From Escherichia phage V18: a stretch of 64,000 bases of DNA. Of this stretch, positions 1-64,000 are shown in pieces. The position numbers were made by a program, and so were the translations under genes. Positions within the stretch are counted from its first letter, which is position 1. The number at the start of each line of letters is the position of its first letter. Location: sequence record NC_041937.1, one strand, 5' to 3'. The notes under the pieces were generated by a model. That model saw nothing but the letters and a program-made list of their open reading frames with translations. It was not told the DNA's origin and ran no database searches.

Positions 1-31
1 AAAAGCCCCCGCCGAAGCGAGGGCAAAACAG

Positions 32-1064
32 TTACTTCAGTTTCTCTTGCAACCCAGTAACAACCTCTGTCAATTTTTTAACCTGCTCCTCAAGGGCGGT
101 TATTTTATCATCCTGCTCCCTGCAAACCTGGACAAGCAAGCCTGTTACAGCTGCGTAATCCACGCTGTAGAATCTTTCCTCTGTTATCAAAGGAGTTCCA
201 TCTTGATCAGGGTTTGGGATTTCCTTTCTTTGCACGAAAGAGCTAACTGCTTCCGGCAGCGCTTCAAGCACCTCTTGTGCTATAACACCTGCATAAGGCA
301 TACCATTCTCTTTCAAGGTGTAGGTATAACCCTTCATCTTACGGATAGCTTCTAACGCATCAGGAATAACAACTATGTTATCTTTCAGGTCTCTGTCAGA
401 ACTCTGATTGACAGATGTGCAATTCACAGCACCGTTTACAGAAAGATATCTTGATTTATCCGGCAAGGTACCGCAATGCCATACATAAGCTGATTGAGAC
501 TCGTCAAGAACCTTAAACTCTAGCACGTTTGGACGAGTCCCTGCACTGCCGTTGCCCCAATAATGCTGCCATCTGGAAAGCGTAGTTTCCAGAAAATGCC
601 ACAGACAACCCGCCAACAACCATTGAACCTTCAGGTCCGTTGACGTTGCCAGCCAGTATTTTGGATGGGTTGTTAGGCCCAAACTGGTTGTTCCAGTCTG
701 CACCAGTATGACATACAAAACCACCCGGTGCTGAGAAAGTGCCATCTTTGTTGAAGTTGTAGAATCTATGAGCTGTGCCTACAACATCGCGAACGATAAC
801 TTGACCAGCTTCCGGAGTAGATCTGAACTCTGCCTGGCCTTGCAGTCTTGCACCATTACCACATTTAGAGGTAAAGGTGTTGTTGATCAGATCCTCTGTT
901 CCTTCTGATGCAGCTTGGAACCCTGCGTTAGAGAACAGTGCTTTTCTAGTGGTCTGACTACCAGGACAAATGTAGTCAATACCGTCTGCCCAAAGCTCGA
1001 CTTTAGGCATGTTCATTTTGCTCATCACTGCATAGCGTTCAGGAGTCCCCAGGTAGTGCCACAT
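32..1064 (-). CDS. distal tail fibre protein with C-terminal intramolecular chaperone-like domain; reading frame changes near 540-560 (ORFs 513-1064 and 32-745)
   Basis: C-terminal SDRDLKDNIVVIPDALEAIRKMKGY followed by coiled coil resembles the self-cleaving chaperone domain of tail fibres/endosialidases; two overlapping ORFs in different frames. Confidence 0.5.
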
Positions 1065-1163
1065 AGTTCCACCACCAGTGTAGAAACCTGATGTTCCTTT
1101 GAACTCAACCAGAGGTCTGGTGTTTGTTACATCATCACCTTTGATTGCAAGACTTGGAAAGAA

Positions 1164-2963
1164 TCACCTCTGTCTGTCCAGCCACCAGTTCTGTAGTGAC
1201 ACTGTAGTGTAGCACAGTTCATTGGGTCCCCCTACAGTCCTGGCACTGGTACCACCACAAGCTATCGGTAGTGGTTCCCATTTGGCTTTCCGGTTGTTAT
1301 AAACACCCCATTCCAAACTGCCGTTACCGGATTCGTCCATCCCGCCATCCCAGATGACCATCTTGGCGGCTTTCTTAGATCCCCAGAAACCTCTTTCTGC
1401 TCCTGAACTGCGGATCCATTCTCCAAGTCCCCAGTTTGCCAGCTGACCGTTCAGATCACCAACCTGCATATATTTAGGACAATCTAAGACCCCATCCTCA
1501 CGGAAGCCTAAATATCTATGAGTTTCAGATCCTTTTGCGCCTTTGTGCAGGTGGATTGTCAACCAAGCCTTATTGTCGTTTCTTACCTCAGAGTAGATCC
1601 TATACCCATGCTCAAGGACACCGTCAGCGCTGTATTTGTCCCCGTTAACAATACCTGATGCTGACTTAACATCAGCAGAACTTTGAGACAGGTAAAGGTG
1701 CCCAAAGGTAGGGGAGTTTCTAGACCCGAGACCGATGTGTGCTCTAAAGGTATCATCGTTACGAGGTCTGACCATCGGCTGCCATGCAGTCCACTGATTT
1801 GTGTTGGCCTGGTAGGTTCTCAAATACCAAACATCTACGTTAGAGAATGGATAGTATTCCTGACGACAACCTGTACCGCCGTTAGCATTGTTCTGCCAAA
1901 CAATCAAGTGACCAGCACCAGAACCTGCAGGGTAACCATTTGCCTCAGTTGCATAGGCAGTCATCGGCTGGTAGTACACACCATCCTGATTACCAGTTAA
2001 GTTATTGATATTGAAATTTGGCTCAAGGGCTGCACGTTGCTTATAGAAAGCCCCCAAGTTAATGCGTGAACCTGCGGCATCCCTGGCACCTGTGCCGCCT
2101 TGCTCTATAGCAAGAGGTTGCCACGAAGCTGTTTGTTGGTTCCACATACCCCAACGGCCTGTTGCATCAAGCTGCAAGTACCCTGCTGTGTTTAAATCAT
2201 CTCCAGCACGGATAACTGTTCTTGTTGGGTTGTTTGCCTCTAGGCGTTTAAATTCATCACGAAGTGCTATTCTTTTTGTTGTTGCTACACCGTTGGTTAC
2301 TGCAATGGTATACATGGCTCCGGTGGTAGCGCCACGGAAAATACCATCAACAGTTGTAGTATCACGACGAGATACCACACCATTCAGAAATTTTTCACCA
2401 GCTGCTACAGAAGGGTAGTTGGTAGTTCTTCCCTCTTCAATAACTGCAGGGCCAACAAAGTTATCAAGGTGAATAACATCGCCTACAGTGTGCACTGTAC
2501 CAAAATCTACACGCTGTGCAAGGGCTTTAGCATCGTTAGCTGTCTGAACAGTAACATCCATTACATCCTGGACAGACTGCCCTTCGGCTGTCATAATCAT
2601 AGATGCGCCAATGGTAGATTCCAGCTCCTCCCTTAAGGACGGATCTGTATATACCATCCATGCAGCGTCAGTAATCCCACCATCGGAGTACGGTGAAGAT
2701 AGTGCAGGGACAGTGTGTGGAAATTCGCCTTTCCAACGCAGGTAGAGGTCTTCCTCTTCGAAGTAGGCAAAATCCATTGGGCCGTTTAACTTACCACCTT
2801 CCTTAAAGGAGATTACATGAGAAACAGTCCCATCCACATGGACAACATCGCCAATTTTTACACGACGAGTCAGGTCTGGTTGTTGAACAACCAGGTAATC
2901 ATCCTCTGTCACTGCGGTAGTGGCAGGAAGAGATTCAATTCTGACAACTTTAATATCAGCCAT
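1164..2963 (-). CDS. tail fibre protein
   Basis: 599 aa; N-terminus DDYLVVQQPDLTRRVKIGDVV shared with ORF 5598-6266; GGTGA(R) ... NLG fibre motifs (QGGTGARDAAGSRINLGA, ACGGTSAR). Confidence 0.7.
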   Translation of the reverse strand: MADIKVVRIESLPATTAVTEDDYLVVQQPDLTRRVKIGDVVHVDGTVSHVISFKEGGKLNGPMDFAYFEEEDLYLRWKGEFPHTVPALSSPYSDGGITDAAWMVYTDPSLREELESTIGASMIMTAEGQSVQDVMDVTVQTANDAKALAQRVDFGTVHTVGDVIHLDNFVGPAVIEEGRTTNYPSVAAGEKFLNGVVSRRDTTTVDGIFRGATTGAMYTIAVTNGVATTKRIALRDEFKRLEANNPTRTVIRAGDDLNTAGYLQLDATGRWGMWNQQTASWQPLAIEQGGTGARDAAGSRINLGAFYKQRAALEPNFNINNLTGNQDGVYYQPMTAYATEANGYPAGSGAGHLIVWQNNANGGTGCRQEYYPFSNVDVWYLRTYQANTNQWTAWQPMVRPRNDDTFRAHIGLGSRNSPTFGHLYLSQSSADVKSASGIVNGDKYSADGVLEHGYRIYSEVRNDNKAWLTIHLHKGAKGSETHRYLGFREDGVLDCPKYMQVGDLNGQLANWGLGEWIRSSGAERGFWGSKKAAKMVIWDGGMDESGNGSLEWGVYNNRKAKWEPLPIACGGTSARTVGGPNELCYTTVSLQNWWLDRQR

Positions 2964-2998
2964 TCTTTCTCCTGAAAGGGGGCAAACAGCCCCCTATG

Positions 2999-5596
2999 TT
3001 AAAGGTACAATCCACGGTATTGAGCATAAAGGCCTAGACCGCGAAGGATTTCGCCAGAGTGATAGCCAACCGGGTCAGAAACTGCCCAGCAGCCGTTTAA
3101 AATATTATCCCCATTAATGAAGTGGTGCTTTTGCAGTAGCTTCACACAGGCTTCCACAACAATATCTATTTGAGGTATTGTCTCTGAATACCCGCAAAGA
3201 CCTAGCCAGCAGCAACCTGCAAGCCATTCACCTACCACCCACATCCTGTCTCCTCTGTCCTGATAAGAATATCCCCCAGAGGTGTTAAAGTCTGTAGGCA
3301 GATTTCCTGAATGAGATGACTGGAATCTGTTGAGGAACCATGCCCATTTCTGGCAGAACAGGAATAGTCTTTCATCAACAGGTTCTTTATGTTTCTTGAG
3401 CTCATATATTGTGCGGCACGCAGCAACAAAAGATCTTGACTGGAGCTTAGAGTTATCTACCATCTCCCACCAACCAGTCAACCCTTCATTACCTCTTTGC
3501 CATACATAACGTGAGGCAACTGGACCCTCTGTCTTAAATGTATTATTATACCAGACTTGAGCGTCATACAGAAAGCCTATTGTATTTGACAATCTATGGC
3601 GATCTATGTTTTCTGCACCCATGCAGTAGACTGCTGGGTATTGCATGCCAGGGTAGGGCCAATTTGGCTTTTCCTCTAAGAGATAGTTTTCCTTATCTAT
3701 CATCTTTCCGGCAGGGAACACACCCGGTGTGTGCCTGTATGCACCTTGCTTGTAGTTTCTGACATAGCAATCTCCAACCTTAGCGGTTGATTCTGTCTTG
3801 CTTGCCATCCATACACTAAACCAGATTAGATAAGCATCCCTATCTGCAATATAGAATTGCGGCAGCGTGTTGACGCAATATAGATCAAACAAGCCATTAC
3901 CTATCTGCCTGTCGCTTAGGCTGAAATCTACAGAGGTGAGCCCCTTAGGATTAGCAAAGAAAGGTTTAATCTCTTCTTCGGTGTGGTGAGGTTGTGTCGG
4001 ATCTAGTTTGAAATCTCCTAGAGTAAGAGTTTCTGTTATCCATTGTCCATTAGTGGCATATAGATCAGCATACCATAACCACCTGTCTTTGTCAAGAAAT
4101 TTGACCCTTACCATCTCATCATCTGATCGATAAGTTACTGAGTTTAAAGAAACCTCTCTTCCAAAATTGAAAGTTACTTTACCTCTTGCTATATTACAAC
4201 GGGTGAAGTTGTCAGAGTGGTTGTAAATGTCGGTATCATACTGCATACTGACACTAGCGCCACCGCTCACGGCAATGTTTTCCTCTTTAGGTAAGAGATA
4301 CGGATTACCGTCTTTACCAACCACCTCTACAAAATCAGTAACCTTGGCAACTGTTTCTGTTACCTCTGCCCCTCCAAAAGGGACACCTATTCTGTACTGT
4401 TTTTTGTTATTGTTACCATCATTAAGGATGAAATGTGGTTGGAACAGAACCCCTTCTCCTCCGAAATTCATAACAATTTCAGCATCTCTGCCTATTTTGT
4501 ATGTAGTCCCTTTTTGGATTATTTCGCAAGGCTGGCGTGCGTTCATTCTAAAATTGATATATCCGTCACTATCCCTACTCATGACAGGTACTGTTCCTGC
4601 AACTAGACAAGTGCCATCTGTGAACGGGGCCTTAATCAACGTGGTCTTTCTGAACAGCTTGTCGTAGGCATTTATATCACTAAAATTAAGCAACTTATTG
4701 TAAGACTGCTTAAACGCGGTGTAATACTTTTCCTCACCTGTCAAGGTATAGAGTTGATAGCAAGCGTCACACCACATCTCTTCCCCGTCTAACTCTGTGG
4801 CTTGATTGTCTGCAACCACATTTATAGGATTTACAATTACAGGGGATCCAGCAGGTATCACCGATCCACCCTGCTCTTGTGGCAATCTCACACAGTAGGT
4901 CACCTTGTGGCTGCCTGTAACACCCTTATCCTGCAGTTGGATTGTGCCGAACTCTGCAGACGTATGACCACTATCGGCTATGCTACCGTTGGCCCAATAG
5001 CGGTTACCATCCCATGCTATATACCACTCAACCCACCAACTTAACCCGGATGTTGTCCAATCTGGGTTAGCATCTGTGCCACCGTAAACATCAGAGTCTA
5101 CAGTGTTTCTTCCTAATACACCGTTATATGCTTGAAATGCCTTGTCCAGGTATTCCCCCCATGTCGGAGATCCAGCTGGGATTTTTCCTCTACCATTGGT
5201 AAAAGATACCACCACATCTTTAAACCCACCATGTGATGGAACCCCATCTGTGGATAGAGGGTAGTGGGACAATCTTTGCATTTTACTTTCTACTGCATAT
5301 GCACCCAAAAGATGACTATTGTAAGCTTCCCAAGCATCTTTTGCCCTATCCAAGTAGAAATCGCTTTTCGATGCCCTGTATGCTTCAATGTACCCCAGAA
5401 TCAACACAGCTTGGGACTCATGCATTGCCCAATCATTATTTATCTTATTACCTGCCCACCCTGCAGCTATAAGACCATCAGGGTTTACTAGCTTATTTTG
5501 TGTGGGAGTGTTGGTAATACCTGTGTTGTTATCGAGGCACTTCCTGTGCCCCTCAATCATCTGAAATACGTTATCAATGTTGTGTTGAATACGCAT
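2999..5596 (-). CDS. putative tailspike / receptor-binding protein with possible polysaccharide-degrading domain
   Basis: 865 aa immediately downstream of a fibre-anchor ORF (stop and start 1 nt apart); N- and C-terminal regions look like alpha/alpha-barrel glycosidase folds; function unverified. Confidence 0.45.
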   Translation of the reverse strand: MRIQHNIDNVFQMIEGHRKCLDNNTGITNTPTQNKLVNPDGLIAAGWAGNKINNDWAMHESQAVLILGYIEAYRASKSDFYLDRAKDAWEAYNSHLLGAYAVESKMQRLSHYPLSTDGVPSHGGFKDVVVSFTNGRGKIPAGSPTWGEYLDKAFQAYNGVLGRNTVDSDVYGGTDANPDWTTSGLSWWVEWYIAWDGNRYWANGSIADSGHTSAEFGTIQLQDKGVTGSHKVTYCVRLPQEQGGSVIPAGSPVIVNPINVVADNQATELDGEEMWCDACYQLYTLTGEEKYYTAFKQSYNKLLNFSDINAYDKLFRKTTLIKAPFTDGTCLVAGTVPVMSRDSDGYINFRMNARQPCEIIQKGTTYKIGRDAEIVMNFGGEGVLFQPHFILNDGNNNKKQYRIGVPFGGAEVTETVAKVTDFVEVVGKDGNPYLLPKEENIAVSGGASVSMQYDTDIYNHSDNFTRCNIARGKVTFNFGREVSLNSVTYRSDDEMVRVKFLDKDRWLWYADLYATNGQWITETLTLGDFKLDPTQPHHTEEEIKPFFANPKGLTSVDFSLSDRQIGNGLFDLYCVNTLPQFYIADRDAYLIWFSVWMASKTESTAKVGDCYVRNYKQGAYRHTPGVFPAGKMIDKENYLLEEKPNWPYPGMQYPAVYCMGAENIDRHRLSNTIGFLYDAQVWYNNTFKTEGPVASRYVWQRGNEGLTGWWEMVDNSKLQSRSFVAACRTIYELKKHKEPVDERLFLFCQKWAWFLNRFQSSHSGNLPTDFNTSGGYSYQDRGDRMWVVGEWLAGCCWLGLCGYSETIPQIDIVVEACVKLLQKHHFINGDNILNGCWAVSDPVGYHSGEILRGLGLYAQYRGLYL

Positions 5597-5597
5597 C

Positions 5598-6266
5598 TTA
5601 GATAGCTCCTGCGATAATCAGTGCCCCGTACCAAGTTAACCCGTTGTCGTAGGTTTCCAACTTGAAAATATCTGTTGCACCAGCTGTAAATGTTAGGATA
5701 GGATCTCTTCCGTAGGACCATTTAACATTATCAGGCCAATAGACTTTGTTGCCGCCAGAGGTCTGAGTAATGCATACGGTTATAGTTCTCGCCACCCCTT
5801 CAAGACCTTCTGCTTGATTTTCAAAAGAGATTGTGGTATTTGAAGTTAGTCGAACCTTAAAGGTATCCGCAACTTCAAGATCCATATCAAGCTGACCACC
5901 GATAGATCCGTAATCAACTATTCTGCCAGAAGAAGTTGCAGCAAGCTCACCAAAAACAGACCAGGCATTTGCAGACACACCCCCAGCACCCTCTACAGTG
6001 GAGTCTGGGAGGATTATTTTAGGATAATCCCCGTTCCACGTGTAGTAGCGCTTAGTCTCTGGGTCATAAGCAAAGTCCTTCTTGCTCTTAAGATAACCAC
6101 CCTCTGTGAAATAGACTATCTTAGTGATACTAAGATCGTTGACAACATCGTCAATCTTAGCCTTTCTTGTCCCATCAGTCTGGTTGACAACCAAGAAGTC
6201 ATCACTCAGGACTGTTTCTGCATCTTCAAGATCTGGAATTGGTATTGTAGGATAAGCTACAGCCAT
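5598..6266 (-). CDS. tail fibre/tailspike N-terminal anchor-domain protein
   Basis: 222 aa; N-terminus DDFLVVNQTDGTRKAKIDDVV ... FTEGGYL ... DFAY is paralogous to the N-terminus of ORF 1164-2963. Confidence 0.55.
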   Translation of the reverse strand: MAVAYPTIPIPDLEDAETVLSDDFLVVNQTDGTRKAKIDDVVNDLSITKIVYFTEGGYLKSKKDFAYDPETKRYYTWNGDYPKIILPDSTVEGAGGVSANAWSVFGELAATSSGRIVDYGSIGGQLDMDLEVADTFKVRLTSNTTISFENQAEGLEGVARTITVCITQTSGGNKVYWPDNVKWSYGRDPILTFTAGATDIFKLETYDNGLTWYGALIIAGAI

Positions 6267-6275
6267 GATTTCTCC

Positions 6276-6992
6276 TTAGTTAACATCAATAGCACGACCA
6301 GACTGGTTGGCAATAGCCTCATCGTTGGAGGTAGCAATAACACCAGAGTATTCGCGCTCATCTGGAGCAAGCGTCCAGGTATTGCGGTTAATGGTTTGTT
6401 CTGCCTCAGTCATCAGCAGATCTTTATCCTGAGTCAACAGAGAGCCTACAGGGATCGGGTTTTCCATCTCAGGACCAGCATACTGGTTCCACCATGTGGC
6501 ATCTCCGGTTCTAGGCAATCTGAAGTTGATCAGATAGTACAGTTTATTAGCCCACTTAATCCAACCCTCATCATCACAAAGAGAGGTTGTCCCAGAATCA
6601 GGTTGTGGGTAGGTGAACTGATCAAGACCTACGAAAGCCAGTCTTACAATCTCGTTCTCTTTGGTAACAACCTCAAAGAACGCTTGGTATGTTCTCGATC
6701 TTCGATCCATGGTGGACTGGAAGTTTATGATGTTTAGCACATCCGGCTCTTGTCTTGCCACTTCCATGATCTTGTTATCAAGAACAGTCTTCATGACCTT
6801 CTTACTGAGAAAGTCCATATAAGGGAAGCCAAACAGCTCGTCGAAGTACCAGCTCCCCTTCCACGTATTAAACCTCATCCACAAGCGCTGGCGCAGACTT
6901 ACCTGGTTTGAATCTATCAACTCAAGACCTTTGTCTATCGCCAAATCGCCTGTCTGTGGGTCCATCAATATATCACTATAAAGCGTAGCCAT
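6276..6992 (-). CDS. putative baseplate protein
   Basis: 238 aa ORF in baseplate block between spike-like gene and fibre genes; position only. Confidence 0.4.
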   Translation of the reverse strand: MATLYSDILMDPQTGDLAIDKGLELIDSNQVSLRQRLWMRFNTWKGSWYFDELFGFPYMDFLSKKVMKTVLDNKIMEVARQEPDVLNIINFQSTMDRRSRTYQAFFEVVTKENEIVRLAFVGLDQFTYPQPDSGTTSLCDDEGWIKWANKLYYLINFRLPRTGDATWWNQYAGPEMENPIPVGSLLTQDKDLLMTEAEQTINRNTWTLAPDEREYSGVIATSNDEAIANQSGRAIDVN

Positions 6993-7004
6993 GAAAGCCC
7001 TCTA

Positions 7005-7682
7005 TTAGTGTGGTCCACTTGTCTCGCCATCAGGGCAAGAGTGGGTATGACCTTTATATTCTGCATAGAATGAATCCAAATCCACACCAGCAGCAGTTAT
7101 AATTCTACCAGATGGGTCTATTGTGGCACCATTCATTCTGATATTTCCATCCACAGCAGCTCGCAAATTGGCAGCCCCATTAGTGAAAGAAAACTCCCCA
7201 CTGCTGTCGCACCGTAATGTCCCACCAGGTGTTTGAAGCTCAAAATCGCCAGAAGGTGTCAGTTTAAAATAAACCCTATCATTCCATAACTCTACGTTAT
7301 CAGGATCGATCTGTAAAGAGTTTGAGTCTGAATGAACAGAGGTGATTGCCCACCCTGGAAACAGGCCGTGAGTTTGTTGATCGTCGTTATTGTTTTCATT
7401 TCTCTCTGAAAACTGCAATCCTACAACATCTCCGGCCTTAATAGGAAGTGTTAACCTTGCCTTTCCGCTGTTTGCAGACATCACCTGAATTGGAACGTCA
7501 TAGATAAGAGGGTATCTCTCCACATCTCCGTCATCAAACGTGGTTTCAGCTATTGGCTGCACGGCTGCAGAAGGAATACTGTAGTCAACACTGACAACTC
7601 TGGCCCTGATGCTGGTGTGGTAGTCCCTCATTATTTTTTCTATAAAGGATCTTACAGCAGCGTCTTTCCTATTTATTGCCAT
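7005..7682 (-). CDS. putative baseplate central spike (gpV-like)
   Basis: 225 aa; beta-rich repeat region and His-rich C-terminal tip (YKGHTHSCPDGETSGPH) typical of spike tips; GAGGAGG RBS upstream. Confidence 0.5.
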   Translation of the reverse strand: MAINRKDAAVRSFIEKIMRDYHTSIRARVVSVDYSIPSAAVQPIAETTFDDGDVERYPLIYDVPIQVMSANSGKARLTLPIKAGDVVGLQFSERNENNNDDQQTHGLFPGWAITSVHSDSNSLQIDPDNVELWNDRVYFKLTPSGDFELQTPGGTLRCDSSGEFSFTNGAANLRAAVDGNIRMNGATIDPSGRIITAAGVDLDSFYAEYKGHTHSCPDGETSGPH

Positions 7683-7685
7683 TAT

Positions 7686-8679
7686 ACCTCCTCAGTTTTG
7701 TCAACAACTCCACCCACTGTTTCCCCAAGGCCAAGCTCTGTAGTGTAATCACCGCCTTCTATGGTGCCCTTATGATGCACCGTGATCACCTTATAGAAGC
7801 CTGTATATTGCTTGCTTTTAAGATAAATAGTGGACTCTGGGAGGATAGCTCCGTTAAGGCATGTGGTTACAGTAAGACCGACATCCTCTCTCGGGTTTTT
7901 CTTTTTCTTACGTGTGCCACCTTTCGCAGCAGCTTTAGCTTTTCGTTTTTTAGCAGGCTCGGGGTTTTTAGGGTGGGAGATCCGTGCATCCCAGACTCTG
8001 CACTTATTTCAAACACAGAGTCCTTGAACCTTTTTCCAACCTTGGTCCAATACAAAGCCCCATCCTGAACGCTAAATGTGGAGTTGGTCAGTCTTGCAAA
8101 CCTGCGGAGGTTCTCTGCAGTGTTTCCAGAGAAAGCCATAGAGTATTGCAAAGTCTGGTTTCCAAAACCAACAACCCTACCTTTTGGCAAGTTCATATCC
8201 TTCAGTAGGTCATTAAGCACAGAGTTCAGAGGTGTGCCTTTCTGATAAGATCTTGTGCTTTGGCACTTAATGATGTTCTCAGTACCATCCCCGAAGATGA
8301 ACTTAGTTTTTCTGGTCGGACCTTCCCATCTGTCTTCAACAAACTCTACAGTTCCGGAGAATATCAACTGGTTCTCATCATCATAGCCAGCTTCAAACAT
8401 AACTGCAAGGGCATCAGCCTGATGCATATCCAGATAGTTAACTGTATCGTCAGACAGGTTGTAAACTGTCACATAACCTTTGTTTGGCTCTTTGGTATTG
8501 TCCTTTTGTATGTCAAACTCTATATTGGCGGCACCAGTGTCTGAGCTAACTTCATAAACTCCGGAATCACTCTCCCCTTTCTTTTCAACAGATTTTGGGA
8601 TATTGGTTTTTGATTTACCGCCATGCTCTACCGGACGACCAAACAATAATCGCCATGTTCTACGTCTGTACTCTGCCAT
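7686..8679 (-). CDS. putative baseplate/tail protein, apparent frame change near 7930-7990
   Basis: 270 aa ORF 7867-8679 ends in an implausible basic tail; another frame stays open to 7686 and encodes a Lys/Ala-rich linker plus C-terminal domain. Confidence 0.4.
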
Positions 8680-9059
8680 TATTCTAACCCTTGCTGTTCC
8701 TTGTAAAGATCAACCGGGGTGCCGTATACAAGTTGTAGCTCAGATCTCGCCCCAAGGTTATATCTTCCAACCCTACCCCAATATTGATCGTCTTTAAACG
8801 ACAGCGCCATCAGTCTACCTTTCGGTAAATCATCTCTGTAATGCAGTCCGTCTAAAATATCTTGACAAGCTGTTACTTTTCTGGTTACTAAAGGGCTGTC
8901 ACCTACTGGACCAAGAGATAACCACCAGGACTCATCCCTCTCATTCCATTGCATACGCATTTCATACGTTTCATTGTCTAAAACAACACGCATGGTTTGA
9001 TCAGGAAAGCCGTCAATGTCCCACACAAAGGTGATTATGCACCAATCTTTAAGCTCCAT
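8679..9059 (-). CDS. hypothetical tail/baseplate protein
   Basis: 126 aa ORF, start overlaps upstream stop (coupled), in tail block. Confidence 0.4.
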   Translation of the reverse strand: MELKDWCIITFVWDIDGFPDQTMRVVLDNETYEMRMQWNERDESWWLSLGPVGDSPLVTRKVTACQDILDGLHYRDDLPKGRLMALSFKDDQYWGRVGRYNLGARSELQLVYGTPVDLYKEQQGLE

Positions 9060-9071
9060 TATACGCTCCCC

Positions 9072-9983
9072 TTATTTCCCGTTAACTTTGTCGTAGTTTC
9101 CCTGTTCAGATGGGACTATGGTAGAAGGTCTTCCATATTCCTGATAATACCAATCCGCAGCCGATTGGGTAACACCGTTTTCATCTGTCCACATCATAGA
9201 TTTATATGGCTGCCACTCCTCTGCAGCATTTGTGGATGCAGTGTCTGCAAATGCCCCTGTGTCCCTCTTGTTACCTACGTTACTACCATTCTTACAGTCG
9301 TTGACAGCACCTTTTTGTTGGGTCTTGCCTACTTTCTTAGGGTTGCTGTATACGGTTGCATTAACAACCTTGTTCAAGTAGAATGTGCGGAACTCTGTAA
9401 GTTCTACATCAAACACCATTGCAGCACCTTCACCAACAGACTTGCTGGCAGAAAGGCTGGTTATGATGTAGTTCTCAAGAAGTCTCTCCTCGGTAACCAA
9501 AGAAACCAACTGTCGCTTATTAATGATCTCAGTCAAAGCCTCCAGTGCGGCACCTGGTCGCATAGATGCTGCAGGGTTTTTAGAGTCAGTATTCCTATCG
9601 ATGTAGTTTTGCTCATAGATTATATGTGGGGATGTATTTACCCTACCAGTAAAAGAAAATACACCATCTTTAATCACAGCGTGGTCTGACAGGGTAGATT
9701 TATCTTCCACCGCAAACCCCGTCTTATCAACAGAGTGTTTGAAAGAGTAATTCTCAACCTGATCGAAGATAATGGCAAGATCGTTAGTGAAGTTTTTACC
9801 CTTCATCTCTATGTTGCGACCGCCATAGTTAAGACCGCTGACAAACATAGTGTACTTTACATCGCTTTCGGTTTGCTGCTCTGCCTTTTCAGCCTTTGGA
9901 GATTTAACCTCTCGAGGCTTGTACAGGTCTTTTTCATCAACTATGTTACTTTGCATAACCTCTCCAGGACACTCCGATACCAT
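9072..9983 (-). CDS. hypothetical tail protein
   Basis: 303 aa ORF directly downstream of tape measure gene. Confidence 0.4.
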   Translation of the reverse strand: MVSECPGEVMQSNIVDEKDLYKPREVKSPKAEKAEQQTESDVKYTMFVSGLNYGGRNIEMKGKNFTNDLAIIFDQVENYSFKHSVDKTGFAVEDKSTLSDHAVIKDGVFSFTGRVNTSPHIIYEQNYIDRNTDSKNPAASMRPGAALEALTEIINKRQLVSLVTEERLLENYIITSLSASKSVGEGAAMVFDVELTEFRTFYLNKVVNATVYSNPKKVGKTQQKGAVNDCKNGSNVGNKRDTGAFADTASTNAAEEWQPYKSMMWTDENGVTQSAADWYYQEYGRPSTIVPSEQGNYDKVNGK

Positions 9984-10023
9984 TTAAATATTGTATCATA
10001 AAATAGCCGTTTTTACAACACTG

Positions 10024-10048
10024 ATAAAATAAAGGGGGCCAGAGCCCC
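10024..10048 (-). terminator. rho-independent terminator candidate after tape measure gene
   Basis: GGGGC-CAGA-GCCCC hairpin followed by T-run on minus strand. Confidence 0.45.
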
Positions 10049-10059
10049 TGCACAGTTTA

Positions 10060-11559
10060 TTACCAAAGGTCGGTAGACATGAAGTTGATATCTTTGCTGT
10101 TCTCCCACTCAAGTTTTGCATCAAGTATTTTGCTAAACTCACCCTCATCTATGGAAAGCGTGATTTTCCCATCACTGATCTCTAAAGGTAGCATTTCCAT
10201 AGTTCTTAATTGAGAAGCAAAACCAGGGCCACCTGGCAACGGAAGAGTCCCGCCCGGCAAAGTGTCCAAAGGATTAACAAACCCGTTACCTCCCGATATG
10301 ATATCTTTGCGAATCATATCGCTGATAGTATCCAGTTGCTGATTTCTTTCACTCAGTGGGTTGAAACGGTCATTAAATAATTCCCCGGCGCTTAATATTG
10401 TACCGATAATGCCCAGCTTGCCGAGCAGACCAACTTTACCACCAGGTGTCTTGAGGCCACCTCCACCTTTTCCTGCCGCGCCACCACTACTAGATCCTTC
10501 TGCAGTAGCGGCACCCGCTGCTCCAGCTGCACCCCTTAGAGAGTTAAGGAATTTAAAGGTTTTTACAAGCATAGATGCCATGACAAAACCTTTTGTTAGG
10601 GCGTTGACTACCAGCATGATGGCAGCAGCAAACCCTGCCCATTTAGCATAGCTAAAGGTGTCATGAAGCTCTTCAGAATATTCCTTCGTCTTAGCTGTTA
10701 TGAATCCCCATTTAATCCCCCATTCAAGGAAAAACATGCGGATCTTGACTATAGTGTTGTTTAGTTCACCAACTACCCAGTTAAGGCCTCTCACAAACCC
10801 ACTAACAAAATCACCAGAGGCATCCCACACAAATTGCAGAGTCTCACCAGTGCGGATTAATGTATAATAGAACTCTGTTAGTTCGTCAGACCAACGGGTG
10901 AACAGTTTCTGACGAGTCAGTTCGATGAAGGTTTTCAGTCTGTTTTCTGCCAGCACGTTAGACTTCTGCATTCTTTCATAACCAGCTGCAGATGCCTCGT
11001 TCATGTACTTAGCCACATACTTCATGATCTTGGCTGTTTTAACCTCACCTTTCTTCATCATGTCCATGAACTGATCCATGGATAGTTCAGAAAGACCAAA
11101 AGCCTCTTTAGTGGCCTTGATAAAAGGTTCGTATGCACCAGGCAAGGCTTCAGCAAGTTGTTGCTTCAGTTCTTCGGACATTACTTGTCCCTTGCCAAGC
11201 ATCTGTTGGATTGCCATAATACCGCGCTGGTATTTTACCTCATCAGCACCATAAGCAGCAGCATACTGGGAGTATGCAGAAAACAGCTCATGCACTTCCT
11301 GATTTGTCATCTGGTTTTTGGCGTTTACCGACATCTGGGCGTAACCTTGAAGACCAGATTTGAGATCAAAACCAAGACGCATAGCCTCTTGCTGGACAAA
11401 CGCAACCTCACTGTTGGCTTTGTTTGGATCTCCAGTAACAGCAGTAAGAGCAGCACTTGCCCCCTCCATCATGTGACCGGATCTGTTAACCGCAGCAAAT
11501 CCAGAAAAAGCTGTATACGCAGCTGTTGCATTAATAACAGATCTACGTAAGTCTCTCAT
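10060..11559 (-). CDS. tape measure protein
   Basis: 499 aa; long helical protein with hydrophobic segment and Gly-rich stretch (GAAGAAGAATAEGSSSGGAAGKGGGG); sits after tube and chaperone genes. Confidence 0.65.
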   Translation of the reverse strand: MRDLRRSVINATAAYTAFSGFAAVNRSGHMMEGASAALTAVTGDPNKANSEVAFVQQEAMRLGFDLKSGLQGYAQMSVNAKNQMTNQEVHELFSAYSQYAAAYGADEVKYQRGIMAIQQMLGKGQVMSEELKQQLAEALPGAYEPFIKATKEAFGLSELSMDQFMDMMKKGEVKTAKIMKYVAKYMNEASAAGYERMQKSNVLAENRLKTFIELTRQKLFTRWSDELTEFYYTLIRTGETLQFVWDASGDFVSGFVRGLNWVVGELNNTIVKIRMFFLEWGIKWGFITAKTKEYSEELHDTFSYAKWAGFAAAIMLVVNALTKGFVMASMLVKTFKFLNSLRGAAGAAGAATAEGSSSGGAAGKGGGGLKTPGGKVGLLGKLGIIGTILSAGELFNDRFNPLSERNQQLDTISDMIRKDIISGGNGFVNPLDTLPGGTLPLPGGPGFASQLRTMEMLPLEISDGKITLSIDEGEFSKILDAKLEWENSKDINFMSTDLW

Positions 11560-12395
11560 GCATCGCCTAGTGTAAGCGTTTGGCTGGTGGCACTTTTAAA
11601 TCCAGACTGCAGTGCTGACAGGTGGGCGTTAAAGGTTGACTTTTTCATCTCCCCGCGAGCAAACCTGGACTCTAACTCTGAGTATCCTGGCAAGCTTCCA
11701 CGGAATCCGGCCCCATACTTGGCAGAAAGTCTTATCGCGGAGTTGTAGAGGTGGGTTCTTCTTGCCTCACGATCCGACATAAGCCTATTATCCATACCAG
11801 CTTTACCGTCCCTTCTTAGCTGTCTATGATAACGATTCATAGCAGCTGTCTGAGCTTTTACAAGATTAGGGTCGGAAGCCACACCACCCATATTAGGGTT
11901 ACCGGGGATATATTTGAAAGCTTTGGCATTAGCCAGAACTCTTGCCTTAGGTGCCTTATAACCGCCGTAAGACACTGGTGCAGATTTGGCAGCCTTTTTG
12001 GCCTCTTTAGCTTGCTGCTGGTAGAACTTACGCATCCTAGCCATTTCTGGATTTTTAGCGGTAAGATTACCTACAGCTTGTTTACGTCTCGCATTCTCCC
12101 TACGTTCTATTGCAGCCCTTACTGCAGCCTCTTTCTTGGCCTGTGCTACGCTCTCCCTGTGCAGCTTAGCATTTGCCTGAGATTGCTGTCTGGCAACCCG
12201 CTGCATTGTCTGCTGGGTTTTAACAGCTACCGCCTGCCATCTACTCATGGGGTTGGCTGAGTTAAAATCCTCACCTAGTTTCCTGAACTCCCTCCCAATA
12301 CTGCGAATTTTCTCTACAGCTTTTTTGTAGGAGGAGTTCTCTATCTCAAAGCCAATCTTGTTGACTGTTGTGGCAACTATTTTGTTTGTAGCCAT
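11556..12395 (-). CDS. tape-measure-associated basic coiled-coil protein (possibly N-terminal part of the tape measure)
   Basis: 279 aa Lys/Arg/Ala-rich helical protein; its stop overlaps the next start (ATGA). Confidence 0.5.
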   Translation of the reverse strand: MATNKIVATTVNKIGFEIENSSYKKAVEKIRSIGREFRKLGEDFNSANPMSRWQAVAVKTQQTMQRVARQQSQANAKLHRESVAQAKKEAAVRAAIERRENARRKQAVGNLTAKNPEMARMRKFYQQQAKEAKKAAKSAPVSYGGYKAPKARVLANAKAFKYIPGNPNMGGVASDPNLVKAQTAAMNRYHRQLRRDGKAGMDNRLMSDREARRTHLYNSAIRLSAKYGAGFRGSLPGYSELESRFARGEMKKSTFNAHLSALQSGFKSATSQTLTLGDA

Positions 12396-12405
12396 GGTTT
12401 CCTCA

Positions 12406-12444
12406 TAATAAAAAGGGCCAGATCCCAGAAAAGGAATCCGGCCC
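12406..12444 (-). terminator. rho-independent terminator candidate
   Basis: GC-rich imperfect hairpin (GGGCC...GGCCC) followed by TTTTTATT on minus strand. Confidence 0.4.
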
Positions 12445-12449
12445 TTAGA

Positions 12450-12698
12450 TTATCCTCTCCTGCGCTTAGCTTTCGCAGCAGCTGCGGCAGCCTTCTGCTC
12501 CCGCTCCATTTCCCTGTTTTGGACGGTATCTAGGAATTCTTCGATATCAAGATACTCACAGAGCTTCAGGAAATACGCCATATCTGCAAGATTTAGCGAT
12601 TCAAAATTTTCCCCTTTGAAATTCTTGAGCACCCTGCACCAAAGAAAGTCGAACCAGTTGAGTGAACTGTTCTTGGCTGCCCACTCACTGGCCCTCAC
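12450..12698 (-). CDS. putative tail assembly chaperone (T-like ORF)
   Basis: 82 aa ORF with GTG start, in -1 frame relative to upstream 157 aa ORF, between tube and tape measure genes. Confidence 0.4.
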   Translation of the reverse strand: MRASEWAAKNSSLNWFDFLWCRVLKNFKGENFESLNLADMAYFLKLCEYLDIEEFLDTVQNREMEREQKAAAAAAKAKRRRG

Positions 12699-12709
12699 AA
12701 CAACCTTAC

Positions 12710-13183
12710 TTATTCCTGCTCTTCCGGAGTCTGATCCAGGTTGTTCACCTGCTGAATCATACCCATCTGCTGTAACATCTCCAGAAGGCTTCCTAAACCG
12801 TCTTGTGTGAAAAAACAGCCGTAGTTAACCTCCAGAACCTTACCTGCCAGCTTAATCATCTCCAGCAGATGCCCTGCAAACACAACATCTGGGTTAAGCT
12901 TATCCACACCATCTACGGTAATATCTTCGAACAAGATTTTAAATAACTCTTCAATAGAGCTATCATCAAGTTCTTGGAACAGGTAAGCCAGAGCAGTAGG
13001 AAGGACCTCTGCCATATTCTGACCACCAGAGATAATAGATCCACCGATAGCACCTAGCGGGACAGCCACAATCTTACCGATTTTAGGCATGTTTTTCATT
13101 GCTTTCATCGGTCCCCAGTGGGTGATCACAAAGTTGTGCCCTGCTAAATCAATCTCTGTTGTAGGTCTAAAGTTTATAGCCAT
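12710..13183 (-). CDS. putative tail assembly chaperone (G-like)
   Basis: 157 aa acidic protein between tube and tape measure genes; preceded by sigma70-like promoter. Confidence 0.45.
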   Translation of the reverse strand: MAINFRPTTEIDLAGHNFVITHWGPMKAMKNMPKIGKIVAVPLGAIGGSIISGGQNMAEVLPTALAYLFQELDDSSIEELFKILFEDITVDGVDKLNPDVVFAGHLLEMIKLAGKVLEVNYGCFFTQDGLGSLLEMLQQMGMIQQVNNLDQTPEEQE

Positions 13184-13209
13184 TTTATAGCATCCTTATT
13201 AGTCATGTT

Positions 13210-13249
13210 GTGCACCATATTTGTGTATTTTACCATGATTATGGTGCAT
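13210..13249. repeat. inverted repeat bracketing promoter -10 region
   Basis: GTGCACCATA (13210-13219) and TATGGTGCAT (13240-13249), 9/10 complementary. Confidence 0.45.
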
Positions 13250-13255
13250 TGTCAA
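13227..13255 (-). promoter_or_regulatory. sigma70-like promoter for chaperone/tape-measure genes
   Basis: Minus strand TTGACA-N17-TAAAAT; flanked by inverted repeat GTGCACCATA / TATGGTGCA(T). Confidence 0.45.
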
Positions 13256-13295
13256 TTTAACCTTTCAAGCAATTCAAGAACGTGTGTCAAAACCA

Positions 13296-13328
13296 TAAAA
13301 GCAAAAAGCCCCACCCGAAGGTGAGGCT
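13296..13328 (-). terminator. rho-independent terminator after tail tube gene
   Basis: Hairpin AGCCTCACC-TTCG-GGTGGGGCT followed by TTTTTGCTTTT on minus strand. Confidence 0.5.
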
Positions 13329-13345
13329 TATGCTAAAGTGTGCCC

Positions 13346-13819
13346 TTAGATAATACCTGCAAGACCTGCGAGGCCAGTAAGAGCACCAGTGATGTTATCA
13401 CGGTTGAGCCATGCATCCAGAATACCGATATCCCAGTCCAGCTGACCTACTTCGGTTCCGTAAGTCAGGTCAGGCTGTTTCTGGATCCAACCAATTGTGG
13501 AAATACCAGGGCCCTGGCTACCTTCCAGCAGAACCGGGAAGAATACCAGGCCAGTAATCGATGCCTGTTTCTGCCAGTCAGAAAGGTAAGCGTTCCATAC
13601 AGAAGTGTTCTGCAAAGACACGGTCATAACACCAGATTGGTTACGAGACAGAGCTGCAGACATTTCACCATCCACACCGACGTGAGGATAAATGTTGTCT
13701 TCGTTTCTTGAAACAACAATCTTGGTGTCAGCAGCGAAGCCAGTGACACGCTGCTGCATCAGATACAGTTTGACCTTTTTAGGGTCATACGCATAAGGAG
13801 TTAAAATTTGAGTTTCCAT
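13346..13819 (-). CDS. tail tube protein
   Basis: 157 aa ORF immediately downstream of sheath gene, followed by hairpin terminator. Confidence 0.6.
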   Translation of the reverse strand: METQILTPYAYDPKKVKLYLMQQRVTGFAADTKIVVSRNEDNIYPHVGVDGEMSAALSRNQSGVMTVSLQNTSVWNAYLSDWQKQASITGLVFFPVLLEGSQGPGISTIGWIQKQPDLTYGTEVGQLDWDIGILDAWLNRDNITGALTGLAGLAGII

Positions 13820-13829
13820 CTAGGCTTCC

Positions 13830-15206
13830 TTATTCAGTCATTGCAACAGCATTGGTGGATTTAGAACCAACTTTGTCCAGAAGGACGTTGATCCGGATAC
13901 GAACGAAGTGCAGGGCGTTGTTATACACCAGTTCTACTTTCACACCTTCCAGAACACGAGCAGCCAACTGATTGGTTGGAATCTCTGCACGTTTAGGAAC
14001 TGTGATGATCGGGTCGTAGAACACATTGTTGTCTTCGTCAAAACCTGTCAGGATCGCACCATTCTTAATGCCAGTGTTGATTGGGTTGTTCATCAGGACA
14101 GACTTGATAACCGGAAGATCATCATCAGACATCTTCATGCTTAAACCCATGTTGGAGCGACGATGCATGTACCCAAACATAGATTCTTCAGATCTGAACT
14201 TGATCCAGTGTGCAAAACGAATAGCGTCTGCATACTGACCTGAAGCACACTTGCCTTCCCAGAAAGCACCAACACCGTTAATCATTCTGTAGAAGTTAAC
14301 GTGGTTTTCCCAAATCGCCATACGCTGAGTTAAAGTCATAGATGGTGCAATCACACCCGGCATCTGTTTTAAGTGCAAGCTGTCACCGTAAGACGGATCG
14401 TTGGATGCCATAGCGCCTACGATACCACCCTCTGGAAAATCTTTATCAGCACGAGGATCGTACATGCCAACACTGTCATATTGTGCAGCCATCAGTTTGG
14501 TGGCAATGTTATTATCTTTACCAGTCACATCTTCTGCAGTAGAGTAGACATGCAGCTTGTAGTTAGCCTGAGCCCACTTAGCACATGCTTCAATGTCGGT
14601 GTGGTCTTCATGGCACAGGAAGTACCAATTGTCACGCTCAGCATTGATCTTATCAACTACTGTAGAAGGTTTTTCAGCATTGGCGATATTTTTGATTGTA
14701 TAGTTACCAGTATGGTAACCAACAGTACAGTCACCCGTGATGGTGATAACACCTTCAGAAGCCTCTACAGTGATATCGTCCAAGTTATCATCTGCTTCGA
14801 TTTTAGTCTTCATTGACTCTGCAATCTGAGTTGCACCTGTTCCACCAGAGATAGGCACTATCAAAGAAGTATTGTAGCTACCTTTTGCAATAGTCATTAC
14901 GACATCGGTATCAGCTGCGGCAGCAATACCTTTAAAATCTACAGTGGTCTTTTCTTTGGCCTGTCTGCCGATCATAACGTATTGTGGAGGGAATACACCA
15001 CCAAAAGCTTTTGCTGCAAACTCATACGCTGCAGAGCCTTGTGCGAAACCATCTTCCACCATCTGATCCAGCTCTGCATATACGCGAGCTCGCTCAGTAA
15101 AGTTGTTGTGGATAGCGATGAACAGGGGAGTTTCGAAACCTACAGTGTCAATAGGCTGGGTTCCGAGGTTAACTGTAACATCTACCACTTTATCTAAATA
15201 TGGCAT
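13830..15206 (-). CDS. tail sheath protein
   Basis: 458 aa ORF preceding tube gene; size, position and composition fit contractile-tail sheath proteins. Confidence 0.65.
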   Translation of the reverse strand: MPYLDKVVDVTVNLGTQPIDTVGFETPLFIAIHNNFTERARVYAELDQMVEDGFAQGSAAYEFAAKAFGGVFPPQYVMIGRQAKEKTTVDFKGIAAAADTDVVMTIAKGSYNTSLIVPISGGTGATQIAESMKTKIEADDNLDDITVEASEGVITITGDCTVGYHTGNYTIKNIANAEKPSTVVDKINAERDNWYFLCHEDHTDIEACAKWAQANYKLHVYSTAEDVTGKDNNIATKLMAAQYDSVGMYDPRADKDFPEGGIVGAMASNDPSYGDSLHLKQMPGVIAPSMTLTQRMAIWENHVNFYRMINGVGAFWEGKCASGQYADAIRFAHWIKFRSEESMFGYMHRRSNMGLSMKMSDDDLPVIKSVLMNNPINTGIKNGAILTGFDEDNNVFYDPIITVPKRAEIPTNQLAARVLEGVKVELVYNNALHFVRIRINVLLDKVGSKSTNAVAMTE

Positions 15207-15246
15207 TTGTTTCCTCTTAATATCTGTGCACGGATATCAAACACGC

Positions 15247-15263
15247 AGTGTAATCATTACACT
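15247..15263. repeat. 17 bp perfect palindrome upstream of tail sheath gene
   Basis: AGTGTAATCATTACACT, about 45 bp upstream of sheath start codon on the transcribed side. Confidence 0.45.
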
Positions 15264-15445
15264 ACACAATTATAACGATTACTGACCACTGTCTGTAACC
15301 GCTTTACCAGAATTGGGTGAAGGGAAGTGTGTGGTTATTTCAGCCTTAATTCCCTGAAGATCCTCAAAAGCCCCAATGTCTGTTTCAACAAACCTTACGT
15401 TAAATGTCAGCATCACAGTGGCTCTATTTTCATACGTCTGCTTAT

Positions 15446-15829
15446 TCAACGGCACTCTTTGAGGTGAGATTGTTGAATTGTTAGAGTAGGCAAAGCACGA
15501 TCCAGAGGGAAATACTTATCATAAAACATTGGAAGGTTTATTGCTTGCAATACTCTGCTAAGTGCAGCATATGCCCTGCCACGATAAGCTGTTAGCAGAT
15601 AGGTAACAGTGTAACTGTGGGTGACACAAGCATTACCCTCCGCATCTTGAAACTCATTATCTTCCCAAGTGGTAGGATTGATCGCCAAGGTTTGTAAAAG
15701 TACAAACTCACCTTCCGGCTTCGGTATGGTAGAGCTTTCTGCCAGAACTACAGTTCTTCCTGTGGCAACCTTGACGAGCTTAGCAATGGTTGTTTCAAGA
15801 TCAGAAAAAACTTTTTCGAAAGCTTCCAT
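15446..15829 (-). CDS. hypothetical head-tail joining/completion protein
   Basis: 127 aa ORF in coupled array between capsid and sheath genes. Confidence 0.4.
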   Translation of the reverse strand: MEAFEKVFSDLETTIAKLVKVATGRTVVLAESSTIPKPEGEFVLLQTLAINPTTWEDNEFQDAEGNACVTHSYTVTYLLTAYRGRAYAALSRVLQAINLPMFYDKYFPLDRALPTLTIQQSHLKECR

Positions 15830-16254
15830 CAGTTTTCTCCTTCAGGCTCTTCTACCACAAAAAATCTATATCTCCCACCACCAGAGGTAACATATGCATC
15901 GCATTTTAAAACGGTAAACCATTTCAAGTCACCACGGATGTCAGGAAGTTGAATTTGATCAGCCATTGCATATGTTCCTTCATCCGGACTATACAACTTG
16001 GTTGAGGAGTAAACTGTAAAAGCCTCGTACTGTCTGTCACCTTCAGGATTTATTTGAGAGGAGTAATCTTTAGCTGCCCTTCCTGTCAACGGCTGCACAA
16101 CACACTCTAAGACATCAAACTCTTCATACTCAAGCTCTAACCCCTCGTTGGCAAAAGGACCACCAACTGTTTTGTTATACACTCTGTGGCGACCTTTGAA
16201 TGTTTTACGAGGTATTAGTCTGTTCTTTCCTATCAGCTTATAACCTGCTGCCAC
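15829..16254 (-). CDS. hypothetical head-tail joining/completion protein
   Basis: 141 aa ORF, start overlaps upstream stop. Confidence 0.4.
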   Translation of the reverse strand: MAAGYKLIGKNRLIPRKTFKGRHRVYNKTVGGPFANEGLELEYEEFDVLECVVQPLTGRAAKDYSSQINPEGDRQYEAFTVYSSTKLYSPDEGTYAMADQIQLPDIRGDLKWFTVLKCDAYVTSGGGRYRFFVVEEPEGEN

Positions 16255-16269
16255 TCAACCCCCTTATTT

Positions 16270-16740
16270 TTACTGTCCGATTTTAAAGGTTGCAGATTCA
16301 AGCAGCACATCGTAATGCCGCATAGCCTCGTTGAAGCCCTTTTCTTGTGCCCACTGCTCACTAACAGTAGGATTACTAAACTGCCCAGCCTCAATAACAA
16401 ACTGGATAGCTTTGGCCCCTGTGTCCCCCATCTGCTTAAGAATAGCCTCTGCACTTGATCCTCTAGCCATAGCTCTCAACAATTTTTCTGTCAAGGTCTG
16501 TAGTTGAGCACTGTGAAATGCAAAGGCTGTCTCCATGAAATTGCGAACAGGCAGCCCGTTCCAACCGAAGTTGTGAATGGCTGCCAATGTTGCCATATTT
16601 AAGCCTGACGGGTGAGGTTCGTCATAAAAGCCGTAGGTTATTGTTTTGCTTTCAAGTCTCACAAGATCTTTGTAGAAGCGATCTAAACGCTTTAGGTTGA
16701 ACCTTGTTTGACACTTAACCTTTAGCATTATATCCCTCAC
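16270..16740 (-). CDS. hypothetical head-tail joining/completion protein
   Basis: 156 aa ORF in same co-oriented array. Confidence 0.4.
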   Translation of the reverse strand: MRDIMLKVKCQTRFNLKRLDRFYKDLVRLESKTITYGFYDEPHPSGLNMATLAAIHNFGWNGLPVRNFMETAFAFHSAQLQTLTEKLLRAMARGSSAEAILKQMGDTGAKAIQFVIEAGQFSNPTVSEQWAQEKGFNEAMRHYDVLLESATFKIGQ

Positions 16741-16781
16741 TAATGTATTTTACCACAAAGATACATCAAAAGCAACAGTTT

Positions 16782-17402
16782 TTAAAAACTGCGTTTGCGT
16801 CTTGGGTGGCGAGGAGGTTGATTATTTAGACCACTGATAGGTGTAATCCCCTGGACATCAAACGGTCCGTTGCTGTTTTCATTAAATTTAACCCGAATTC
16901 CTTCGTCTACACGAACACCACCAATGATAATCATTCTGCTGTAAGCATCCAGTTCAGAATCTACATAGTCAGGGTGTGCCAGCAGCCAATCAAGGAAATC
17001 TTTCCATTGGGCGTAGGAAGATCCACCACGAATCTCTATGGTCTCATCACCTATTTTTTCCAGACGGGAAGTTATACTTGCATTACCGCTGGACACTTCC
17101 TGCATCATCAGCCACCGCACAAGCTGCACAAGCACATTGTACTTAAGCAGAGGTAGCTTATCAGGGTCTGCTGGATAATTTAGTTTCAGCTTCTCCATGT
17201 CAAGGAATGTTTTAATTACCTCGTCAGGGAGGGTTTCCTCATCAACATTGCCAAGCAACAACCTCATAATATTAATAAGGGGTTGGTCTGGATCAGGTTC
17301 CGGAGGTACAGGATCTTCTTTTGGTGGTTCTTCTGGGGTATCAACTACACCATCATGGTTAGGCGGGGACGGGATAATCTCTTCATCTTCATACCATGCC
17401 AT
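16782..17402 (-). CDS. hypothetical structural protein
   Basis: ORF 16782-17459; start placed at ATG 17402 (MAWYEDEE) with GAGGT RBS; Pro/Glu-rich linker. Confidence 0.4.
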   Translation of the reverse strand: MAWYEDEEIIPSPPNHDGVVDTPEEPPKEDPVPPEPDPDQPLINIMRLLLGNVDEETLPDEVIKTFLDMEKLKLNYPADPDKLPLLKYNVLVQLVRWLMMQEVSSGNASITSRLEKIGDETIEIRGGSSYAQWKDFLDWLLAHPDYVDSELDAYSRMIIIGGVRVDEGIRVKFNENSNGPFDVQGITPISGLNNQPPRHPRRKRSF

Positions 17403-17415
17403 TTGAAAATACCTC

Positions 17416-17452
17416 GTAAAAATAAAGCCCCATTCCTGATTTGGAAGGGGCC
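17416..17452 (-). terminator. rho-independent terminator candidate
   Basis: GC stem GCCCC ... GGGGC with inner TTCC/GGAA stem, followed by T-rich run on minus strand. Confidence 0.4.
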
Positions 17453-17461
17453 TTAACAAAA

Positions 17462-17914
17462 TTATGCCAGTGCAGCCTCAAAATCTTTCATCATATTTTG
17501 GAAAGTTTTTGCCTTACTTAAGGTAACACCGTACTCTTTGGCGAAGGTTTGGAGTGCATCTTTTGAACCACTTTTGTCATCTTCGTTGTTAAGAGCTGCT
17601 GCCTGCTGTAGTATGGCATCAACATCACTGCGAGAAGATCTTGATTCTTGTGCCTGTTCAGGATCCTGCTCAGTGCCTTCCTCAGGTACAGTCGGGCCTT
17701 GAGATTCTTCACCACCACCAGGTTCAGTAGGACCTACAGGCGGCTCCGGCTCTGGTTCAGGCGGTGGAGCTACCGTAGAGGTCAGTCCAAGATTCACAAC
17801 CTGAGAACGTTTCTTAGGCCACTCAATGGTGAAAGTTTGGGTATCTTCTTCATAAACAATGCTGCATTGCTCATCGTTTATGGTCACTTTTTTAGGCATC
17901 CCTACAGGTCCCAT
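17462..17914 (-). CDS. hypothetical structural protein with Pro/Glu-rich linker
   Basis: 150 aa; PPPEPEPEPPVGPTEPGGGEE linker; followed by hairpin plus T-run. Confidence 0.4.
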   Translation of the reverse strand: MGPVGMPKKVTINDEQCSIVYEEDTQTFTIEWPKKRSQVVNLGLTSTVAPPPEPEPEPPVGPTEPGGGEESQGPTVPEEGTEQDPEQAQESRSSRSDVDAILQQAAALNNEDDKSGSKDALQTFAKEYGVTLSKAKTFQNMMKDFEAALA

Positions 17915-18306
17915 AGATGGCCCTCTGCCACGGAAACTTGGAAAGCAGCGTCTACCTCTTTAAACACTGACGGGGTGAGTGTAATATTGACATCCCCGCT
18001 TTGCAGTGTTAAAGTGCTTTCATCAAGGTTCTCTGTGAAGAACAGAAGAATAACACCCATACGGATAGTTGAAATACCAGTATCAATTGGCAGGCCTGTA
18101 TGTTTTGCAATCTTCTCGAAGAAGTCTACAATCGTTCTGCATGGATAGTGAACACTGCCAATAACGAACTCTGTTGGTGGCAGCAAGGCTGATAAACCGA
18201 CATTGATTTCTGGATTATATTGTGCTAAAAATTGATAAAAACTTAACTGATTGTTGAAAACTCTTAATAGAGGATCATACTCAACTGGGTAGACGGTTCG
18301 CTTCAC
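17902..18306 (-). CDS. hypothetical head protein
   Basis: 134 aa ORF downstream of capsid gene terminator. Confidence 0.4.
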   Translation of the reverse strand: MKRTVYPVEYDPLLRVFNNQLSFYQFLAQYNPEINVGLSALLPPTEFVIGSVHYPCRTIVDFFEKIAKHTGLPIDTGISTIRMGVILLFFTENLDESTLTLQSGDVNITLTPSVFKEVDAAFQVSVAEGHLWDL

Positions 18307-18330
18307 GGGACACTCCTGTTAAACCCTAAT

Positions 18331-18363
18331 AAATAAAAAGGGGAGGGGGAGAACCCCCTCCCC
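18331..18363 (-). terminator. rho-independent terminator after major capsid gene
   Basis: Perfect 10 bp stem GGGGAGGGGG-AGAA-CCCCCTCCCC followed by TTTTTATTT on minus strand. Confidence 0.6.
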
Positions 18364-18387
18364 ATATGGGATGAATCACCTCAGTGA

Positions 18388-19212
18388 TTATTCACCACCT
18401 TTCAGAGTTGCTTTAACAACCAGCTCTGGACGGGTGTTAACTGCCAGCATGGAAGTTTCAGATTCAATCTTCTCTTCACGCAGGTATGCAGAGTGTTTAT
18501 ACCACATGTACAGTTCCTGTGCTGGAGTGTTTGCTTCGTTAACATCGTCTGCCGGAGCAAAGTGCAGCTGGAACATCTGATCAATACCCATCGGCAGAAT
18601 GCGAGCTTCTTTCTTAGGAATATTGCCAGAGATATCTTCGATAAAGGTGATACCTTTATGCTCAAACACACGGTATACGCTGTCTTGACCGCCAGCACCC
18701 AGACGGCGACGCAGAGGTTCCTGAGCAGAGCCGTAATAGGTGTATGCCAGTTCTACCAGAGGGTCATACTGACAGGTTGTGTCACCAGGTGCATAGGATT
18801 TACCCAGAATAGCCTGGAACAGCGCTTTCTCACGCAGTGCTTCATGAGAAACACGGATACGGCGAACAACGCGGGTTACTACGTCCTGAACAGTTTTCGG
18901 AGCATCAGGTGTGAAGTAACGACGGAAGTTCTGAACATCTGCTGCGGTGATGCCTTTGTCCAGAGGGAAGAACGGGATGTTCAGGTTTTTAACCTGAGCA
19001 CGTTCACTACCAACGTAGTTACGCTCACCACCACGACGGCGTGCCGGAATGTCGGTTACAACTTCATCAACACGCTCAATCTGAGCAATTGTTGAGGTGC
19101 CGAGACGGGTTTCGAACAGATCCATACCAGTAATCAGGCGGAATTGACGCGGAACAAGGTCCAGAGTAGCACCTAAATCAACAATGCCAAATTCATCTTT
19201 ACGAGTAATCAT
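18388..19212 (-). CDS. putative major capsid protein
   Basis: 274 aa; strongly biased GC-rich codon usage unlike neighbours (high expression); downstream of portal and head ORFs; perfect 10 bp GC hairpin terminator follows. Confidence 0.55.
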   Translation of the reverse strand: MITRKDEFGIVDLGATLDLVPRQFRLITGMDLFETRLGTSTIAQIERVDEVVTDIPARRRGGERNYVGSERAQVKNLNIPFFPLDKGITAADVQNFRRYFTPDAPKTVQDVVTRVVRRIRVSHEALREKALFQAILGKSYAPGDTTCQYDPLVELAYTYYGSAQEPLRRRLGAGGQDSVYRVFEHKGITFIEDISGNIPKKEARILPMGIDQMFQLHFAPADDVNEANTPAQELYMWYKHSAYLREEKIESETSMLAVNTRPELVVKATLKGGE

Positions 19213-19296
19213 TTATTTCTCCAAAGTAAAATTGTAGCCAGCATCGCTAGAATCAACTTTGCCGAGCACGATATCAGAATATTGAGCGGTAATCAT
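19213..19296 (-). CDS. small upstream ORF (27 aa) preceding capsid gene
   Basis: MITAQYSDIVLGKVDSSDAGYNFTLEK; shares GAAATAAATGATTAC initiation region with the capsid gene; may be leader peptide or non-functional. Confidence 0.25.
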   Translation of the reverse strand: MITAQYSDIVLGKVDSSDAGYNFTLEK

Positions 19297-19380
19297 TTAT
19301 TTCCCCCGTTAAACTCTTATGCTTCAGCAGATCCAGATACTCTTTAGTTTTGGTTGCGTCCCTTGATCAGGTTCCCTTCT

Positions 19381-19728
19381 TTATCGAAGAGATCCCAGCC
19401 TACCAATACAAGACTCTGCGTCAGCTTGCGCCCATTCCCAATCAGGATGCTCTTTAGCCCAAGCCTCCTCTTCAATCTCAAAACCAAGCATGTGTGCAAG
19501 TGCTTTAGCATCATCATACCACATATCGAAGAAACGACGCAAGTATTCTTCAAAACTAAGCTCCACAGTAACTTGGCGAAGTGCCTTAACAATATCGTCT
19601 GTTAACTGCTCAGGCTTAAGATCACTCTTCATCAAAAGAGATACAGGTCTGTTGTTAGCGCTATAGCCTTGCGCCTTATGGCACAGGGCAATCCCCTTCT
19701 CTTTAATAGTAATCGTTTTTTCAGACAT
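19381..19728 (-). CDS. hypothetical head protein
   Basis: 115 aa acidic ORF between portal and capsid genes. Confidence 0.4.
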   Translation of the reverse strand: MSEKTITIKEKGIALCHKAQGYSANNRPVSLLMKSDLKPEQLTDDIVKALRQVTVELSFEEYLRRFFDMWYDDAKALAHMLGFEIEEEAWAKEHPDWEWAQADAESCIGRLGSLR

Positions 19729-20148
19729 TATTCATTGCCCTCTTCTACAACACTGATCCCGAAGTTTACGTTGGTAATTTCACCAGTTTCTTCATCAACA
19801 TTACCTGTTGCCTGAATGCTTAGGCCACCAACAATGCCAGCCTTCTTAGCTTCCCATAATTCAGGATTATTGTATTTAACTTTAGCAACCCAAGAGCCAG
19901 CCTTGATGACCTGCTCAGTGCCAATTACTACAACATCAAACTCTTCTTGAATCCACGTCTTTTCAATAGTGAAAGCATCTGTAGAGGTCAAGTGAAAAAG
20001 GTTTTCAGAAACTAGGCCTGCGGCGTATGCTGCGTCCCAATTATCTTTAGCCTTTTTGATGGTGTCTTTACTCATCCACTCACCGTGAGCATCTTTAGTG
20101 TCAGGTTCGTAGATGATTTCGTAGGAAATCATTTCTTCCTGTGGCATC
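19728..20148 (-). CDS. hypothetical head protein (scaffold or protease-like position)
   Basis: ORF 19728-20303 overlaps portal 3' end; start placed at ATG 20148 (MPQEEMISYE) with GAGGA RBS. Confidence 0.4.
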
Positions 20149-20214
20149 TTATTCCTCATGTGGATTATTTTATCACGCCAAAGGAGGTTTTGCAACCCCC
20201 TGTGTTGATAATTT

Positions 20215-21771
20215 TTAATTTTCCATGTTGGATATGGAATTATCTCTGGTTGATGACATCTTAGAAGTGCCGTTGCCAGTGGATCCTGCAGCCATTCCAT
20301 CACCAGCCCTACTAATGTCCTGGCCCAAGAGCTTCATCAGCTCTTCCTGATCCATGTCCTCGTCAAATCTTTCATCAAACCCGCCTACTTCAAGAATCTT
20401 ATTAATTACTGCAGGAGTTTTTGGCAAGTAACCTACAGCACCGATCCTCTGGACAAACTTGGAGAAGCTCTCCATATCCACTTCTTCAATCAGACCAGGT
20501 TTCAGTTTAGGCATATCATCATCTTCAAGGATGATACCATTCAATGCCAGAAGCTGTGGAATAAGATCTTTATTGAAGGCCTCAGTGATAATATCTATAT
20601 CACGCTGAACAAAATGACCATGGATAGACTGTTTTGACTCAGACAGAGAGAAGGATCCAACGTTATCGTTACCGAGGTTAATAAAGCCAGCACCGAAACG
20701 GTCAAGGATCGCCTTCTTACGGGCATCAATCAAATCTTTAGTGGAATACTGCTTACCCATACCGTCAACCCCCTTCAGGGTCATGGAGTAAAGCTCTTTA
20801 CCAGACTTATCTCTATCAGACGGAAGTATAAAGAAACTTTGCTCACCACTATGGGCGTTTGCTGCGTCAAGCATAAGGTCTGCAACCATTCTCCCTTCCA
20901 TTGAATTCGGGTCAATGCTGGCCTTGTTCAAAATATTGGAAGGAATTTTCAGCTCAAGCACACCACCAAGGTCTTTAGAACAGCCAACAACCTCAAGGTT
21001 TTCAATCAGAACTTTCTCACGGAAAGATCTGTAGCAACCTATCATCGGTGACACACCTGCAGGGTTAGATTCTGTTCCTGACAGGGTCATGAGCATAAGC
21101 TTTTTAGCAGGGATGAAAATTTCAGGCTCATTAAAGCCTTTTGAAGGCATTGCAGCAAGAGGTCCAGCCCAGCGTGCATTTTGAGTGTTTAGAAATGCAT
21201 TAGGTGATTGATAAATACCTGTCAGTGTTCTGCTATTCTTGTCAAAGACAAACGGCTCTGATCTGGACAAACTGGCCTGAGGTCGGAATGCAATTTTATC
21301 AATAAGAAGCATCCCGGCATATTTACCTTCTTTCTCTCTGCGGTATACTTTCTCAAACAGTGAAAAACCATACTCGTTAAAGGTAGCTGCGCTTCTTGCA
21401 ATATCTCGAAGAGTTTGTTGGTTTGCCAAATTACGCAAAGAATACTCTATAAGCTCGGCAGCTTTCTTAGAGTCTTCACTTTTAACATTATAAAGGATCT
21501 TAAAATCATTGAATGCTTTCGTGATGAAAACATATTTTGTATCTAAGGCAGTAGCAACTGTGGAATCACATTTCATAGTCTCCACTGTAGCAATCAGCTG
21601 AGGCCAACGCAATTCCTCAACCATCATAGATTGCGATTCTGCCATAATTTGGGAAAGTGCGCCAGAACCGATCTCACTCATACGAACATTATGAGTTGGT
21701 GCGCCTGCGTTCCCAGATTTATTCACAGTTTTGGCTGTGGCGTTGTGTTTCCTGCGGTTCTTTTTGGACAC
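20215..21771 (-). CDS. portal protein
   Basis: 518 aa ORF immediately downstream of terminase; size, position and acidic C-terminus typical of portal proteins. Confidence 0.7.
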   Translation of the reverse strand: MSKKNRRKHNATAKTVNKSGNAGAPTHNVRMSEIGSGALSQIMAESQSMMVEELRWPQLIATVETMKCDSTVATALDTKYVFITKAFNDFKILYNVKSEDSKKAAELIEYSLRNLANQQTLRDIARSAATFNEYGFSLFEKVYRREKEGKYAGMLLIDKIAFRPQASLSRSEPFVFDKNSRTLTGIYQSPNAFLNTQNARWAGPLAAMPSKGFNEPEIFIPAKKLMLMTLSGTESNPAGVSPMIGCYRSFREKVLIENLEVVGCSKDLGGVLELKIPSNILNKASIDPNSMEGRMVADLMLDAANAHSGEQSFFILPSDRDKSGKELYSMTLKGVDGMGKQYSTKDLIDARKKAILDRFGAGFINLGNDNVGSFSLSESKQSIHGHFVQRDIDIITEAFNKDLIPQLLALNGIILEDDDMPKLKPGLIEEVDMESFSKFVQRIGAVGYLPKTPAVINKILEVGGFDERFDEDMDQEELMKLLGQDISRAGDGMAAGSTGNGTSKMSSTRDNSISNMEN

Positions 21772-21873
21772 AAGCTTTACCCCTCAAAACAGTATAACAA
21801 AATAGCCCTCATGTTAGAGGGCTAGTATCTCCGATTACTCTATTCTACCACATCTAATTAAGATTGGCAACAC

Positions 21874-23429
21874 TTAGATAAAACGCTTGAACATAGAAGG
21901 TGATGAGATTGATGGAATCACACAAGGAAGTGCTACCTCCTCTTTCTCCAGGAAATTAATCGCAGAAGCTACACAGTCGGCCCAGTCGTCTTTTCTGTTA
22001 AATGTTGATCTTTCCCCGTTGAATTTTTCAAGTTCAGTCAGAAATGCTTCCAGAGTATCAGGATGGAAACTGGATTTTACAATCCTCACCATTCCTTGTT
22101 GGGCAAGATTGGCAAAAGGTGAGAACCTTGTCAGTTTAGATTTGTTGGAAGGCATTGGGTCTTCTTCAACCCTAAACCCTTCGGCAAGCAAGGATCTGGA
22201 GGAGGTTAAGAACTCACTCTTACCTGCCTGACCGGGGTCCACAGAGAATACGATTATACAATCATCACCATCAAACTGCGCCTGTTTCCTGATGATCACA
22301 TCTCGTTCACCAGCCTTTTTACAGAACTTGCCTTCCAGACCTGTGGAATACCTCCCGTCATCCACGTTCTCAGGACAATAATCCCCGGACAGGTAATAAA
22401 AGCCGTCGCTATCTTTACTTACCTTGACACTGGCGGTAAAGTCAGGAAATTTATTACCGGAAGTTCTCTCGGTTCCTGCTTTATCCCATGCCCTGCAAGA
22501 CACTGATCCAAGGGGTACTCTATCGGCATCACGAAGGAAAGATCTTTGAAAATAGTTTGCACCCTCAGGCTTTGCAAACCAGTTACCATGGAGAAGCTGA
22601 GCTTTTTCAAGCTCGGGCAGACCTTCAAGGAAAGCAAGGTATTCTGGGTTGTCTCTTAAGCAGACAGGATTATCGAAGATTGTTGCGCCTATAAACGAGA
22701 ATGACAACGGTCTCGGCTTGATCTCTACACCCAGTCCGTTAACCGTGGTGTATTTCTCTATCAACTCTTCTTTAGAGTCTCCCCAGATAAATTCACCGTC
22801 GCGTCGGATAAAATATCTTTTCTTACCGCATTTCTCCGGATCTGGATACCCTTCATCGTCCAACCACCACCTAACCAGTTTGGCAAGCATGTGTTCTGAA
22901 TCGGGGTTACAGCTGATAACCATTCTTGATGGATACTTTGACTGAGATCTCAGACGAGACATCAGATAGTCTATCTGCTCCCATTCGAACTGCGTGCCTC
23001 ATCGAAGCAAACCAAGCAAACCATGGTATACTCAAGCCCTTGATGGTTAAGCTTATCTTGTACATACTCCATGTGGCAGTATTTTACAACAGCTCCCTTT
23101 TTGCTTCTATCCCACTTGCCAGTGTTCGGATCAAACCGTGGAAAAATGAACTTATGATCCTTCTCTCTGAACTTTGGCTTAATGTTTTCAGGCAGATCAC
23201 TATAAATAGCTACTGCTTTAGGCCATAGTCCACCCTCACCTTCCAACTGTGGGGTTGTTCTTCGGAACATAACCACAGAGCTGTGGGGGTCATCAATAAT
23301 TTTAAGTGGCATCAATTGCAAGAGGAACGACTTGCCAGACCCTGCGGCACCGCCGATTACCAAAATATCTGCATCGTTTTCGAGGATCATCTTCTGCTTT
23401 TCAGAACACGGTCCGTAAATCTTAGACAT
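21874..23429 (-). CDS. terminase large subunit, split into two frames (ATPase ORF 22971-23429, nuclease ORF 21874-22962)
   Basis: Walker A GGAAGSGKS and Walker B CLVCFDEA in N-terminal ORF; other frame continues ...EWEQIDYLMSRLRSQSKYPSRMVISCNPD after a single frame change. Confidence 0.75.
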
Positions 23430-23716
23430 TAACCTCTCTCCTTTGGAAACAGTGTTCTAATATAGTCTTGCAAAATGATCAATTTAGCTCTATCATTGCT
23501 ACAAGACAGATTATTATCCCTCATAATGCCAGAATTCACTGCATCTGGCGCACCTTTCTTCAAAGGCATAGCTTTAGCAGGTGGTTTCATGGCACCTTCC
23601 GGGGGTTTAACAATCAACCTTCCTACATCAGGAGGGTCAATCTTGTATTCTCTCTCAACGCTGGTTGCACACCCACATAATAACAAGCAAACAATAAACA
23701 GTGTAGCAACTCTCAT
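23429..23716 (-). CDS. o-spanin (Rz1-like outer-membrane lipoprotein)
   Basis: 95 aa; signal peptide with lipobox-like LLLCGCA; Pro-rich mature region; overlaps i-spanin stop by 4 nt. Confidence 0.6.
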   Translation of the reverse strand: MRVATLFIVCLLLCGCATSVEREYKIDPPDVGRLIVKPPEGAMKPPAKAMPLKKGAPDAVNSGIMRDNNLSCSNDRAKLIILQDYIRTLFPKERG

Positions 23717-24111
23717 TGATCCTCCTGATTGATACTCTCATTATAAATATCTATAAGCTGATCAGGAAGTGTTGACTTCTTGCCTTCAGGTGACTGGAGG
23801 TAGATAATCTGCTTTTCTTTACCTGCCTTCTCAGCCATATTTAATTTATCCTGCAGATCAGAAAGGGATTTTTCAAGGTTTTTAACCTCCTCTGCGTGGC
23901 CCATTTTAATTTTGTCGGCCTGCTTTTGTTGCTGATCAAGGATCCGTTCCCACTTTAACTCTGTTGCTGACACACCCTCTTGGTAGGCTTCATTAAGCTT
24001 AGAGTTAAACCAATATACGGCCCCAAGATAAGCTGTACCTAGCGCAGCTGCAAAAACTAAACCTTTTATGATCCCTCTATACCTACTCAGCCATGTTAAA
24101 ACTGAAATCAT
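23713..24111 (-). CDS. i-spanin (Rz-like)
   Basis: 132 aa; N-terminal transmembrane helix (LVFAAALGTAYLGAVYWF) then coiled coil; paired with lipoprotein ORF. Confidence 0.55.
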   Translation of the reverse strand: MISVLTWLSRYRGIIKGLVFAAALGTAYLGAVYWFNSKLNEAYQEGVSATELKWERILDQQQKQADKIKMGHAEEVKNLEKSLSDLQDKLNMAEKAGKEKQIIYLQSPEGKKSTLPDQLIDIYNESINQEDQ

Positions 24112-24127
24112 TTTAAGGCTCCAGAAA

Positions 24128-24164
24128 CGAAAAAACCCCGCAGCTATACAGCTAACGGGGCGGG
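24128..24164 (-). terminator. terminator-like structured element upstream of spanin genes
   Basis: CCCGC ... GCGGG stem enclosing AGCT-ATAC-AGCT palindrome, followed by T-run on minus strand. Confidence 0.35.
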
Positions 24165-24209
24165 TTAAAATTGAGTAACCTAAATAGATCGAAACTAACT
24201 AAAAGGAGA

Positions 24210-24485
24210 CTAATACTTATCGAGCACTCGGTGGATGATTCTAACAGTAACTGCATTTTCATTCATCAAGTATGCATCTACATCTCTGTAAATATAAAAC
24301 TTCTGCTCACTATCAACAACACAAGCTACTGCCCCTTCAGAGTTGTCTTCAAAAAAGACCACCACTGCATCGCAGCTGAGTTCATGATATGACTCTCGAA
24401 GATTTACAGCCAGAGGATTGAAATCGTCACGAAAATCTACAGTATGGGTTGGATTTACACGCTCTACAATTTTAAGTGTATACAT
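24210..24485 (-). CDS. hypothetical protein
   Basis: 91 aa ORF between tRNA cluster and spanin genes; terminator-like structure downstream. Confidence 0.45.
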   Translation of the reverse strand: MYTLKIVERVNPTHTVDFRDDFNPLAVNLRESYHELSCDAVVVFFEDNSEGAVACVVDSEQKFYIYRDVDAYLMNENAVTVRIIHRVLDKY

Positions 24486-24531
24486 TTTAAAGGTTCCTTT
24501 TGTTTATATATGTTTAAAGTATAACTGAAAG

Positions 24532-24608
24532 TGGTCTCCACGGAGTGATTCGAACACTCGACCTCCTGATCCCAATGGTTTATCTCTACCAAGCTGAGCT
24601 ACGCGGAG
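24532..24608 (-). tRNA. tRNA-like gene, Pro(UGG)-like, with non-pairing 5' anticodon-stem strand
   Basis: Hand-folded: acceptor CTCCGCG/CGTGGAG, T-arm GAGTG-TTCGAAT-CACTC, encoded CCA, loop ATTGGGA, but AAACC cannot pair with TCAGG. Confidence 0.45.
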
Positions 24609-24619
24609 TATTTATTATT

Positions 24620-24694
24620 TGGTGGCCCTGGGTGGAATTGAACCACCGTCTGGCGATTATGAGTCGCTTGCTTGAACCTTCCAGCTACAGGGCA
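24620..24694 (-). tRNA. tRNA-Met (anticodon CAT)
   Basis: Hand-folded cloverleaf: anticodon loop CTCATAA, T-arm GGTGG-TTCAATT-CCACC, encoded CCA; position 1:72 is a T:C mismatch. Confidence 0.6.
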
Positions 24695-24770
24695 TGGTGC
24701 TGATAGCAGGACTCGAACCTGCAACCTATTGATTACAAATCAATTGCACTACCAATTGTGCTACATCAGC
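24695..24770 (-). tRNA. tRNA-Thr (anticodon TGT)
   Basis: Acceptor GCTGATG/TATCAGC, D-arm GCAC/GTGC, anticodon stem ATTGA/TCAAT with loop TTTGTAA, T-arm GCAGG-TTCGAGT-CCTGC, CCA encoded. Confidence 0.7.
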
Positions 24771-24867
24771 AAAAAGGTGCTAGGTGATGGAATCGAACCA
24801 CCTATGTATTCAACGACCAATAGATTTACAGTCTACACCGCTACCTCTACGGGATAACTCCCCAATT
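24771..24867 (-). tRNA. tRNA-like element with Tyr(GUA)-type anticodon arm; acceptor stem not resolved
   Basis: Anticodon arm GTAGA-CTGTAAA-TCTAT and T-arm GGTGG-TTCGATT-CCATC present, long variable region, but 5' and 3' ends do not pair; may be degenerate or mis-folded by me. Confidence 0.3.
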
Positions 24868-24942
24868 TGGCACCCCGTACTGGACTCGAACCAGTGTCAA
24901 CGGCTTAGAAGGCCGCTGCTTTATCCACTAAGCTAACAGGGC
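24868..24942 (-). tRNA. tRNA-Arg (anticodon TCT)
   Basis: Acceptor GCCCTGT/ACGGGGT with G:U pairs, D-arm GCTT/AAGC, anticodon stem GCGGC/GCCGT with loop CTTCTAA, T-arm ACTGG-TTCGAGT-CCAGT, CCA encoded. Confidence 0.65.
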
Positions 24943-25000
24943 ACTGGGTGGCTTTCTTTTACACCTTAGCCGCCAGAAAAGGTGGGAGACCATGTTTACA

Positions 25001-25028
25001 ATATTACACTGTTAAGCAAAGTTTGTCA
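25001..25028 (-). promoter_or_regulatory. sigma70-like promoter upstream of tRNA cluster
   Basis: Minus strand TTGACA-N16-TAATAT about 60 nt upstream of first tRNA 5' end. Confidence 0.45.
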
Positions 25029-25038
25029 AGAAAATATT

Positions 25039-25377
25039 TTAGCTATTGCTAACAGGTTGTATTTCTGTGGTAAATGGCATAAAAGGTGCTGGTTTTTCAG
25101 CCTCTTCTACTACCACCTCTTCCTCTTCACCAAACATCTCATCATATTCTTCCTGCATTCGGTCTGCCTTATCAAGAACATACTCTGCAATGCTTTGACG
25201 AATATTTTGTTTGGTTTTCGGGTCCAACATCAGCTCTCTTAAAACTTTGTGAGCTTCTGGAACCATCGCTATAAAAGATTCCTTCATATCAAGGATGTTC
25301 TTCTCTAGCTGAATGGCGTTGGACTCCTCTTTCAGAGGTCTGCCTCTACGGCGACGCTTTTTAGTTGTATCCGCCAT
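25039..25377 (-). CDS. hypothetical basic/acidic protein
   Basis: Start placed at ATG 25377 (MADTTKKRRRRGRPLKEE...) with sigma70-like promoter upstream; longer track ORF to 25497 runs into GC-rich noncoding DNA. Confidence 0.45.
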   Translation of the reverse strand: MADTTKKRRRRGRPLKEESNAIQLEKNILDMKESFIAMVPEAHKVLRELMLDPKTKQNIRQSIAEYVLDKADRMQEEYDEMFGEEEEVVVEEAEKPAPFMPFTTEIQPVSNS

Positions 25378-25405
25378 GTTTCCTCCATTATCACGTGATA
25401 GGTGG

Positions 25406-25434
25406 ATTTTATCACAGCAAATACTGATTGTCAA
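25406..25434 (-). promoter_or_regulatory. sigma70-like promoter for ORF 25039-25377
   Basis: Minus strand TTGACA-N17-TAAAAT; palindrome ATCACGTGAT between -10 and start codon. Confidence 0.4.
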
Positions 25435-25721
25435 GTTCGCCGCAGGGGTGTATTCCCTGCGACTTGCCCAGCGTCCTGGACCAGCAAGACCCAACAAGTG
25501 GGTTACCAGAGCACATTACCGCGCTTTGGCTCGACCTTATTACAGGTTGGCTGGGGTCACATCGTCATGTGCTGGCTGCCCCTACCATTTTAAGTGTGGT
25601 GCACTATCAAGCCCTCTAAGGGGAACTCAGTCTTCTCCGAACCCTGTTTCAAAACATCCGGAGATAAAGCCATCAAATTCATCTTTAAATCGGATATTCA
25701 TCATGATACACGAAAACAACC

Positions 25722-25964
25722 TCATTGTAAAGCACAAATAAATAAAACATACTTAATTTGTTTGTTATCAGGCTCAGGGTAGAAGTAGAAGATCTTGCTA
25801 TCACCGATCTGAACACCACCATCCCAACAGCATAGCCCATAACCCGTATTCATACAAGCTAAGTCGTTGGCAAAATCTATTGCATCATCCAGTGCACGAA
25901 ATTCACCTTCATCTTCTAAATAATCCTCATTCATGGAACGAAAAACGAGCTTAACCTTAAACAT
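25722..25964 (-). CDS. hypothetical protein
   Basis: 80 aa ORF, co-oriented with neighbouring leftward genes. Confidence 0.4.
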   Translation of the reverse strand: MFKVKLVFRSMNEDYLEDEGEFRALDDAIDFANDLACMNTGYGLCCWDGGVQIGDSKIFYFYPEPDNKQIKYVLFICALQ

Positions 25965-26056
25965 AGCATTACCTGTAGACCTCGTAAGTTAAAATTGTAT
26001 CACATCATATTGCAGATCTTATCAGGTAACATTATTTTTGTCAACAGATTCCGGCC

Positions 26057-26230
26057 TTATCCCCTCCTGTCTGCATATTCTTTAATCGCAACCTCATCTG
26101 CATTGGCGACTAAATCTTCAAAGTAACTCTCAAGCTCCTCGTCAATGTCAGGAAACCAACTCTTTTTCCTGTCAGTGTGAATCGCAGACTTGTTGAACTT
26201 ATTACAGTTCTTTGCTACCGGATTGTTCAT
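26057..26230 (-). CDS. small hypothetical protein (57 aa)
   Basis: Short ORF MNNPVA...AIKEYADRRG not in the track, immediately upstream of ORF 26241-26819's start region. Confidence 0.3.
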   Translation of the reverse strand: MNNPVAKNCNKFNKSAIHTDRKKSWFPDIDEELESYFEDLVANADEVAIKEYADRRG

Positions 26231-26240
26231 TAATCACCCC

Positions 26241-26819
26241 TCAGCGTTCATAATAAATCTTATTTAACATTACCTCATCCTTTGCAGAGAGAATACCGAG
26301 ATATGCATCACCGAACCTACCTGCAACAACCTCTACATGATACATCACTTCGTTAATATCGTCAAGAGTGATAACTGGATGACCGTATCTCTCTGAGTAT
26401 TGTCTCAGAGTGCGATGTAGGGAATCATCATCGTAGGCAGACTTTTTAATATCACAAACACGACGAATAGCCTTGATGTCGAAAAACCCTGTGCGATACC
26501 AACCAAGAAAAAGGTTTCGTACAGTGTCAACACCTACATCAACACCGTCAAGAACCTTATCTACAAGATAACTGTCATCCTTTGGACCTGCTTCCTTAGT
26601 GCGAATGTAGTTGCCATCTTTTCCAGGTGACATCTCCTTCTCATCACCAACCTGAATACCATCATTTGGTGGTGTTAACCACTTATCCGGATGCTTACGA
26701 TCACGAGCGTTAGAATGATTACGCTGGAAACCTGGCTTCCACTTGAAAGTTTTCTCCATCTGTTCTTCATTCTGATAACGTTTTGCAATCTTTTCACGGT
26801 CATCTTTGCGTGGACTCAT
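26241..26819 (-). CDS. hypothetical protein
   Basis: 192 aa ORF with good coding composition; no motif recognised. Confidence 0.5.
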   Translation of the reverse strand: MSPRKDDREKIAKRYQNEEQMEKTFKWKPGFQRNHSNARDRKHPDKWLTPPNDGIQVGDEKEMSPGKDGNYIRTKEAGPKDDSYLVDKVLDGVDVGVDTVRNLFLGWYRTGFFDIKAIRRVCDIKKSAYDDDSLHRTLRQYSERYGHPVITLDDINEVMYHVEVVAGRFGDAYLGILSAKDEVMLNKIYYER

Positions 26820-27180
26820 AGCTGCCTCCTCTTCAAGTTATAGAAAAACTCACTGTATCGCTTTGTAACGAGCTTTTCTATCAAACTGGTGCGATTGCCT
26901 TACCTGGTATAGTTTATATAGCTGTGGAGCGATTTAGGGGCCTTCTTGTCCGTTTCCACACATAAACTTCATCCAAGCTCGCGCGGGAGACTCTCAACCG
27001 ACTCCTTACGGCGCTGGCAAGCTTTCGTCGGTGGTCCACATCAGTGCTCGGCCTTTGGCCTGCGCTATCGCTTCGCTCCCACACATGTTAACAGACCTGC
27101 ATGTATGCACTTCTGTTATTGTGTGCACCCGGGAGGCCCGGCATCTCGCCCCTCGTAGCGAGTGCCAATGAAGGGCCGAC

Positions 27181-27320
27181 ACTACCCGTAGTAAGTAATA
27201 AATTTAAAACATAGTACTTAGGATCTAGTATATTCTACATAAGTTAAGTATATGTACTTAGTACCATAAGTACTAGATCTTTTATTTTTTATTATTTAGT
27301 TATTTTAGTTATATTCTTTA
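27181..27320. other. AT-rich tract with short repeats (possible DNA unwinding element)
   Basis: Strongly AT-rich; repeated GTACTTAG / AGTACT words and tandem TTATTTTAG; lies between GC-rich segment and palindromic repeats. Confidence 0.4.
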
Positions 27321-27322
27321 TG

Positions 27323-27382
27323 TGTCCGTATCACGGACAGTTAGTGTCCGTATGACGGACAGTAGTGTCCGTATCACGGACA
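27323..27382. repeat. three phased palindromic repeats (iteron/operator-like array)
   Basis: TGTCCGTATCACGGACA at 27323-27339 and 27366-27382, TGTCCGTATGACGGACA at 27345-27361; 7 bp arms, 3 bp centre, 21-22 bp phasing. Confidence 0.7.
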
Positions 27383-27457
27383 GTTACTAACCTCTGTTCC
27401 ATAGCGAACATAAAACATACGAATCCTTATAGTACAGATATTTAAGTTTTTACTGGT

Positions 27458-27808
27458 CTAACCAGTTGTTGACATTCGAATAACTTCTTCTGGTGGCAAA
27501 ACTTTGGAAAATGTGCATCTTTTACCTCTCCCTTGTGTGGATATTTCAACCACTCCTGCACATTCTAAAGTTTTAACGCACGCTGCTGCTTTTGTTTTCT
27601 TTATCCCAATATCTGCTGCAATTTTCCTTGTGCTGGGCGTGAAGCGTGAATTTCCTCCAAGCTTATACCAGTTGTGCAGGTAGCAGTATACGATCTTGTC
27701 ATATAAGTCAAGAACAACAACCTCACCAGTTGTGTCATTCAAAACTTTTGACATAGACAGTATTTCAAGGGGGACTTTAAGATATAGCAGCTTATCCCCA
27801 TCTTTCAT
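27458..27808 (-). CDS. small winged-helix DNA-binding protein (putative regulator or initiator)
   Basis: 116 aa; FTPSTRKIAADIGIKKTKAAACVKTLECAGVVEIS resembles a wHTH recognition region; 3' end lies about 75 bp from three palindromic repeats. Confidence 0.5.
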   Translation of the reverse strand: MKDGDKLLYLKVPLEILSMSKVLNDTTGEVVVLDLYDKIVYCYLHNWYKLGGNSRFTPSTRKIAADIGIKKTKAAACVKTLECAGVVEISTQGRGKRCTFSKVLPPEEVIRMSTTG

Positions 27809-27855
27809 ATCTCCTGATTCTCCTTGTGTGGCAATTTTCTTTAAAATAGCAGGGA

Positions 27856-28410
27856 TTACTCCCCGCTGTCAATAGCAAGACTCATTGCAATACGGTATGC
27901 CTCTTCTAATGGTAAGAGTCTCCCCCACACATCCCAACCGACATCAAACTGCCTGCCAAACAACTGCTGTGTGGTTCCGTGAGCATGACCGAACAGTTGG
28001 ACCGATCCGTGAGGCTTTCTGTTCCACTTTGCAAACTGGTAATGGCTCATACAGATCAAATTCTTGTTGTGGCGAAGCTCGTAATAATCTACAACCTCAT
28101 GACCGAACTCTTTCATAATTCTGACAGTCGTCCTTGTGTCATGGTTACCACGAACAAGAATAATATGTCCGTTCAACATATTTAGAACATCTGGGAGCAA
28201 TTTGTTAATATTCTTATCATTAGTGCACGCAATATCTCCTAAGTGAAACACAGTGTCTGCAGGTGACACAACAGAGTTCCACTTGGTGATGATCCCCGCA
28301 TTCATACTGTCAAGATTGTGATCATACTGAGATCTGTGTTTTTGACATGAGTCAAACTCCATGACCCGCTGGTGGAGAAAGTGTGTGTCGCTTGTTACAA
28401 AGTATTTCAT
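27856..28410 (-). CDS. calcineurin-like metallophosphoesterase (putative polynucleotide 3'/2',3'-phosphatase)
   Basis: Start at ATG 28410 (MKYFVTSDTHFLHQ) with GAGGA RBS; motifs DTHF, HLGDIA, RGNHD, GHAH. Confidence 0.65.
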   Translation of the reverse strand: MKYFVTSDTHFLHQRVMEFDSCQKHRSQYDHNLDSMNAGIITKWNSVVSPADTVFHLGDIACTNDKNINKLLPDVLNMLNGHIILVRGNHDTRTTVRIMKEFGHEVVDYYELRHNKNLICMSHYQFAKWNRKPHGSVQLFGHAHGTTQQLFGRQFDVGWDVWGRLLPLEEAYRIAMSLAIDSGE

Positions 28411-28417
28411 ACATTCC

Positions 28418-28828
28418 TCATTTAAGTTTAATGCAGTTTTTAAGCTGGCGTTCCATACGATCCACAACCCTGTCTGGAACATCATGAATGCTTTTACTAC
28501 CATGGCGGTTTTCAACCACGATTACGGTATAACTATACCCATGACTGATCGCCATGTCAATATATTCTTGCACATATTTTTCTTTTGTAAATGTATTACT
28601 TACCACGATACGGTCGTATCCCATACGCATCATATCTTCTACGTTATCTTTGCACCATTTTGCTGCAAGTGTTACTTTACTTGCATCCCAGTTGTAATTT
28701 CCATCATCGTCGTACCAGAACATGTCGTTCTCAAAATGTGGATACAGACCTTCTAAAGATAGCGCACTTGCCAGTGTTGATTTGCCAGACCCTGGTAGAC
28801 CACGCACGATATATAGCATTTTAGACAT
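28418..28828 (-). CDS. P-loop polynucleotide kinase-like protein
   Basis: Start at ATG 28828 (MSKMLYIVRGLPGSGKSTLA) with GGAGG RBS; resembles T4 Pnk kinase domain; stop overlaps phosphatase RBS. Confidence 0.6.
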   Translation of the reverse strand: MSKMLYIVRGLPGSGKSTLASALSLEGLYPHFENDMFWYDDDGNYNWDASKVTLAAKWCKDNVEDMMRMGYDRIVVSNTFTKEKYVQEYIDMAISHGYSYTVIVVENRHGSKSIHDVPDRVVDRMERQLKNCIKLK

Positions 28829-28856
28829 AGTAATCCTCCGTTTTAATTTCAACGAT

Positions 28857-28885
28857 AGTATACCTAACTGTTTTGTTAATTTCAA
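28857..28885 (-). promoter_or_regulatory. sigma70-like promoter for kinase/phosphatase operon
   Basis: Minus strand TTGAAA-N17-TATACT in divergent intergenic region. Confidence 0.4.
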
Positions 28886-28928
28886 GTGTTGACACTAGGT
28901 TATTTGTGTGGCAGGATAGACTGACAAA

Positions 28929-29606
28929 ATGACAAATGAGGAACGTATGATGAAGTATTTTAATGCAGACGACCTAGTTGACAAAGGTCTTGTAACCAGC
29001 AGATATTACACAGATCTTGGGTTAAAGATCTATAAATATGCCAGAAAAGTATTTTACAACAATTTATGGCATTTGTCCCCTCGTTTACTGGAGTGCCGAG
29101 GCATTGTTGTCGGTAATGAAGGAAATGTTGTGGCATGGCCCTTCACAAAAGTGTTTAACTTGGGAGAAAACTCCACCAACCTGTCTGACAATAAGCTTGT
29201 GACGGCGGTAGAGAAAAAGAACGGATTCCTTGGTGTGGTATCATCTCATAAAGGTGAACTATTGTTCTCAACAACCGGATCTCTTGATTCTCCATATTGT
29301 AACCTCGCAAAGGAAACCATCCAGGAGCAATGTGGTAATTTAGATCTTATCAAGAAGGTTATGGGCAATGAAAACATGACATTCATGTTTGAAATTTGTC
29401 ACCCTTCAGATCCGCATATTGTTCAGGAAGATCATGGCGCATATTTGATAGGTTGCAGGTATAATGATTCTGGAATAATGCTACCAGAGGCAGCTTTAGA
29501 TGGGATTGCCAAATACCTTGGTGCAAAACGTCCTCACACTGTGCGTGAAATTCCGTTCAGCTATGCAAAAGAATTGGCTGCAGAAACAAGAGGTGAAGGT
29601 ATATGA
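28929..29606 (+). CDS. putative RNA/DNA ligase-like nucleotidyltransferase
   Basis: 225 aa; candidate motif I lysine in VEKKNGFLGV (KxNG); divergent from kinase/phosphatase operon; assignment tentative. Confidence 0.45.
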   Translation: MTNEERMMKYFNADDLVDKGLVTSRYYTDLGLKIYKYARKVFYNNLWHLSPRLLECRGIVVGNEGNVVAWPFTKVFNLGENSTNLSDNKLVTAVEKKNGFLGVVSSHKGELLFSTTGSLDSPYCNLAKETIQEQCGNLDLIKKVMGNENMTFMFEICHPSDPHIVQEDHGAYLIGCRYNDSGIMLPEAALDGIAKYLGAKRPHTVREIPFSYAKELAAETRGEGI

Positions 29607-29863
29607 TTCGTAAGCCTTACTATCCTTATGATCTGCAGCTGAAGATTAAGTCTCCATACTATCTGGCACGGAAGGCCGTAATGAGGGGTAAAGCTTGGAA
29701 GATTTGGGATGATGATATCTTTAAACGTGTTGACGAAGAGTTTTACGGCATGGTAAACTTCATTCGTAGCAATTACACAGAAGATGTGTGGAACTGCCTC
29801 CTGGAGCAGGAACGCCGTGAGATACTTGACTGCTATTTCCACAACGAGGACTATATGCAATGA
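29603..29863 (+). CDS. hypothetical protein
   Basis: 86 aa ORF translationally coupled to ligase-like gene. Confidence 0.4.
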   Translation: MIRKPYYPYDLQLKIKSPYYLARKAVMRGKAWKIWDDDIFKRVDEEFYGMVNFIRSNYTEDVWNCLLEQERREILDCYFHNEDYMQ

Positions 29864-30042
29864 AGAAGTGGAAAGTTCTTTTTAATCACTCCAGAGAAAC
29901 GTCAAATTATGGGCTCCCAGACGCTATTTGGCTAAAGAATTCCTCCGAGTTTATGGATTTTATTAACGATAATAGAAAGCTCTACAGACGCGTTTCTGAG
30001 TGGCATATGGACAACGACCTTGGAGAGGTGTTCGAAGGGTAA
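29860..30042 (+). CDS. hypothetical small protein
   Basis: 60 aa ORF, start overlaps upstream stop. Confidence 0.25.
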   Translation: MKKWKVLFNHSRETSNYGLPDAIWLKNSSEFMDFINDNRKLYRRVSEWHMDNDLGEVFEG

Positions 30043-30211
30043 GACTGTTTTATTGCGCTTGGAAGAGCTATTTGTATTTGGTAAGCCTCCTGTAGTTGAC
30101 AACGTGAAGATTTTCGTGCATACTTCTAACCCATCAGCGGCTCGTAAATTCATGCTTGCGGCTGACTCGTTTAAAAAGTTTGGAATAGAGATTAAACAAA
30201 ACATCTACTGA
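30020..30211 (+). CDS. hypothetical small protein
   Basis: 63 aa ORF overlapping previous in another frame; may be a frame variant of the same gene. Confidence 0.25.
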   Translation: MERCSKGKTVLLRLEELFVFGKPPVVDNVKIFVHTSNPSAARKFMLAADSFKKFGIEIKQNIY

Positions 30212-30219
30212 GGACACTT

Positions 30220-30921
30220 ATGCGACGACTGATTGTTATCTCCGGTGCTGGTTTGAGTGCTGAATCTGGTATTCCCACTTTCCGATCTGGTAGCACTGCA
30301 ATGTGGGAGAATTTCAGCATCGATGAGGTGTGCAACATCCACACCTTTGCCAAGAACTACTATAAGGTGCATGACTTTTACAATGCACGTCGTGTAGCTT
30401 TAGGCAGTGTTGAGCCTAACCTTGCACATCTTCGGATCGCTGAGTGGTATTCCCGCTGGTCTGGTCGTGTGATCAACCTTACCACCAATGTAGATGATTT
30501 GCTGGAGCGTGCTGGTGTAAAACATGAAGATATTTTACATGTCCACGGGTATTTGCCAGAAATAGTCTATGAGGACGATGAAGGAAGTGACGTCATTAAG
30601 GACATTGGATACTCTGAGGTAGACGCAGGAAAGTATACCTGGGTTAAGCCTAATGTGGTGTTCTTCGGAGAAGTAGCTCCGAAGTATACAGACATGTATG
30701 ACCTGTTGACTTCTCTTACGAGCAATGATATGGTTATCCTTGTAGGGTGCTCCAACACAGTTATCAATTTTAACTGGGAGCATCTAGAGGAGAATGGCAT
30801 TTCACGTAGTGATATTTACCAGTATGAGGATCGCGGCATCCCAGTTTGGTTTAACGGTGCGGTTGATGCCTTCTCTGATAAAACATTCATTGAGACTGTA
30901 GAAAACTTTATGGAACTTTAA
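30220..30921 (+). CDS. Sir2-family (sirtuin-like) NAD-dependent protein
   Basis: GAGLSAESGIPTFRS Rossmann motif, NVDDL and HVHG motifs; no CxxC zinc-binding module; GAGGA RBS. Confidence 0.7.
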   Translation: MRRLIVISGAGLSAESGIPTFRSGSTAMWENFSIDEVCNIHTFAKNYYKVHDFYNARRVALGSVEPNLAHLRIAEWYSRWSGRVINLTTNVDDLLERAGVKHEDILHVHGYLPEIVYEDDEGSDVIKDIGYSEVDAGKYTWVKPNVVFFGEVAPKYTDMYDLLTSLTSNDMVILVGCSNTVINFNWEHLEENGISRSDIYQYEDRGIPVWFNGAVDAFSDKTFIETVENFMEL

Positions 30922-30934
30922 AAGGAGAACTTTA

Positions 30935-31648
30935 ATGCTGAATACTAAATTAATTGACAACCTGGAAAAACTATCCCAACCTGAAAACTACCTTTGGTCT
31001 GCCAACTGGGTGGAAAACTGGAACCGTGTGGCAGCTAAAGTGAAAAAATCATACACACCATTCGAATTACAGCTTAGCTTCATTGAGGAAGAGTTCAATG
31101 AAGTTTTGGAAGAGCTGGAGAAAGGTGATGGTGGAGATCACCTGCTAAAAGAGGCCTGCGATCTTCACGTTGTCACAAGTTATGCCGCTTATCTTGTTAA
31201 TGACAATCACGAAAAGTGGTCAAGCCTGTTTGATAATCCACAGGGTCTTAAGTTCAAGATCGGTGAGTTCTATGATACCCTGATCGCTGCGAAAAACACA
31301 CCTAAGCAAAGAGCGTCAGCTTACCGCTTAGCGGAGTTGTCAACAGCTTTGCTGTTCCAGCTTCGCGGCGATGTGTGCGGGATGATGCGTAAGGTTCTCA
31401 AATCGAATGACAGTAAGTTTGCACGGGTCAACCATCTACGGTATTCACACGGTGCCAGTGCAGATATGCCTGCTGAACAACTCATCGAGTTGGAGATTAA
31501 AGATCTTGAGCGACGCTTTGATGGTAGATATGAAGGTTTTGTTGCTAAGGAAGAGTTCTACAACGGTAATAAAGTTATCATATTCCTTGACAGTAAAGGT
31601 AAGATCATGAAGCCTTCGAGCTTCAAGGATGTAACAGAGTATATTTAA
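30935..31648 (+). CDS. putative MazG-like nucleotide pyrophosphohydrolase domain protein
   Basis: FIEEEFNEVLEELEKGD ... HLLKEACDL resembles the EExxE/D metal-binding helices of MazG-type NTP-PPases; tentative. Confidence 0.4.
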   Translation: MLNTKLIDNLEKLSQPENYLWSANWVENWNRVAAKVKKSYTPFELQLSFIEEEFNEVLEELEKGDGGDHLLKEACDLHVVTSYAAYLVNDNHEKWSSLFDNPQGLKFKIGEFYDTLIAAKNTPKQRASAYRLAELSTALLFQLRGDVCGMMRKVLKSNDSKFARVNHLRYSHGASADMPAEQLIELEIKDLERRFDGRYEGFVAKEEFYNGNKVIIFLDSKGKIMKPSSFKDVTEYI

Positions 31649-31654
31649 CAACAT

Positions 31655-31680
31655 AGCCGGGATTACCCGGCTTTACTTGT
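31655..31680 (+). terminator. terminator candidate
   Basis: AGCCGGG-ATTA-CCCGGCT hairpin then T-rich tail. Confidence 0.4.
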
Positions 31681-31681
31681 T

Positions 31682-32020
31682 GTGGAAAGTATGCAAGTGA
31701 GGAAGATAGTTATGTACAAGCACTCTAGAGATCTTGAAAACGATGCTGTGTTTGGGGATCAGATGAAAGAGTTGGTTAAACTCATAGGCAGGATAGAGGA
31801 TAAGTTTGACACTAAGATCTACATCGACAGCAAAGTATTCAACCACAAAATATGGACAAATCTGTGTGTTGGACTACATGGAGATAAAGATGTGGTAAAT
31901 TTAGTTGTAATTAAGTTCATAGTGTGGCAGAATAAAACTATAAATTATTACGATCCACACCTTCTTGTTTACCCGATAAAAGACCTATTAGATAAGGAGG
32001 ACTGCAGTGCCGTTATTTAA
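31682..32020 (+). CDS. hypothetical protein
   Basis: 112 aa ORF after terminator-like hairpin. Confidence 0.4.
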   Translation: MESMQVRKIVMYKHSRDLENDAVFGDQMKELVKLIGRIEDKFDTKIYIDSKVFNHKIWTNLCVGLHGDKDVVNLVVIKFIVWQNKTINYYDPHLLVYPIKDLLDKEDCSAVI

Positions 32021-32276
32021 TCTTGCTAAACCTGTAGAAGCACACCAGTTTGACGGAAGCTCTTCATCAGTATCTGATCTGCAACGGTGGATTGATACAG
32101 GTGTGTTTACATCGTCACCTGTTCGTACCAGAGATCTTCGTCGCATGTGTGAGCTTGTCGAGCCGTTTGGTAACCTGGTCTTGTACCAGGGAGATTGGTT
32201 AGTTGACTTTATGGGAGACTGGTTGGTAATGAGTAAAGAAGAGATGTTTAACATTTTTAAGGAAGAGGCCGAGTAA
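32007..32276 (+). CDS. hypothetical protein
   Basis: 89 aa ORF coupled to ligase gene (stop overlaps ATG). Confidence 0.4.
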   Translation: MPLFNLAKPVEAHQFDGSSSSVSDLQRWIDTGVFTSSPVRTRDLRRMCELVEPFGNLVLYQGDWLVDFMGDWLVMSKEEMFNIFKEEAE

Positions 32277-33598
32277 TGCATCAGATCAAAACAACACTGT
32301 ACGCACTGAACAAAGATGGCAGCTACCAACAGTGGAAAGTATTCACGGATGGTGATAAGGTTATCGTAGAGTTTGGCAAGCTTGATGGTAAATTGCAATA
32401 CAAAGAGACGATCTGCACACCTAAGAACGTTGGTCGCGCCAATGAAACTACAGCTGAGCAACAGGCCGAGCTGGAAGCGATCAGTAAGTGGGAAAAACAG
32501 GTCCGACTCGGGTACGTGGAGAGTATGGAAGATTGTGAGCAAGGTGTTGATCTTTTACCAATGTTAGTGCATGACTACCTGAAGCGTGGCAAGGCACTTA
32601 AATTACCTTGCTGGATCTTGCGTAAGTTAGATGGCCTTCGTCTACTTGTTGTTTTCCAGAATGGTGAGCCTAAATTTATTTCCCGTGGTAATAAATCCTA
32701 CCCTATTCAAGGAAAGCTTTTGGAGCAACTTCGCTCTTTCCACCTAACCACCGGGATTAAACAGCTCGACGGAGAGCTCTATATTCATGGTCTGCCTCTG
32801 CAGAAAATAGTGTCTCTTGCTAAACGGTGGCGCACACAGGAAGAAATTCAGGCCGAGATCGATAAAGACTACGAGGCAGATAAAAAACGCCGTCAGGCTG
32901 CGATTAAGGCAGGTTTAGCAACATACAAAAACTTCAACAAGATGGATATTCCTGTTGATGTTGATCCTGTTCGTGATGATTTGCGTTACGGAGGGTACTG
33001 CAGCTACGACCTAGAGTATCATATTTTCGATATCCCTAGCGATAAGGTGTGGTGGGATCCTGAAACAGAGTCTGGTCGCTGTAAGGATCTTATGGAGGCA
33101 AACGGTGCTATTACTTCTTTGATGCTTGATCATATTAAGGTTGTTGATGCAGAGCTTGCATATACGGTTGATCGGTGCGAAGAGTCTGTTGGTATATTTA
33201 TGTCTGAAGGATATGAAGGTACCATTATGCGTAACTTCTGTGGTAAATATGAGTATGGTCAGCGAACATCTGAAGCATTGAAATGGAAAAAGTTCAACGA
33301 CGCAGAGGTGAAAGTTATTGACGTTGAGAAAGATAAGAATGATGAAGGTGTTCTTATCTGTGTTGACAAGGAAGGTGTTGTTGTTAAAATGAAGATGAAA
33401 GGCACGCACGAGGAGCGTAGCTATGACAGGATGCAGGAAATGATCGGCAAGTTTGTCACCTTCAAATATCAAGCAAGGACAGAAGACAACAACTACCAAT
33501 TCCCGGAGTGGTGGGATGCTGTATGCGTCAGAAAATCCGCAGAATATGCAAAACATGATGATTCGTTGGAAGAGTGGTTTAATCGGAGGTTTAAATGA
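32276..33598 (+). CDS. ATP-dependent DNA ligase
   Basis: 440 aa; motif I KLDGLR, motif IV EGYEGTIMR, motif V KWKKF. Confidence 0.75.
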   Translation: MHQIKTTLYALNKDGSYQQWKVFTDGDKVIVEFGKLDGKLQYKETICTPKNVGRANETTAEQQAELEAISKWEKQVRLGYVESMEDCEQGVDLLPMLVHDYLKRGKALKLPCWILRKLDGLRLLVVFQNGEPKFISRGNKSYPIQGKLLEQLRSFHLTTGIKQLDGELYIHGLPLQKIVSLAKRWRTQEEIQAEIDKDYEADKKRRQAAIKAGLATYKNFNKMDIPVDVDPVRDDLRYGGYCSYDLEYHIFDIPSDKVWWDPETESGRCKDLMEANGAITSLMLDHIKVVDAELAYTVDRCEESVGIFMSEGYEGTIMRNFCGKYEYGQRTSEALKWKKFNDAEVKVIDVEKDKNDEGVLICVDKEGVVVKMKMKGTHEERSYDRMQEMIGKFVTFKYQARTEDNNYQFPEWWDAVCVRKSAEYAKHDDSLEEWFNRRFK

Positions 33599-34074
33599 AG
33601 CTAGATAAAAATGTACAATTGAGAGCATTTTTTTCGATGATTTCACACTCAGAAGGTACTGACAGGTATGGTGGCGAAGATGCTTCGTACCACATCCTTG
33701 TTGGTGGAAAATACATAGAGGATCTCAGCAGGCATCCCGGTATTTATGTCAAATTAAGACCGGGCCTTACCTCTTCAGCATTTGGCAGATACCAAATTCT
33801 GGAGAAATACGCTAAGCATTACATGAAGCAGCTTGGCTTAAGAGATTTTGGTCCGGCAAGTCAAGATGCCATAGCAAAACAGTTGATCCGCGAATGTAAA
33901 GCCCTTGATGACATTTATGAAGGAAGGATCCGTTCAGCTATCTATAAATGCCGTAGCCGTTGGGCAAGTTTCCCACCACCACCGGGGGCTGGTAAACTGT
34001 ATGATCAGCGTGTAGAAAACATAGAGAAGATGCTGGACGTCTTCCGAAAAGCCGGAGGCACAGTACTGGATTAA
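33595..34074 (+). CDS. endolysin (lambda R-like lytic transglycosylase)
   Basis: Aligns by eye with lambda R: SHSEGTD, ILVGG, SSAFGRYQIL, KQLGLRDFGPASQDAIA, WASFPPPPGAG, KAGGTV. Confidence 0.75.
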   Translation: MKLDKNVQLRAFFSMISHSEGTDRYGGEDASYHILVGGKYIEDLSRHPGIYVKLRPGLTSSAFGRYQILEKYAKHYMKQLGLRDFGPASQDAIAKQLIRECKALDDIYEGRIRSAIYKCRSRWASFPPPPGAGKLYDQRVENIEKMLDVFRKAGGTVLD

Positions 34075-34077
34075 TGG

Positions 34078-34106
34078 TTGACATAACCACACGGACGTGG
34101 TATTGT
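34078..34106 (+). promoter_or_regulatory. sigma70-like promoter
   Basis: TTGACA-N17-TATTGT upstream of ORF 34138. Confidence 0.45.
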
Positions 34107-34137
34107 CACCTCATAAGATGTTCAGGAGGGTTTAACC

Positions 34138-34344
34138 ATGAAAGATTTTCTGTTGGCAATTTTGTTCATGGCGGCATGTCTGGCCTGTGGTGTAGTGTTT
34201 GCAGGTGAAACAGCGTATCTTGTCGATGTATATCGGGACAATGGTAAACGTATTTGCCTTTATGAGACAAGCCAAGGTGAGCTCTACGAGCTTGTGAAAC
34301 AAGGCGAGGCAGGTTCCTGCCCTCGCACCCATTTCTTTGAATAA
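34138..34344 (+). CDS. small secreted/membrane protein (signal peptide or lipoprotein-like)
   Basis: 68 aa; N-terminal hydrophobic segment LLAILFMAACLACGVV; preceded by sigma70-like promoter; could be lysis-associated. Confidence 0.4.
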   Translation: MKDFLLAILFMAACLACGVVFAGETAYLVDVYRDNGKRICLYETSQGELYELVKQGEAGSCPRTHFFE

Positions 34345-34353
34345 GGGGGATAC

Positions 34354-34817
34354 GTGGAAGACGGACGTTTAATGAAGTCTGAACGCAGGCTTATTGTGCA
34401 ACTGATCCCAGAAACAGCTTGGTATAATAACCTCCGAAACGCTGTGAAGGAGAGTGAGTGGGATAAGATCCGCAAGAAGTGCTATAGAGAAGCCAACTAC
34501 ACTTGTGAGGTGTGTGGCGGTAAAGGCAGCAAACACCCAGTGGAGTGTCATGAACTTTACACTTTCGAAGAGGGAGTGATCCGGCTTGTCGGACTGATAG
34601 CGTTGTGCCAGATTGTCACACATCGGTGCATCCTGGGTTAGCAAATATTCGTGGAAAGTATGCTCAGGCAGTTAATCAGTTGGCTAAGGTGAATAAGATC
34701 ACCAAAGGTATGGCAGAGGCGTATTACCGAGACTGCTTTGCAGAGTGGCGTGAGCTTAGTAAAGTTCCAGAGTGGAAGACTGACTTTTCGTGGATAGAGG
34801 GTTACCTTGATGGCTAA
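34354..34817 (+). CDS. HNH-like zinc-finger nuclease, apparent frame change near 34605-34641
   Basis: CEVCGG ... HPVECHE in first ORF; second overlapping ORF begins ...PDCHTSVHPGL (second Cys/His pair); together resemble an HNH nuclease. Confidence 0.4.
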
Positions 34818-35100
34818 GAGATCTGTAAAAGAGAAATTCGATAAGACAGCTTTTGTATTCGATACACCTCTGGACGATATCATCAGAGGTATGCAAGCCT
34901 TGTATCGGAAGGCTGAATCTGAGCAGTTGTCTGAATCAGAACTTTACTGGCTTGGTTGGTGGGAGTTAAACCTGCCTAAAGCTGAAAGTTCTTGTCTGAG
35001 AACTGTTAAAACGTGCGCCCAAGAAAACGCTGCACTTGGAATCTACCACAAAAGGAAAAGATCAACAAAAAGCTCTCCAAGAAAGACTAAAAAGTCTTGA
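34807..35100 (+). CDS. hypothetical protein
   Basis: 97 aa ORF with basic C-terminus. Confidence 0.4.
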   Translation: MMAKRSVKEKFDKTAFVFDTPLDDIIRGMQALYRKAESEQLSESELYWLGWWELNLPKAESSCLRTVKTCAQENAALGIYHKRKRSTKSSPRKTKKS

Positions 35101-35126
35101 CAAAAGTGTTATTAATCTGATATTAT
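35097..35126 (+). promoter_or_regulatory. sigma70-like promoter
   Basis: TTGACA-N18-TATTAT upstream of ORF 35201. Confidence 0.45.
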
Positions 35127-35200
35127 CGGTCAGATATCTATAAACTAGGAGAACTAGATATGCTTAAATTTTTATTGTTGAAGATAAAGATATTGTCCAG

Positions 35201-35467
35201 TTGTATGCAAACGAGAATCATAAAGGTATGATTCTAAAGAAGGCAAGCAACCTTCATGAAAACACAATTCAACCTGGTGATGTAATTAAGATCTGTGGTT
35301 ATATGATACCAGACTCCTTGATGAAAATAACCCACCACTGGGGGTCTAATCCGTTCCTTTTTGAAAAGTATTGGGATGTTGAGTCACTTATTGCAGAGAG
35401 TGATGATGCCTTCCATTGCAGCATCCAACCATCTTGCAGAATAACTAACAGGAGGGTCTTTGAGTAG
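35201..35467 (+). CDS. hypothetical protein
   Basis: 88 aa ORF downstream of promoter 35097-35126. Confidence 0.35.
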   Translation: MYANENHKGMILKKASNLHENTIQPGDVIKICGYMIPDSLMKITHHWGSNPFLFEKYWDVESLIAESDDAFHCSIQPSCRITNRRVFE

Positions 35468-36599
35468 AGAATATCCACTTATTGAGTCCATAGATTGTCT
35501 GGCTGATCTTCTTGAACCTGACGCTATAGTTTATTATGACTTCGATCAGGTTGCATATCAAGCTGCAGCAAGTTGTGAAAAAAGGACAATTGAGGTAACA
35601 CACAAAGCCTCCGGACGTAAGAAGATGTTTAAAACACGAACAGAGTTCTGGGGGCGGCAGAAGAACACCGTTGGTGGTTGGTTAAAAGCTGAGAATACCA
35701 ACCGTGAAGCTGCATGTAAAAAGGCTGGCAAGGAGTTTATTCCGTGGACACGAGAAGATTTCGATGTCTTGGATATCCAAACCCCTGATCCTGTAGAGAA
35801 CTGCTTGCACACAATTAAGTGTAAAGCCAATGCAGTCCTTAATTATCTCGGTATTCCGGAAGATCGGTGCGTGGGGGTACTTGGAGGCACAGGTAATTTC
35901 AGACTAGATCTTCCCATGCCGGAAAGATATAAAGCCAACCGTAACAATACTCTTCGACCACTGCTGCTTGGAGATGCAAGACAGTATCTCCAAAAGCAGT
36001 ATAATGCTCAAGTGATCAACGGTATCGAGGCTGACGACTGGTTAGCTATCCAGCAATTTGAAGGTTGGAACCACTACCAAAAAACAGGTAAGTTCAACAA
36101 GTTTATTATCTCTATTGATAAGGACCAAAGAACACTACCGGGGCTTGTGTTCGATCCCATGCGAAACGATAAGGGAGATTTTGTAAGGGAAACCCCTATG
36201 CTGATCGATAACGGTATGGGGAACATCTTCATGAAGCCTAATGGAGAGGTTGGTGGTTACGGAATGCTGTTCTTCGGATACCAAATGCTGTGTGGTGACT
36301 CTGCTGACAACATCAAGCCGTATCAAGGACTTATCGGTAAGGGTAAGTTCGGAGATGCCTCAGCATTCTACCTACTGTCTCAGTGCAGCACTCCAAAGGA
36401 GATGTGGGTGGCTATTATTGATCAGTACAAGAAGTGGTTCCCGAAAGGTGTTGTTAAGTATACTGACTTCAATGGTATTGATCGTAGAATTTCCGTAGGT
36501 CAATGGATGAGTATAATTTTTGACTGTTTGTATATGAAGCGAACATTCAATGATCAAACAAAACTTGTTAACGTTCTTAGAAATGTTGGAGCAATTTGA
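35460..36599 (+). CDS. 5'-3' exonuclease / flap endonuclease (FEN/RNase H-like)
   Basis: 379 aa; GIEADDWLAI and IISIDKD acidic motifs typical of phage 5'-exonucleases. Confidence 0.6.
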   Translation: MSREYPLIESIDCLADLLEPDAIVYYDFDQVAYQAAASCEKRTIEVTHKASGRKKMFKTRTEFWGRQKNTVGGWLKAENTNREAACKKAGKEFIPWTREDFDVLDIQTPDPVENCLHTIKCKANAVLNYLGIPEDRCVGVLGGTGNFRLDLPMPERYKANRNNTLRPLLLGDARQYLQKQYNAQVINGIEADDWLAIQQFEGWNHYQKTGKFNKFIISIDKDQRTLPGLVFDPMRNDKGDFVRETPMLIDNGMGNIFMKPNGEVGGYGMLFFGYQMLCGDSADNIKPYQGLIGKGKFGDASAFYLLSQCSTPKEMWVAIIDQYKKWFPKGVVKYTDFNGIDRRISVGQWMSIIFDCLYMKRTFNDQTKLVNVLRNVGAI

Positions 36600-46318: not shown

Positions 46319-47407
46319 ATGGCTGTATTTAATGCTGAGAACACCGCTCATAAAACTGGTGACTATCCGCTGTTTTTAGGACAGCAAATGGGTATGTACG
46401 ACTCTATCAACAAAAAATATCCACAACTGTTTGAACTATACAAAAAACAAAAAGAACAAGATTGGGCAGAGGATGAAGTGGATTTGTCGCAATCTATTTC
46501 AGATTTTGTAACATGCTCAAAGTCAACTTATGACGTGATGGTACAGACCTTGATGTGGCAATGGGAGGCTGATAGCGTTGCGGCAAGATCGATCATCTGC
46601 CTCTTTTCACCGTTCATCACTAATAGTGAGCTTTTCACTCTATTGATGAAACAGTCGGAGATTGAAGTTCTTCACGCACTAACTTACTCAGAGATTGTTA
46701 GACAATGCCTCCCCAATGCCCGTGAGATTATAGAAGAGATTCAGGAAAACCAAAACGTTCTGAGCAGATCCGGTGTTATTGTCAAATACATGCAAGAGCT
46801 AGAGGTTATTGGTGCAAAATACCGACTGGATCCTTCTAGTGTTGAAGAAGATGTTGTGCGGAAATGCATTCTTAGAGCGCTTTTTGCACTTTTAGCTCTG
46901 GAAAGTATTGAGTTTATTGCAAGTTTTGCATGCACTTTCGCAGTAGCTGAACAGGGTATCTTTGTTCAGGTGGCGCAGCTTGTTCAAAAAATCATGCTTG
47001 ACGAAATGCTACATTCGAAAGGTGATTTTGCCATCATTGATATCTTGCTTAACGATCCCGCATGGGAGAAAAGCTTCCTGGAGATAAAAGGGGAGTTAAA
47101 AGAGATTCTTGATGAAGTACGAACCAAAGAGTACGGTTGGAGTGACTATATTTTCAGCGAAGGAAGAGCGATTATAGGTCTTAACTCACCGTTGCTTAAA
47201 GAATGGGTTGACTATAACTGCTCACCGATTTATGATTACTACGACATCGACAAAGACTTTGTGCCGCCAACAAAGGACCCGCTACCGTTTATGCAGGTGT
47301 GGATGAAACCTTCATTGCAACAGACGGCGAACCAAGAAATGTCGAACACTGACTACCGCGTCAACACAACTGTTAACGACGCTGAAGAAGAAATTTGGGA
47401 GTTTTAA
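46319..47407 (+). CDS. nrdB: ribonucleoside-diphosphate reductase beta subunit
   Basis: 362 aa helical protein immediately after nrdA terminator; size and position typical of NrdB. Confidence 0.8.
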   Translation: MAVFNAENTAHKTGDYPLFLGQQMGMYDSINKKYPQLFELYKKQKEQDWAEDEVDLSQSISDFVTCSKSTYDVMVQTLMWQWEADSVAARSIICLFSPFITNSELFTLLMKQSEIEVLHALTYSEIVRQCLPNAREIIEEIQENQNVLSRSGVIVKYMQELEVIGAKYRLDPSSVEEDVVRKCILRALFALLALESIEFIASFACTFAVAEQGIFVQVAQLVQKIMLDEMLHSKGDFAIIDILLNDPAWEKSFLEIKGELKEILDEVRTKEYGWSDYIFSEGRAIIGLNSPLLKEWVDYNCSPIYDYYDIDKDFVPPTKDPLPFMQVWMKPSLQQTANQEMSNTDYRVNTTVNDAEEEIWEF

Positions 47408-47410
47408 TAT

Positions 47411-47689
47411 ATGAGCTGCGAAAAATCTTTTTTCATCATCATTTACGGTAAGGATAACTGCCCACACTGTGTCAGAGCAAAAGAATTTGCAATCAGCAAA
47501 GGTCTGCCTTTTGTATATAAGACACTTGGCGATGGCTACACAAAAGAAGAGCTTATTGAGAAGTGTAGTCCAATTGTCCCCAGAACGTTGCCGCAGATCT
47601 TCTTAGAAAGCGATCTTGACAGTATCCATATAGGCGGTGCCGACGATTTCATCTCTTTTGTTAAGAATGGTTTTGGAGAGAAAAAGTGA
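47411..47689 (+). CDS. glutaredoxin/thioredoxin-like protein
   Basis: 92 aa; redox motif YGKDNCPHCVRAK (CPHC). Confidence 0.65.
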   Translation: MSCEKSFFIIIYGKDNCPHCVRAKEFAISKGLPFVYKTLGDGYTKEELIEKCSPIVPRTLPQIFLESDLDSIHIGGADDFISFVKNGFGEKK

Positions 47690-49808
47690 AAGTTGTAAAA
47701 CGGGACGGTAGAGAAGAGTTCTATAACGGAATTAAGGTGATCAAGGCGGCAGAGTCCGCCTTACTTGAGTCTGGACATACTGAAGAAGAAGCTTACCGGA
47801 TCGCCTGCGCGGTTAATGAAGTTGTTGCTAACAATCTACCAACCGACCAGTGCACGATCTCTGTAAAAAATATCCATATCCTTGTTGAAGATGCTCTTAT
47901 GGATATGGGTTTAAAATGTGCAGCCAGAGAATACATCCAGTATAGACAGACAAGAGATAATAACAGAGAGGCAGGTGGAAAACTGCTTGCAGATATTAGT
48001 GGCTTCTTGGATCGAACTTGTGATGAATTTACAAAAGAAAACGCAAATAAGCCCACTAATCATGTACACACTCATCGTGACCTGCTTGCAGGCATCCTTA
48101 GCAAACACCTTGCATCAACACAGATCCTGCCAGACCGTGTTTCAGAAGAGCACAATAAAGGCTTCATCCATGTGCATGATCTTGACTACTTGATCAGTCC
48201 GTTAACAAACTGTTGTTTGGTAAATTATCCAGATATGTTGGAAAACGGATTCAACATTGGCAACGCCCATGTCAGTAAGCCGAAGTCAATAGGGGTTGCA
48301 ACAACAATCCTTAGCCAAATCTCTAGTGCGGTAGCTAGTGCTCAATATGGTGGTCAGACTATGAGCCATATTGATCATTATCTGGCACAGTATGCTGAAG
48401 CGACCTATGAGAAGAACCTTAAATTTTGCCAGGAACATTGGTTGCCAGATGCTGAGACTGTTGCAATGCAAATGACAGATAAAGACGTGTTTGACAGCAT
48501 GCAGACGTTGCTTTATCAGATCAACACACTAACCTCGGTAAACGGTAACCCCTTTTATCACATTAAGTTTAGGTTTGGACACTTCGGTCTTTGGTAGAAT
48601 GATTACCAAAAACTACCTGAAAGTCCACAAAATGGGTCTTGGTGAAGAACGTATTACACCTGTGTTCCCTAAAGTGCTGTTCTTCCTAGAAGAGGGTGTC
48701 AACATGAACCCTGGGGATCCTAACTACGATTTGAAACGATTAGCTCTGGAATGCTGTGCAGAACGTATCTACCTGACTTCGTATCTGTACCACTAAATAG
48801 AAAAGTGACAGGCTCGACAGATGGCAAAGTAACGAGCATGGGATATGTAGAAGTTTCTTATCGAAATATAGCGACCCTGTAACAGGCGAGGAGAAATACC
48901 TTGGCAGATTTAACTTAGGCGTTGTTAGCCTTAACCTGCCAATGATTGCGGCAAAAGCTAAGACGGAAGGTGTTGATTTCTTTGCAGTTCTTGACGAATA
49001 CTTGGATCTTGCATACGAGGCTCACCTTGTAAGGGTTAATCGTCTAAAAGGAACAAAGGCGGGGCAGAACCCCATCATGTGGTGTGAAGGCGCTCTTGCT
49101 CGCCTGGATCCCGAAGAGAGTATTGATAAACTCTTCTATGACGGGTACGCTTCCATCAGTATTGGGTATATCGGTGTGTATGAAACCTGTCAGATTTTGG
49201 GTAGAGAAGGCGACAAGGCTTTAGCTCTTGGAATCCTTCAGCACATGAGAGATGCTTGTGAGCGATACAAGAAGGAAAGTAGACTAGCATTTAGCTTGTA
49301 CGGCACTCCTTCTGAGAGTCTATGCTATAAAGCTGCAACCTGTCTGGATCGTGAATATCCGGAAGTGTTGAAGCACGAGCATGAATATCTCACCAACAGT
49401 TTCCATCAGCCAGTATGGATAAATAGCTCTCCTTTTGATAAGTGGGAGTATGAGGAAGGTTTTGCTATGATCTCCTCTGGTGGCAACATCGGATACGTAG
49501 AGACACCTAACCTGAAAAACAACCTGGATGCTTTAGAGGCCCTTGTTGACTTCGGGTATAAACACATTATGTATTTTGGTATTAACCAACCTGTAGATAA
49601 ATGTCTCAAGTGTGGTTTCTCTGGTGAGTTCAGTGCAACAGCTAAAGGCTTTGTATGCCCAGAGTGTGGAAACCATGAAGAGGGAACGATCAGTGTAATT
49701 CGACGTGTGTCTGGATACCTTTCCAGTCCTAACTCCCGTCCTTACAATAAAGGTAAGCAAGCGGAAGTTATCGAGCGAGTTAAGCACTACGGAAGTTGTG
49801 GTTGCTGA
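47686..49808 (+). CDS. nrdD: anaerobic ribonucleoside-triphosphate reductase, interrupted by three frame changes
   Basis: N-terminal ATP-cone; segments resembling E. coli NrdD (ERIYPDF...KVTGS, CRSFL, RFNLGVVSLNLPMIA, glycyl-radical RVSGYL, CxxC zinc ribbon) lie in frames 1, 2, 1 and 0. Confidence 0.7.
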
Positions 49809-49871
49809 TTCTTGACAAAAGCCACAAGGATGTGGCATATTATTGACACACAGTGAGCTAGGAGGTGCAGT

Positions 49872-49985
49872 ATGTCATCAGGTATTTATAAAATTTGCAA
49901 GTGTGGTTGTCGTTGCAATCTTCGTTGGTGCAAGGCACTAGACGATTTTATTTGGCATTGCCCTAAATGTGATGCGGAGTATCTA
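49872..49985 (+). CDS. small Cys-rich zinc-ribbon protein (37 aa)
   Basis: MSSGIYKICKCGCRCNLRWCKALDDFIWHCPKCDAEYL; AGGAGG RBS; stop overlaps nrdG start. Confidence 0.3.
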
Positions 49986-50458
49986 TGAACATTGTCGGAT
50001 ACACAGAAATATCTTACACCGAAGGGCCAGGTATTAGAACTGCCTTGTGGGTATCTGGGTGCCCACACGCTTGCCCTGGTTGCTTTAATCAGGCATTTTG
50101 GTCAAAAGATAAGGGGAGGGAGTTCACTGAAGAAGATTTGCAAAAAATCTTGTCAGATTTAGATAACCTGTCTGTGTGCGGTATCTCTCTGCTGGGTGGA
50201 GAACCCTTAGCATACTATAATGAGCCAGATATTATTAGCCTGATGGAGAAAATTAAGGAAAAATTTGGTGACAAGAAAACTATTCTTGTATATACTGGGT
50301 TCACATTTGACCATATCTCTAGTGATGTTCTTAAACTGGCTGATATCATCATTGACGGTAAGTATGTAAAAGATTTACCAACCAAGAAACCGTTCCGAGG
50401 CAGCGATAACCAAAGAATGTTTAAAAAAGTAGCAGGCGGTTGGGTTCAGGTAGACTAG
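49985..50458 (+). CDS. nrdG: anaerobic ribonucleotide reductase activating protein (radical SAM)
   Basis: Cys cluster GCPHACPGC near N-terminus; 157 aa; adjacent to nrdD. Confidence 0.75.
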   Translation: MNIVGYTEISYTEGPGIRTALWVSGCPHACPGCFNQAFWSKDKGREFTEEDLQKILSDLDNLSVCGISLLGGEPLAYYNEPDIISLMEKIKEKFGDKKTILVYTGFTFDHISSDVLKLADIIIDGKYVKDLPTKKPFRGSDNQRMFKKVAGGWVQVD

Positions 50459-50461
50459 TTG

Positions 50462-50491
50462 TTGACAAAGCTTGGTTTAGATAGGTATAAT
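50462..50491 (+). promoter_or_regulatory. sigma70-like promoter
   Basis: TTGACA-N18-TATAAT upstream of small basic ORF. Confidence 0.5.
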
Positions 50492-50522
50492 TATCGTAAA
50501 ATGAAAGCAGAGGAGGTGCCAA

Positions 50523-50636
50523 ATGGCTAAAAAAGCCTTGAAGAAGGCGTACAAAAAAGAGATTGCGCTTGAGCTTAAGAAAAAACACAAGCGTGAAAAG
50601 AAACATCATGAAGATGAAGAGGGGGTGCAACAGTGA
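50523..50636 (+). CDS. small basic protein (37 aa)
   Basis: MAKKALKKAYKKEIALELKKKHKREKKHHEDEEGVQQ; AGAGGAGG RBS; directly after promoter 50462-50491. Confidence 0.3.
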   Translation: MAKKALKKAYKKEIALELKKKHKREKKHHEDEEGVQQ

Positions 50637-50983
50637 CACAAGAACGTATCGATTTGGCTAATAAGTTTGTAGATCTCATTTTGCCACGGTTAGTTACTCA
50701 ACATGCAGATGCTATTTCTACTAATCTTGATGGCTTACGCCTAATGCTGAATCGCACAGATGACCCTCGTATTCGGGCTGATTTAGAAGCCTCTGCCAAC
50801 AAACTGGAAAAGTTCTTGCAAGTAGACACGCAAGAAGCCTTACACAAGATTATGGTGGAAGGTTTCTCTAAAGAATTTACCATTAAAGAGCTTAAGGAGC
50901 TGATCCACCAAGAAGAGATGAATATCCGAGTTCAGGCTGTTGCAAGCAGCATGGAAGCGGCTATTGAAAAACTGTTGCAGTAA
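50633..50983 (+). CDS. hypothetical helical protein
   Basis: 116 aa ORF coupled to upstream small ORF. Confidence 0.4.
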   Translation: MTQERIDLANKFVDLILPRLVTQHADAISTNLDGLRLMLNRTDDPRIRADLEASANKLEKFLQVDTQEALHKIMVEGFSKEFTIKELKELIHQEEMNIRVQAVASSMEAAIEKLLQ

Positions 50984-51021
50984 AAGTACTTGGCACATCT
51001 CAATCTGAAAGGAGTCCCAAC

Positions 51022-51809
51022 ATGGGTCGAGCTAAAGAAACAAAACGCATGCGTGATGAAGCTAGAGAGGCTCGCAAATCTGATCGCCTGCGTAAGGCTG
51101 CTGAGAAATTTGCTGACGAACGAGAGCACACTGCTCCAGCTCTCCGACCAATGAATAAGAAGCAGCAAAAGTATCTTGATTACCTAGGGTCGCGTAAAAT
51201 TATCATTGTAAACGGAGTGTTTGGGTCTGGTAAAACATTCATGGCATCTGCTATGCAGGTGACCTTCTGCGTAAGAATGAAATTGATAAGATCATTGTTG
51301 CACGTCCTTACGTTCAGACAGGAAAGACTTCAGGATTTAAACCTGGAAATGCAATGCAGAAACTGTGGCCCTATCTTCGAAGCATGATGGACACGATTTG
51401 TCGTCGTGTTGGCAAAGGTGCTTTTGCCGCAATGCTGGGAGACGGTCAGAACAGCCGTATCGAGATTTGTGAAGTTGAAAGCATTCGTGGTCGTAGTTTC
51501 GATGAGCGATGCTTTGTCCTGATTGACGAGGCACAGCAAACTAACCCTGAAGAAATGTTGTCAATTATCACAAGGATCTCTGATCAAGCCACCCTTGTAA
51601 TTATGGGTGATAATAGCCAACGTGACATCCCTGGTAAATCTGGCCTTGCATGGGTGACGGATTTCTTTACTCGTCATCCAGATCCTGAGGTTGGAATGAT
51701 CAGCTTTGATAGTCCAGACGATGTCGTTCGTTCTGGGTTGGGTCGTCAGATCGCACTCAATCTTATTGAGGATCGTGCAAATCATATTTGGACCCCTGTT
51801 TCCGAGTAA
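51022..51809 (+). CDS. phoH: PhoH-like ATPase, frame change near 51250
   Basis: Walker A GVFGSGKTFMA in first ORF; second frame gives KIIVARPYVQTGKTSGFKPGN ... FVLIDEAQ. Confidence 0.65.
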
Positions 51810-51853
51810 TACAGAAGGGTGGTTATTCCACCCTTAAATATCTAAAACAGTTG

Positions 51854-51882
51854 TTGACAAATAGGTAAGCTTTAGATATTAT
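51854..51882 (+). promoter_or_regulatory. sigma70-like promoter
   Basis: TGTTGACA-N17-TATTAT upstream of ORF 51911. Confidence 0.5.
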
Positions 51883-51910
51883 TATCGGACAAAACAGAGA
51901 GAAGGACAGT

Positions 51911-52222
51911 ATGGCTACAATACAAGAGAAACTGAATAAAATATACTGCCTGTTTGTCTATAACGGCGAGACAATTTTGGCAAATAAAGGATCCAAGAAT
52001 GTGTGGACCAAGGACAGCGGTGGTAATATAATTAACTTAGCGTTGCTACGTGAGCGCCGACACAGATTCTTTATCGAGTCTCGAATTATTGAAAGCAGCA
52101 CTTGCTACAGAACAGGCGATAAAGTAATTGTTGACAATGATACGTGGTATGTGGTAGACTGGCAATCATTGAGTTGTGATGCTTCTGACAATCGTAAGTA
52201 TTCCATAGTGATTGCTAAATAA
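51911..52222 (+). CDS. hypothetical protein
   Basis: 103 aa ORF downstream of promoter 51854-51882. Confidence 0.4.
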   Translation: MATIQEKLNKIYCLFVYNGETILANKGSKNVWTKDSGGNIINLALLRERRHRFFIESRIIESSTCYRTGDKVIVDNDTWYVVDWQSLSCDASDNRKYSIVIAK

Positions 52223-52282
52223 AGGTAAATGTGAATCAGGTTTAAATAAATAGCTTTCAACTTCCAATATTAAGGATTTCTC

Positions 52283-53329
52283 ATGAATTTAACACCTCGC
52301 AGCACCATGGTACACGGCATGAAAGAAAAACAGAACGGTTTCGAACCTATGAGTAATAAAATGTTTGGTATGCCGGGTGGTATCATGGAAACATACAGCT
52401 ACCCAACACCTGTTGTTGACCACGTTCTTTATATCGACGATTTGGAAGACCTGCAGGATCATATGTCTCGTCTGCAGACGATCCGTATGGCTCAGCCGGA
52501 AGAAAGCATTCGGGTGATCATCAATAGCCCTGGGGGTTGCGTGCACATTGCAATGGCTTATCTACAGGCATTCCGCGAGTCTCAGGCAAGCGTTGTTGCA
52601 CATGCTGAAGGGATGTGCTGCTCTGCGGGAACAATCTTATGGCTGGGTTGTAAAGAACGCACTGTGGCTCCGGACACAGAATTTATGTTCCACTACTATC
52701 AAGGTGGCACTTATGGTAATGGTGTGAACATGAATACTCAGGTCAGCTACTGGAAAAAACGTTTTGAACGCCTGATCGAAAAATACTACGGTGGGGTGCT
52801 GACAGAAGATGAGATCGCATCCATCACAGCTGGTGGTGAAGTGTGGTTGGACGGAGAGGAGCTGGCAGCTCGAACTGGAGCCATCATTCTGGATGAAGGC
52901 AACATACAACGCATCCAGAATGGACAAAAACCTAAAAAGCTTCTGGCAAAAGGTGATGAAGGCGTGTTAGGTGAAGCAGGTCTTCCGGAGATTCACCAGT
53001 GCACCTCTTTAGATGAGCTAGTTCATGCTGTTGAATCTGCGAAAGCGGTTGGTTCGAAAGGTGATGTTCACACTGTGTTCCTGAATCTGCAGATGGAAAG
53101 TGGTGAGACCATTAAGATTGCCTTAGGTGAGATTACCTCAGAAGATCTGCAGCGATTCTCTGTCGTTGAACTTCAAGACATTCTGTCCCAATTGAAGACA
53201 ACCCTGAACGGCGGTGAAGAGGTTAAGGTAAAAGATAAGACTCGCAAGCGTCTGGTGGACAATATTATTAAAACAGCAAAAGAACTCAATGAAAAAATCC
53301 TGGGTGCAGGAATTGTCGAAGAAGCTTAA
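52283..53329 (+). CDS. ClpP-like (S14 family) serine protease with long acidic C-terminal extension
   Basis: RVIINSPGG, catalytic-Ser context GMCCSAGT, His context FMFHYYQGG; about 150 aa helical acidic tail; terminator hairpin follows. Confidence 0.65.
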   Translation: MNLTPRSTMVHGMKEKQNGFEPMSNKMFGMPGGIMETYSYPTPVVDHVLYIDDLEDLQDHMSRLQTIRMAQPEESIRVIINSPGGCVHIAMAYLQAFRESQASVVAHAEGMCCSAGTILWLGCKERTVAPDTEFMFHYYQGGTYGNGVNMNTQVSYWKKRFERLIEKYYGGVLTEDEIASITAGGEVWLDGEELAARTGAIILDEGNIQRIQNGQKPKKLLAKGDEGVLGEAGLPEIHQCTSLDELVHAVESAKAVGSKGDVHTVFLNLQMESGETIKIALGEITSEDLQRFSVVELQDILSQLKTTLNGGEEVKVKDKTRKRLVDNIIKTAKELNEKILGAGIVEEA

Positions 53330-53342
53330 ACATTAATTCTAA

Positions 53343-53365
53343 AGCCCTCTTCGGAGGGCTTTTAT
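53343..53365 (+). terminator. rho-independent terminator after ClpP-like gene
   Basis: AGCCCTC-TTCG-GAGGGCT hairpin followed by TTTT. Confidence 0.55.
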
Positions 53366-53380
53366 GATCTGGAGATTTGC

Positions 53381-53914
53381 ATGACTTGTGCTAGAAAACC
53401 TGATGAACAACGTAACGCCTACGATGAGTATGTGACACCGGAGTGGTGTGCAGAAGGGCTGTATGACCTTATTCCGTTCCCAGAAGACTGGACCTACTTA
53501 GAGCCTTGCAGGAATAGTGCCTCAGGTGTGTTCTACTCCCGTATGCCGTTAGGATCTGCATGGGGAGAAATCCAAGAAGGTGTTGACTATCTGAATACAG
53601 AATACAACCATGTTGACTGTATTATCACCAACCCACCATACAGTTTGGCTCGTGAGTTTGTAGACAAGGCGTTGAAAGATGCTGACGTAGTTATTATGCT
53701 TTTGCGTCTTAATTTTCTGGAAAGCAAAGCCAGATTTGAATGGTGGCTTGATAATGCACCTACCACTGTGATCACAATATCTAAGCGTCCATCTTTTCAA
53801 TCAAATGGCAGAACTGACGGGCAAGCATATGCATATTTTGTGTGGGATAAGAAAAACCGTTTAGGCTTGCCGCCATTTATGTGGTTGGCACCACCAGAGG
53901 TAGACCTGAAATGA
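53381..53914 (+). CDS. N6-adenine DNA methyltransferase
   Basis: IITNPPY (motif IV) and YVTPEW; 177 aa. Confidence 0.6.
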   Translation: MTCARKPDEQRNAYDEYVTPEWCAEGLYDLIPFPEDWTYLEPCRNSASGVFYSRMPLGSAWGEIQEGVDYLNTEYNHVDCIITNPPYSLAREFVDKALKDADVVIMLLRLNFLESKARFEWWLDNAPTTVITISKRPSFQSNGRTDGQAYAYFVWDKKNRLGLPPFMWLAPPEVDLK

Positions 53915-54195
53915 AGATGAGTGCTAAGGACAAATTACACCAGTTAGCGCTAAAACGTCCTGTAACGCTCCCTGACGAGCTTAACTCCATTTATGATGCG
54001 ATTGTAGGGGAGATACAAAATAAAGCGTTAGCAGGCTTTCTGGGATGCGGATTTTCGATAAATCTACCCTCGCATCTCTCAGATTACTTCCCGCACATTG
54101 TTGGAGATTTGAGAGCAGGAGGTCTGCAGGTAGATGTTGTTGGCATCTCCCCAGAGAAAAATAACACGGTTGCCTACTTGACAGTAACCTGGTAG
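53881..54195 (+). CDS. hypothetical protein
   Basis: 104 aa ORF overlapping methyltransferase 3' end. Confidence 0.35.
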   Translation: MVGTTRGRPEMKMSAKDKLHQLALKRPVTLPDELNSIYDAIVGEIQNKALAGFLGCGFSINLPSHLSDYFPHIVGDLRAGGLQVDVVGISPEKNNTVAYLTVTW

Positions 54196-54471
54196 TTGTG
54201 TATTGTTGTTCTCAACAAGGGGGAGTCATTTATGTACAAGTCATTTTCAATTTACTCAAGACAGGGGAAACACTACACAGAGATCCTGATCACTCAGAAA
54301 AAATCTGTAGAAGGTGAGTGGGAATATCACCATAAAATGTTGCGTCCAGATTGGGTTTTTGATAGACTTATTGCCATGATCCCTCTTGGAGAAGTATATC
54401 CTCTGACAGGCGGGAGGGATGTTTGGGATTTAATTGCTTACATAGATTCATTTAAGGAGCCCAGTGTATGA
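54196..54471 (+). CDS. hypothetical protein
   Basis: 91 aa ORF. Confidence 0.35.
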   Translation: MCIVVLNKGESFMYKSFSIYSRQGKHYTEILITQKKSVEGEWEYHHKMLRPDWVFDRLIAMIPLGEVYPLTGGRDVWDLIAYIDSFKEPSV

Positions 54472-54869
54472 AGATTGAGATCACCAAAGAAGGCAAGAAA
54501 GTGTCTGGCGACTATGCAACAGTAATTCGGGATTTAATGTTTGAAGCCACCAAGATCGGTACATCTAAAGTTGGTCAAACTGTTAGTGTGCAAAGTAATA
54601 TCGCCACAGGAGAGAAGGTATTCATTGTGGTCAAAGGGCAGGATCCTGTGGAAGGAACAGTGGGCCGAGGAGGTTACCTGTGCATTTCTGAAGAGCCTCG
54701 TATGCTAGTGGCTGACTCCGCTACTATAGGTGGGAAACGTGTGTGCGAGGCGGATGAGGTAATGATTATCCAGCCTGTTGACCCAGATGATCCAGCAACT
54801 TGGGTGGTAGGAAATGAAATCTTCTCTTTAGAAGAGTTATCCTTCCCAGCCCCGCGCTCTGTTCAGTAA
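54468..54869 (+). CDS. hypothetical protein
   Basis: 133 aa ORF, start overlaps upstream stop. Confidence 0.4.
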   Translation: MKIEITKEGKKVSGDYATVIRDLMFEATKIGTSKVGQTVSVQSNIATGEKVFIVVKGQDPVEGTVGRGGYLCISEEPRMLVADSATIGGKRVCEADEVMIIQPVDPDDPATWVVGNEIFSLEELSFPAPRSVQ

Positions 54870-54908
54870 TAATTTATCTTACCAGGGACGGTAGAAGCAG
54901 GAGGTAGC

Positions 54909-55142
54909 ATGAAAGTTAAATTTCTTACAGATTTAGGGTACCCTTCCTTGGTTGACTGTGTTGGTAAAATTGTGGAAGCAAAACGGCTATCTGCAAACGA
55001 GAATGTTGTCCTGGTTAAAGGGAAGGATTTACTAGCTGCAGGTGCAGAGTCTGGCAGGATCTCTCCTGATTATATGTATTACCTATCTTTAAGTAATCTG
55101 CCAGAGCGAGGCGGTAAAGGCCTTGAAGTTGTGGAGGAGTGA
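54909..55142 (+). CDS. small acidic protein, MKVK...DL(L/I)AAGA paralogue family member
   Basis: 77 aa; MKVKFLTD ... DLLAAGA ... LEVVEE; paralogous to 57400-57627 and 57617-57871. Confidence 0.45.
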   Translation: MKVKFLTDLGYPSLVDCVGKIVEAKRLSANENVVLVKGKDLLAAGAESGRISPDYMYYLSLSNLPERGGKGLEVVEE

Positions 55143-55238
55143 CAGGTATGCTTCTGATTAACTGGGAAGACCTCTATGGGCCTTTATGGGAAAAGAGCAT
55201 GTATTTAAAATGGTGCGTTAATTTAGGGAGGCCTTCCA

Positions 55239-55358
55239 GTGTTTCAAGCCATGTTTATTGAGATGCTATCTGGGGTATTGTTACTGGTAGCCATCTTAGG
55301 TGGTGCAGTTCTGATGTATAACTATCTTGAAAAAGGAGACAGCAATGGTAAAAAATAA
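55239..55358 (+). CDS. small membrane peptide (39 aa)
   Basis: GTG start after GGGAGG RBS; single transmembrane helix MLSGVLLLVAILGGAVLMY. Confidence 0.25.
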   Translation: MFQAMFIEMLSGVLLLVAILGGAVLMYNYLEKGDSNGKK

Positions 55359-55530
55359 ATCTTTAGAGCAGGCTGAAAACCTTCTCCACGAGCTGGTAAA
55401 GGAGTGGAAAGTTGAATACTCAGATTTTAATGCACGAGAGGGTGAAGATTATTGGCCTACGGAGCGCTCAGAGGGCGAATGGTATCAAGATTTTATAGAG
55501 TGGTTATATCAGACGTGCGATGAGGGGTGA
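55327..55530 (+). CDS. hypothetical small acidic protein
   Basis: 67 aa ORF. Confidence 0.35.
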   Translation: MKKETAMVKNKSLEQAENLLHELVKEWKVEYSDFNAREGEDYWPTERSEGEWYQDFIEWLYQTCDEG

Positions 55531-55991
55531 CGATGTTTGTTAAATATGTAAAAACGTGCCTCAACAGTCTTGGCAGAGAGCATTGGTACACCTTGCTTGA
55601 AAAAGGGGAAATTTTAACAAAATCTGGAAAGATAACTTTTATACATAGTAAAGGTAAAGACCCGTCACGACTTGTTATAGATGATTACGTTACAGGTGTG
55701 ACGTTCGAGGTCTCTGTGGAGAGGTTAATACGCAGAGCTGGCGGCCCTTATGACCGAAGAGAGTATGTTTTCGATTCCGTTACAGAGATGGGGGAGCATC
55801 CGTCTTTAATGTTCAGGATGGTAATCAGAGATATGAGGTCATCTATAGATAGGATTGTAAAGGACATTAAGGAACCTTTTAGAGTAAAAGTTAAGAAGTT
55901 TTTCGATTCTAAGATTAACATACTCGCCGTTGCACTAGGTGTAGTTCAACTTCTGTTAATTTTGCACTATTTTGAACTACTATTTAAGTAG
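55527..55991 (+). CDS. hypothetical protein with C-terminal hydrophobic segment
   Basis: 154 aa ORF; C-terminal ILAVALGVVQLLLILHYF. Confidence 0.4.
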   Translation: MTMFVKYVKTCLNSLGREHWYTLLEKGEILTKSGKITFIHSKGKDPSRLVIDDYVTGVTFEVSVERLIRRAGGPYDRREYVFDSVTEMGEHPSLMFRMVIRDMRSSIDRIVKDIKEPFRVKVKKFFDSKINILAVALGVVQLLLILHYFELLFK

Positions 55992-56053
55992 TAGTTGAGA
56001 TATGGCACAAAGGATGTGCCATAGTGAAATAAACTAAGAAAGAGGTAGAGAGA

Positions 56054-56401
56054 ATGCCAAAGATTAAAACGTTATTACTGTGGGTAACTGTTTTAGCTTT
56101 TATAGGGTACTGGACTTGGGAAACTGAATTAAAAGATATAGGATATACCAGTCTTGAGAGCAAGGCGTGCATTGGCATAACCGATGCGTTCAGGCAAAAT
56201 GCTATGGATCACGAATGTGTTGATGCAGATATAGATGAGAAACTGTCTAAGGACAAAGATTTTTACCATGGGCATGCTTTACTTGATAGTGGTGACACTG
56301 TAGAGTTCTGGTCGTGGTTTCGTGAAGATGGAACAATAAAAACAGCAGTAAAGATCTCTAACAAAGAGTTAATGCTGTTGCAGCAAAAGGAGGCTCAATG
56401 A
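56054..56401 (+). CDS. hypothetical protein with N-terminal signal/transmembrane segment
   Basis: 115 aa; N-terminus LLLWVTVLAFIGYWTW. Confidence 0.4.
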   Translation: MPKIKTLLLWVTVLAFIGYWTWETELKDIGYTSLESKACIGITDAFRQNAMDHECVDADIDEKLSKDKDFYHGHALLDSGDTVEFWSWFREDGTIKTAVKISNKELMLLQQKEAQ

Positions 56402-56685
56402 TCTGGATATCCTATGCTGATGGCACCATGCTGTATACTGCAGGTACCAGATATGAAGTTCAGGAGAACGATAAAAAATTTATCGTAAAAACATTTGACA
56501 AGGACGACAACCTTTTGCTAGAATTGACTTACAAGGTTGGAGAGGTATCCAATATCCAATTGGATTGTGGTCATAAAGATAACCCACTCAAAAAACCTGG
56601 AATAGGCAAGGCTTCAGAAGAACGTTTGTCTCGTATTGCAGAAAGCGTTTCTACACAAAAATCTAAGAAGGGGACTAGAAAATGA
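56398..56685 (+). CDS. hypothetical protein
   Basis: 95 aa ORF coupled to upstream gene. Confidence 0.4.
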   Translation: MIWISYADGTMLYTAGTRYEVQENDKKFIVKTFDKDDNLLLELTYKVGEVSNIQLDCGHKDNPLKKPGIGKASEERLSRIAESVSTQKSKKGTRK

Positions 56686-56750
56686 AAAACTTACGTTTTA
56701 ACACTGGCGCAATGGAAGAAGCAATATTCTAAACCAGGCGGGAGGGTTTT

Positions 56751-56936
56751 ATGAAGCACTATTGCCTGTCTGGTAGAATGGGTACAGATTGTGATTGGGT
56801 TTTCTTAAAACTTGTCAGCATTCGAGAGTTCATCCCAGAGGAAGAGCAAGAAAGCGAGCTGATGTCATGGATCAACCATTACGGTAACACTTTTCGGCAT
56901 GTTAAGGTAGAAGAGTTGCCAAGCGAGGCTGATTGA
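56751..56936 (+). CDS. hypothetical small protein
   Basis: 61 aa ORF. Confidence 0.35.
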   Translation: MKHYCLSGRMGTDCDWVFLKLVSIREFIPEEEQESELMSWINHYGNTFRHVKVEELPSEAD

Positions 56937-56938
56937 CT

Positions 56939-57028
56939 ATGATTGCATCAATATTAACGTTTATGGGTGGCGTGGCATTCGGATTCATTGTTTGCCTGTT
57001 TATAGTGATTATGTCTATGCGAGGCTGA
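56939..57028 (+). CDS. small membrane peptide (29 aa)
   Basis: MIASILTFMGGVAFGFIVCLFIVIMSMRG; coupled between flanking ORFs. Confidence 0.25.
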   Translation: MIASILTFMGGVAFGFIVCLFIVIMSMRG

Positions 57029-57031
57029 ATT

Positions 57032-57403
57032 ATGAAACTTTTTGAGTGGTTTAAAAAGTTTAAATATAAAGCTGTAGCCATCGTGCCGTGGTCAATTCAG
57101 TGGGTTGATGAAGGTGGTCTACCAATACCTGGTGACAAAGATACTGGGTACTGGATTATGATGGAGAACGGGTTTGGAAAGCGAAAGTATACGTGCACAA
57201 ACTCTACTCGATCTGCCACTAACTGGTCTAAATTCTACTGGGGAGCCAACGAGTGGGGAAGATACGCCACCAAATCAATGGCACTTATTGGTATAGCAGA
57301 GTACATTGCAGCCAGAGATAGGGTTGGAGACACTTATTACTATACTGCGGACGATATTCGTAACAGTGTTTACGTCCCACAACCACCTGATGGAGACCGT
57401 TGA
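57032..57403 (+). CDS. hypothetical protein
   Basis: 123 aa ORF. Confidence 0.4.
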   Translation: MKLFEWFKKFKYKAVAIVPWSIQWVDEGGLPIPGDKDTGYWIMMENGFGKRKYTCTNSTRSATNWSKFYWGANEWGRYATKSMALIGIAEYIAARDRVGDTYYYTADDIRNSVYVPQPPDGDR

Positions 57404-57627
57404 TGAAAGTTAAAGTTTTAGATTCAAGCTTCTATATTGGTCAGGAGCCCTTAGTGGGGAAAGTGTTTACTGCTGTCCCTAACGAAGATTACCCCGACCT
57501 TTTAAAAATAAAAGGGGCAGATCTTATTGCCGCTGGTGCATCTCATGAATGCTTTGACAGTCAGTGGACCTACAACTTTGCCCTAGGTGAGGATGTAGAG
57601 ATAGTGGAGGACGATCATGAAGGTTAA
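57400..57627 (+). CDS. small acidic protein, MKVK...DLIAAGA paralogue family member
   Basis: 75 aa; MKVKVLDSSFYIGQ ... GADLIAAGA ... EIVEDDHEG. Confidence 0.45.
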   Translation: MMKVKVLDSSFYIGQEPLVGKVFTAVPNEDYPDLLKIKGADLIAAGASHECFDSQWTYNFALGEDVEIVEDDHEG

Positions 57628-57871
57628 AATTCTTGATTCTAACGTCTACTTGGGACAATCCTTCCTGAAGGGAAAGGTAGTTCCTGCGGTATACTTTGAA
57701 GGGTTGCCGTGGGATGATCCTGTGCGGCAACATCACAGTTATGTAGGCCACAACGTAGTGTTTATCTTAGGATCAGACCTGATCGCTGCTGGTGCACCGG
57801 AATATTATTTCGGGGAAGAATCCTATTATGCCTTTGGGGCAGGGTCAGATGCAGATATTGTAGAGCTGTGA
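57617..57871 (+). CDS. small acidic protein, MKVK...DLIAAGA paralogue family member
   Basis: 84 aa; MKVKILDSNVYLGQ ... GSDLIAAGA ... DIVEL. Confidence 0.45.
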   Translation: MKVKILDSNVYLGQSFLKGKVVPAVYFEGLPWDDPVRQHHSYVGHNVVFILGSDLIAAGAPEYYFGEESYYAFGAGSDADIVEL

Positions 57872-57883
57872 TGGGTAACCGTT

Positions 57884-58279
57884 GTGAAAAATAAACTGTT
57901 CAAAGTTACAATGAAAATTCGCGGAGCTTGGAGCGTAAAGCAAGGGCGTATCCCAGAATTTGAGAAAGACTTCTACGTAGTCTCCACCTCGGAGGAGGCT
58001 GCATGCTGGCAGGCTGGCTATGCCTATGCAAGAACCTGGTACGAAGGATACCAGACTGGGGGCTATGACGGAGAAATTATCAGCAAGGGTGTGGAAGAAA
58101 TTAATGTGTTGACAAGTAAAAATTTTGTTATAGTGCATCCAGATTCCAGAGTGAAGCATTACTGGAATGCCAGAACAAAAACTTGGACACCGTTTGCAGA
58201 TTCTGCTACACCACTTTTAAACCAAAAAGCTCTTGACTCTGCCCCGAGCTACGGGGTTGTTGAAGAAAAGCTAGACTGA
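57884..58279 (+). CDS. hypothetical protein, paralogue of 60089-60484
   Basis: Shared C-terminal segment (V/M)(V/R)HP.S ... YW ... WTP with ORF 60089-60484. Confidence 0.4.
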   Translation: MKNKLFKVTMKIRGAWSVKQGRIPEFEKDFYVVSTSEEAACWQAGYAYARTWYEGYQTGGYDGEIISKGVEEINVLTSKNFVIVHPDSRVKHYWNARTKTWTPFADSATPLLNQKALDSAPSYGVVEEKLD

Positions 58280-58296
58280 AACAGTGAGGTGCCACT

Positions 58297-58587
58297 ATGA
58301 TGGATTTAGTTCTGAATATTGATAACGCAGGGGAGTTTAAAGACGATGGTGTAACAAGCATTGACCAACCATGCTCTGCCAAGATTGACTCAAAATGGGC
58401 CTACAAGTTTGACGGAGAGATCTTCGCAAATGATGAGAAGGTTGTAGATGCTGCAGCCATTTTGAACGCTCTAGGGTACGACCCTGTGAATTCTTTGATC
58501 AAGGATCCTGTTGAGTTTGCAGAGTATGTTCGAAAAATGGCAGATCTTGCTGTAGATATTTTAGATACTATCGATAATAAGCTGTAA
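58297..58587 (+). CDS. hypothetical acidic protein
   Basis: 96 aa ORF. Confidence 0.4.
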   Translation: MMDLVLNIDNAGEFKDDGVTSIDQPCSAKIDSKWAYKFDGEIFANDEKVVDAAAILNALGYDPVNSLIKDPVEFAEYVRKMADLAVDILDTIDNKL

Positions 58588-58593
58588 AAACTG

Positions 58594-58622
58594 TTGACAC
58601 AACGCTTCAGATTTAGTATCAT
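58594..58622 (+). promoter_or_regulatory. sigma70-like promoter upstream of HPF-like gene
   Basis: TGTTGACA-N17-TATCAT. Confidence 0.5.
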
Positions 58623-58671
58623 TGTTTTCAAAGAGAGATAGTTATTCCCTCTTCCTTAAAAGGAACACGTT

Positions 58672-58992
58672 ATGCAAATTGAAATCACTGGCAACAATGT
58701 AGAAATCACAGAAGGTATGGTATCTTTTATTTCCCGCAAAATGTCCAAGCTGGAGCGTTTACATCCCTCTGTCAACTATGCACGTGTGAGTGTAAAAGTT
58801 GAAAATGATCACCAGGAAGTTATGGCGTTCATTTTTGACAATTCTGGAAAAGAAGTTATTGCCAAAGCTAAAGGCAGTGATGCTTACGAGGCAACTGACC
58901 GTATGGTAGATGTTGCAGCACGTCAGCTGGCTAAATGCGGTGGAAAGAAAGGTAAGGGGAAAGGCAAAGTAAAGATTGACTTTGGAGAATGA
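58672..58992 (+). CDS. ribosome hibernation promoting factor / RaiA (YfiA) family protein
   Basis: MQIEITGNNVEITEGMVSFISRKMSKLERL ... YARVSVKVE ... AKAKGSDAYEATDRMVDVAARQLAK matches short HPF/RaiA pattern; own promoter and AAGGA RBS. Confidence 0.65.
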   Translation: MQIEITGNNVEITEGMVSFISRKMSKLERLHPSVNYARVSVKVENDHQEVMAFIFDNSGKEVIAKAKGSDAYEATDRMVDVAARQLAKCGGKKGKGKGKVKIDFGE

Positions 58993-59001
58993 GGTGCTAC
59001 A

Positions 59002-59103
59002 ATGGGTGTGATTAAGAAATTAGTCACAAATGTAGAGATTGCATGCTTTGAAATTATGTTTGCAATCGCAGTTGTAGTTAATGTGTTAGGTTACGGCTAT
59101 TAA
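59002..59103 (+). CDS. small membrane peptide (33 aa)
   Basis: MGVIKKLVTNVEIACFEIMFAIAVVVNVLGYGY; GAGGTG RBS. Confidence 0.25.
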   Translation: MGVIKKLVTNVEIACFEIMFAIAVVVNVLGYGY

Positions 59104-59129
59104 TATCAAATAATTGAGGAGACCTCTAA

Positions 59130-59399
59130 ATGAAAATTAAATTATTCAAAACTGAGCTGGCAGACAAAAACTGTGGACTGGTTGAAGGCATGATTGTTGA
59201 AGCACAACCAGTGGACTATATGAAGGTGGTTCGTGATGCCCTAGGTGAAGGTTTTGATCTGATGGAGCCAGCTCTGCGAGAAGATGTTATCGAGATGGCT
59301 AAAAAGCACACACCTGAAGGTTTGGTGGTGTTTGTTGCACCGGGTAACGGAGAAGAGTTGATTGTAACTCCGGATGTGTATGAGATTGTAGAGGAATAA
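59130..59399 (+). CDS. small acidic protein ending YEIVEE (paralogue family B)
   Basis: 89 aa; MKIKLFKTE ... YEIVEE; similar architecture to 60561-60821. Confidence 0.45.
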   Translation: MKIKLFKTELADKNCGLVEGMIVEAQPVDYMKVVRDALGEGFDLMEPALREDVIEMAKKHTPEGLVVFVAPGNGEELIVTPDVYEIVEE

Positions 59400-59490
59400 T
59401 CCTGCTTGGATTAGCATACTTCCTCGATAAGGAAGATTTGTAATTATTTGTGGGAAAGGAATCCCAATCTCTTACCAGAGGTGATACTAT

Positions 59491-59670
59491 ATGATTGTTT
59501 ATTTTAAAACTTCAGGTGGATACCCTGATTCTCAAAGCTTGATCGGAAAAACGTGCACAGCATACTCACCTCTTGATGAGGAGGTAAGCGATATTCTACG
59601 AAATATGTATCGGATTGACCCCCAAGAAGCTTTGATCAAAACCTTGTATTTGTCAAGGGCTCAGATATGA
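59491..59670 (+). CDS. hypothetical small protein (59 aa)
   Basis: MIVYFKTSGGYPDSQ... ORF not in track. Confidence 0.3.
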   Translation: MIVYFKTSGGYPDSQSLIGKTCTAYSPLDEEVSDILRNMYRIDPQEALIKTLYLSRAQI

Positions 59671-59757
59671 AGTCTTTGGGAGCATTCCCTGAAGCAGATG
59701 ATGATGCCGTTTATTCGTTCATGACTCCTTTTGAAGCTATGGTTGTTGGGTGATAAT

Positions 59758-59949
59758 ATGAAAGTACGCTTTATTGGTGAAACAATTCCTGTGCATCTCC
59801 GGTCTCCTGAGGATTCTGCAGATCTTGCATCTCAAAAGGCGAGAGGTTATGATAAGAAAGTAACCTCAACCGATGTAGTGCTTGAGGCTACTAGCTACCT
59901 GACCCTGCTGCATTCTTTAATCATTATGGGTACTATTTCAGCAACCTGA
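59758..59949 (+). CDS. hypothetical small protein
   Basis: Start placed at ATG 59758 (MKVRFIGETIP) within track ORF 59731-59949. Confidence 0.35.
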   Translation: MKVRFIGETIPVHLRSPEDSADLASQKARGYDKKVTSTDVVLEATSYLTLLHSLIIMGTISAT

Positions 59950-60092
59950 TGAATATCGGTGAGCTTGTATTTATTAGTGGTGGAGAAATTGTTAGCAAGC
60001 TCGGTGGCGATCCAGATGTCTTTCATGAAACCTGTCCTTTTGCATTTGTGGTAGGTTCAGATGTGGAAGTTATTGAGGAGGTGCGGTAATGG
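59949..60092 (+). CDS. hypothetical small acidic protein (47 aa)
   Basis: MNIGELVFISGGEI ... VEVIEEVR; coupled to flanking genes. Confidence 0.3.
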
Positions 60093-60484
60093 TAAGCCTA
60101 TACCGTGTCGAGTATAGCTCGGATACTGTATACAACGTAAGAAGCAAAGATCGCAGCGACAGAGTGCAAGAAATGTATGTTCTTGCCGACAGTCCGTTAT
60201 CTGCAGCGTTCAAGGCAGGGGCTCTTGCATCTCGTTGGAAATTTGAAGGTGGATCTTTCTATGAAGAAACCCTTGAAGATTCTGTTGTTATTTCTTCTGT
60301 AGAGGTTTCAGATGACTACGAAGGGAAAAAGTTCGTAATGCGGCACCCACACAGCAATATTGCGTACTACTGGGACGTTCTGAACAACGAGTGGACCCCA
60401 GATCTTCAGAAGGCTACTGTGCTAACACCGTTTTTGGCAGATAAGTTCCCACCAGAAGGTAATTTATCTGCACTGTTTCAGTAA
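60089..60484 (+). CDS. hypothetical protein, paralogue of 57884-58279
   Basis: 131 aa; shared C-terminal HP.S ... YW ... WTP segment. Confidence 0.4.
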   Translation: MVSLYRVEYSSDTVYNVRSKDRSDRVQEMYVLADSPLSAAFKAGALASRWKFEGGSFYEETLEDSVVISSVEVSDDYEGKKFVMRHPHSNIAYYWDVLNNEWTPDLQKATVLTPFLADKFPPEGNLSALFQ

Positions 60485-60502
60485 TTTTCTTGCACACAGG
60501 TG

Positions 60503-60531
60503 TTGACAACGCCAACCCTGTGTGAAATAAT
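60503..60531 (+). promoter_or_regulatory. sigma70-like promoter
   Basis: TGTTGACA-N17-AATAAT with TGTG upstream of -10. Confidence 0.4.
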
Positions 60532-60560
60532 ACCTTCATCTTAACAAGACAGGAGACCGA

Positions 60561-60821
60561 TTGATGAAGATTAAATTGAAAAACCTTGAAACGGCAGAGA
60601 TTCAGGACGGTGTTGATTTCCGTTCTAAAGATGGTGACATCTTAGAGGTAAATATTCCAACCTACGATCTGATCAAAGGTTTTGGCAACGTCCCCGAGGA
60701 AGGTATCGCAGACGTTCTTCTAATGTTAATCGTTAGTGGGACAGTGTTCTTGGGTGAAGGTGAGAACGCTATTGCAATCCCAAGCCATTTTTATGAAGTA
60801 GTTGACGAAGAGGTGCTGTAA
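60561..60821 (+). CDS. small acidic protein ending YEVVDEEVL (paralogue family B)
   Basis: 86 aa; MKIKLKNLE ... YEVVDEE; promoter 60503-60531 upstream. Confidence 0.45.
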   Translation: MMKIKLKNLETAEIQDGVDFRSKDGDILEVNIPTYDLIKGFGNVPEEGIADVLLMLIVSGTVFLGEGENAIAIPSHFYEVVDEEVL

Positions 60822-61172
60822 ATGAAAGTAGAAATTACTGGTTTTGATGTGAATGCGGTTCCGGAAGATATTTTAGCTAAACTTCCGGAAGGTTTTGGTA
60901 ACGGTGTTGTGGTGGATGCTGTTCCTCCTACCAAAGACATTCTGCTGCAGTATGGTGTAGCAGAGGAAGATGTCGATAAAGTTCTTACAATGATGGCAAT
61001 CGATCGTGTTGTCGTTGTTAAAGGTCTCGATAATTTTGAGAGTGATCCCCTGATTATTCGTGGAGATGACTACAAAATCATCGATAATGAAGGCCAAGAG
61101 TTCTATGAACCTTGTGCAGAAGATATTCTTAACTTATTACTGGAAGCAGGCACCGAAGAGGAGGACGAATAA
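60822..61172 (+). CDS. small acidic protein
   Basis: 116 aa; MKVEITGF ... acidic C-terminus EAGTEEEDE. Confidence 0.45.
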   Translation: MKVEITGFDVNAVPEDILAKLPEGFGNGVVVDAVPPTKDILLQYGVAEEDVDKVLTMMAIDRVVVVKGLDNFESDPLIIRGDDYKIIDNEGQEFYEPCAEDILNLLLEAGTEEEDE

Positions 61173-61501
61173 TGAAGATTGACCCGTTACTGAAGGCTCG
61201 TGCAGAAAAAGCGTACACCATTAAGCTGACCACCCTGGTTCCTGCTTGTCATCCGGATGTAGGTTGGCCCGAAGGTCTGGTAGAGGGGACTGTAACAGCC
61301 GCATACCTTCCTAACATCAAATACCTTATGGAAATCTTAGAGATGGATGAGGAAACTGCAGAACAGTTCCAGTTGGATATGAAACAAAGTGGGACTTTGG
61401 TTATTCACGGGTGGTATAATACTAAAGATGCAGAAGACCCTCTGGTAACTTCTAATCTGGCATATGAAATCTTAGGGCCTTTGAACCTGGGGGAAGACTA
61501 A
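61172..61501 (+). CDS. small acidic protein
   Basis: 109 aa; ends AYEILGPLNLGED. Confidence 0.45.
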   Translation: MKIDPLLKARAEKAYTIKLTTLVPACHPDVGWPEGLVEGTVTAAYLPNIKYLMEILEMDEETAEQFQLDMKQSGTLVIHGWYNTKDAEDPLVTSNLAYEILGPLNLGED

Positions 61502-61788
61502 TGAAAGATCTGGTTAAGATTAAGATTAAAGATACCAATGGAGAACTCAGCCATTTTGGAATTAATGATGGTGACGAGCTGATCGCACACTTGCCTACCA
61601 AGGAAGTTGTAAGCAAAGCGGTTGCCGGAGAAGAAGCTGCAATGCAGGCTGCAGGTGTGGATGAAAACTATGTAGCCATGTGCATGTGCCGAGATCAGGT
61701 TGTTCTGTATAAAGCGTATCGACCAAACGGAGCCACGGAGTGGCTTGTATTCCGACCTGAAGGATATGAAATCTTAGAGGCACTATGA
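61501..61788 (+). CDS. small acidic protein
   Basis: 95 aa; ends EGYEILEAL. Confidence 0.45.
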   Translation: MKDLVKIKIKDTNGELSHFGINDGDELIAHLPTKEVVSKAVAGEEAAMQAAGVDENYVAMCMCRDQVVLYKAYRPNGATEWLVFRPEGYEILEAL

Positions 61789-61877
61789 TAAATCTTGCCA
61801 AGGTTGCAATGGTCCTGCTAATTATTTGCTGGTCAGTAACCTTAACACTGTGTCTTGTATTTCAGTAAGGTGCTTAT

Positions 61878-62075
61878 ATGAACATCCTGATGTGGGTTGT
61901 AGCAGTGGCGTTTGTTGCATGTTTTTGCTGCTGGGTTGCGGTGAGGATTTCTGTAGCTACCTTCGGAAGTTGGGGTTCTCAGAGTGGGATATTAATATCC
62001 TTTCTTTTCGCAATGAAACAATCTCAGCCGCCCTGCTCTGTAAGAAATTCAAGTGGGAACCTTGTGAGGTCATGA
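61878..62075 (+). CDS. small membrane protein (boundaries uncertain)
   Basis: N-terminal helix MNILMWVVAVAFVACFCCWVAV; overlapping ORF 61826-62140 has a plausible C-terminal half in another frame. Confidence 0.3.
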   Translation: MNILMWVVAVAFVACFCCWVAVRISVATFGSWGSQSGILISFLFAMKQSQPPCSVRNSSGNLVRS

Positions 62076-62168
62076 ACTATCTAAGAACGGGGGATATCCC
62101 TGAAAGATTTAAAAAAGTTCTTGACGGCAAGGATAAATGATAGTATAGTGACTAACAAGAGGTGAGGA

Positions 62169-62309
62169 ATGACTGATTTTACTGAAGCTTTGATGATGGC
62201 CTTGTCTGTTTTAGCGCTATCGGTATGTTTTGGGGCGTTATTCACATCTCTGGTTAAAGTTTTACATACAGTATTATTACCCAAGGAGCGCAGTAATGAC
62301 GAAGATTGA
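62169..62309 (+). CDS. small membrane protein (46 aa)
   Basis: MTDFTEALMMALSVLALSVCFGALFTSLVKVL...; GAGGTGAGGA RBS. Confidence 0.25.
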   Translation: MTDFTEALMMALSVLALSVCFGALFTSLVKVLHTVLLPKERSNDED

Positions 62310-62547
62310 CTTGAATGCTGGCGACCATGTTGTTGTCAAATGCATCGGAGATTATCTTGGATTCACAATCGGCAATACTTACGAGGCGGTAGTGTCGAAG
62401 GTTTATCATGATAAAGTCCTCAGTCTTGTATTTGACTGCGATGATGATGGGGATGACCGATACGTCTGTGAGGTGCTGGCACGAGACGATAGTGAAGACC
62501 AGAAATTCCTGGTTATTGAACTGAACGGTATTTTTGTAGAACGTTAA
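62296..62547 (+). CDS. hypothetical small protein
   Basis: Start placed at ATG 62296 (MTKIDLNAGDHVVV) with AAGGAG RBS. Confidence 0.45.
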   Translation: MTKIDLNAGDHVVVKCIGDYLGFTIGNTYEAVVSKVYHDKVLSLVFDCDDDGDDRYVCEVLARDDSEDQKFLVIELNGIFVER

Positions 62548-62575
62548 TTTAAAACAACATAAGGAGACTCTTACT

Positions 62576-62881
62576 ATGGCTAAATCTAAAGTTGAACTGT
62601 TCACCTCTCTTCCTTCTGACACTGCAGAACGTGATCGCCTTCGCAAAACAATCGAAGAACTGGTGGAACTCCAGCTTCAGATTAAAGACCTGAAAGATGC
62701 CATCAAGGATATCATTCTCGTTGAGAAGCAGGATCATCTATATTCTCCTAAATTCATCAAATCTCTGGTGGCTACAGAGTTTGATATCCGCTACGAAGCT
62801 GAAAAACGTCGCGCTAAGATTGAAGAAGAGGTTGAGCACATGTCTGAGGCAGACATTCTGTTCAAACGCTCTGTAGAATAA
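62576..62881 (+). CDS. hypothetical coiled-coil protein
   Basis: 101 aa helical protein; AAGGAGA RBS; terminator hairpin follows. Confidence 0.45.
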   Translation: MAKSKVELFTSLPSDTAERDRLRKTIEELVELQLQIKDLKDAIKDIILVEKQDHLYSPKFIKSLVATEFDIRYEAEKRRAKIEEEVEHMSEADILFKRSVE

Positions 62882-62889
62882 TGACAAAA

Positions 62890-62914
62890 AGAGGGGCCCA
62901 AGCCCCTCTTTTTA
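62890..62914 (+). terminator. rho-independent terminator
   Basis: AGAGGGGC-CCAA-GCCCCTCT hairpin followed by TTTTT. Confidence 0.55.
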
Positions 62915-62936
62915 CTATCTATGAAGGAGATTTGAG

Positions 62937-63263
62937 ATGGGTATACCGATCACTGTAAAAGAATTGAATGAACGTGATGCAGGCGGTCTATGGCCTGCAC
63001 GAAAAATACGCTGCGTCTATATGAAAGAGAATCTTGAACATCTTGATCAACAGATAAAGGTCGGCGATATTTTCGAGGTCTTCTATTCCAATCGGCGCAA
63101 CTGGGAAACCATTCAGCCTTCTGGTTTTGTTCTTGCCAAACTTGACACTGGAGAAGTGATTATCCCTGGGTTGGATATTGTCTTCGAAATTATCCAGGAG
63201 TGGGATCCGGATAAGATTAGATACGAAGAACTATTCGGTAAAGGTATTATCAAACCTGTGTGA
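62937..63263 (+). CDS. hypothetical protein
   Basis: 108 aa ORF with AAGGAGA RBS after terminator. Confidence 0.45.
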   Translation: MGIPITVKELNERDAGGLWPARKIRCVYMKENLEHLDQQIKVGDIFEVFYSNRRNWETIQPSGFVLAKLDTGEVIIPGLDIVFEIIQEWDPDKIRYEELFGKGIIKPV

Positions 63264-63655
63264 GGTGGATTATGTCTACAAAGGCGGCTAAATACTCTTA
63301 CATGCCATCAACCTCTGCAGAGGTAGACTTTAGTTTCGATGTGTTTCCACTGTTTGAGGTGGTTCTGGCATACCCAACAATACTATCTACTCCTGAATCA
63401 CTTGTGCCTGTTAAGTTGCAGAACGCTATGCATTCTATGCACTACAACAATAAATGTAGGCACAGATGGTGTCAAGACGAGGAAAAAGATTTGGATAGTT
63501 TGAGGGATTTTGACAGTCACCTTTTGACACCTTTCAGCTACTCCAACCTTGATAAGCCTCATGGGTATAGCAAAATATCAAATTTAAGACACCTAGGACG
63601 CTCTGTGGCGTCCTTTTCTTTATCTGGTGCACGATTGCATACCTTGGACAGATAA
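63260..63655 (+). CDS. hypothetical protein
   Basis: 131 aa ORF coupled to upstream gene. Confidence 0.4.
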   Translation: MRWIMSTKAAKYSYMPSTSAEVDFSFDVFPLFEVVLAYPTILSTPESLVPVKLQNAMHSMHYNNKCRHRWCQDEEKDLDSLRDFDSHLLTPFSYSNLDKPHGYSKISNLRHLGRSVASFSLSGARLHTLDR

Positions 63656-63783
63656 TCCCGTTACAGAGCGTTTAAGAGCTTCCTACAAACAAATCTCTCT
63701 TTCGAGCGTAGCGAGAACGCACGTCCGTTTTGACCCAAATCACCATACGCTCGGATTTTAACCAAACCCTCGCGGCGTTTCTG

Positions 63784-63812
63784 TTGACACATTACCGCTA
63801 CCGTGATAGTAT
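63784..63812 (+). promoter_or_regulatory. sigma70-like promoter
   Basis: TGTTGACA-N17-TAGTAT upstream of small membrane ORF. Confidence 0.5.
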
Positions 63813-63830
63813 CCACACAGTTTGGAGAAT

Positions 63831-63932
63831 ATGGAATACACAATGAGAACATTGTCTGAAGTTTTAGTGGTGATCCTGATGATCATTACGTCTATAGCGG
63901 CTGTTGCCGGAATACTCACGGGTGGAACATGA
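63831..63932 (+). CDS. small membrane peptide (33 aa)
   Basis: MEYTMRTLSEVLVVILMIITSIAAVAGILTGGT; downstream of promoter 63784-63812. Confidence 0.25.
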   Translation: MEYTMRTLSEVLVVILMIITSIAAVAGILTGGT

Positions 63933-64000
63933 TCAACACACATGCATCTGAAGGAGTGACGACATGTAGCCTGGATGAGCCAGTTAAAGAGGAAAACTTA

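Follow-up and report, generated by a model that had tools for sequence, protein, structure and literature searches.

ORF A and ORF B, two reading frames of the Vequintavirus (rV5-like coliphage) Escherichia phage V18, form a true two-member paralogue pair, and their orthologues in a related phage were dispensable on Escherichia coli K-12 and depleted on a clinical E. coli isolate. Both lie on the plus strand of the analysed window, i.e. a stretch of 64,000 nucleotides of record NC_041937.1, ORF A at 57884..58279 and ORF B at 60089..60484. We give an even chance to the reading that the pair are accessory proteins which have diverged and act in a host-strain-specific way by binding a host factor, possibly in counter-defence.

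The initial annotation, which had proposed a duplicated gene of unknown function on the basis of a shared C-terminal block, had placed both frames and quoted both peptide blocks exactly as they were found here. BLASTP of the pair alone gave 31 identities over 112 residues (28%, E=1e-9), and when the 436 ORFs of the window were compared all against all, the same match had E=3e-7. The Smith-Waterman score of 118 (z=19) exceeded that of every one of 2000 shuffles (27.9 +/- 4.7), and the similarity thus lies far above background. The C-terminal block is present, but homology is not confined to it, since about 112 of the 131 residues are homologous and the N-terminal halves alone still gave z=4.8, with 1 of 2000 shuffles scoring as high. 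The block is indeed absent from all other ORFs of the window: the pattern HP.S...[YW]W......W matched exactly twice in all six frames, in ORF A at 58136..58186 (+ strand; HPDSRVKHYWNARTKTW) and in ORF B at 60344..60394 (+ strand; HPHSNIAYYWDVLNNEW). No third copy of the family was detected in the window, either by the all-vs-all ORF comparison or by the six-frame motif scan.

The family had already been clustered as PHROG phrog_7379, which carries no functional annotation, in agreement with the unknown function proposed initially; both rV5 gp137 and rV5 gp144 are members. The window proteins belong to this family itself, with nothing that sets them apart from it. Both matched its profile of 131 positions end to end, ORF A with residues 2-131 on profile positions 1-131 (E 8.1e-72) and ORF B with residues 1-131 on positions 1-131 (E 2.1e-66). 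Family members were found in about 117 sequenced Vequintavirus genomes, and about 113 of these 117 records keep both copies. In EduardKellenberger, a natural isolate, most of ORF A has been lost. Single-sequence searches based on word indexing returned only near-identical proteins or fragments, and when 1.84 billion representatives were searched exhaustively with an HMM, only two credible remote homologues emerged, P0007 and P0008, which also matched phrog_7379 (E ~1e-25). A word search with the profile contributed P0014 and nothing else. Four long, repeat-rich proteins (P0010-P0013) were rejected as spurious, as their scores were summed over many short stretches. Other genera of the Vequintavirinae were sampled through 28-kb syntenic regions of Seunavirus LNA4 and Mydovirus BIS47, located via a neighbouring gene that is conserved. 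These two regions yielded no detectable family member, as all plausible ORFs gave E > 0.7; one match with E=0.011 was a shadow ORF on the minus strand. The paralogues, gp137 and gp144, are not mentioned in the rV5 genome paper (PMC3606486).

The duplication is not a recent but an ancient event, which refines the initial proposal of a duplicated gene. ORF A and ORF B share 39% nucleotide identity and only 27% identity at third codon positions, i.e. a random level, and three diverged relatives have each retained just one copy, either A-like or B-like. P0007, P0008 and P0014 each derive from a diverged phage with one copy in the syntenic slot. ORF A groups with P0008 and ORF B with P0007 and P0014: global protein identity was 27% between A and B, 35% between A and P0008 and 38% between B and P0007, compared with 25% for A-P0007 and 24% for B-P0008. 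The corresponding ranges were 35-37% for A-P0008, 38-40% for B with P0007/P0014 and 24-26% for the cross-pairs. Among JGI contigs, the sole family copy of L002 is A-like and occupies the A slot, with both B and the gene for the phage ribosome hibernation factor (HPF) missing, while in L003, L004, L005 and L015 the sole copy is B-like and occupies the B slot. The duplication therefore predates the split of these lineages, and each copy has its own orthologues.

Both genes are under purifying selection. ORF A starts with GTG and encodes 131 amino acids (pI 7.8); its orthologues are rV5 gp137 (ORF 142) and bas54_0157 of phage Bas54 (98% identical). The GTG start is supported by residues 5-8 (LFKV), which are kept in ORF B, P0007 and P0008. 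Several records start the ORF A orthologue at an internal ATG instead. Compared with three relatives, ORF A showed a pN/pS of 0.1-0.27, and compared with rV5 and Bas54 it carries an in-frame deletion of 3 nt near 58118. ORF B starts with ATG, likewise encodes 131 amino acids, and is acidic (pI 4.7, net charge about -7); its orthologues are rV5 gp144 (ORF 149) and bas54_0150 (130 of 131 residues identical, 99%). Its start codon overlaps the stop codon of the preceding gene (TAATG) and follows a strong Shine-Dalgarno sequence, GAGGAGG, 7 nt upstream. No nonsynonymous differences were observed in ORF B against three relatives, compared with 4-7 synonymous ones.

The gene for the phage HPF sits between ORF A and ORF B. 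A sigma-70-type promoter equivalent to rV5 P144 (58594..58622, + strand; TTGACA-17-TATCAT, 11/12) heads the unit that runs from HPF to ORF B, and the equivalent of rV5 P150 (60503..60531, + strand; TTGACA-17-AATAAT, 11/12, extended -10) lies directly 3' of ORF B, where the next unit begins. For the ORF A unit, a candidate promoter was found by consensus match at 56495..56524 (+ strand; TTGACA-18-TAGAAT, 11/12), which is the nearest strong sigma-70-type site 5' of ORF A. The two genes immediately 5' of ORF B (59491..60089, + strand) are orthologues of bas54_0152 and of bas54_0151/rV5 gp143; in the window sequence each carries an apparent frameshift due to a 1-nt deletion (between 59630/59631 and 59894/59895). 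The location of both paralogues in a rightward block of small genes with promoters of the host sigma-70 type suggests expression before the late genes. In rV5, genes 82-163 form one rightward unit, which also contains replication and nucleotide-metabolism genes (PMC3606486).

Structure prediction indicated two parts, a beta-beta-alpha-beta module at the N-terminus and, C-terminal to it, a small beta-rich region organised around an invariant F-x3-H-P ... W-x6-W. The F, H, P, W and W of this motif are invariant in all five distinct family sequences; in ORF B, the last four are H86, P87, W95 and W102. The AlphaFold model of ORF B reached pLDDT 77 and pTM 0.69, with short beta strands in the motif region at residues 81-85, 94-96 and 101-103; a first model of ORF A, based on four sequences, was too weak for use (pLDDT 62). 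Structural comparisons gave similarity at the fold level only (Foldseek E at least 0.11, TM about 0.4, sequence identity 7-19%), and in Foldseek/BFVD a candidate 185-aa protein of phage 4MG ranked second (E 0.018). The 13 invariant residues of the family are mostly aromatic, Gly or Pro, with one His, one Arg and no acidic residue. Neither ORF matched a Pfam family at E <= 1, the NCBIfam scan gave no match, and no PDB sequence matched the family profile at E <= 10. With few invariant residues of catalytic type and no Pfam, NCBIfam or PDB-sequence match, an enzyme signature is absent; the proteins, of about 15 kDa, are soluble and probably non-enzymatic. PADLOC-DB models at E <= 1 likewise gave no family for ORF A, ORF B, P0007 or P0008.

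A phenotype of the orthologues was found in one Tn-seq comparison of phage Bas54 (MaxBurger), contained in supplementary file 9 of the HIDEN-SEQ preprint (10.1101/2025.11.20.689424). Bas54 is a different isolate; both orthologues are 98-99% identical to the window proteins and stand in the same gene order, but the two genes 5' of the B orthologue are intact in Bas54 and frameshifted in the window phage. On K-12, insertions were recovered at 25 of 25 TA sites of bas54_0150 and at 18 of 19 of bas54_0157, and both genes were classified as Non-essential (10.1101/2025.11.20.689424). On CFE311, a clinical uropathogenic (UPEC) E. coli isolate, the value for bas54_0150 fell from 108.3 to 0.0 (log2FC -6.77, adj. 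p 0) and that for bas54_0157 from 255.9 to 57.4, i.e. about 4-fold (log2FC -2.14, adj. p 0) (10.1101/2025.11.20.689424). The genes bas54_0152 and bas54_0151 were co-depleted with bas54_0150 (log2FC -7.16 and -6.17); all 59 TA sites of this three-gene block were empty and both flanks were unaffected, a pattern that speaks against a random bottleneck (10.1101/2025.11.20.689424). Genes 0149, 0154, 0155 (HPF), 0156 and 0158 were unaffected, and 0153 showed a partial, non-significant drop (10.1101/2025.11.20.689424). One sheet labels the table CFE303, but the command line names 311 files and both sheets hold the same 311 data; the host is taken to be CFE311 from this command line and because 0063 and 0140 are co-depleted, two genes for which the authors validated a counter-defence role against DS-28 of this isolate (10.1101/2025.11.20.689424). 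In the preprint, bas54_0150 and bas54_0157 were neither discussed nor knocked out.

In this public comparison the genes are Non-essential on K-12 and depleted on CFE311, as might be seen with counter-defence proteins, whose loss would matter only in a host with the cognate defence. In the mechanism we propose, one phage accessory gene was duplicated in the distant past, giving rise to rV5 gp137 and gp144, and both products would be made before the late genes. Dispensable on K-12, they would contribute to fitness on the UPEC strain, B strongly and A moderately. Each protein would bind, rather than catalytically modify, a host factor that varies between strains and would neutralise or re-tune it; the target might most probably be a component of an antiphage-defence system. 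The specificities of the two copies have presumably diverged, because their charges differ, neither compensates for loss of the other, and relatives keep one or the other. A narrower version, which we put forward tentatively as falling short of an even chance, is that phrog_7379 is a previously unrecognised counter-defence or host-adaptation family restricted to rV5-like phages, with no significant structural relative, whose paralogues neutralise different strain-specific targets; on CFE311, B would be indispensable and A contributory against a system other than DS-28 and Gao_Tmn, which have already been tested there. The host-specific requirement could also stem from metabolism or from receptor-independent differences between hosts instead of defence.

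It is unlikely that the two proteins modulate the core transcription or translation machinery of the host in place of a defence. The N-terminal module would then act like T7 Gp2 or the RNA polymerase epsilon subunit YkzG, by binding RNA polymerase, or like the ribosomal protein eL20/LX, by binding the large subunit, and might do so in concert with the HPF encoded between the copies. The resemblance to these proteins is, however, at the fold level only, and neither Ribosomal_L18ae nor any other Pfam family was matched. An A-like copy also exists without HPF in L002, and in Bas54 the HPF gene was neutral on CFE311 (log2FC -0.53, not significant) while the B orthologue was fully depleted, indicating that HPF and B are functionally uncoupled in that assay (10.1101/2025.11.20.689424). 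A role in host takeover would be expected on K-12 too, yet both genes are Non-essential there.

Less probable still is that the paralogues are conserved minor passengers, and that the depletion of bas54_0150 reflects a polar or cis effect within 0152-0151-0150 or an artefact of the assay. The equally complete depletion of three adjoining genes and the partial drop of 0153 are compatible with polarity; EduardKellenberger exists without most of ORF A, diverged relatives survive with a single copy, and the orthologues of 0152 and 0151 are frameshifted in the window phage. Against this stand the purifying selection on both genes, their joint retention in most genomes, and the independent depletion (adj. 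p 0) of the ORF A orthologue, which belongs to a separate transcription unit. According to the authors, insertions 5' of essential genes were usually tolerated, which speaks against widespread polarity (10.1101/2025.11.20.689424). The depletion of bas54_0150 may result from loss of B alone, from polarity acting on B, or from a module made up of all three genes; if polarity explains 0151 and 0152, loss of B matters, as B is the last gene before P150.

The analysis shows gp137 and gp144 to be an ancient pair that selection has maintained and whose properties have diverged, and ties them to a host-specific phenotype that had gone unremarked in public Tn-seq data. Few broad-host-range coliphages are isolated as often as the rV5-like phages, which are candidates for use in therapy and food safety; of their about 220 genes, the majority is uncharacterised. 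The result turns two anonymous ORFs into a concrete hypothesis, i.e. a strain-specific determinant of host range or counter-defence. If it is true, the catalogue of anti-defence proteins gains a new family, and prediction of which clinical E. coli strains are killed by rV5-like phages would be aided; if not, the pair is an ordinary duplicated ORFan.

Among known systems, the anti-CRISPR protein AcrIIA3 was considered because the GenBank note of rv5_gp137 reads 'similar to Listeria phage A118 NP_463491', and NP_463491 (A118 gp30) is annotated as AcrIIA3. It is of similar size (125 aa), and the N-terminus of ORF A shares 16 of 42 residues with it in BLASTP; this match, limited to 42 residues, had E=0.034 in a comparison of just two sequences, and the family profile aligned to AcrIIA3 with an hhalign probability of 0.4% (E 0.16). 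The similarity is thus not significant by either method, the matched residues differ from those conserved between the paralogues, and we know of no type II-A CRISPR system in the E. coli hosts of rV5-like phages, so that membership of this family is highly improbable. A WW domain, suggested by YYW...W.P, was rejected, as the C-terminal segments of five members gave no WW match in Pfam at E <= 10 and the family profile matched no PDB sequence at that threshold. The Pfam model of eL20/LX (Ribosomal_L18ae) gave no match at E <= 1 for either ORF. The archaeal/eukaryotic eL20 (L18a/LX), which to our knowledge is absent from bacteria, shows no detectable sequence similarity (identity 7-19%; Foldseek E at least 0.11, TM about 0.4) and no counterpart of the C-terminal HP/W/W part. 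T7 Gp2, an inhibitor of RNA polymerase, and other small phage beta-beta-alpha-beta proteins show no sequence similarity to ORF A or ORF B. Gp2 is a single domain of 59-64 aa, compared with 131 aa and an additional C-terminal part in ORF A and ORF B, and it is essential for T7 on K-12, whereas the orthologues of ORF A and ORF B are dispensable on that host.

Two plus-strand open reading frames of 131 aa each, ORF A (57884-58279, GTG start) and ORF B (60089-60484, ATG start), carry the C-terminal blocks described in the initial annotation. The pattern HP.S...[YW]W...W occurred exactly twice in the six-frame translation of the window, and an all-against-all comparison of its 436 ORFs of at least 40 aa returned the A-B pair (E=3e-7) and no third partner for either, in agreement with a block confined to these two ORFs. 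The similarity was well above background, as BLASTP aligned the proteins with 28% identity over 112 residues (E=1e-9) and the Smith-Waterman score was 118, versus 27.9 +/- 4.7 in 2000 shuffles (z=19). The C-terminal parts were homologous as proposed (z=12), but the similarity was not limited to them: the N-terminal parts by themselves gave z=4.8 (1/2000 shuffles), indicating that homology extends across the proteins, and both matched phrog_7379, a PHROG of unknown function, end to end (E 8e-72 for ORF A and 2e-66 for ORF B). That the two genes are paralogous is close to certain.

In the rV5 reference, ORF A corresponds to rv5_gp137 (ORF 142) and ORF B to rv5_gp144 (ORF 149), both annotated as 'hypothetical protein'; with a single PHROG and no functional annotation, the description as a duplicated gene of unknown function held. 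Several records annotate ORF A as 123 aa from an internal ATG. The longer, GTG-initiated form is supported, because the LFKV residues upstream of this ATG have conserved counterparts both in ORF B and in the more distant family members (LYRV, IYQI, LYKI). A strong ribosome-binding site (GAGGAGG) precedes ORF B, whose ATG overlaps the stop codon of the upstream gene. Compared with three relatives, ORF A showed a pN/pS of 0.1-0.27 and ORF B 4-7 synonymous and 0 nonsynonymous differences. An in-frame 3-nt deletion with a substitution within an A/T-rich run of ORF A (58118-58122) changes ...LTSEKVFVIV..., found in all relatives, to ...LTSKNFVIV... in V18. A tblastn search with a B-like query yielded 230 places in 117 records, all Vequintavirus; both copies are therefore kept in nearly every genome of the genus. 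Phage EduardKellenberger (MZ501061) shows that natural loss of ORF A is possible: B is its single family copy, and just residues 99-131 of A (the last 33 codons) are left at 98721-98819, in a gene annotated as 'putative glycosidase'.

Vequintavirus comprises rV5-like E. coli myoviruses with genomes of ~136 kb, and positions 55000-63000 are 97-98% identical to more than 110 sequenced members (pangalan, rV5_ev168, BASEL phages). Eighteen 'Campylobacter phage' records (MG0656xx, e.g. MG065653, MG065658, MG065690; host C. jejuni) are likewise ~97% identical to rV5-like coliphages here, which suggests mislabelled hosts or coliphage contamination. According to GC skew and ORF orientation, a leftward block reaches to ~28.9 kb and is followed by a rightward block of many small ORFs containing both ORF A and ORF B. 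In the leftward block, 5598-6266 (-) and 1164-2963 (-) have a common N-terminal stretch of ~99 aa (38% identity, E 9e-17) and probably represent the paralogous tail-fibre or short-tail-fibre proteins already known in the subfamily. The 55000-63000 span is ~1.2 kb shorter than that of pangalan. Within it, a 123-aa ORF at 57032-57403 (+) corresponds to two distinct PHROGs and, in relatives, to two neighbouring genes, its N-terminus resembling rV5 gp133 and its C-terminus gp134, and appears to be an in-frame fusion from an internal deletion. Interleaved with ORF A and ORF B are small acidic paralogues of a second family (MKVK.L...G..V.A...DLIAAGA...VEIVE), of which an iterated HMM recovered four plus-strand members (54909-55142, 57400-57627, 57617-57871, 59949-60089; E 1e-18 to 1e-39). 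Small ORFs further downstream, at 60561, 60822, 61172 and 61501, have similar E-[IV]-[IV]-[DE]-E tails and were not retrieved by this HMM.

A ribosome hibernation factor, homologous to RaiA (58672-58992, +; Pfam Ribosomal_S30AE, E 4e-15), is encoded between A and B behind its own strong sigma-70 promoter (58594-58622). Sigma-70-type sites on the plus strand were located at 56495, 58594 and 60503, each matching 11/12; the latter two coincide with the rV5-annotated promoters P144 and P150, so that ORF B is the final gene of the unit opening at the hibernation-factor gene and ORF A belongs to the preceding unit. In rV5, genes 82-163 form one rightward transcription block with replication and nucleotide-metabolism genes, and the promoters reported there are of host type only (PMC3606486). 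We infer early or middle expression for both ORFs. Relative to rV5, Bas54, ev168 and pangalan, 1-base deletions at 59630/59631 and 59894/59895 frameshift the two genes directly upstream of B (orthologues of bas54_0152 and of bas54_0151/rV5 gp143), reflecting either real pseudogenes or sequencing errors.

In a protein-guided alignment, A and B were 39% identical at the nucleotide level and 27% at third positions, the latter representing saturation. A profile search run exhaustively over 1.84 billion representative proteins recovered just two more relatives of full length, P0007 and P0008, along with a few repeat proteins regarded as spurious; P0014 was added by a profile word search. P0008 resembles A (35-37% identity, versus 24% with B), whereas P0007 and P0014 resemble B (38-40%, versus 25% with A), and all three come from contigs that are related to the window and syntenic with it. 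In L002, a diverged JGI metagenome contig, the A slot is occupied by an A-like gene, and B and the hibernation-factor gene are both missing. In L003, L004, L005 and L015, the B slot downstream of the hibernation factor is filled by a B-like gene and the A slot by an unrelated helical ORF of ~100 aa. It follows that the duplication is older than the split of these lineages and that differential loss came afterwards. A TnpB/OrfB_IS605 (Cas12f-like) gene was also observed in the same accessory-gene block of L002 (11532-12644). No family member was detectable at the syntenic positions of one Seunavirus and one Mydovirus; phrog_7379 is restricted to Vequintavirus and the closest relatives of that genus.

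Scans of Pfam, NCBIfam, PADLOC and PDB sequences with the A/B family gave no match. Only 13 columns are invariant across five distinct family sequences (Y, A, G and R in the N-terminal half; F, H, P, W, W, A, T, P and G in the C-terminal half), and this set, with one His, one Arg and no acidic residue, resembles a structural core more than an active site. In the AlphaFold model of ORF B (7 sequences; pLDDT 77, pTM 0.69), two long beta strands are followed by an 18-residue helix, another strand and then short strands bearing the conserved motif; the model of ORF A (4 sequences; pLDDT 62) was too poor for use. Foldseek found nothing significant (best E 0.11, TM ~0.4), eL20 ranking at the top and the RNAP-binding YkzG lower. 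In BFVD, the sole significant match was the A orthologue of phage V18, and the N-terminal module was weakly matched by many small uncharacterised phage proteins. The BFVD entry V5KSY8, a 185-aa protein of Escherichia phage 4MG, was the second-best structural match to the ORF B model (Foldseek E 0.018, prob 0.99, TM 0.53) and may be a very remote relative from the genus Seunavirus; it was not found in the 28-kb region of the related phage LNA4. The predicted fold is read as a common small beta-beta-alpha-beta binding module with a family-specific C-terminal part, a resemblance at fold level only. A WW domain, considered from the YYW...W.P motif, found no support. In the rV5 record, gp137 is described as 'similar to Listeria phage A118 NP_463491'; that entry is now listed as the anti-CRISPR protein AcrIIA3. 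This link was unsupported (BLASTP E=0.034 over 42 residues; family profile hhalign probability 0.4%).

A 2025 preprint reported transposon-insertion sequencing of Bas54, a 'V5-like' BASEL phage (10.1101/2025.11.20.689424), which we identified as MaxBurger (MZ501093). Its bas54_0150 is identical to ORF B at 130/131 residues and bas54_0157 to ORF A at 120/123. On K-12, both genes are classed as 'Non-essential', insertions having been recovered at 25/25 and 18/19 TA sites, respectively (10.1101/2025.11.20.689424, supplementary file 9). Between K-12 BW25113 and a uropathogenic isolate, mean reads fell from 108.3 to 0.0 for bas54_0150 (log2FC -6.77, adjusted p 0) and from 255.9 to 57.4 for bas54_0157 (log2FC -2.14, adjusted p 0). 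Directly upstream of bas54_0150, 0151 (log2FC -6.17) and 0152 (-7.16) were likewise wiped out, and flanking 0149, 0154, 0155 (the hibernation factor), 0156 and 0158 showed no effect (10.1101/2025.11.20.689424). The two frameshifted genes of the window are orthologues of this co-depleted pair. In Data S6/S7 of supplementary file 9, the command line of the K-12_vs_CFE303 sheet names '311' files and its numbers are identical to those of the CFE311 sheet; in addition, bas54_0063 and bas54_0140, both validated by the authors against the CFE311 system DS-28, are depleted in the table (10.1101/2025.11.20.689424). The host is therefore taken to be CFE311, a clinical isolate; the CFE303 resampling table seems to be missing from the file. 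The authors neither mention nor knock out 0150-0152 and 0157, and the only CFE311 systems that they cloned are DS-28 and Gao_Tmn (10.1101/2025.11.20.689424); the phenotype is thus public yet uninterpreted.

The reading with most support takes A and B to be divergent duplicates of a non-enzymatic accessory protein that is relevant in certain host strains only, a pattern that is the signature of counter-defence or host-adaptation factors. A host-specific fitness role is likely. For counter-defence or host-factor binding overall the chances are about even, and that a defence is the target is a tentative proposal. Polarity could account for the depletion of 0151 and 0152, and B, as the final gene before P150, would then be the gene that matters; alternatively, 0152, 0151 and 0150 (B) may form a three-gene module. 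A and B differ in charge (ORF A near neutral, pI 7.8; ORF B acidic, pI 4.7, net charge ~-7), each has a phenotype with the other present, and relatives keep either one, which suggests that they are non-redundant.

Two observations weaken the idea that the pair acts on the ribosome or together with the hibernation factor encoded nearby: disruption of the hibernation-factor gene in Bas54 was neutral on both K-12 and CFE311 (10.1101/2025.11.20.689424), and the A-like copy of L002 occurs in a phage without that gene. Modulation of core host machinery by A and B appears unlikely, and it is more improbable still that they are minor passengers with an artefactual phenotype.

As a feature, the pair is already known, being grouped as one PHROG and 97-99% identical to annotated hypothetical proteins in more than 100 genomes. 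The new results are that the duplication has been dated, that relatives reciprocally retain one copy or the other, that the AcrIIA3 note has been rejected and that the pair is linked to a Tn-seq phenotype which had gone unremarked. A and B are an ordinary paralogous ORFan pair, yet one with a specific, testable lead.

Follow-up and report, generated by a model that had tools for sequence, protein, structure and literature searches.

The closest described relatives of the protein considered here are the short HPF of Escherichia coli (YhbH; PDB: 2RQL, 4V8H and 6H4N) and its paralogue RaiA (YfiA, protein Y), which share the fold of the S30AE family. Together with RMF, HPF drives the assembly of 70S ribosomes into inactive 100S dimers, whereas RaiA binds 70S ribosomes without promoting 100S formation, a behaviour that by analogy may also be that of the phage protein. 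According to PMC7913689, HPF-family proteins occupy the same site as mRNA and tRNAs, the hibernation factors of E. coli protect the 16S rRNA of idle ribosomes from RNases during starvation, and the C-terminal extension of RaiA is believed to extend to the RMF site and to hinder 100S formation. Since their site is shared with mRNA and tRNAs, proteins of this family would load only onto vacant ribosomes.

HPF homologues are rare among phages. Only 128 phage records match E. coli HPF, and 117 of them are rV5-like. In the original GenBank record of phage rV5 (DQ832317) the gene is ORF144 (ABI79209), labelled 'sigma 54 modulation factor'; later phage records name it hpf, ribosome hibernation factor or RaiA, and the RefSeq name of the protein is 'ribosome-associated translation inhibitor RaiA'. 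Mizuno et al. (2019; PMC6375957) counted ABI79209 among the phage-encoded HPFs, and hpf was noted again in rV5 phages by Mathieu et al. (2020; PMC6969025), with rV5-like carriers of the gene recovered from infant faecal samples. Since annotation of the gene dates back to the first rV5 record and papers of 2019 and 2020 describe it as a phage HPF, the gene, its S30AE family and its promoter are already known from databases and literature and are not novel. Our literature search found no functional study of a phage HPF after 2019-2020, and the searchable literature yielded no data on infection timing or phenotype of phage hpf. Proteins of the same Pfam family are present in other large lytic phages, namely in PHROG 8990, Cronobacter phage GAP32 and Xanthomonas jumbo phage XaC1. 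They are distant from the protein of phage V18 and probably represent separate captures. The V18 protein belongs to PHROG 12469 and matches PHROG 8990 at E 1e-7, and the GAP32 protein was not recovered by the phage-record search at E ≤1e-5.

The sole published experiment on ribosome binding used E. coli NM522 expressing the rV5 protein from pBAD24 (Mizuno et al. 2019; PMC6375957). The crude extract contained the protein, but none of its peptides turned up in the 70S/100S fractions, and its expression had no discernible effect on 100S particles. Cells were harvested at an OD600 of 1, at the end of the exponential phase, and a 20-h spin through a sucrose cushion (1.1 M, with 500 mM NH4Cl) was used to pellet the ribosomes; the text consulted describes no cellular HPF or RaiA control. 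The authors themselves offered three explanations: cells taken in the wrong phase of growth, a protein washed off by the salt, or binding that is genuinely lost. A preliminary description of the V18 gene had named missing ribosome association as the outcome that would count against it, and this is the outcome reported for that experiment. The result is real evidence against tight ribosome binding, but not against binding as such, and it is not decisive.

The hpf locus of phage V18

The window, i.e. the whole stretch of 64,000 nucleotides analysed here (NC_041937.1), is DNA of an rV5-like Escherichia phage (Vequintavirus). A segment of 2.7 kb spanning hpf is 97-98% identical to more than 100 complete rV5-like Escherichia phage genomes, which bears out the phage origin proposed in the preliminary description. 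The ORF described there as encoding a protein of 106 amino acids lies exactly at the position given. The features of the locus are:

58592-58622, + strand: sigma-70-type promoter, TGTTGACA (-35 with upstream TG)-N17-TATCAT (-10), predicted from the consensus and from the rV5 annotation
58623-58671, + strand: 5' leader with the Shine-Dalgarno sequence AAGGA at 58660-58664, 7 nt before the ATG
58672-58992, + strand: hpf-like gene, ATG start, TGA stop, 106 aa
58936-58989, + strand: Lys/Gly-rich C-terminal tail of the protein, residues 89-106, CGGKKGKGKGKVKIDFGE
59002-59103, + strand: hydrophobic ORF of 33 aa, MGVIKKLVTNVEIACFEIMFAIAVVVNVLGYGY, starting 9 nt after the hpf stop (ORF145 in rV5)
59130-59399, + strand: acidic ORF of 89 aa, neighbour of hpf in both phage lineages

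An HPF homologue is encoded in 117 phage records with identities of 93-100%; every record matching the region (117/117) encodes the protein. ORF144 of rV5 has the same genomic position and the same annotated promoter and is about 97-98% identical to the V18 protein; the V18 copy has one additional Asn at position 8 and otherwise does not differ materially. This residue belongs to an in-frame indel polymorphism of codons 8-9 (58693-58698), in the β1-α1 loop. V18 and the eight records that are 100% identical to its 106-aa allele among the matches listed (including slur16, MaxBurger, A51.2, naswa and SophiaRose) read GNNVEITE, as does E. coli HPF, and rV5 and a sister phage lineage, described below, read GNVEITE with one Asn fewer. 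The navn copy is also 100% identical to the V18 allele. Some database labels in this group are at odds with the sequences. In OR062528, MT884008 and MT884010 the 105/106-aa HPF homologue bears the plainly erroneous label 'ATP-dependent protease La type I', and 18 unannotated GenBank records (MG0656xx) titled 'Campylobacter phage' are 97-98% identical to the E. coli rV5-like DNA considered here, so that their host label is probably wrong.

The promoter is placed in the 84-nt gap that follows the preceding ORF, 50 nt upstream of hpf. TTGACA-N17-TATCAT matches 11 of 12 consensus positions, the pattern TGTTGACA-N16-18-TATNAT occurs three times in the 64-kb window against 0.01 expected, and the corresponding position of the rV5 record DQ832317 carries the annotation 'Sigma70-type promoter; P144'. 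In the sister lineage, where synonymous sites of the coding DNA are saturated, the -35 block AAACTGTTGACACA is unchanged; the remainder of the leader diverges between the lineages and is ~26 nt shorter in the sister. By these signals, TGTTGACA-N17-TATCAT is the predicted sigma-70-type promoter of hpf.

Of the dedicated promoter and strong ribosome-binding site claimed earlier, the elements stand, but not the adjectives. The promoter does not appear to be private to hpf, since no convincing terminator was found directly after the gene and the next consensus promoter, the equivalent of rV5 P150, follows only at 60503-60531. Likewise, AAGGA with its 7-nt spacer is a good Shine-Dalgarno sequence, but at 5 nt not an exceptional one. 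A regulatory leader hairpin masking this site was considered and rejected, as the leader folds no better than shuffled sequences (z -0.28) and is not conserved in the sister lineage. A search of Rfam gave no match in or near the gene.

Judged from the arrangement of the ORFs, hpf is the first gene in a string of small ORFs. In the surrounding ~14 kb the ORFs are small, lie on the + strand and are interspersed with several TGTTGACA-type promoters, and this block looks like an early region dependent on the host polymerase, its timing being deduced from this layout. The 33-aa ORF, whose Shine-Dalgarno sequence GAGGTG overlaps the hpf stop codon, is probably co-transcribed with hpf and hence a putative member of the unit; no equivalent was found in the sister lineage. 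The 89-aa ORF is 58% identical to the syntenic ORF of the sister lineage (L003) and is followed by a weak terminator-like hairpin (59419-59435). In several GenBank records (navn, APCEc02 and others) it is this ORF that carries the label 'sigma 54 modulation factor'. It has neither a Pfam match nor any similarity to HPF and was rejected as a second HPF-like gene; since S30AE similarity is missing, the label looks like a propagated annotation error.

Several small ORFs around hpf are paralogous. On the + strand, the ORF 57400-57627 shares 42% identity with 57617-57871 (E 5e-15), each of the two matches 59949-60089, and 57884-58279 is 28% identical to 60089-60484 (E 1e-8); none of these ORFs matches a Pfam family. 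At 62884-62915 a perfect GC-rich hairpin of 14 bp is bordered by a run of A and a run of T (GTAAAAAGAGGGGCTTGGGCCCCTCTTTTTGT); this is probably an intrinsic terminator that works in both directions and ends the block of small ORFs. Elsewhere in the window, ARAGORN and Rfam agree on a cluster of three tRNAs on the - strand (24620-24942), with Met(cat), Thr(tgt) and Arg(tct).

A divergent member of the S30AE family

The motifs on which the family assignment was first based are all present in the translation: M1-x-I3-x-I5-T6-G7, V10-E-I-T-E14 and K26-L-E-R-L30 in the N-terminal part, followed by V39-x-V41-x-V43-E44, D70-x-Y72-x-A74-x-D76 and L86-x-K88. The profile search, whose failure had been named beforehand as speaking against the assignment, recovered the family above curated cut-offs. 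Residues 3-89 match positions 1-83 of the 88 positions of the Pfam profile Ribosomal_S30AE (PF02482) with 56.7 bits (cut-off 23.7, E 4e-15), and the general HPF/YfiA model TIGR00741 (cut-off 40.9) scores the V18 protein at 56.8 and the sister protein at 47.2 bits; on the same scale E. coli HPF reaches 125.9 and E. coli RaiA 120.9 bits. The best relatives in a sequence search of the PDB are the E. coli HPF entries 2RQL, 4V8H and 6H4N (E ~4e-15, residues 1-90). A long HPF as known from Firmicutes, with a C-terminal dimerisation domain after a linker, was rejected, since the protein has just 106 residues and no second domain was significant in Pfam (only RRM_9 at E 0.1, below its cut-off).

The structure prediction suggested in the preliminary description returned the expected fold. 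The AlphaFold2 model, computed from an alignment of 75 sequences, has a mean pLDDT of 83.8, with ~90 over residues 1-90, and a predicted β-α-β-β-β-α topology (strands 2-8, 34-43, 48-56 and 61-68; helices 14-30 and 71-90). Its top Foldseek match is chain x of 6H4N, E. coli HPF in the 100S ribosome, with an rmsd of 1.1 Å and 43% identity over 89 columns; PDB ranks 1-37 are all HPF, RaiA or pY chains, and weak matches to dsRNA-binding domains are returned as well. Residues 1-90 are therefore predicted to form the folded core of an S30AE (HPF/RaiA) protein. Its N-terminus resembles that of E. coli HPF (MQxxITGNNVEITE), and the near-invariant residues G7, D70, Y72, D76 and Q85 are all kept.

Within the family, the protein fits neither described type. 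HPF is its best-scoring sub-family, but on the HPF equivalog model NF007780 (cut-off 125) the V18 protein reaches 65.2 and the sister protein 49.8 bits, both below the cut-off, compared with 204.8 bits for E. coli HPF and 70.5 bits for E. coli RaiA. On the RaiA equivalog model NF007654 it scores 22.8 bits against a cut-off of 158. By these scores the phage protein is as distant from E. coli HPF as the paralogue RaiA is, and the database names 'HPF' and 'RaiA' are for this reason unjustified at the functional level. The low score on the RaiA model, together with a different tail, leaves the RefSeq name 'RaiA' unjustified at the sub-family level too. Judged by the curated models, the phage protein is a divergent third branch of S30AE and not an equivalent of either HPF or RaiA.

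Conserved basic positions on the two S30AE helices form the proposed rRNA-contacting face. Their state was assessed by aligning the phage proteins to a cellular set of 86 members, made up of 84 short HPFs, E. coli HPF and E. coli RaiA; the HPFs of this set had been chosen by similarity to the phage protein and so are not an unbiased sample. Nine columns carry at least 60% Lys or Arg. The V18 protein keeps six of them (K23, K26, R29, R84, K88 and K92) and the sister protein five, against a cellular median of eight. Columns 17, 81 and 90 are basic in 85-90% of the cellular proteins and are occupied by V17, V81 and G90 in the V18 protein and by V, T and S in the sister lineage; all three are non-basic in just 2 of the 86 cellular sequences. 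In E. coli HPF the corresponding residues are R17, K79 and K88. V81 falls within the helical stripe 81-84-88-92 of helix α2. Both phage lineages also share an insertion of one residue, D56, which lengthens the β3-β4 hairpin relative to E. coli HPF and is absent from 94% of the cellular set. With three conserved basic residues gone, any ribosome binding would probably be weaker and easier to reverse than in the cellular proteins.

The C-terminus ends in CGGKKGKGKGKVKIDFGE, in agreement with the Lys/Gly-rich tail noted before, and residues 92-106 are predicted to be disordered (pLDDT <50). Counted after a conserved R-Q pair, the tail has 21 residues, 10 more than the 11 of E. coli HPF, and a net charge of +5. 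RaiA likewise extends beyond HPF length, by a tail of 29 residues that has a net charge of -3, ends in an acidic stretch and is unrelated to the phage tail in sequence and charge. Gly makes up a fraction of 0.29 of the phage tail, compared with a maximum of 0.18 in 84 cellular tails. The tail of the sister protein differs in sequence and is also basic, ending in K-W-D-Y where V18 has K-I-D-F. In Murica (L009) and APCEc02 (L010), single-base indels in purine runs truncate or rewrite the tail, giving proteins of 99 and 101 aa; these could be homopolymer sequencing errors or real slippage variants.

Relatives, capture and selection

A homologue of 103 aa (P0004), 64-66% identical to the V18 protein, is encoded at the syntenic position on uncultured contigs of 125-137 kb, which represent the sister lineage referred to above; this lineage is absent from the 50,697 GenBank phage records searched. 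Between the two phage lineages the HPF core is 70% identical, which is above most neighbouring ORFs: identities of the collinear ones range from 29% to 95%, most of them from 40% to 70%. Synonymous divergence is saturated between the lineages and dN is 0.30. Compared with rV5, dN/dS is 0.06 (8 synonymous and 2 non-synonymous differences), and by this ratio the hpf gene is under purifying selection. A scan of IMG/VR added just two further hpf loci, too few for a site-wise selection analysis.

Outside the phage clade, the nearest relative among 1.84 billion representative proteins is about 40-44% identical. The exhaustive protein search gave 141 matches at E ≤0.001, and a word-indexed search returned the phage clade only. 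The top two cellular matches, P0006 and P0011, look like HPFs of enterobacteria whose C-terminal ends are garbled. A further match, to the repeat protein P0007 (1160 aa, matched over 8 stretches), was rejected as spurious. As even the nearest cellular relative is just about 40-44% identical, the capture appears old and not recent; hpf was probably taken long ago by an rV5-like ancestor from a gammaproteobacterial short HPF.

Possible roles during infection

Shutdown or protection of host ribosomes during takeover, as proposed in the preliminary description, is hypothetical. The predicted fold, the low dN/dS and the retention at the syntenic site of the sister lineage are best explained by a gene encoding a functional but divergent member of the HPF/RaiA family. 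As to its activity, we tentatively favour an early-made, weakly binding, RaiA-like protein that keeps idle host ribosomes in the 70S state, a proposal that is plausible without being quite probable and in which ribosome binding, tail function and the advantage for the phage are all inferred. The gene would be transcribed by the unmodified host RNA polymerase from its consensus sigma-70 promoter; by this promoter type, which is the sole indication of timing, hpf is probably made early. The folded core would then sit in the tRNA/mRNA channel of vacant host 30S or 70S particles, like HPF and RaiA, and the longer, flexible Lys/Gly tail may run toward the mRNA exit and the RMF site in the manner of the RaiA tail, so that idle ribosomes would be held as protected 70S monomers and not as RMF-dependent 100S dimers. 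Owing to the missing basic contacts binding would be weak and reversible, and phage mRNAs could therefore reclaim the ribosomes quickly. A possible benefit is the shielding of idle ribosomes from RNases during host takeover; another is that ribosomes might be kept out of the deeper RMF/HPF-dependent 100S state. Weak binding would also explain the loss of the rV5 protein in the 500 mM NH4Cl wash. The retention of only six of nine basic columns, and of five in the sister lineage, counts in favour of a weak binder, and the unchanged 100S particles in E. coli together with the lack of a phage RMF (no homologue in 50,697 phage records) count in favour of a 70S-keeping role. The missing sequence similarity between the phage and RaiA tails argues against a RaiA-like role of the tail.

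A protein that is present in the extract yet absent from 70S and 100S fractions may instead have genuinely lost ribosome binding. The fold would then have been kept for the binding of another RNA or partner, such as phage mRNA, tRNA or a host factor, which we regard as unlikely. The undetected ribosome association in the experiment of Mizuno et al. (2019; PMC6375957) is what such repurposing would lead one to expect. The basic residues lost at three columns in both lineages also point toward lost ribosome binding, and the D56 insertion, the TIGR00741 scores that only just exceed the cut-off where both E. coli proteins surpass 120 bits, and the weak resemblance of the model to dsRNA-binding domains fit the same idea. 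However, the protein keeps six of the nine basic positions as well as G7, D70, Y72, D76 and Q85, the negative experiment was made with end-exponential cells and a high-salt wash (PMC6375957), and an alternative partner is indicated by no result of this analysis.

Doubtful to a similar degree is a suggestion of Mizuno et al. (PMC6375957), by which a low-affinity mimic displaces host HPF, RaiA or RMF and so reactivates ribosomes in starved cells. Its fold would direct the phage protein to the same site as HPF and RaiA, and a weakened basic patch combined with a basic tail approaching RaiA length would suit a blocker of RMF that leaves easily. Infant faeces, from which hpf-bearing rV5-like phages were obtained (PMC6969025), may moreover abound in starved hosts. 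A weak binder competes poorly, however, unless it is in large excess, and this displacement overlaps with the 70S-keeping role, from which it differs only in the proposed benefit. A bolder version, for which we see rather little chance, makes the protein a third functional class of S30AE that evolved in phages: a fast-exchanging anti-hibernation factor of low affinity that evicts or excludes host RMF, HPF and RaiA. The weakened patch and the Gly/Lys tail would then enable the eviction, which would wake hibernating ribosomes in starved gut E. coli or spare freed ribosomes from 100S locking or degradation.

That the protein is simply a canonical short HPF, which with host RMF converts 70S into 100S ribosomes and shuts down host translation, is very unlikely. 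E. coli HPF does provide the closest solved structure, the best sub-family model and a core of ~43% identity, and RMF would be supplied by the host. Against this stand an equivalog score of 65 bits where 125 are required, no better than that of RaiA, the loss of three conserved basic residues, a tail exceeding that of E. coli HPF by 10 residues, the lack of RMF in all 50,697 phage records and 100S levels that expression of the rV5 protein did not discernibly change (PMC6375957); a wholesale silencing of ribosomes would, in addition, harm the phage itself. Least probable is a captured host gene carried along without any role in infection, which could invoke the single-base frameshifts that truncate the tail in Murica and APCEc02 and the fact that no phenotype of hpf is known, but is contradicted by a dN/dS of 0.06, by the retention of gene and promoter in two lineages diverged to synonymous saturation and by the presence of the protein in 117 of 117 matching phage records.

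The finding of the gene itself adds nothing new. What is added here, namely that a basic triad is lost, that the tail is unusual, that the gene is conserved in a sister lineage and that the one negative experiment is weak, serves mainly the design of experiments. The function of hpf, if worked out, would reveal how the pool of idle host ribosomes is handled by a lytic phage, be it by protecting them from RNases during takeover or by undoing host hibernation in starved cells, and would thus be of relevance for phage infection of non-growing bacteria and for phage therapy with rV5-like phages.

Follow-up and report, generated by a model that had tools for sequence, protein, structure and literature searches.

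Five diverged paralogues of small acidic proteins with a predicted SH3-like barrel in Escherichia phage V18

Gene organization of the locus

The window analyzed here, a 64-kb stretch of the genome of Escherichia phage V18, is from a Vequintavirus (rV5-like E. coli myophage). An earlier reading based on the sequence alone (the sequence-only reading) had pointed to five small ORFs, all of which are present on the plus strand (S1 to S5; Table 1); the records of relatives list them as CDS. They are real genes with orthologues in phage rV5, and they are present in approximately 117 sequenced phage records. The rV5 orthologues are 86–100% identical to the window proteins where intact; S5 is split in the rV5 record. 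For the second gene, the ORF had been taken to begin at position 60561; the gene is real, but its start is most likely the ATG codon at 60564, as annotated in EmilHeitz, rV5, FV3, CM1 and phiWec189. The five proteins had also been described as acidic, and indeed have a pI of 4.05–4.79 and a net charge of −6 to −21. S3 consists of a core domain followed by an acidic C-terminal extension of 29 residues, and the N-terminus of S4 is extended by 14 residues.

Table 1. Genes and predicted expression signals in the S1–S5 region (positions in the 64-kb window).
Feature	Position	Strand	Description
Weaker sigma-70-like promoter, tentative	58976..59003	+	TTGACT-16-TACAAT with TG; 10/12 consensus matches; upstream of a 33-aa ORF and S1
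S1	59130..59399	+	89 aa, pI 4.4; rV5 ORF146 orthologue; phrog_11868
Terminator-like hairpin, weak, inferred	59419..59435	+	Consensus scan; 20 nt past the S1 stop
Predicted S2–S5 operon promoter, strong sigma-70-type	60503..60531	+	TTGACA-17-AATAAT, extended −10 TG; 11/12 consensus matches
S2	60564..60821	+	85 aa, pI 4.1; rV5 ORF150 orthologue; phrog_12359; hypervariable slot
S3	60822..61172	+	116 aa, pI 4.05; rV5 ORF151 orthologue; phrog_12155
S4	61172..61501	+	109 aa, pI 4.45; rV5 ORF152 orthologue; phrog_12457
S5	61501..61788	+	95 aa, pI 4.8; rV5 ORF153+154 orthologue; phrog_12794

S1 stands apart from the other four genes, with a C-C-A gene block in between. The translational coupling suggested for several of the genes is borne out at three junctions by the positions of stop and start codons: the TAA of S2 directly abuts the ATG of S3 (60819–60824), and TAATG overlaps join S3 to S4 (61169–61174) and S4 to S5 (61498–61503). 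The site homologous to the strong promoter upstream of S2 is annotated in the rV5 GenBank record as "Sigma70-type promoter; P150"; the promoter-like site upstream of S1 has no counterpart annotated in that record. By these signals, S2 to S5 constitute a single translationally coupled operon, which is preceded by a sigma-70 promoter of the host type. The operon sits in the replication/nucleotide-metabolism transcription unit, and transcription unit 82–163 of rV5 has E. coli-type promoters (PMC3606486). An Rfam search of the window identified three tRNAs only (24.6–24.9 kb) and nothing in the S1–S5 region.

Shared termini and internal motifs

According to the sequence-only reading, all five proteins start with MK(I/V)(K/E/D) and end in a YE(I/V)(V/L) tail. 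The start holds as a homologous strand, MK(I/V)(K/E), for S1, S2 and S3 only. In S4 the homologous strand is YTIKL and not the initial MKID, because of the N-terminal extension of this protein, and the N-terminus of S5 reads MKDLVKIKIK. The tail is present as described in four of the proteins, but S3 has YKII at this position, upstream of its extension. Among all ORFs of 60 aa or more that the six frames of the window contain (n = 235), six carry Y[EDK][IV][VLI] within the last 35 residues, and five of these six are S1 to S5; the shared tail motif is not due to chance.

Across the family alignments the last-strand motif is Y/W-(E/D/K/Q)-(I/V)-(V/L/I), in which the aromatic residue is a tyrosine, or a tryptophan in the P0011 group. 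Internal motifs common to all clades are (D/E/N)G ahead of strand 2, A-x-x-P-(T/N/S), and a methionine in helix 2. The glycine is invariant in the five window proteins and shows at least 90% conservation in the wider alignments; in S1, P-V-D takes the place of P-T.

The five proteins form a single family

Pairwise identity among the five proteins is 20–28%. Profile-profile comparison nevertheless joins the five subfamilies in one connected graph, so that a sequence relationship among the members is detectable, with hhalign P-values of 1.6e-7 (S1–S2), 6.4e-10 (S2–S3), 3.2e-7 (S3–S4), 2.7e-5 (S2–S5) and 3.1e-5 (S3–S5); the minimum P in control comparisons with neighboring families (n = 60) was 0.012. 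When each subfamily in turn was left out of the HMM, it was recovered with an E-value of 9.6e-5 (S1), 1.4e-8 (S2), 1.8e-13 (S3), 1.7e-6 (S4) or 4e-8 (S5), in alignments spanning 60–90 residues, whereas the best non-member among 1196 six-frame ORFs had an E-value above 1. The family HMM matches exactly S1 to S5 in the 64-kb window, with no further ORF until an E-value of approximately 5. Local alignments give a mean shuffle z of 3.4 among the five proteins, compared to 0.2 against 12 neighboring controls (Mann-Whitney p = 9e-6), the S2–S4 pair taken alone having a z of 0.1. We conclude that S1 to S5 are homologous and constitute one family of diverged paralogues (family B below). The proposal of tandem duplication followed by divergence is therefore supported by profile-profile comparison, leave-one-out HMMs, the family HMM and the structural match described below.

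The same genes are represented in PHROGs 11868, 12359, 12155, 12457 and 12794, to which the window proteins match end-to-end (E 1e-54 to 1e-76). In rV5 the orthologues are labeled as hypothetical proteins. PHROGs treats them as five separate families of unknown function, in contrast to the one family found here, and its sole cross-match is that of S3 to phrog_12359 (E 0.025). Searches against Pfam, NCBIfam, PADLOC-type models and PDB sequence profiles returned no relative of the five proteins.

Predicted fold

An AlphaFold model of S2 was obtained with a pLDDT of 90.2 and a pTM of 0.78. Its input alignment pooled all five subfamilies, and the model is therefore not independent fold evidence for each member. 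S5 is the only member with an independent structural match to it: the BFVD model of an S5 orthologue (ECP32, 95 aa) superposes on the S2 model with a Foldseek probability of 1.0 and a TM-score of 0.58–0.64. The predicted fold is a compact, five-stranded, SH3-like small β-barrel. In the S2 model, MKIKL forms strand 1 and is followed by a long RT-like loop, strand 2 ends in the conserved A-x-x-P-T, a helical hairpin is inserted next, at the position of the n-Src loop, and strands 3–5 follow and end in Y-E-I-V. Mean BLOSUM conservation is 1.3–2.1 in the strands versus 0.2–0.6 in the loop, helices and tail, and all large indels fall in the latter elements and not in the strands.

SH3-like barrels, such as eukaryotic SH3, bacterial SH3b and the C-terminal domain of the PhnA-like protein PA0128, have five strands in the same order and share with the S2 model the long loop after strand 1 and a 3-10 turn that precedes the last strand; 47–57 residues can be superposed at 2.1–3.4 Å. 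At the level of sequence, none of the 29 family members examined matched an SH3-type Pfam model at E-values up to 1, scattered single chance hits aside.

BFVD contains only three matches to family B, of weak to moderate strength. In structure, the S2 model is matched best by a protein of 86 aa from Vibrio phage Vc1 (UniProt A0A6M5CA15; E 5.8e-5, TM-score 0.67–0.68, 30% identity over 86 columns), which on the strength of the models may be a true family member beyond the enterobacterial phages. No Vibrio record was found by tblastn at E-values up to 10, and A0A6M5CA15 is absent from the 13 proteins of the profile search described below.

Delimitation from a neighboring family

A second tandem paralogue family lies in the same genomic block. 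This family C, a small barrel that is widespread in phages, comprises ORFs 57403 and 57617 and two frameshifted genes at 59491–59757 and 59758–60089 (phrog_5009, 13661, 13920). Its members resemble family B in size, acidity and terminal strands, with MKVK starts and D-V-E-I-V-E ends, but their structural relatives are numerous and occur in T4-like as well as other phages, in contrast to the three BFVD matches of family B. A single nine-member family including 57403, 57617, phrog_13661 and phrog_13920 was considered and rejected: family B is limited to five members, and family C is separate with no detectable relation to it.

A common superfamily of nine small barrels, diverged past recognition by sequence, would account for the MK(I/V)K starts and acidic hydrophobic last strands in both families, the interleaving of their genes, the five-stranded small barrels of both AlphaFold models (pLDDT approximately 90) and two weak BFVD hits in common (A0A516M2G1 and A0A2H4YGF3). 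It is nonetheless improbable, as the shuffle z between the families averages approximately 0, the hhalign probability is at most 1.8%, and the family-B HMM gives an E-value of at least 4 on every C member. Furthermore, the three significant BFVD matches of B lie outside the top 50 of C, and vice versa, and family C has no helical hairpin and differs in strand spacing.

The idea that S1 to S5 themselves are unrelated acidic small ORFs that share a β-strand start (MKIK) and end (YEIV) through composition or convergence could draw on their low pairwise identity, the z-score of S2–S4 by itself, the separation of the five families in the remote-homology clustering of PHROGs, and the look-alike termini of family C, which are found without detectable homology and therefore show that such termini can recur, but it is effectively refuted already by the leave-one-out E-values (1e-4 to 2e-13, none of the other ORFs among the 1196 being better than 1), the profile-profile P-values (down to 6e-10, versus at least 0.012 in controls), the conservation of internal motifs across every clade and the independent structural match of the S5 orthologue.

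Distribution and age of the duplications

In a tblastn search of 50,697 phage records with S2, S3 and P0012, matches were restricted to Vequintavirus, and the family was not found in other Vequintavirinae-like genera. Among 1.84 billion representatives, a profile search picked up 13 proteins. Comparison across relatives shows a fixed copy number of five throughout 117 genomes. Two divergent syntenic lineages carry orthologues: one has the same five genes in the same order, at 33–57% identity (L002 and L010), and the other, the most distant lineage (L012), has four contiguous copies and lacks S4. An additional contig (L003) encodes an extra family member elsewhere; it was ruled out that this contig derives from an unrelated phage, since its DNA polymerase matches Vequintavirus records at 99.5% identity, which identifies it as Vequintavirus-like.

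In a neighbor-joining tree, the sequences fall into five orthologue clades, with S4 as the sister clade of S3. As two divergent syntenic lineages contain a separate orthologue of each copy, the duplications are ancient rather than recent and predate the divergence of three or more rV5-like lineages.

Selection and the variable S2 slot

The dN/dS ratio is 0–0.29 for every member in six comparisons (S1, 0–0.07; S3, 0.07–0.21), and each copy is retained under purifying selection. Within the genus, S1, S3 and S5 hardly vary (S1, 99–100%). The S2 alleles fall into classes of approximately 98%, 87% and 50% identity; relative to phiWec189, dS is 2.8 for S2 and 0.04 for the adjacent S3. Judging from these comparisons, the S2 slot undergoes allele replacement, which suggests that at least the S2 copy faces a variable target.

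Discussion

Our preferred explanation, to which we assign a probability of roughly 0.6, is that S1 to S5 are anciently duplicated paralogues that share a conserved SH3-like barrel and act early and stoichiometrically as binders of host or phage macromolecules. Early binding of host factors is the most likely role. Host RNA polymerase would produce the five proteins early and in roughly equal amounts, the timing being deduced from promoter sequence and gene neighborhood. During takeover they would bind macromolecules of the host or the phage, each paralogue a different one, as inhibitors or adaptors. The conserved barrel would provide the scaffold, and specificity would lie in the surfaces formed by the loops, helices and acidic tails, which vary between copies.

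A more specific version, which we regard as possible but doubtful, is that the genes encode a battery of early inhibitors, each neutralizing a different host or defense factor, with S2 being swapped by recombination in an ongoing arms race. If true, the battery would represent a new anti-defense or host-takeover class specific to rV5-like phages, built on an undescribed SH3-like barrel with a helical insert. The near-invariance of S1, S3 and S5 is equally compatible with a housekeeping role in the phage and with an arms race.

A role in which the proteins would not act on the host but serve the phage itself, for instance as chaperones or as accessory factors of assembly or replication, is compatible with this near-invariance and with the fixed copy number, as well as with the position of the genes downstream of replication/nucleotide-metabolism genes in the same direction of transcription; the coupling, moreover, suggests stoichiometric co-production, as of the subunits of a complex. 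We nevertheless consider it unlikely, as the family is limited to the rV5-like phages plus a few relatives (13 of 1.84 billion representatives) and does not extend to other Vequintavirinae-like genera, S4 is missing in one lineage and an extra copy lies elsewhere in another. In addition, the text of the rV5 genome paper is silent on these genes. The strings "paralog" and "duplicat" do not occur in that paper, and literature searches on the early genes and anti-defense functions of Vequintavirus and on rV5 ORF/gp numbers returned nothing on S1 to S5.

Very unlikely in our view is DNA mimicry, in which the acidic proteins would block restriction-modification or other DNA-targeting defenses in the manner of Ocr or ArdA. 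The strongly acidic character of all members (net charge −6 to −21, pI 4.05–5.1), the small size of proteins encoded behind a host-type promoter and the allele replacement in the S2 slot would be in line with this. The S2 model, on the other hand, is a compact α/β barrel, and no DNA mimic is found among the PDB or BFVD structural matches. Vequintavirinae were reported to be exceptionally susceptible to restriction-modification systems (PMC8594841), which also counts against a DNA mimic.

The present analysis brings five PHROGs of unknown function together in one family and adds a confident predicted fold with conserved and variable surfaces, and a promoter-driven coupled operon with one hypervariable slot, which together provide a defined small target for experiments. 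The rV5-like phages are among the commonest E. coli phage isolates, and are used in biocontrol of O157 and in the BASEL reference collection, but the majority of their small early genes are still unannotated. Tandem paralogue arrays of small acidic early proteins are a well-known phenomenon in phages; the result therefore organizes annotation and suggests experiments, and overturns nothing. The five-copy family is a tidy but fairly ordinary trait of large phage genomes.

Small acidic early inhibitors of host proteins include T7 Gp2, T7 Ocr, T4 AsiA and many anti-CRISPR and anti-defense proteins. Searches of BFVD and PDB gave no sequence or fold match between the five proteins and any of these. 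What family B would have in common with inhibitors of the Gp2, Ocr and AsiA type, as generally known, is a size of 80–120 aa, strong negative charge, expression driven by host promoters, a genomic position amid small ORFs of unknown function, and allelic turnover in one slot.

Organization and setting of the small acidic genes

With positions 57000–62500 as a megablast query, 119 phage records were matched, of which 114 had at least 80% query coverage at 90–99% identity and were Vequintavirus (rV5-like E. coli myophages) without exception. The closest were EmilHeitz/Bas49 and a record labelled 'Campylobacter phage C2' (each approximately 97.5%). From approximately 28 kb the plus strand encodes a DNA ligase, an exonuclease, a DNA polymerase exonuclease subunit, thymidylate synthase, aerobic and anaerobic ribonucleotide reductases and a Clp-like protease. 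Downstream of these replication and nucleotide genes lies a block of approximately 40 small open reading frames (ORFs), and within it are the gene for a ribosome hibernation factor homologue (HPF) and the five genes S1 to S5 (family B). All five ORFs are present and are carried as coding sequences in the records of relatives; the rV5 record calls each counterpart 'hypothetical protein'.

Features of the small-gene region and of the split nrdD gene in phage V18
Feature	Position	Strand	Remark
NrdD, first ORF	47686-48597		profile positions 4-302 of 718
NrdD, second ORF	48942-49808		profile positions 424-714 of 718
Apparent fusion gene	57032-57403		123 aa
Family C gene	57403-57627		small acidic protein
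Family C gene	57617-57871		small acidic protein
Pair A, first copy	57884-58279		131 aa
Promoter of HPF gene	58594-58622		strong, sigma-70-like
HPF gene	58672-58992		ribosome hibernation promoting factor / RaiA homologue (Ribosomal_S30AE)
S1	59130-59399	+	rV5 ORF146
Family C gene, phrog_13920	59491-59757		frameshifted
Family C gene, phrog_13661	59758-60089		frameshifted
Pair A, second copy	60089-60484		131 aa
Promoter upstream of S2–S5	60503-60531	+	sigma-70-type, TTGACA-17-AATAAT with upstream TG; scan
S2	60564-60821	+	rV5 ORF150
S3	60822-61172	+	rV5 ORF151
S4	61172-61501	+	rV5 ORF152
S5	61501-61788	+	rV5 ORF153 + ORF154
Acidic protein gene	62296-62547		83 aa

The sequence-only reading had described a run of acidic, partly coupled proteins with similar starts and tails, and that observation is confirmed. 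Acidity is borne out (pI 4.05–4.79), as is the coupling: the TAA of S2 abuts the ATG of S3, S3/S4 and S4/S5 overlap as TAATG, and at each coupled junction a Shine-Dalgarno-like GAGG lies within the acidic-tail codons of the upstream gene. For the second gene, ATG 60564 (85 aa) is the most probable start, in place of the TTG at 60561 assigned before. The motif Y[EDK][IV][VLI] is uncommon among the 235 six-frame ORFs that reach 60 aa: six have it within their final 35 residues, and five of the six are S1–S5. In S3 it reads YKII and is followed by a 29-residue extension. The starts differ as well: S4 carries a 14-residue N-terminal extension and S5 begins MKDLVKIKIK. For all five genes, dN/dS was 0–0.29 in comparison with five genomes of Vequintavirus and one divergent relative, similar to the values of adjoining genes.

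The promoter upstream of S2–S5 corresponds to the annotated P150 of the rV5 record; the rV5 paper places genes 82–163 in a single transcription unit served by promoters of E. coli type (PMC3606486). The promoter-like site that the scan gave for S1 is weaker, and the terminator-like hairpin there is weak.

Several irregularities were observed in the region and its relatives. S5 is split in the rV5 reference record (DQ832317; L007 4726-4996). In the window, EmilHeitz, CM1, FV3 and phiWec189 it is intact at 95 aa. The gene at the left edge of the region appears to be an in-frame fusion of two EmilHeitz genes (L001 3033-3329 and 3332-3613), a deletion of approximately 210 bp relative to that phage having removed the gene junction; at most 64 of its 123 residues can be aligned to any one orthologue. 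The two ORFs of NrdD, the anaerobic ribonucleotide reductase, are separated by approximately 345 bp, in which Rfam at the gathering threshold detected no intron; the split could reflect a frameshift, inserted sequence or an intron that went unrecognised. Eighteen GenBank records (MG0656xx) named 'Campylobacter phage' (host Campylobacter jejuni) are 90–99% identical to E. coli rV5-like phages here, with no annotation among those listed, a pattern suggestive of mislabelled or contaminated entries in that data set.

S1–S5 form one paralogous family

Pairwise BLASTP among S1–S5 was weak (best E-value 5e-4, in a tiny database), and PHROGs assigns each gene to a separate family (11868, 12359, 12155, 12457 and 12794). 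Despite this, four tests agree that the five are related. Smith-Waterman z-scores (300 shuffles) averaged 3.4 over the ten within-family pairs; when the five were paired with 12 control proteins encoded nearby, the mean over 60 pairs was 0.2 (Mann-Whitney p = 9e-6). A five-protein profile searched against 1.84 billion representatives retrieved 13 proteins only, each a family member or fragment and some of them divergent bridging sequences; 90%-cluster members were added to the family set by two word-indexed searches. Comparison of subfamily profiles with hhalign gave P-values of 1.6e-7 (S1–S2), 6.4e-10 (S2–S3), 3.2e-7 (S3–S4), 2.7e-5 (S2–S5) and 3.1e-5 (S3–S5), and none below 0.012 in 60 comparisons with control profiles.

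Finally, leave-one-out HMMs, built without the subfamily under test and searched against six-frame ORFs, recovered the omitted window protein (E-values 9.6e-5, 1.4e-8, 1.8e-13, 1.7e-6 and 4e-8 for S1 to S5) as well as its orthologues in a divergent phage, and the approximately 1180 other ORFs all ranked below members (best E > 1). The full family HMM found exactly the five members in the 64-kb window, the next match having an E-value of approximately 5. We consider S1–S5 established as paralogues, and their proposed origin by tandem duplication and divergence is upheld, with an ancient date.

Predicted fold

An AlphaFold2 model of S2, based on a 29-sequence family alignment, had a mean pLDDT of 90.2 and a pTM of 0.78, with predicted strands at residues 2–5, 26–28, 61–63, 70–72 and 77–79 and helices at 34–38 and 45–58. 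Foldseek against BFVD matched it to an 86-aa Vibrio phage Vc1 protein (E 5.8e-5, TM 0.68, 30% identity), a 95-aa ECP32 protein that is an S5 orthologue with an independent model (probability 1.0, TM 0.58–0.64), and an 83-aa CM1 protein (probability 0.94, TM 0.52). Because the S2 model was built on a pooled alignment, it is the S5 match alone that independently supports a shared fold. Mean pairwise BLOSUM62 scores are highest in the strands (1.25–2.10). The RT-like loop (0.61), helical insert (0.20) and tail (0.22) score lowest, and nearly every inserted alignment column falls in these segments.

The 83-aa acidic protein downstream of S5 has a CM1 orthologue that is probably the BFVD match of that size, paired on length only; the family B HMM detected no sequence relationship to it.

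Look-alike neighbours

Four small acidic proteins nearby (PHROGs phrog_5009, 13920 and 13661) form a second paralogous family, C (z 5.5–24; hhalign P 1e-14 to 2e-5 for most pairs). MKVK starts and D-V-E-I-V-E ends are common to both families. Inclusion of C in family B was rejected: shuffle z-scores, hhalign and the family HMM gave no sequence or profile relationship, and the BFVD neighbours of C, numerous small proteins from T4-like and other phages, are distinct from those of B. AlphaFold models family C (pLDDT 90.9) as a barrel of five strands that lacks the helical hairpin, a fold that recurs widely in T4-like and other phages in BFVD.

Two family C genes are broken by single-base deletions relative to EmilHeitz, at approximately 59631 (TTTT to TTT; leaving 59491-59670 and a remainder) and 59895 (AGTCT to AGCT; leaving 59758-59949 and 59949-60089), and are either pseudogenes or sequencing errors. 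The A proteins are likewise paralogous (29% identity, E 3e-12). The layout C-C-A ... S1 C-C-A S2–S5 indicates duplication of a C-C-A segment, with insertion of the copy between S1 and S2, so that it now parts S1 from S2–S5. The 120-kb contig L012 has a single A copy and no C genes in the corresponding stretch.

Copy number and age of the array

Within the genus the array is constant (117 records, with S2 and S3 at one place each). Of the contigs compared, L012 lacks S4 and the metagenomic contig L003 has an extra S3-clade member. The latter, P0012 (90 aa; L003 10001-10273, L004 3174-3446), lies at another locus, approximately 4 kb downstream of the DNA polymerase gene, and was found neither in the 117 sequenced isolates nor in the window; L003 is Vequintavirus-like, its DNA polymerase being 99.5% identical to that of sequenced members.

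A divergent lineage (33–57% identity) is seen in the metagenomic contigs L002 and L010, where the order is the same: HPF is followed by S1, C, C, A, a further 98-aa gene and then S2, S3, S4 and S5. L012 gave no match by megablast against the phage collection but is syntenic at 30–75% protein identity; here S1, S2, S3 and S5 are contiguous, without the C-C-A block between S1 and S2. A neighbour-joining tree resolved five orthologue clades with S3 and S4 as sisters. Given these clades and the distribution in L012, L002 and L010, the S1/S2/S3/S5 duplications are older than each of the three lineages; for S4, either later copying from S3 or a loss in L012 accounts for the pattern. Sequence comparisons support ancient duplications in family B and a copy number now fixed at five.

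The extra 98-aa gene (L002 8734-9030, L010 4708-5004) matches Pfam PF27050 (Phage_P22_Y8K6) and sits just upstream of S2, overlapping its start; the window has no such gene. The HPF gene is kept in L002 and L010, and none was seen in the L012 stretch examined. Natural chimeras occur among metagenomic proteins: P0009 carries the C-terminal half of S4 behind an unrelated N-terminus of 46 residues, and in P0086 and P0088 (70 aa) the N-terminal half of C1 runs into the C-terminal half of C2. Evidently, tandem paralogues recombine with each other.

S2 is the sequence-variable exception in the otherwise constant array. The window type (95–99%) occurs in 22 records, an 80–90% type in 93 and an allele of approximately 50% in two (phiWec189 and MiataMamis). 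As dS against phiWec189 is 2.8 for S2 beside 0.04 for adjoining S3, the S2 allele has been replaced by recombination.

Possible role and standing of the family

Searches of Pfam, NCBIfam and PDB sequences with family B gave no match, and a literature search found nothing on the S1–S5 genes. Our best inference is that the five are made early and co-produced stoichiometrically, and would act as binding proteins for host or phage macromolecules, with the barrel as a conserved scaffold and with specificity residing in the surfaces of the diversified loops, helices and acidic tails. That they serve an accessory role internal to the phage we regard as less likely. A role as DNA mimics blocking restriction is disfavoured by the compact barrel of the predicted fold and by the reported exceptional susceptibility of Vequintavirinae to RM systems (PMC8594841). 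What is new about this early binding-protein candidate is the recognition of one family that unites five unannotated PHROGs, with a predicted fold that is confident but unassigned; as a feature, family B is of an ordinary sort for a large virulent phage.
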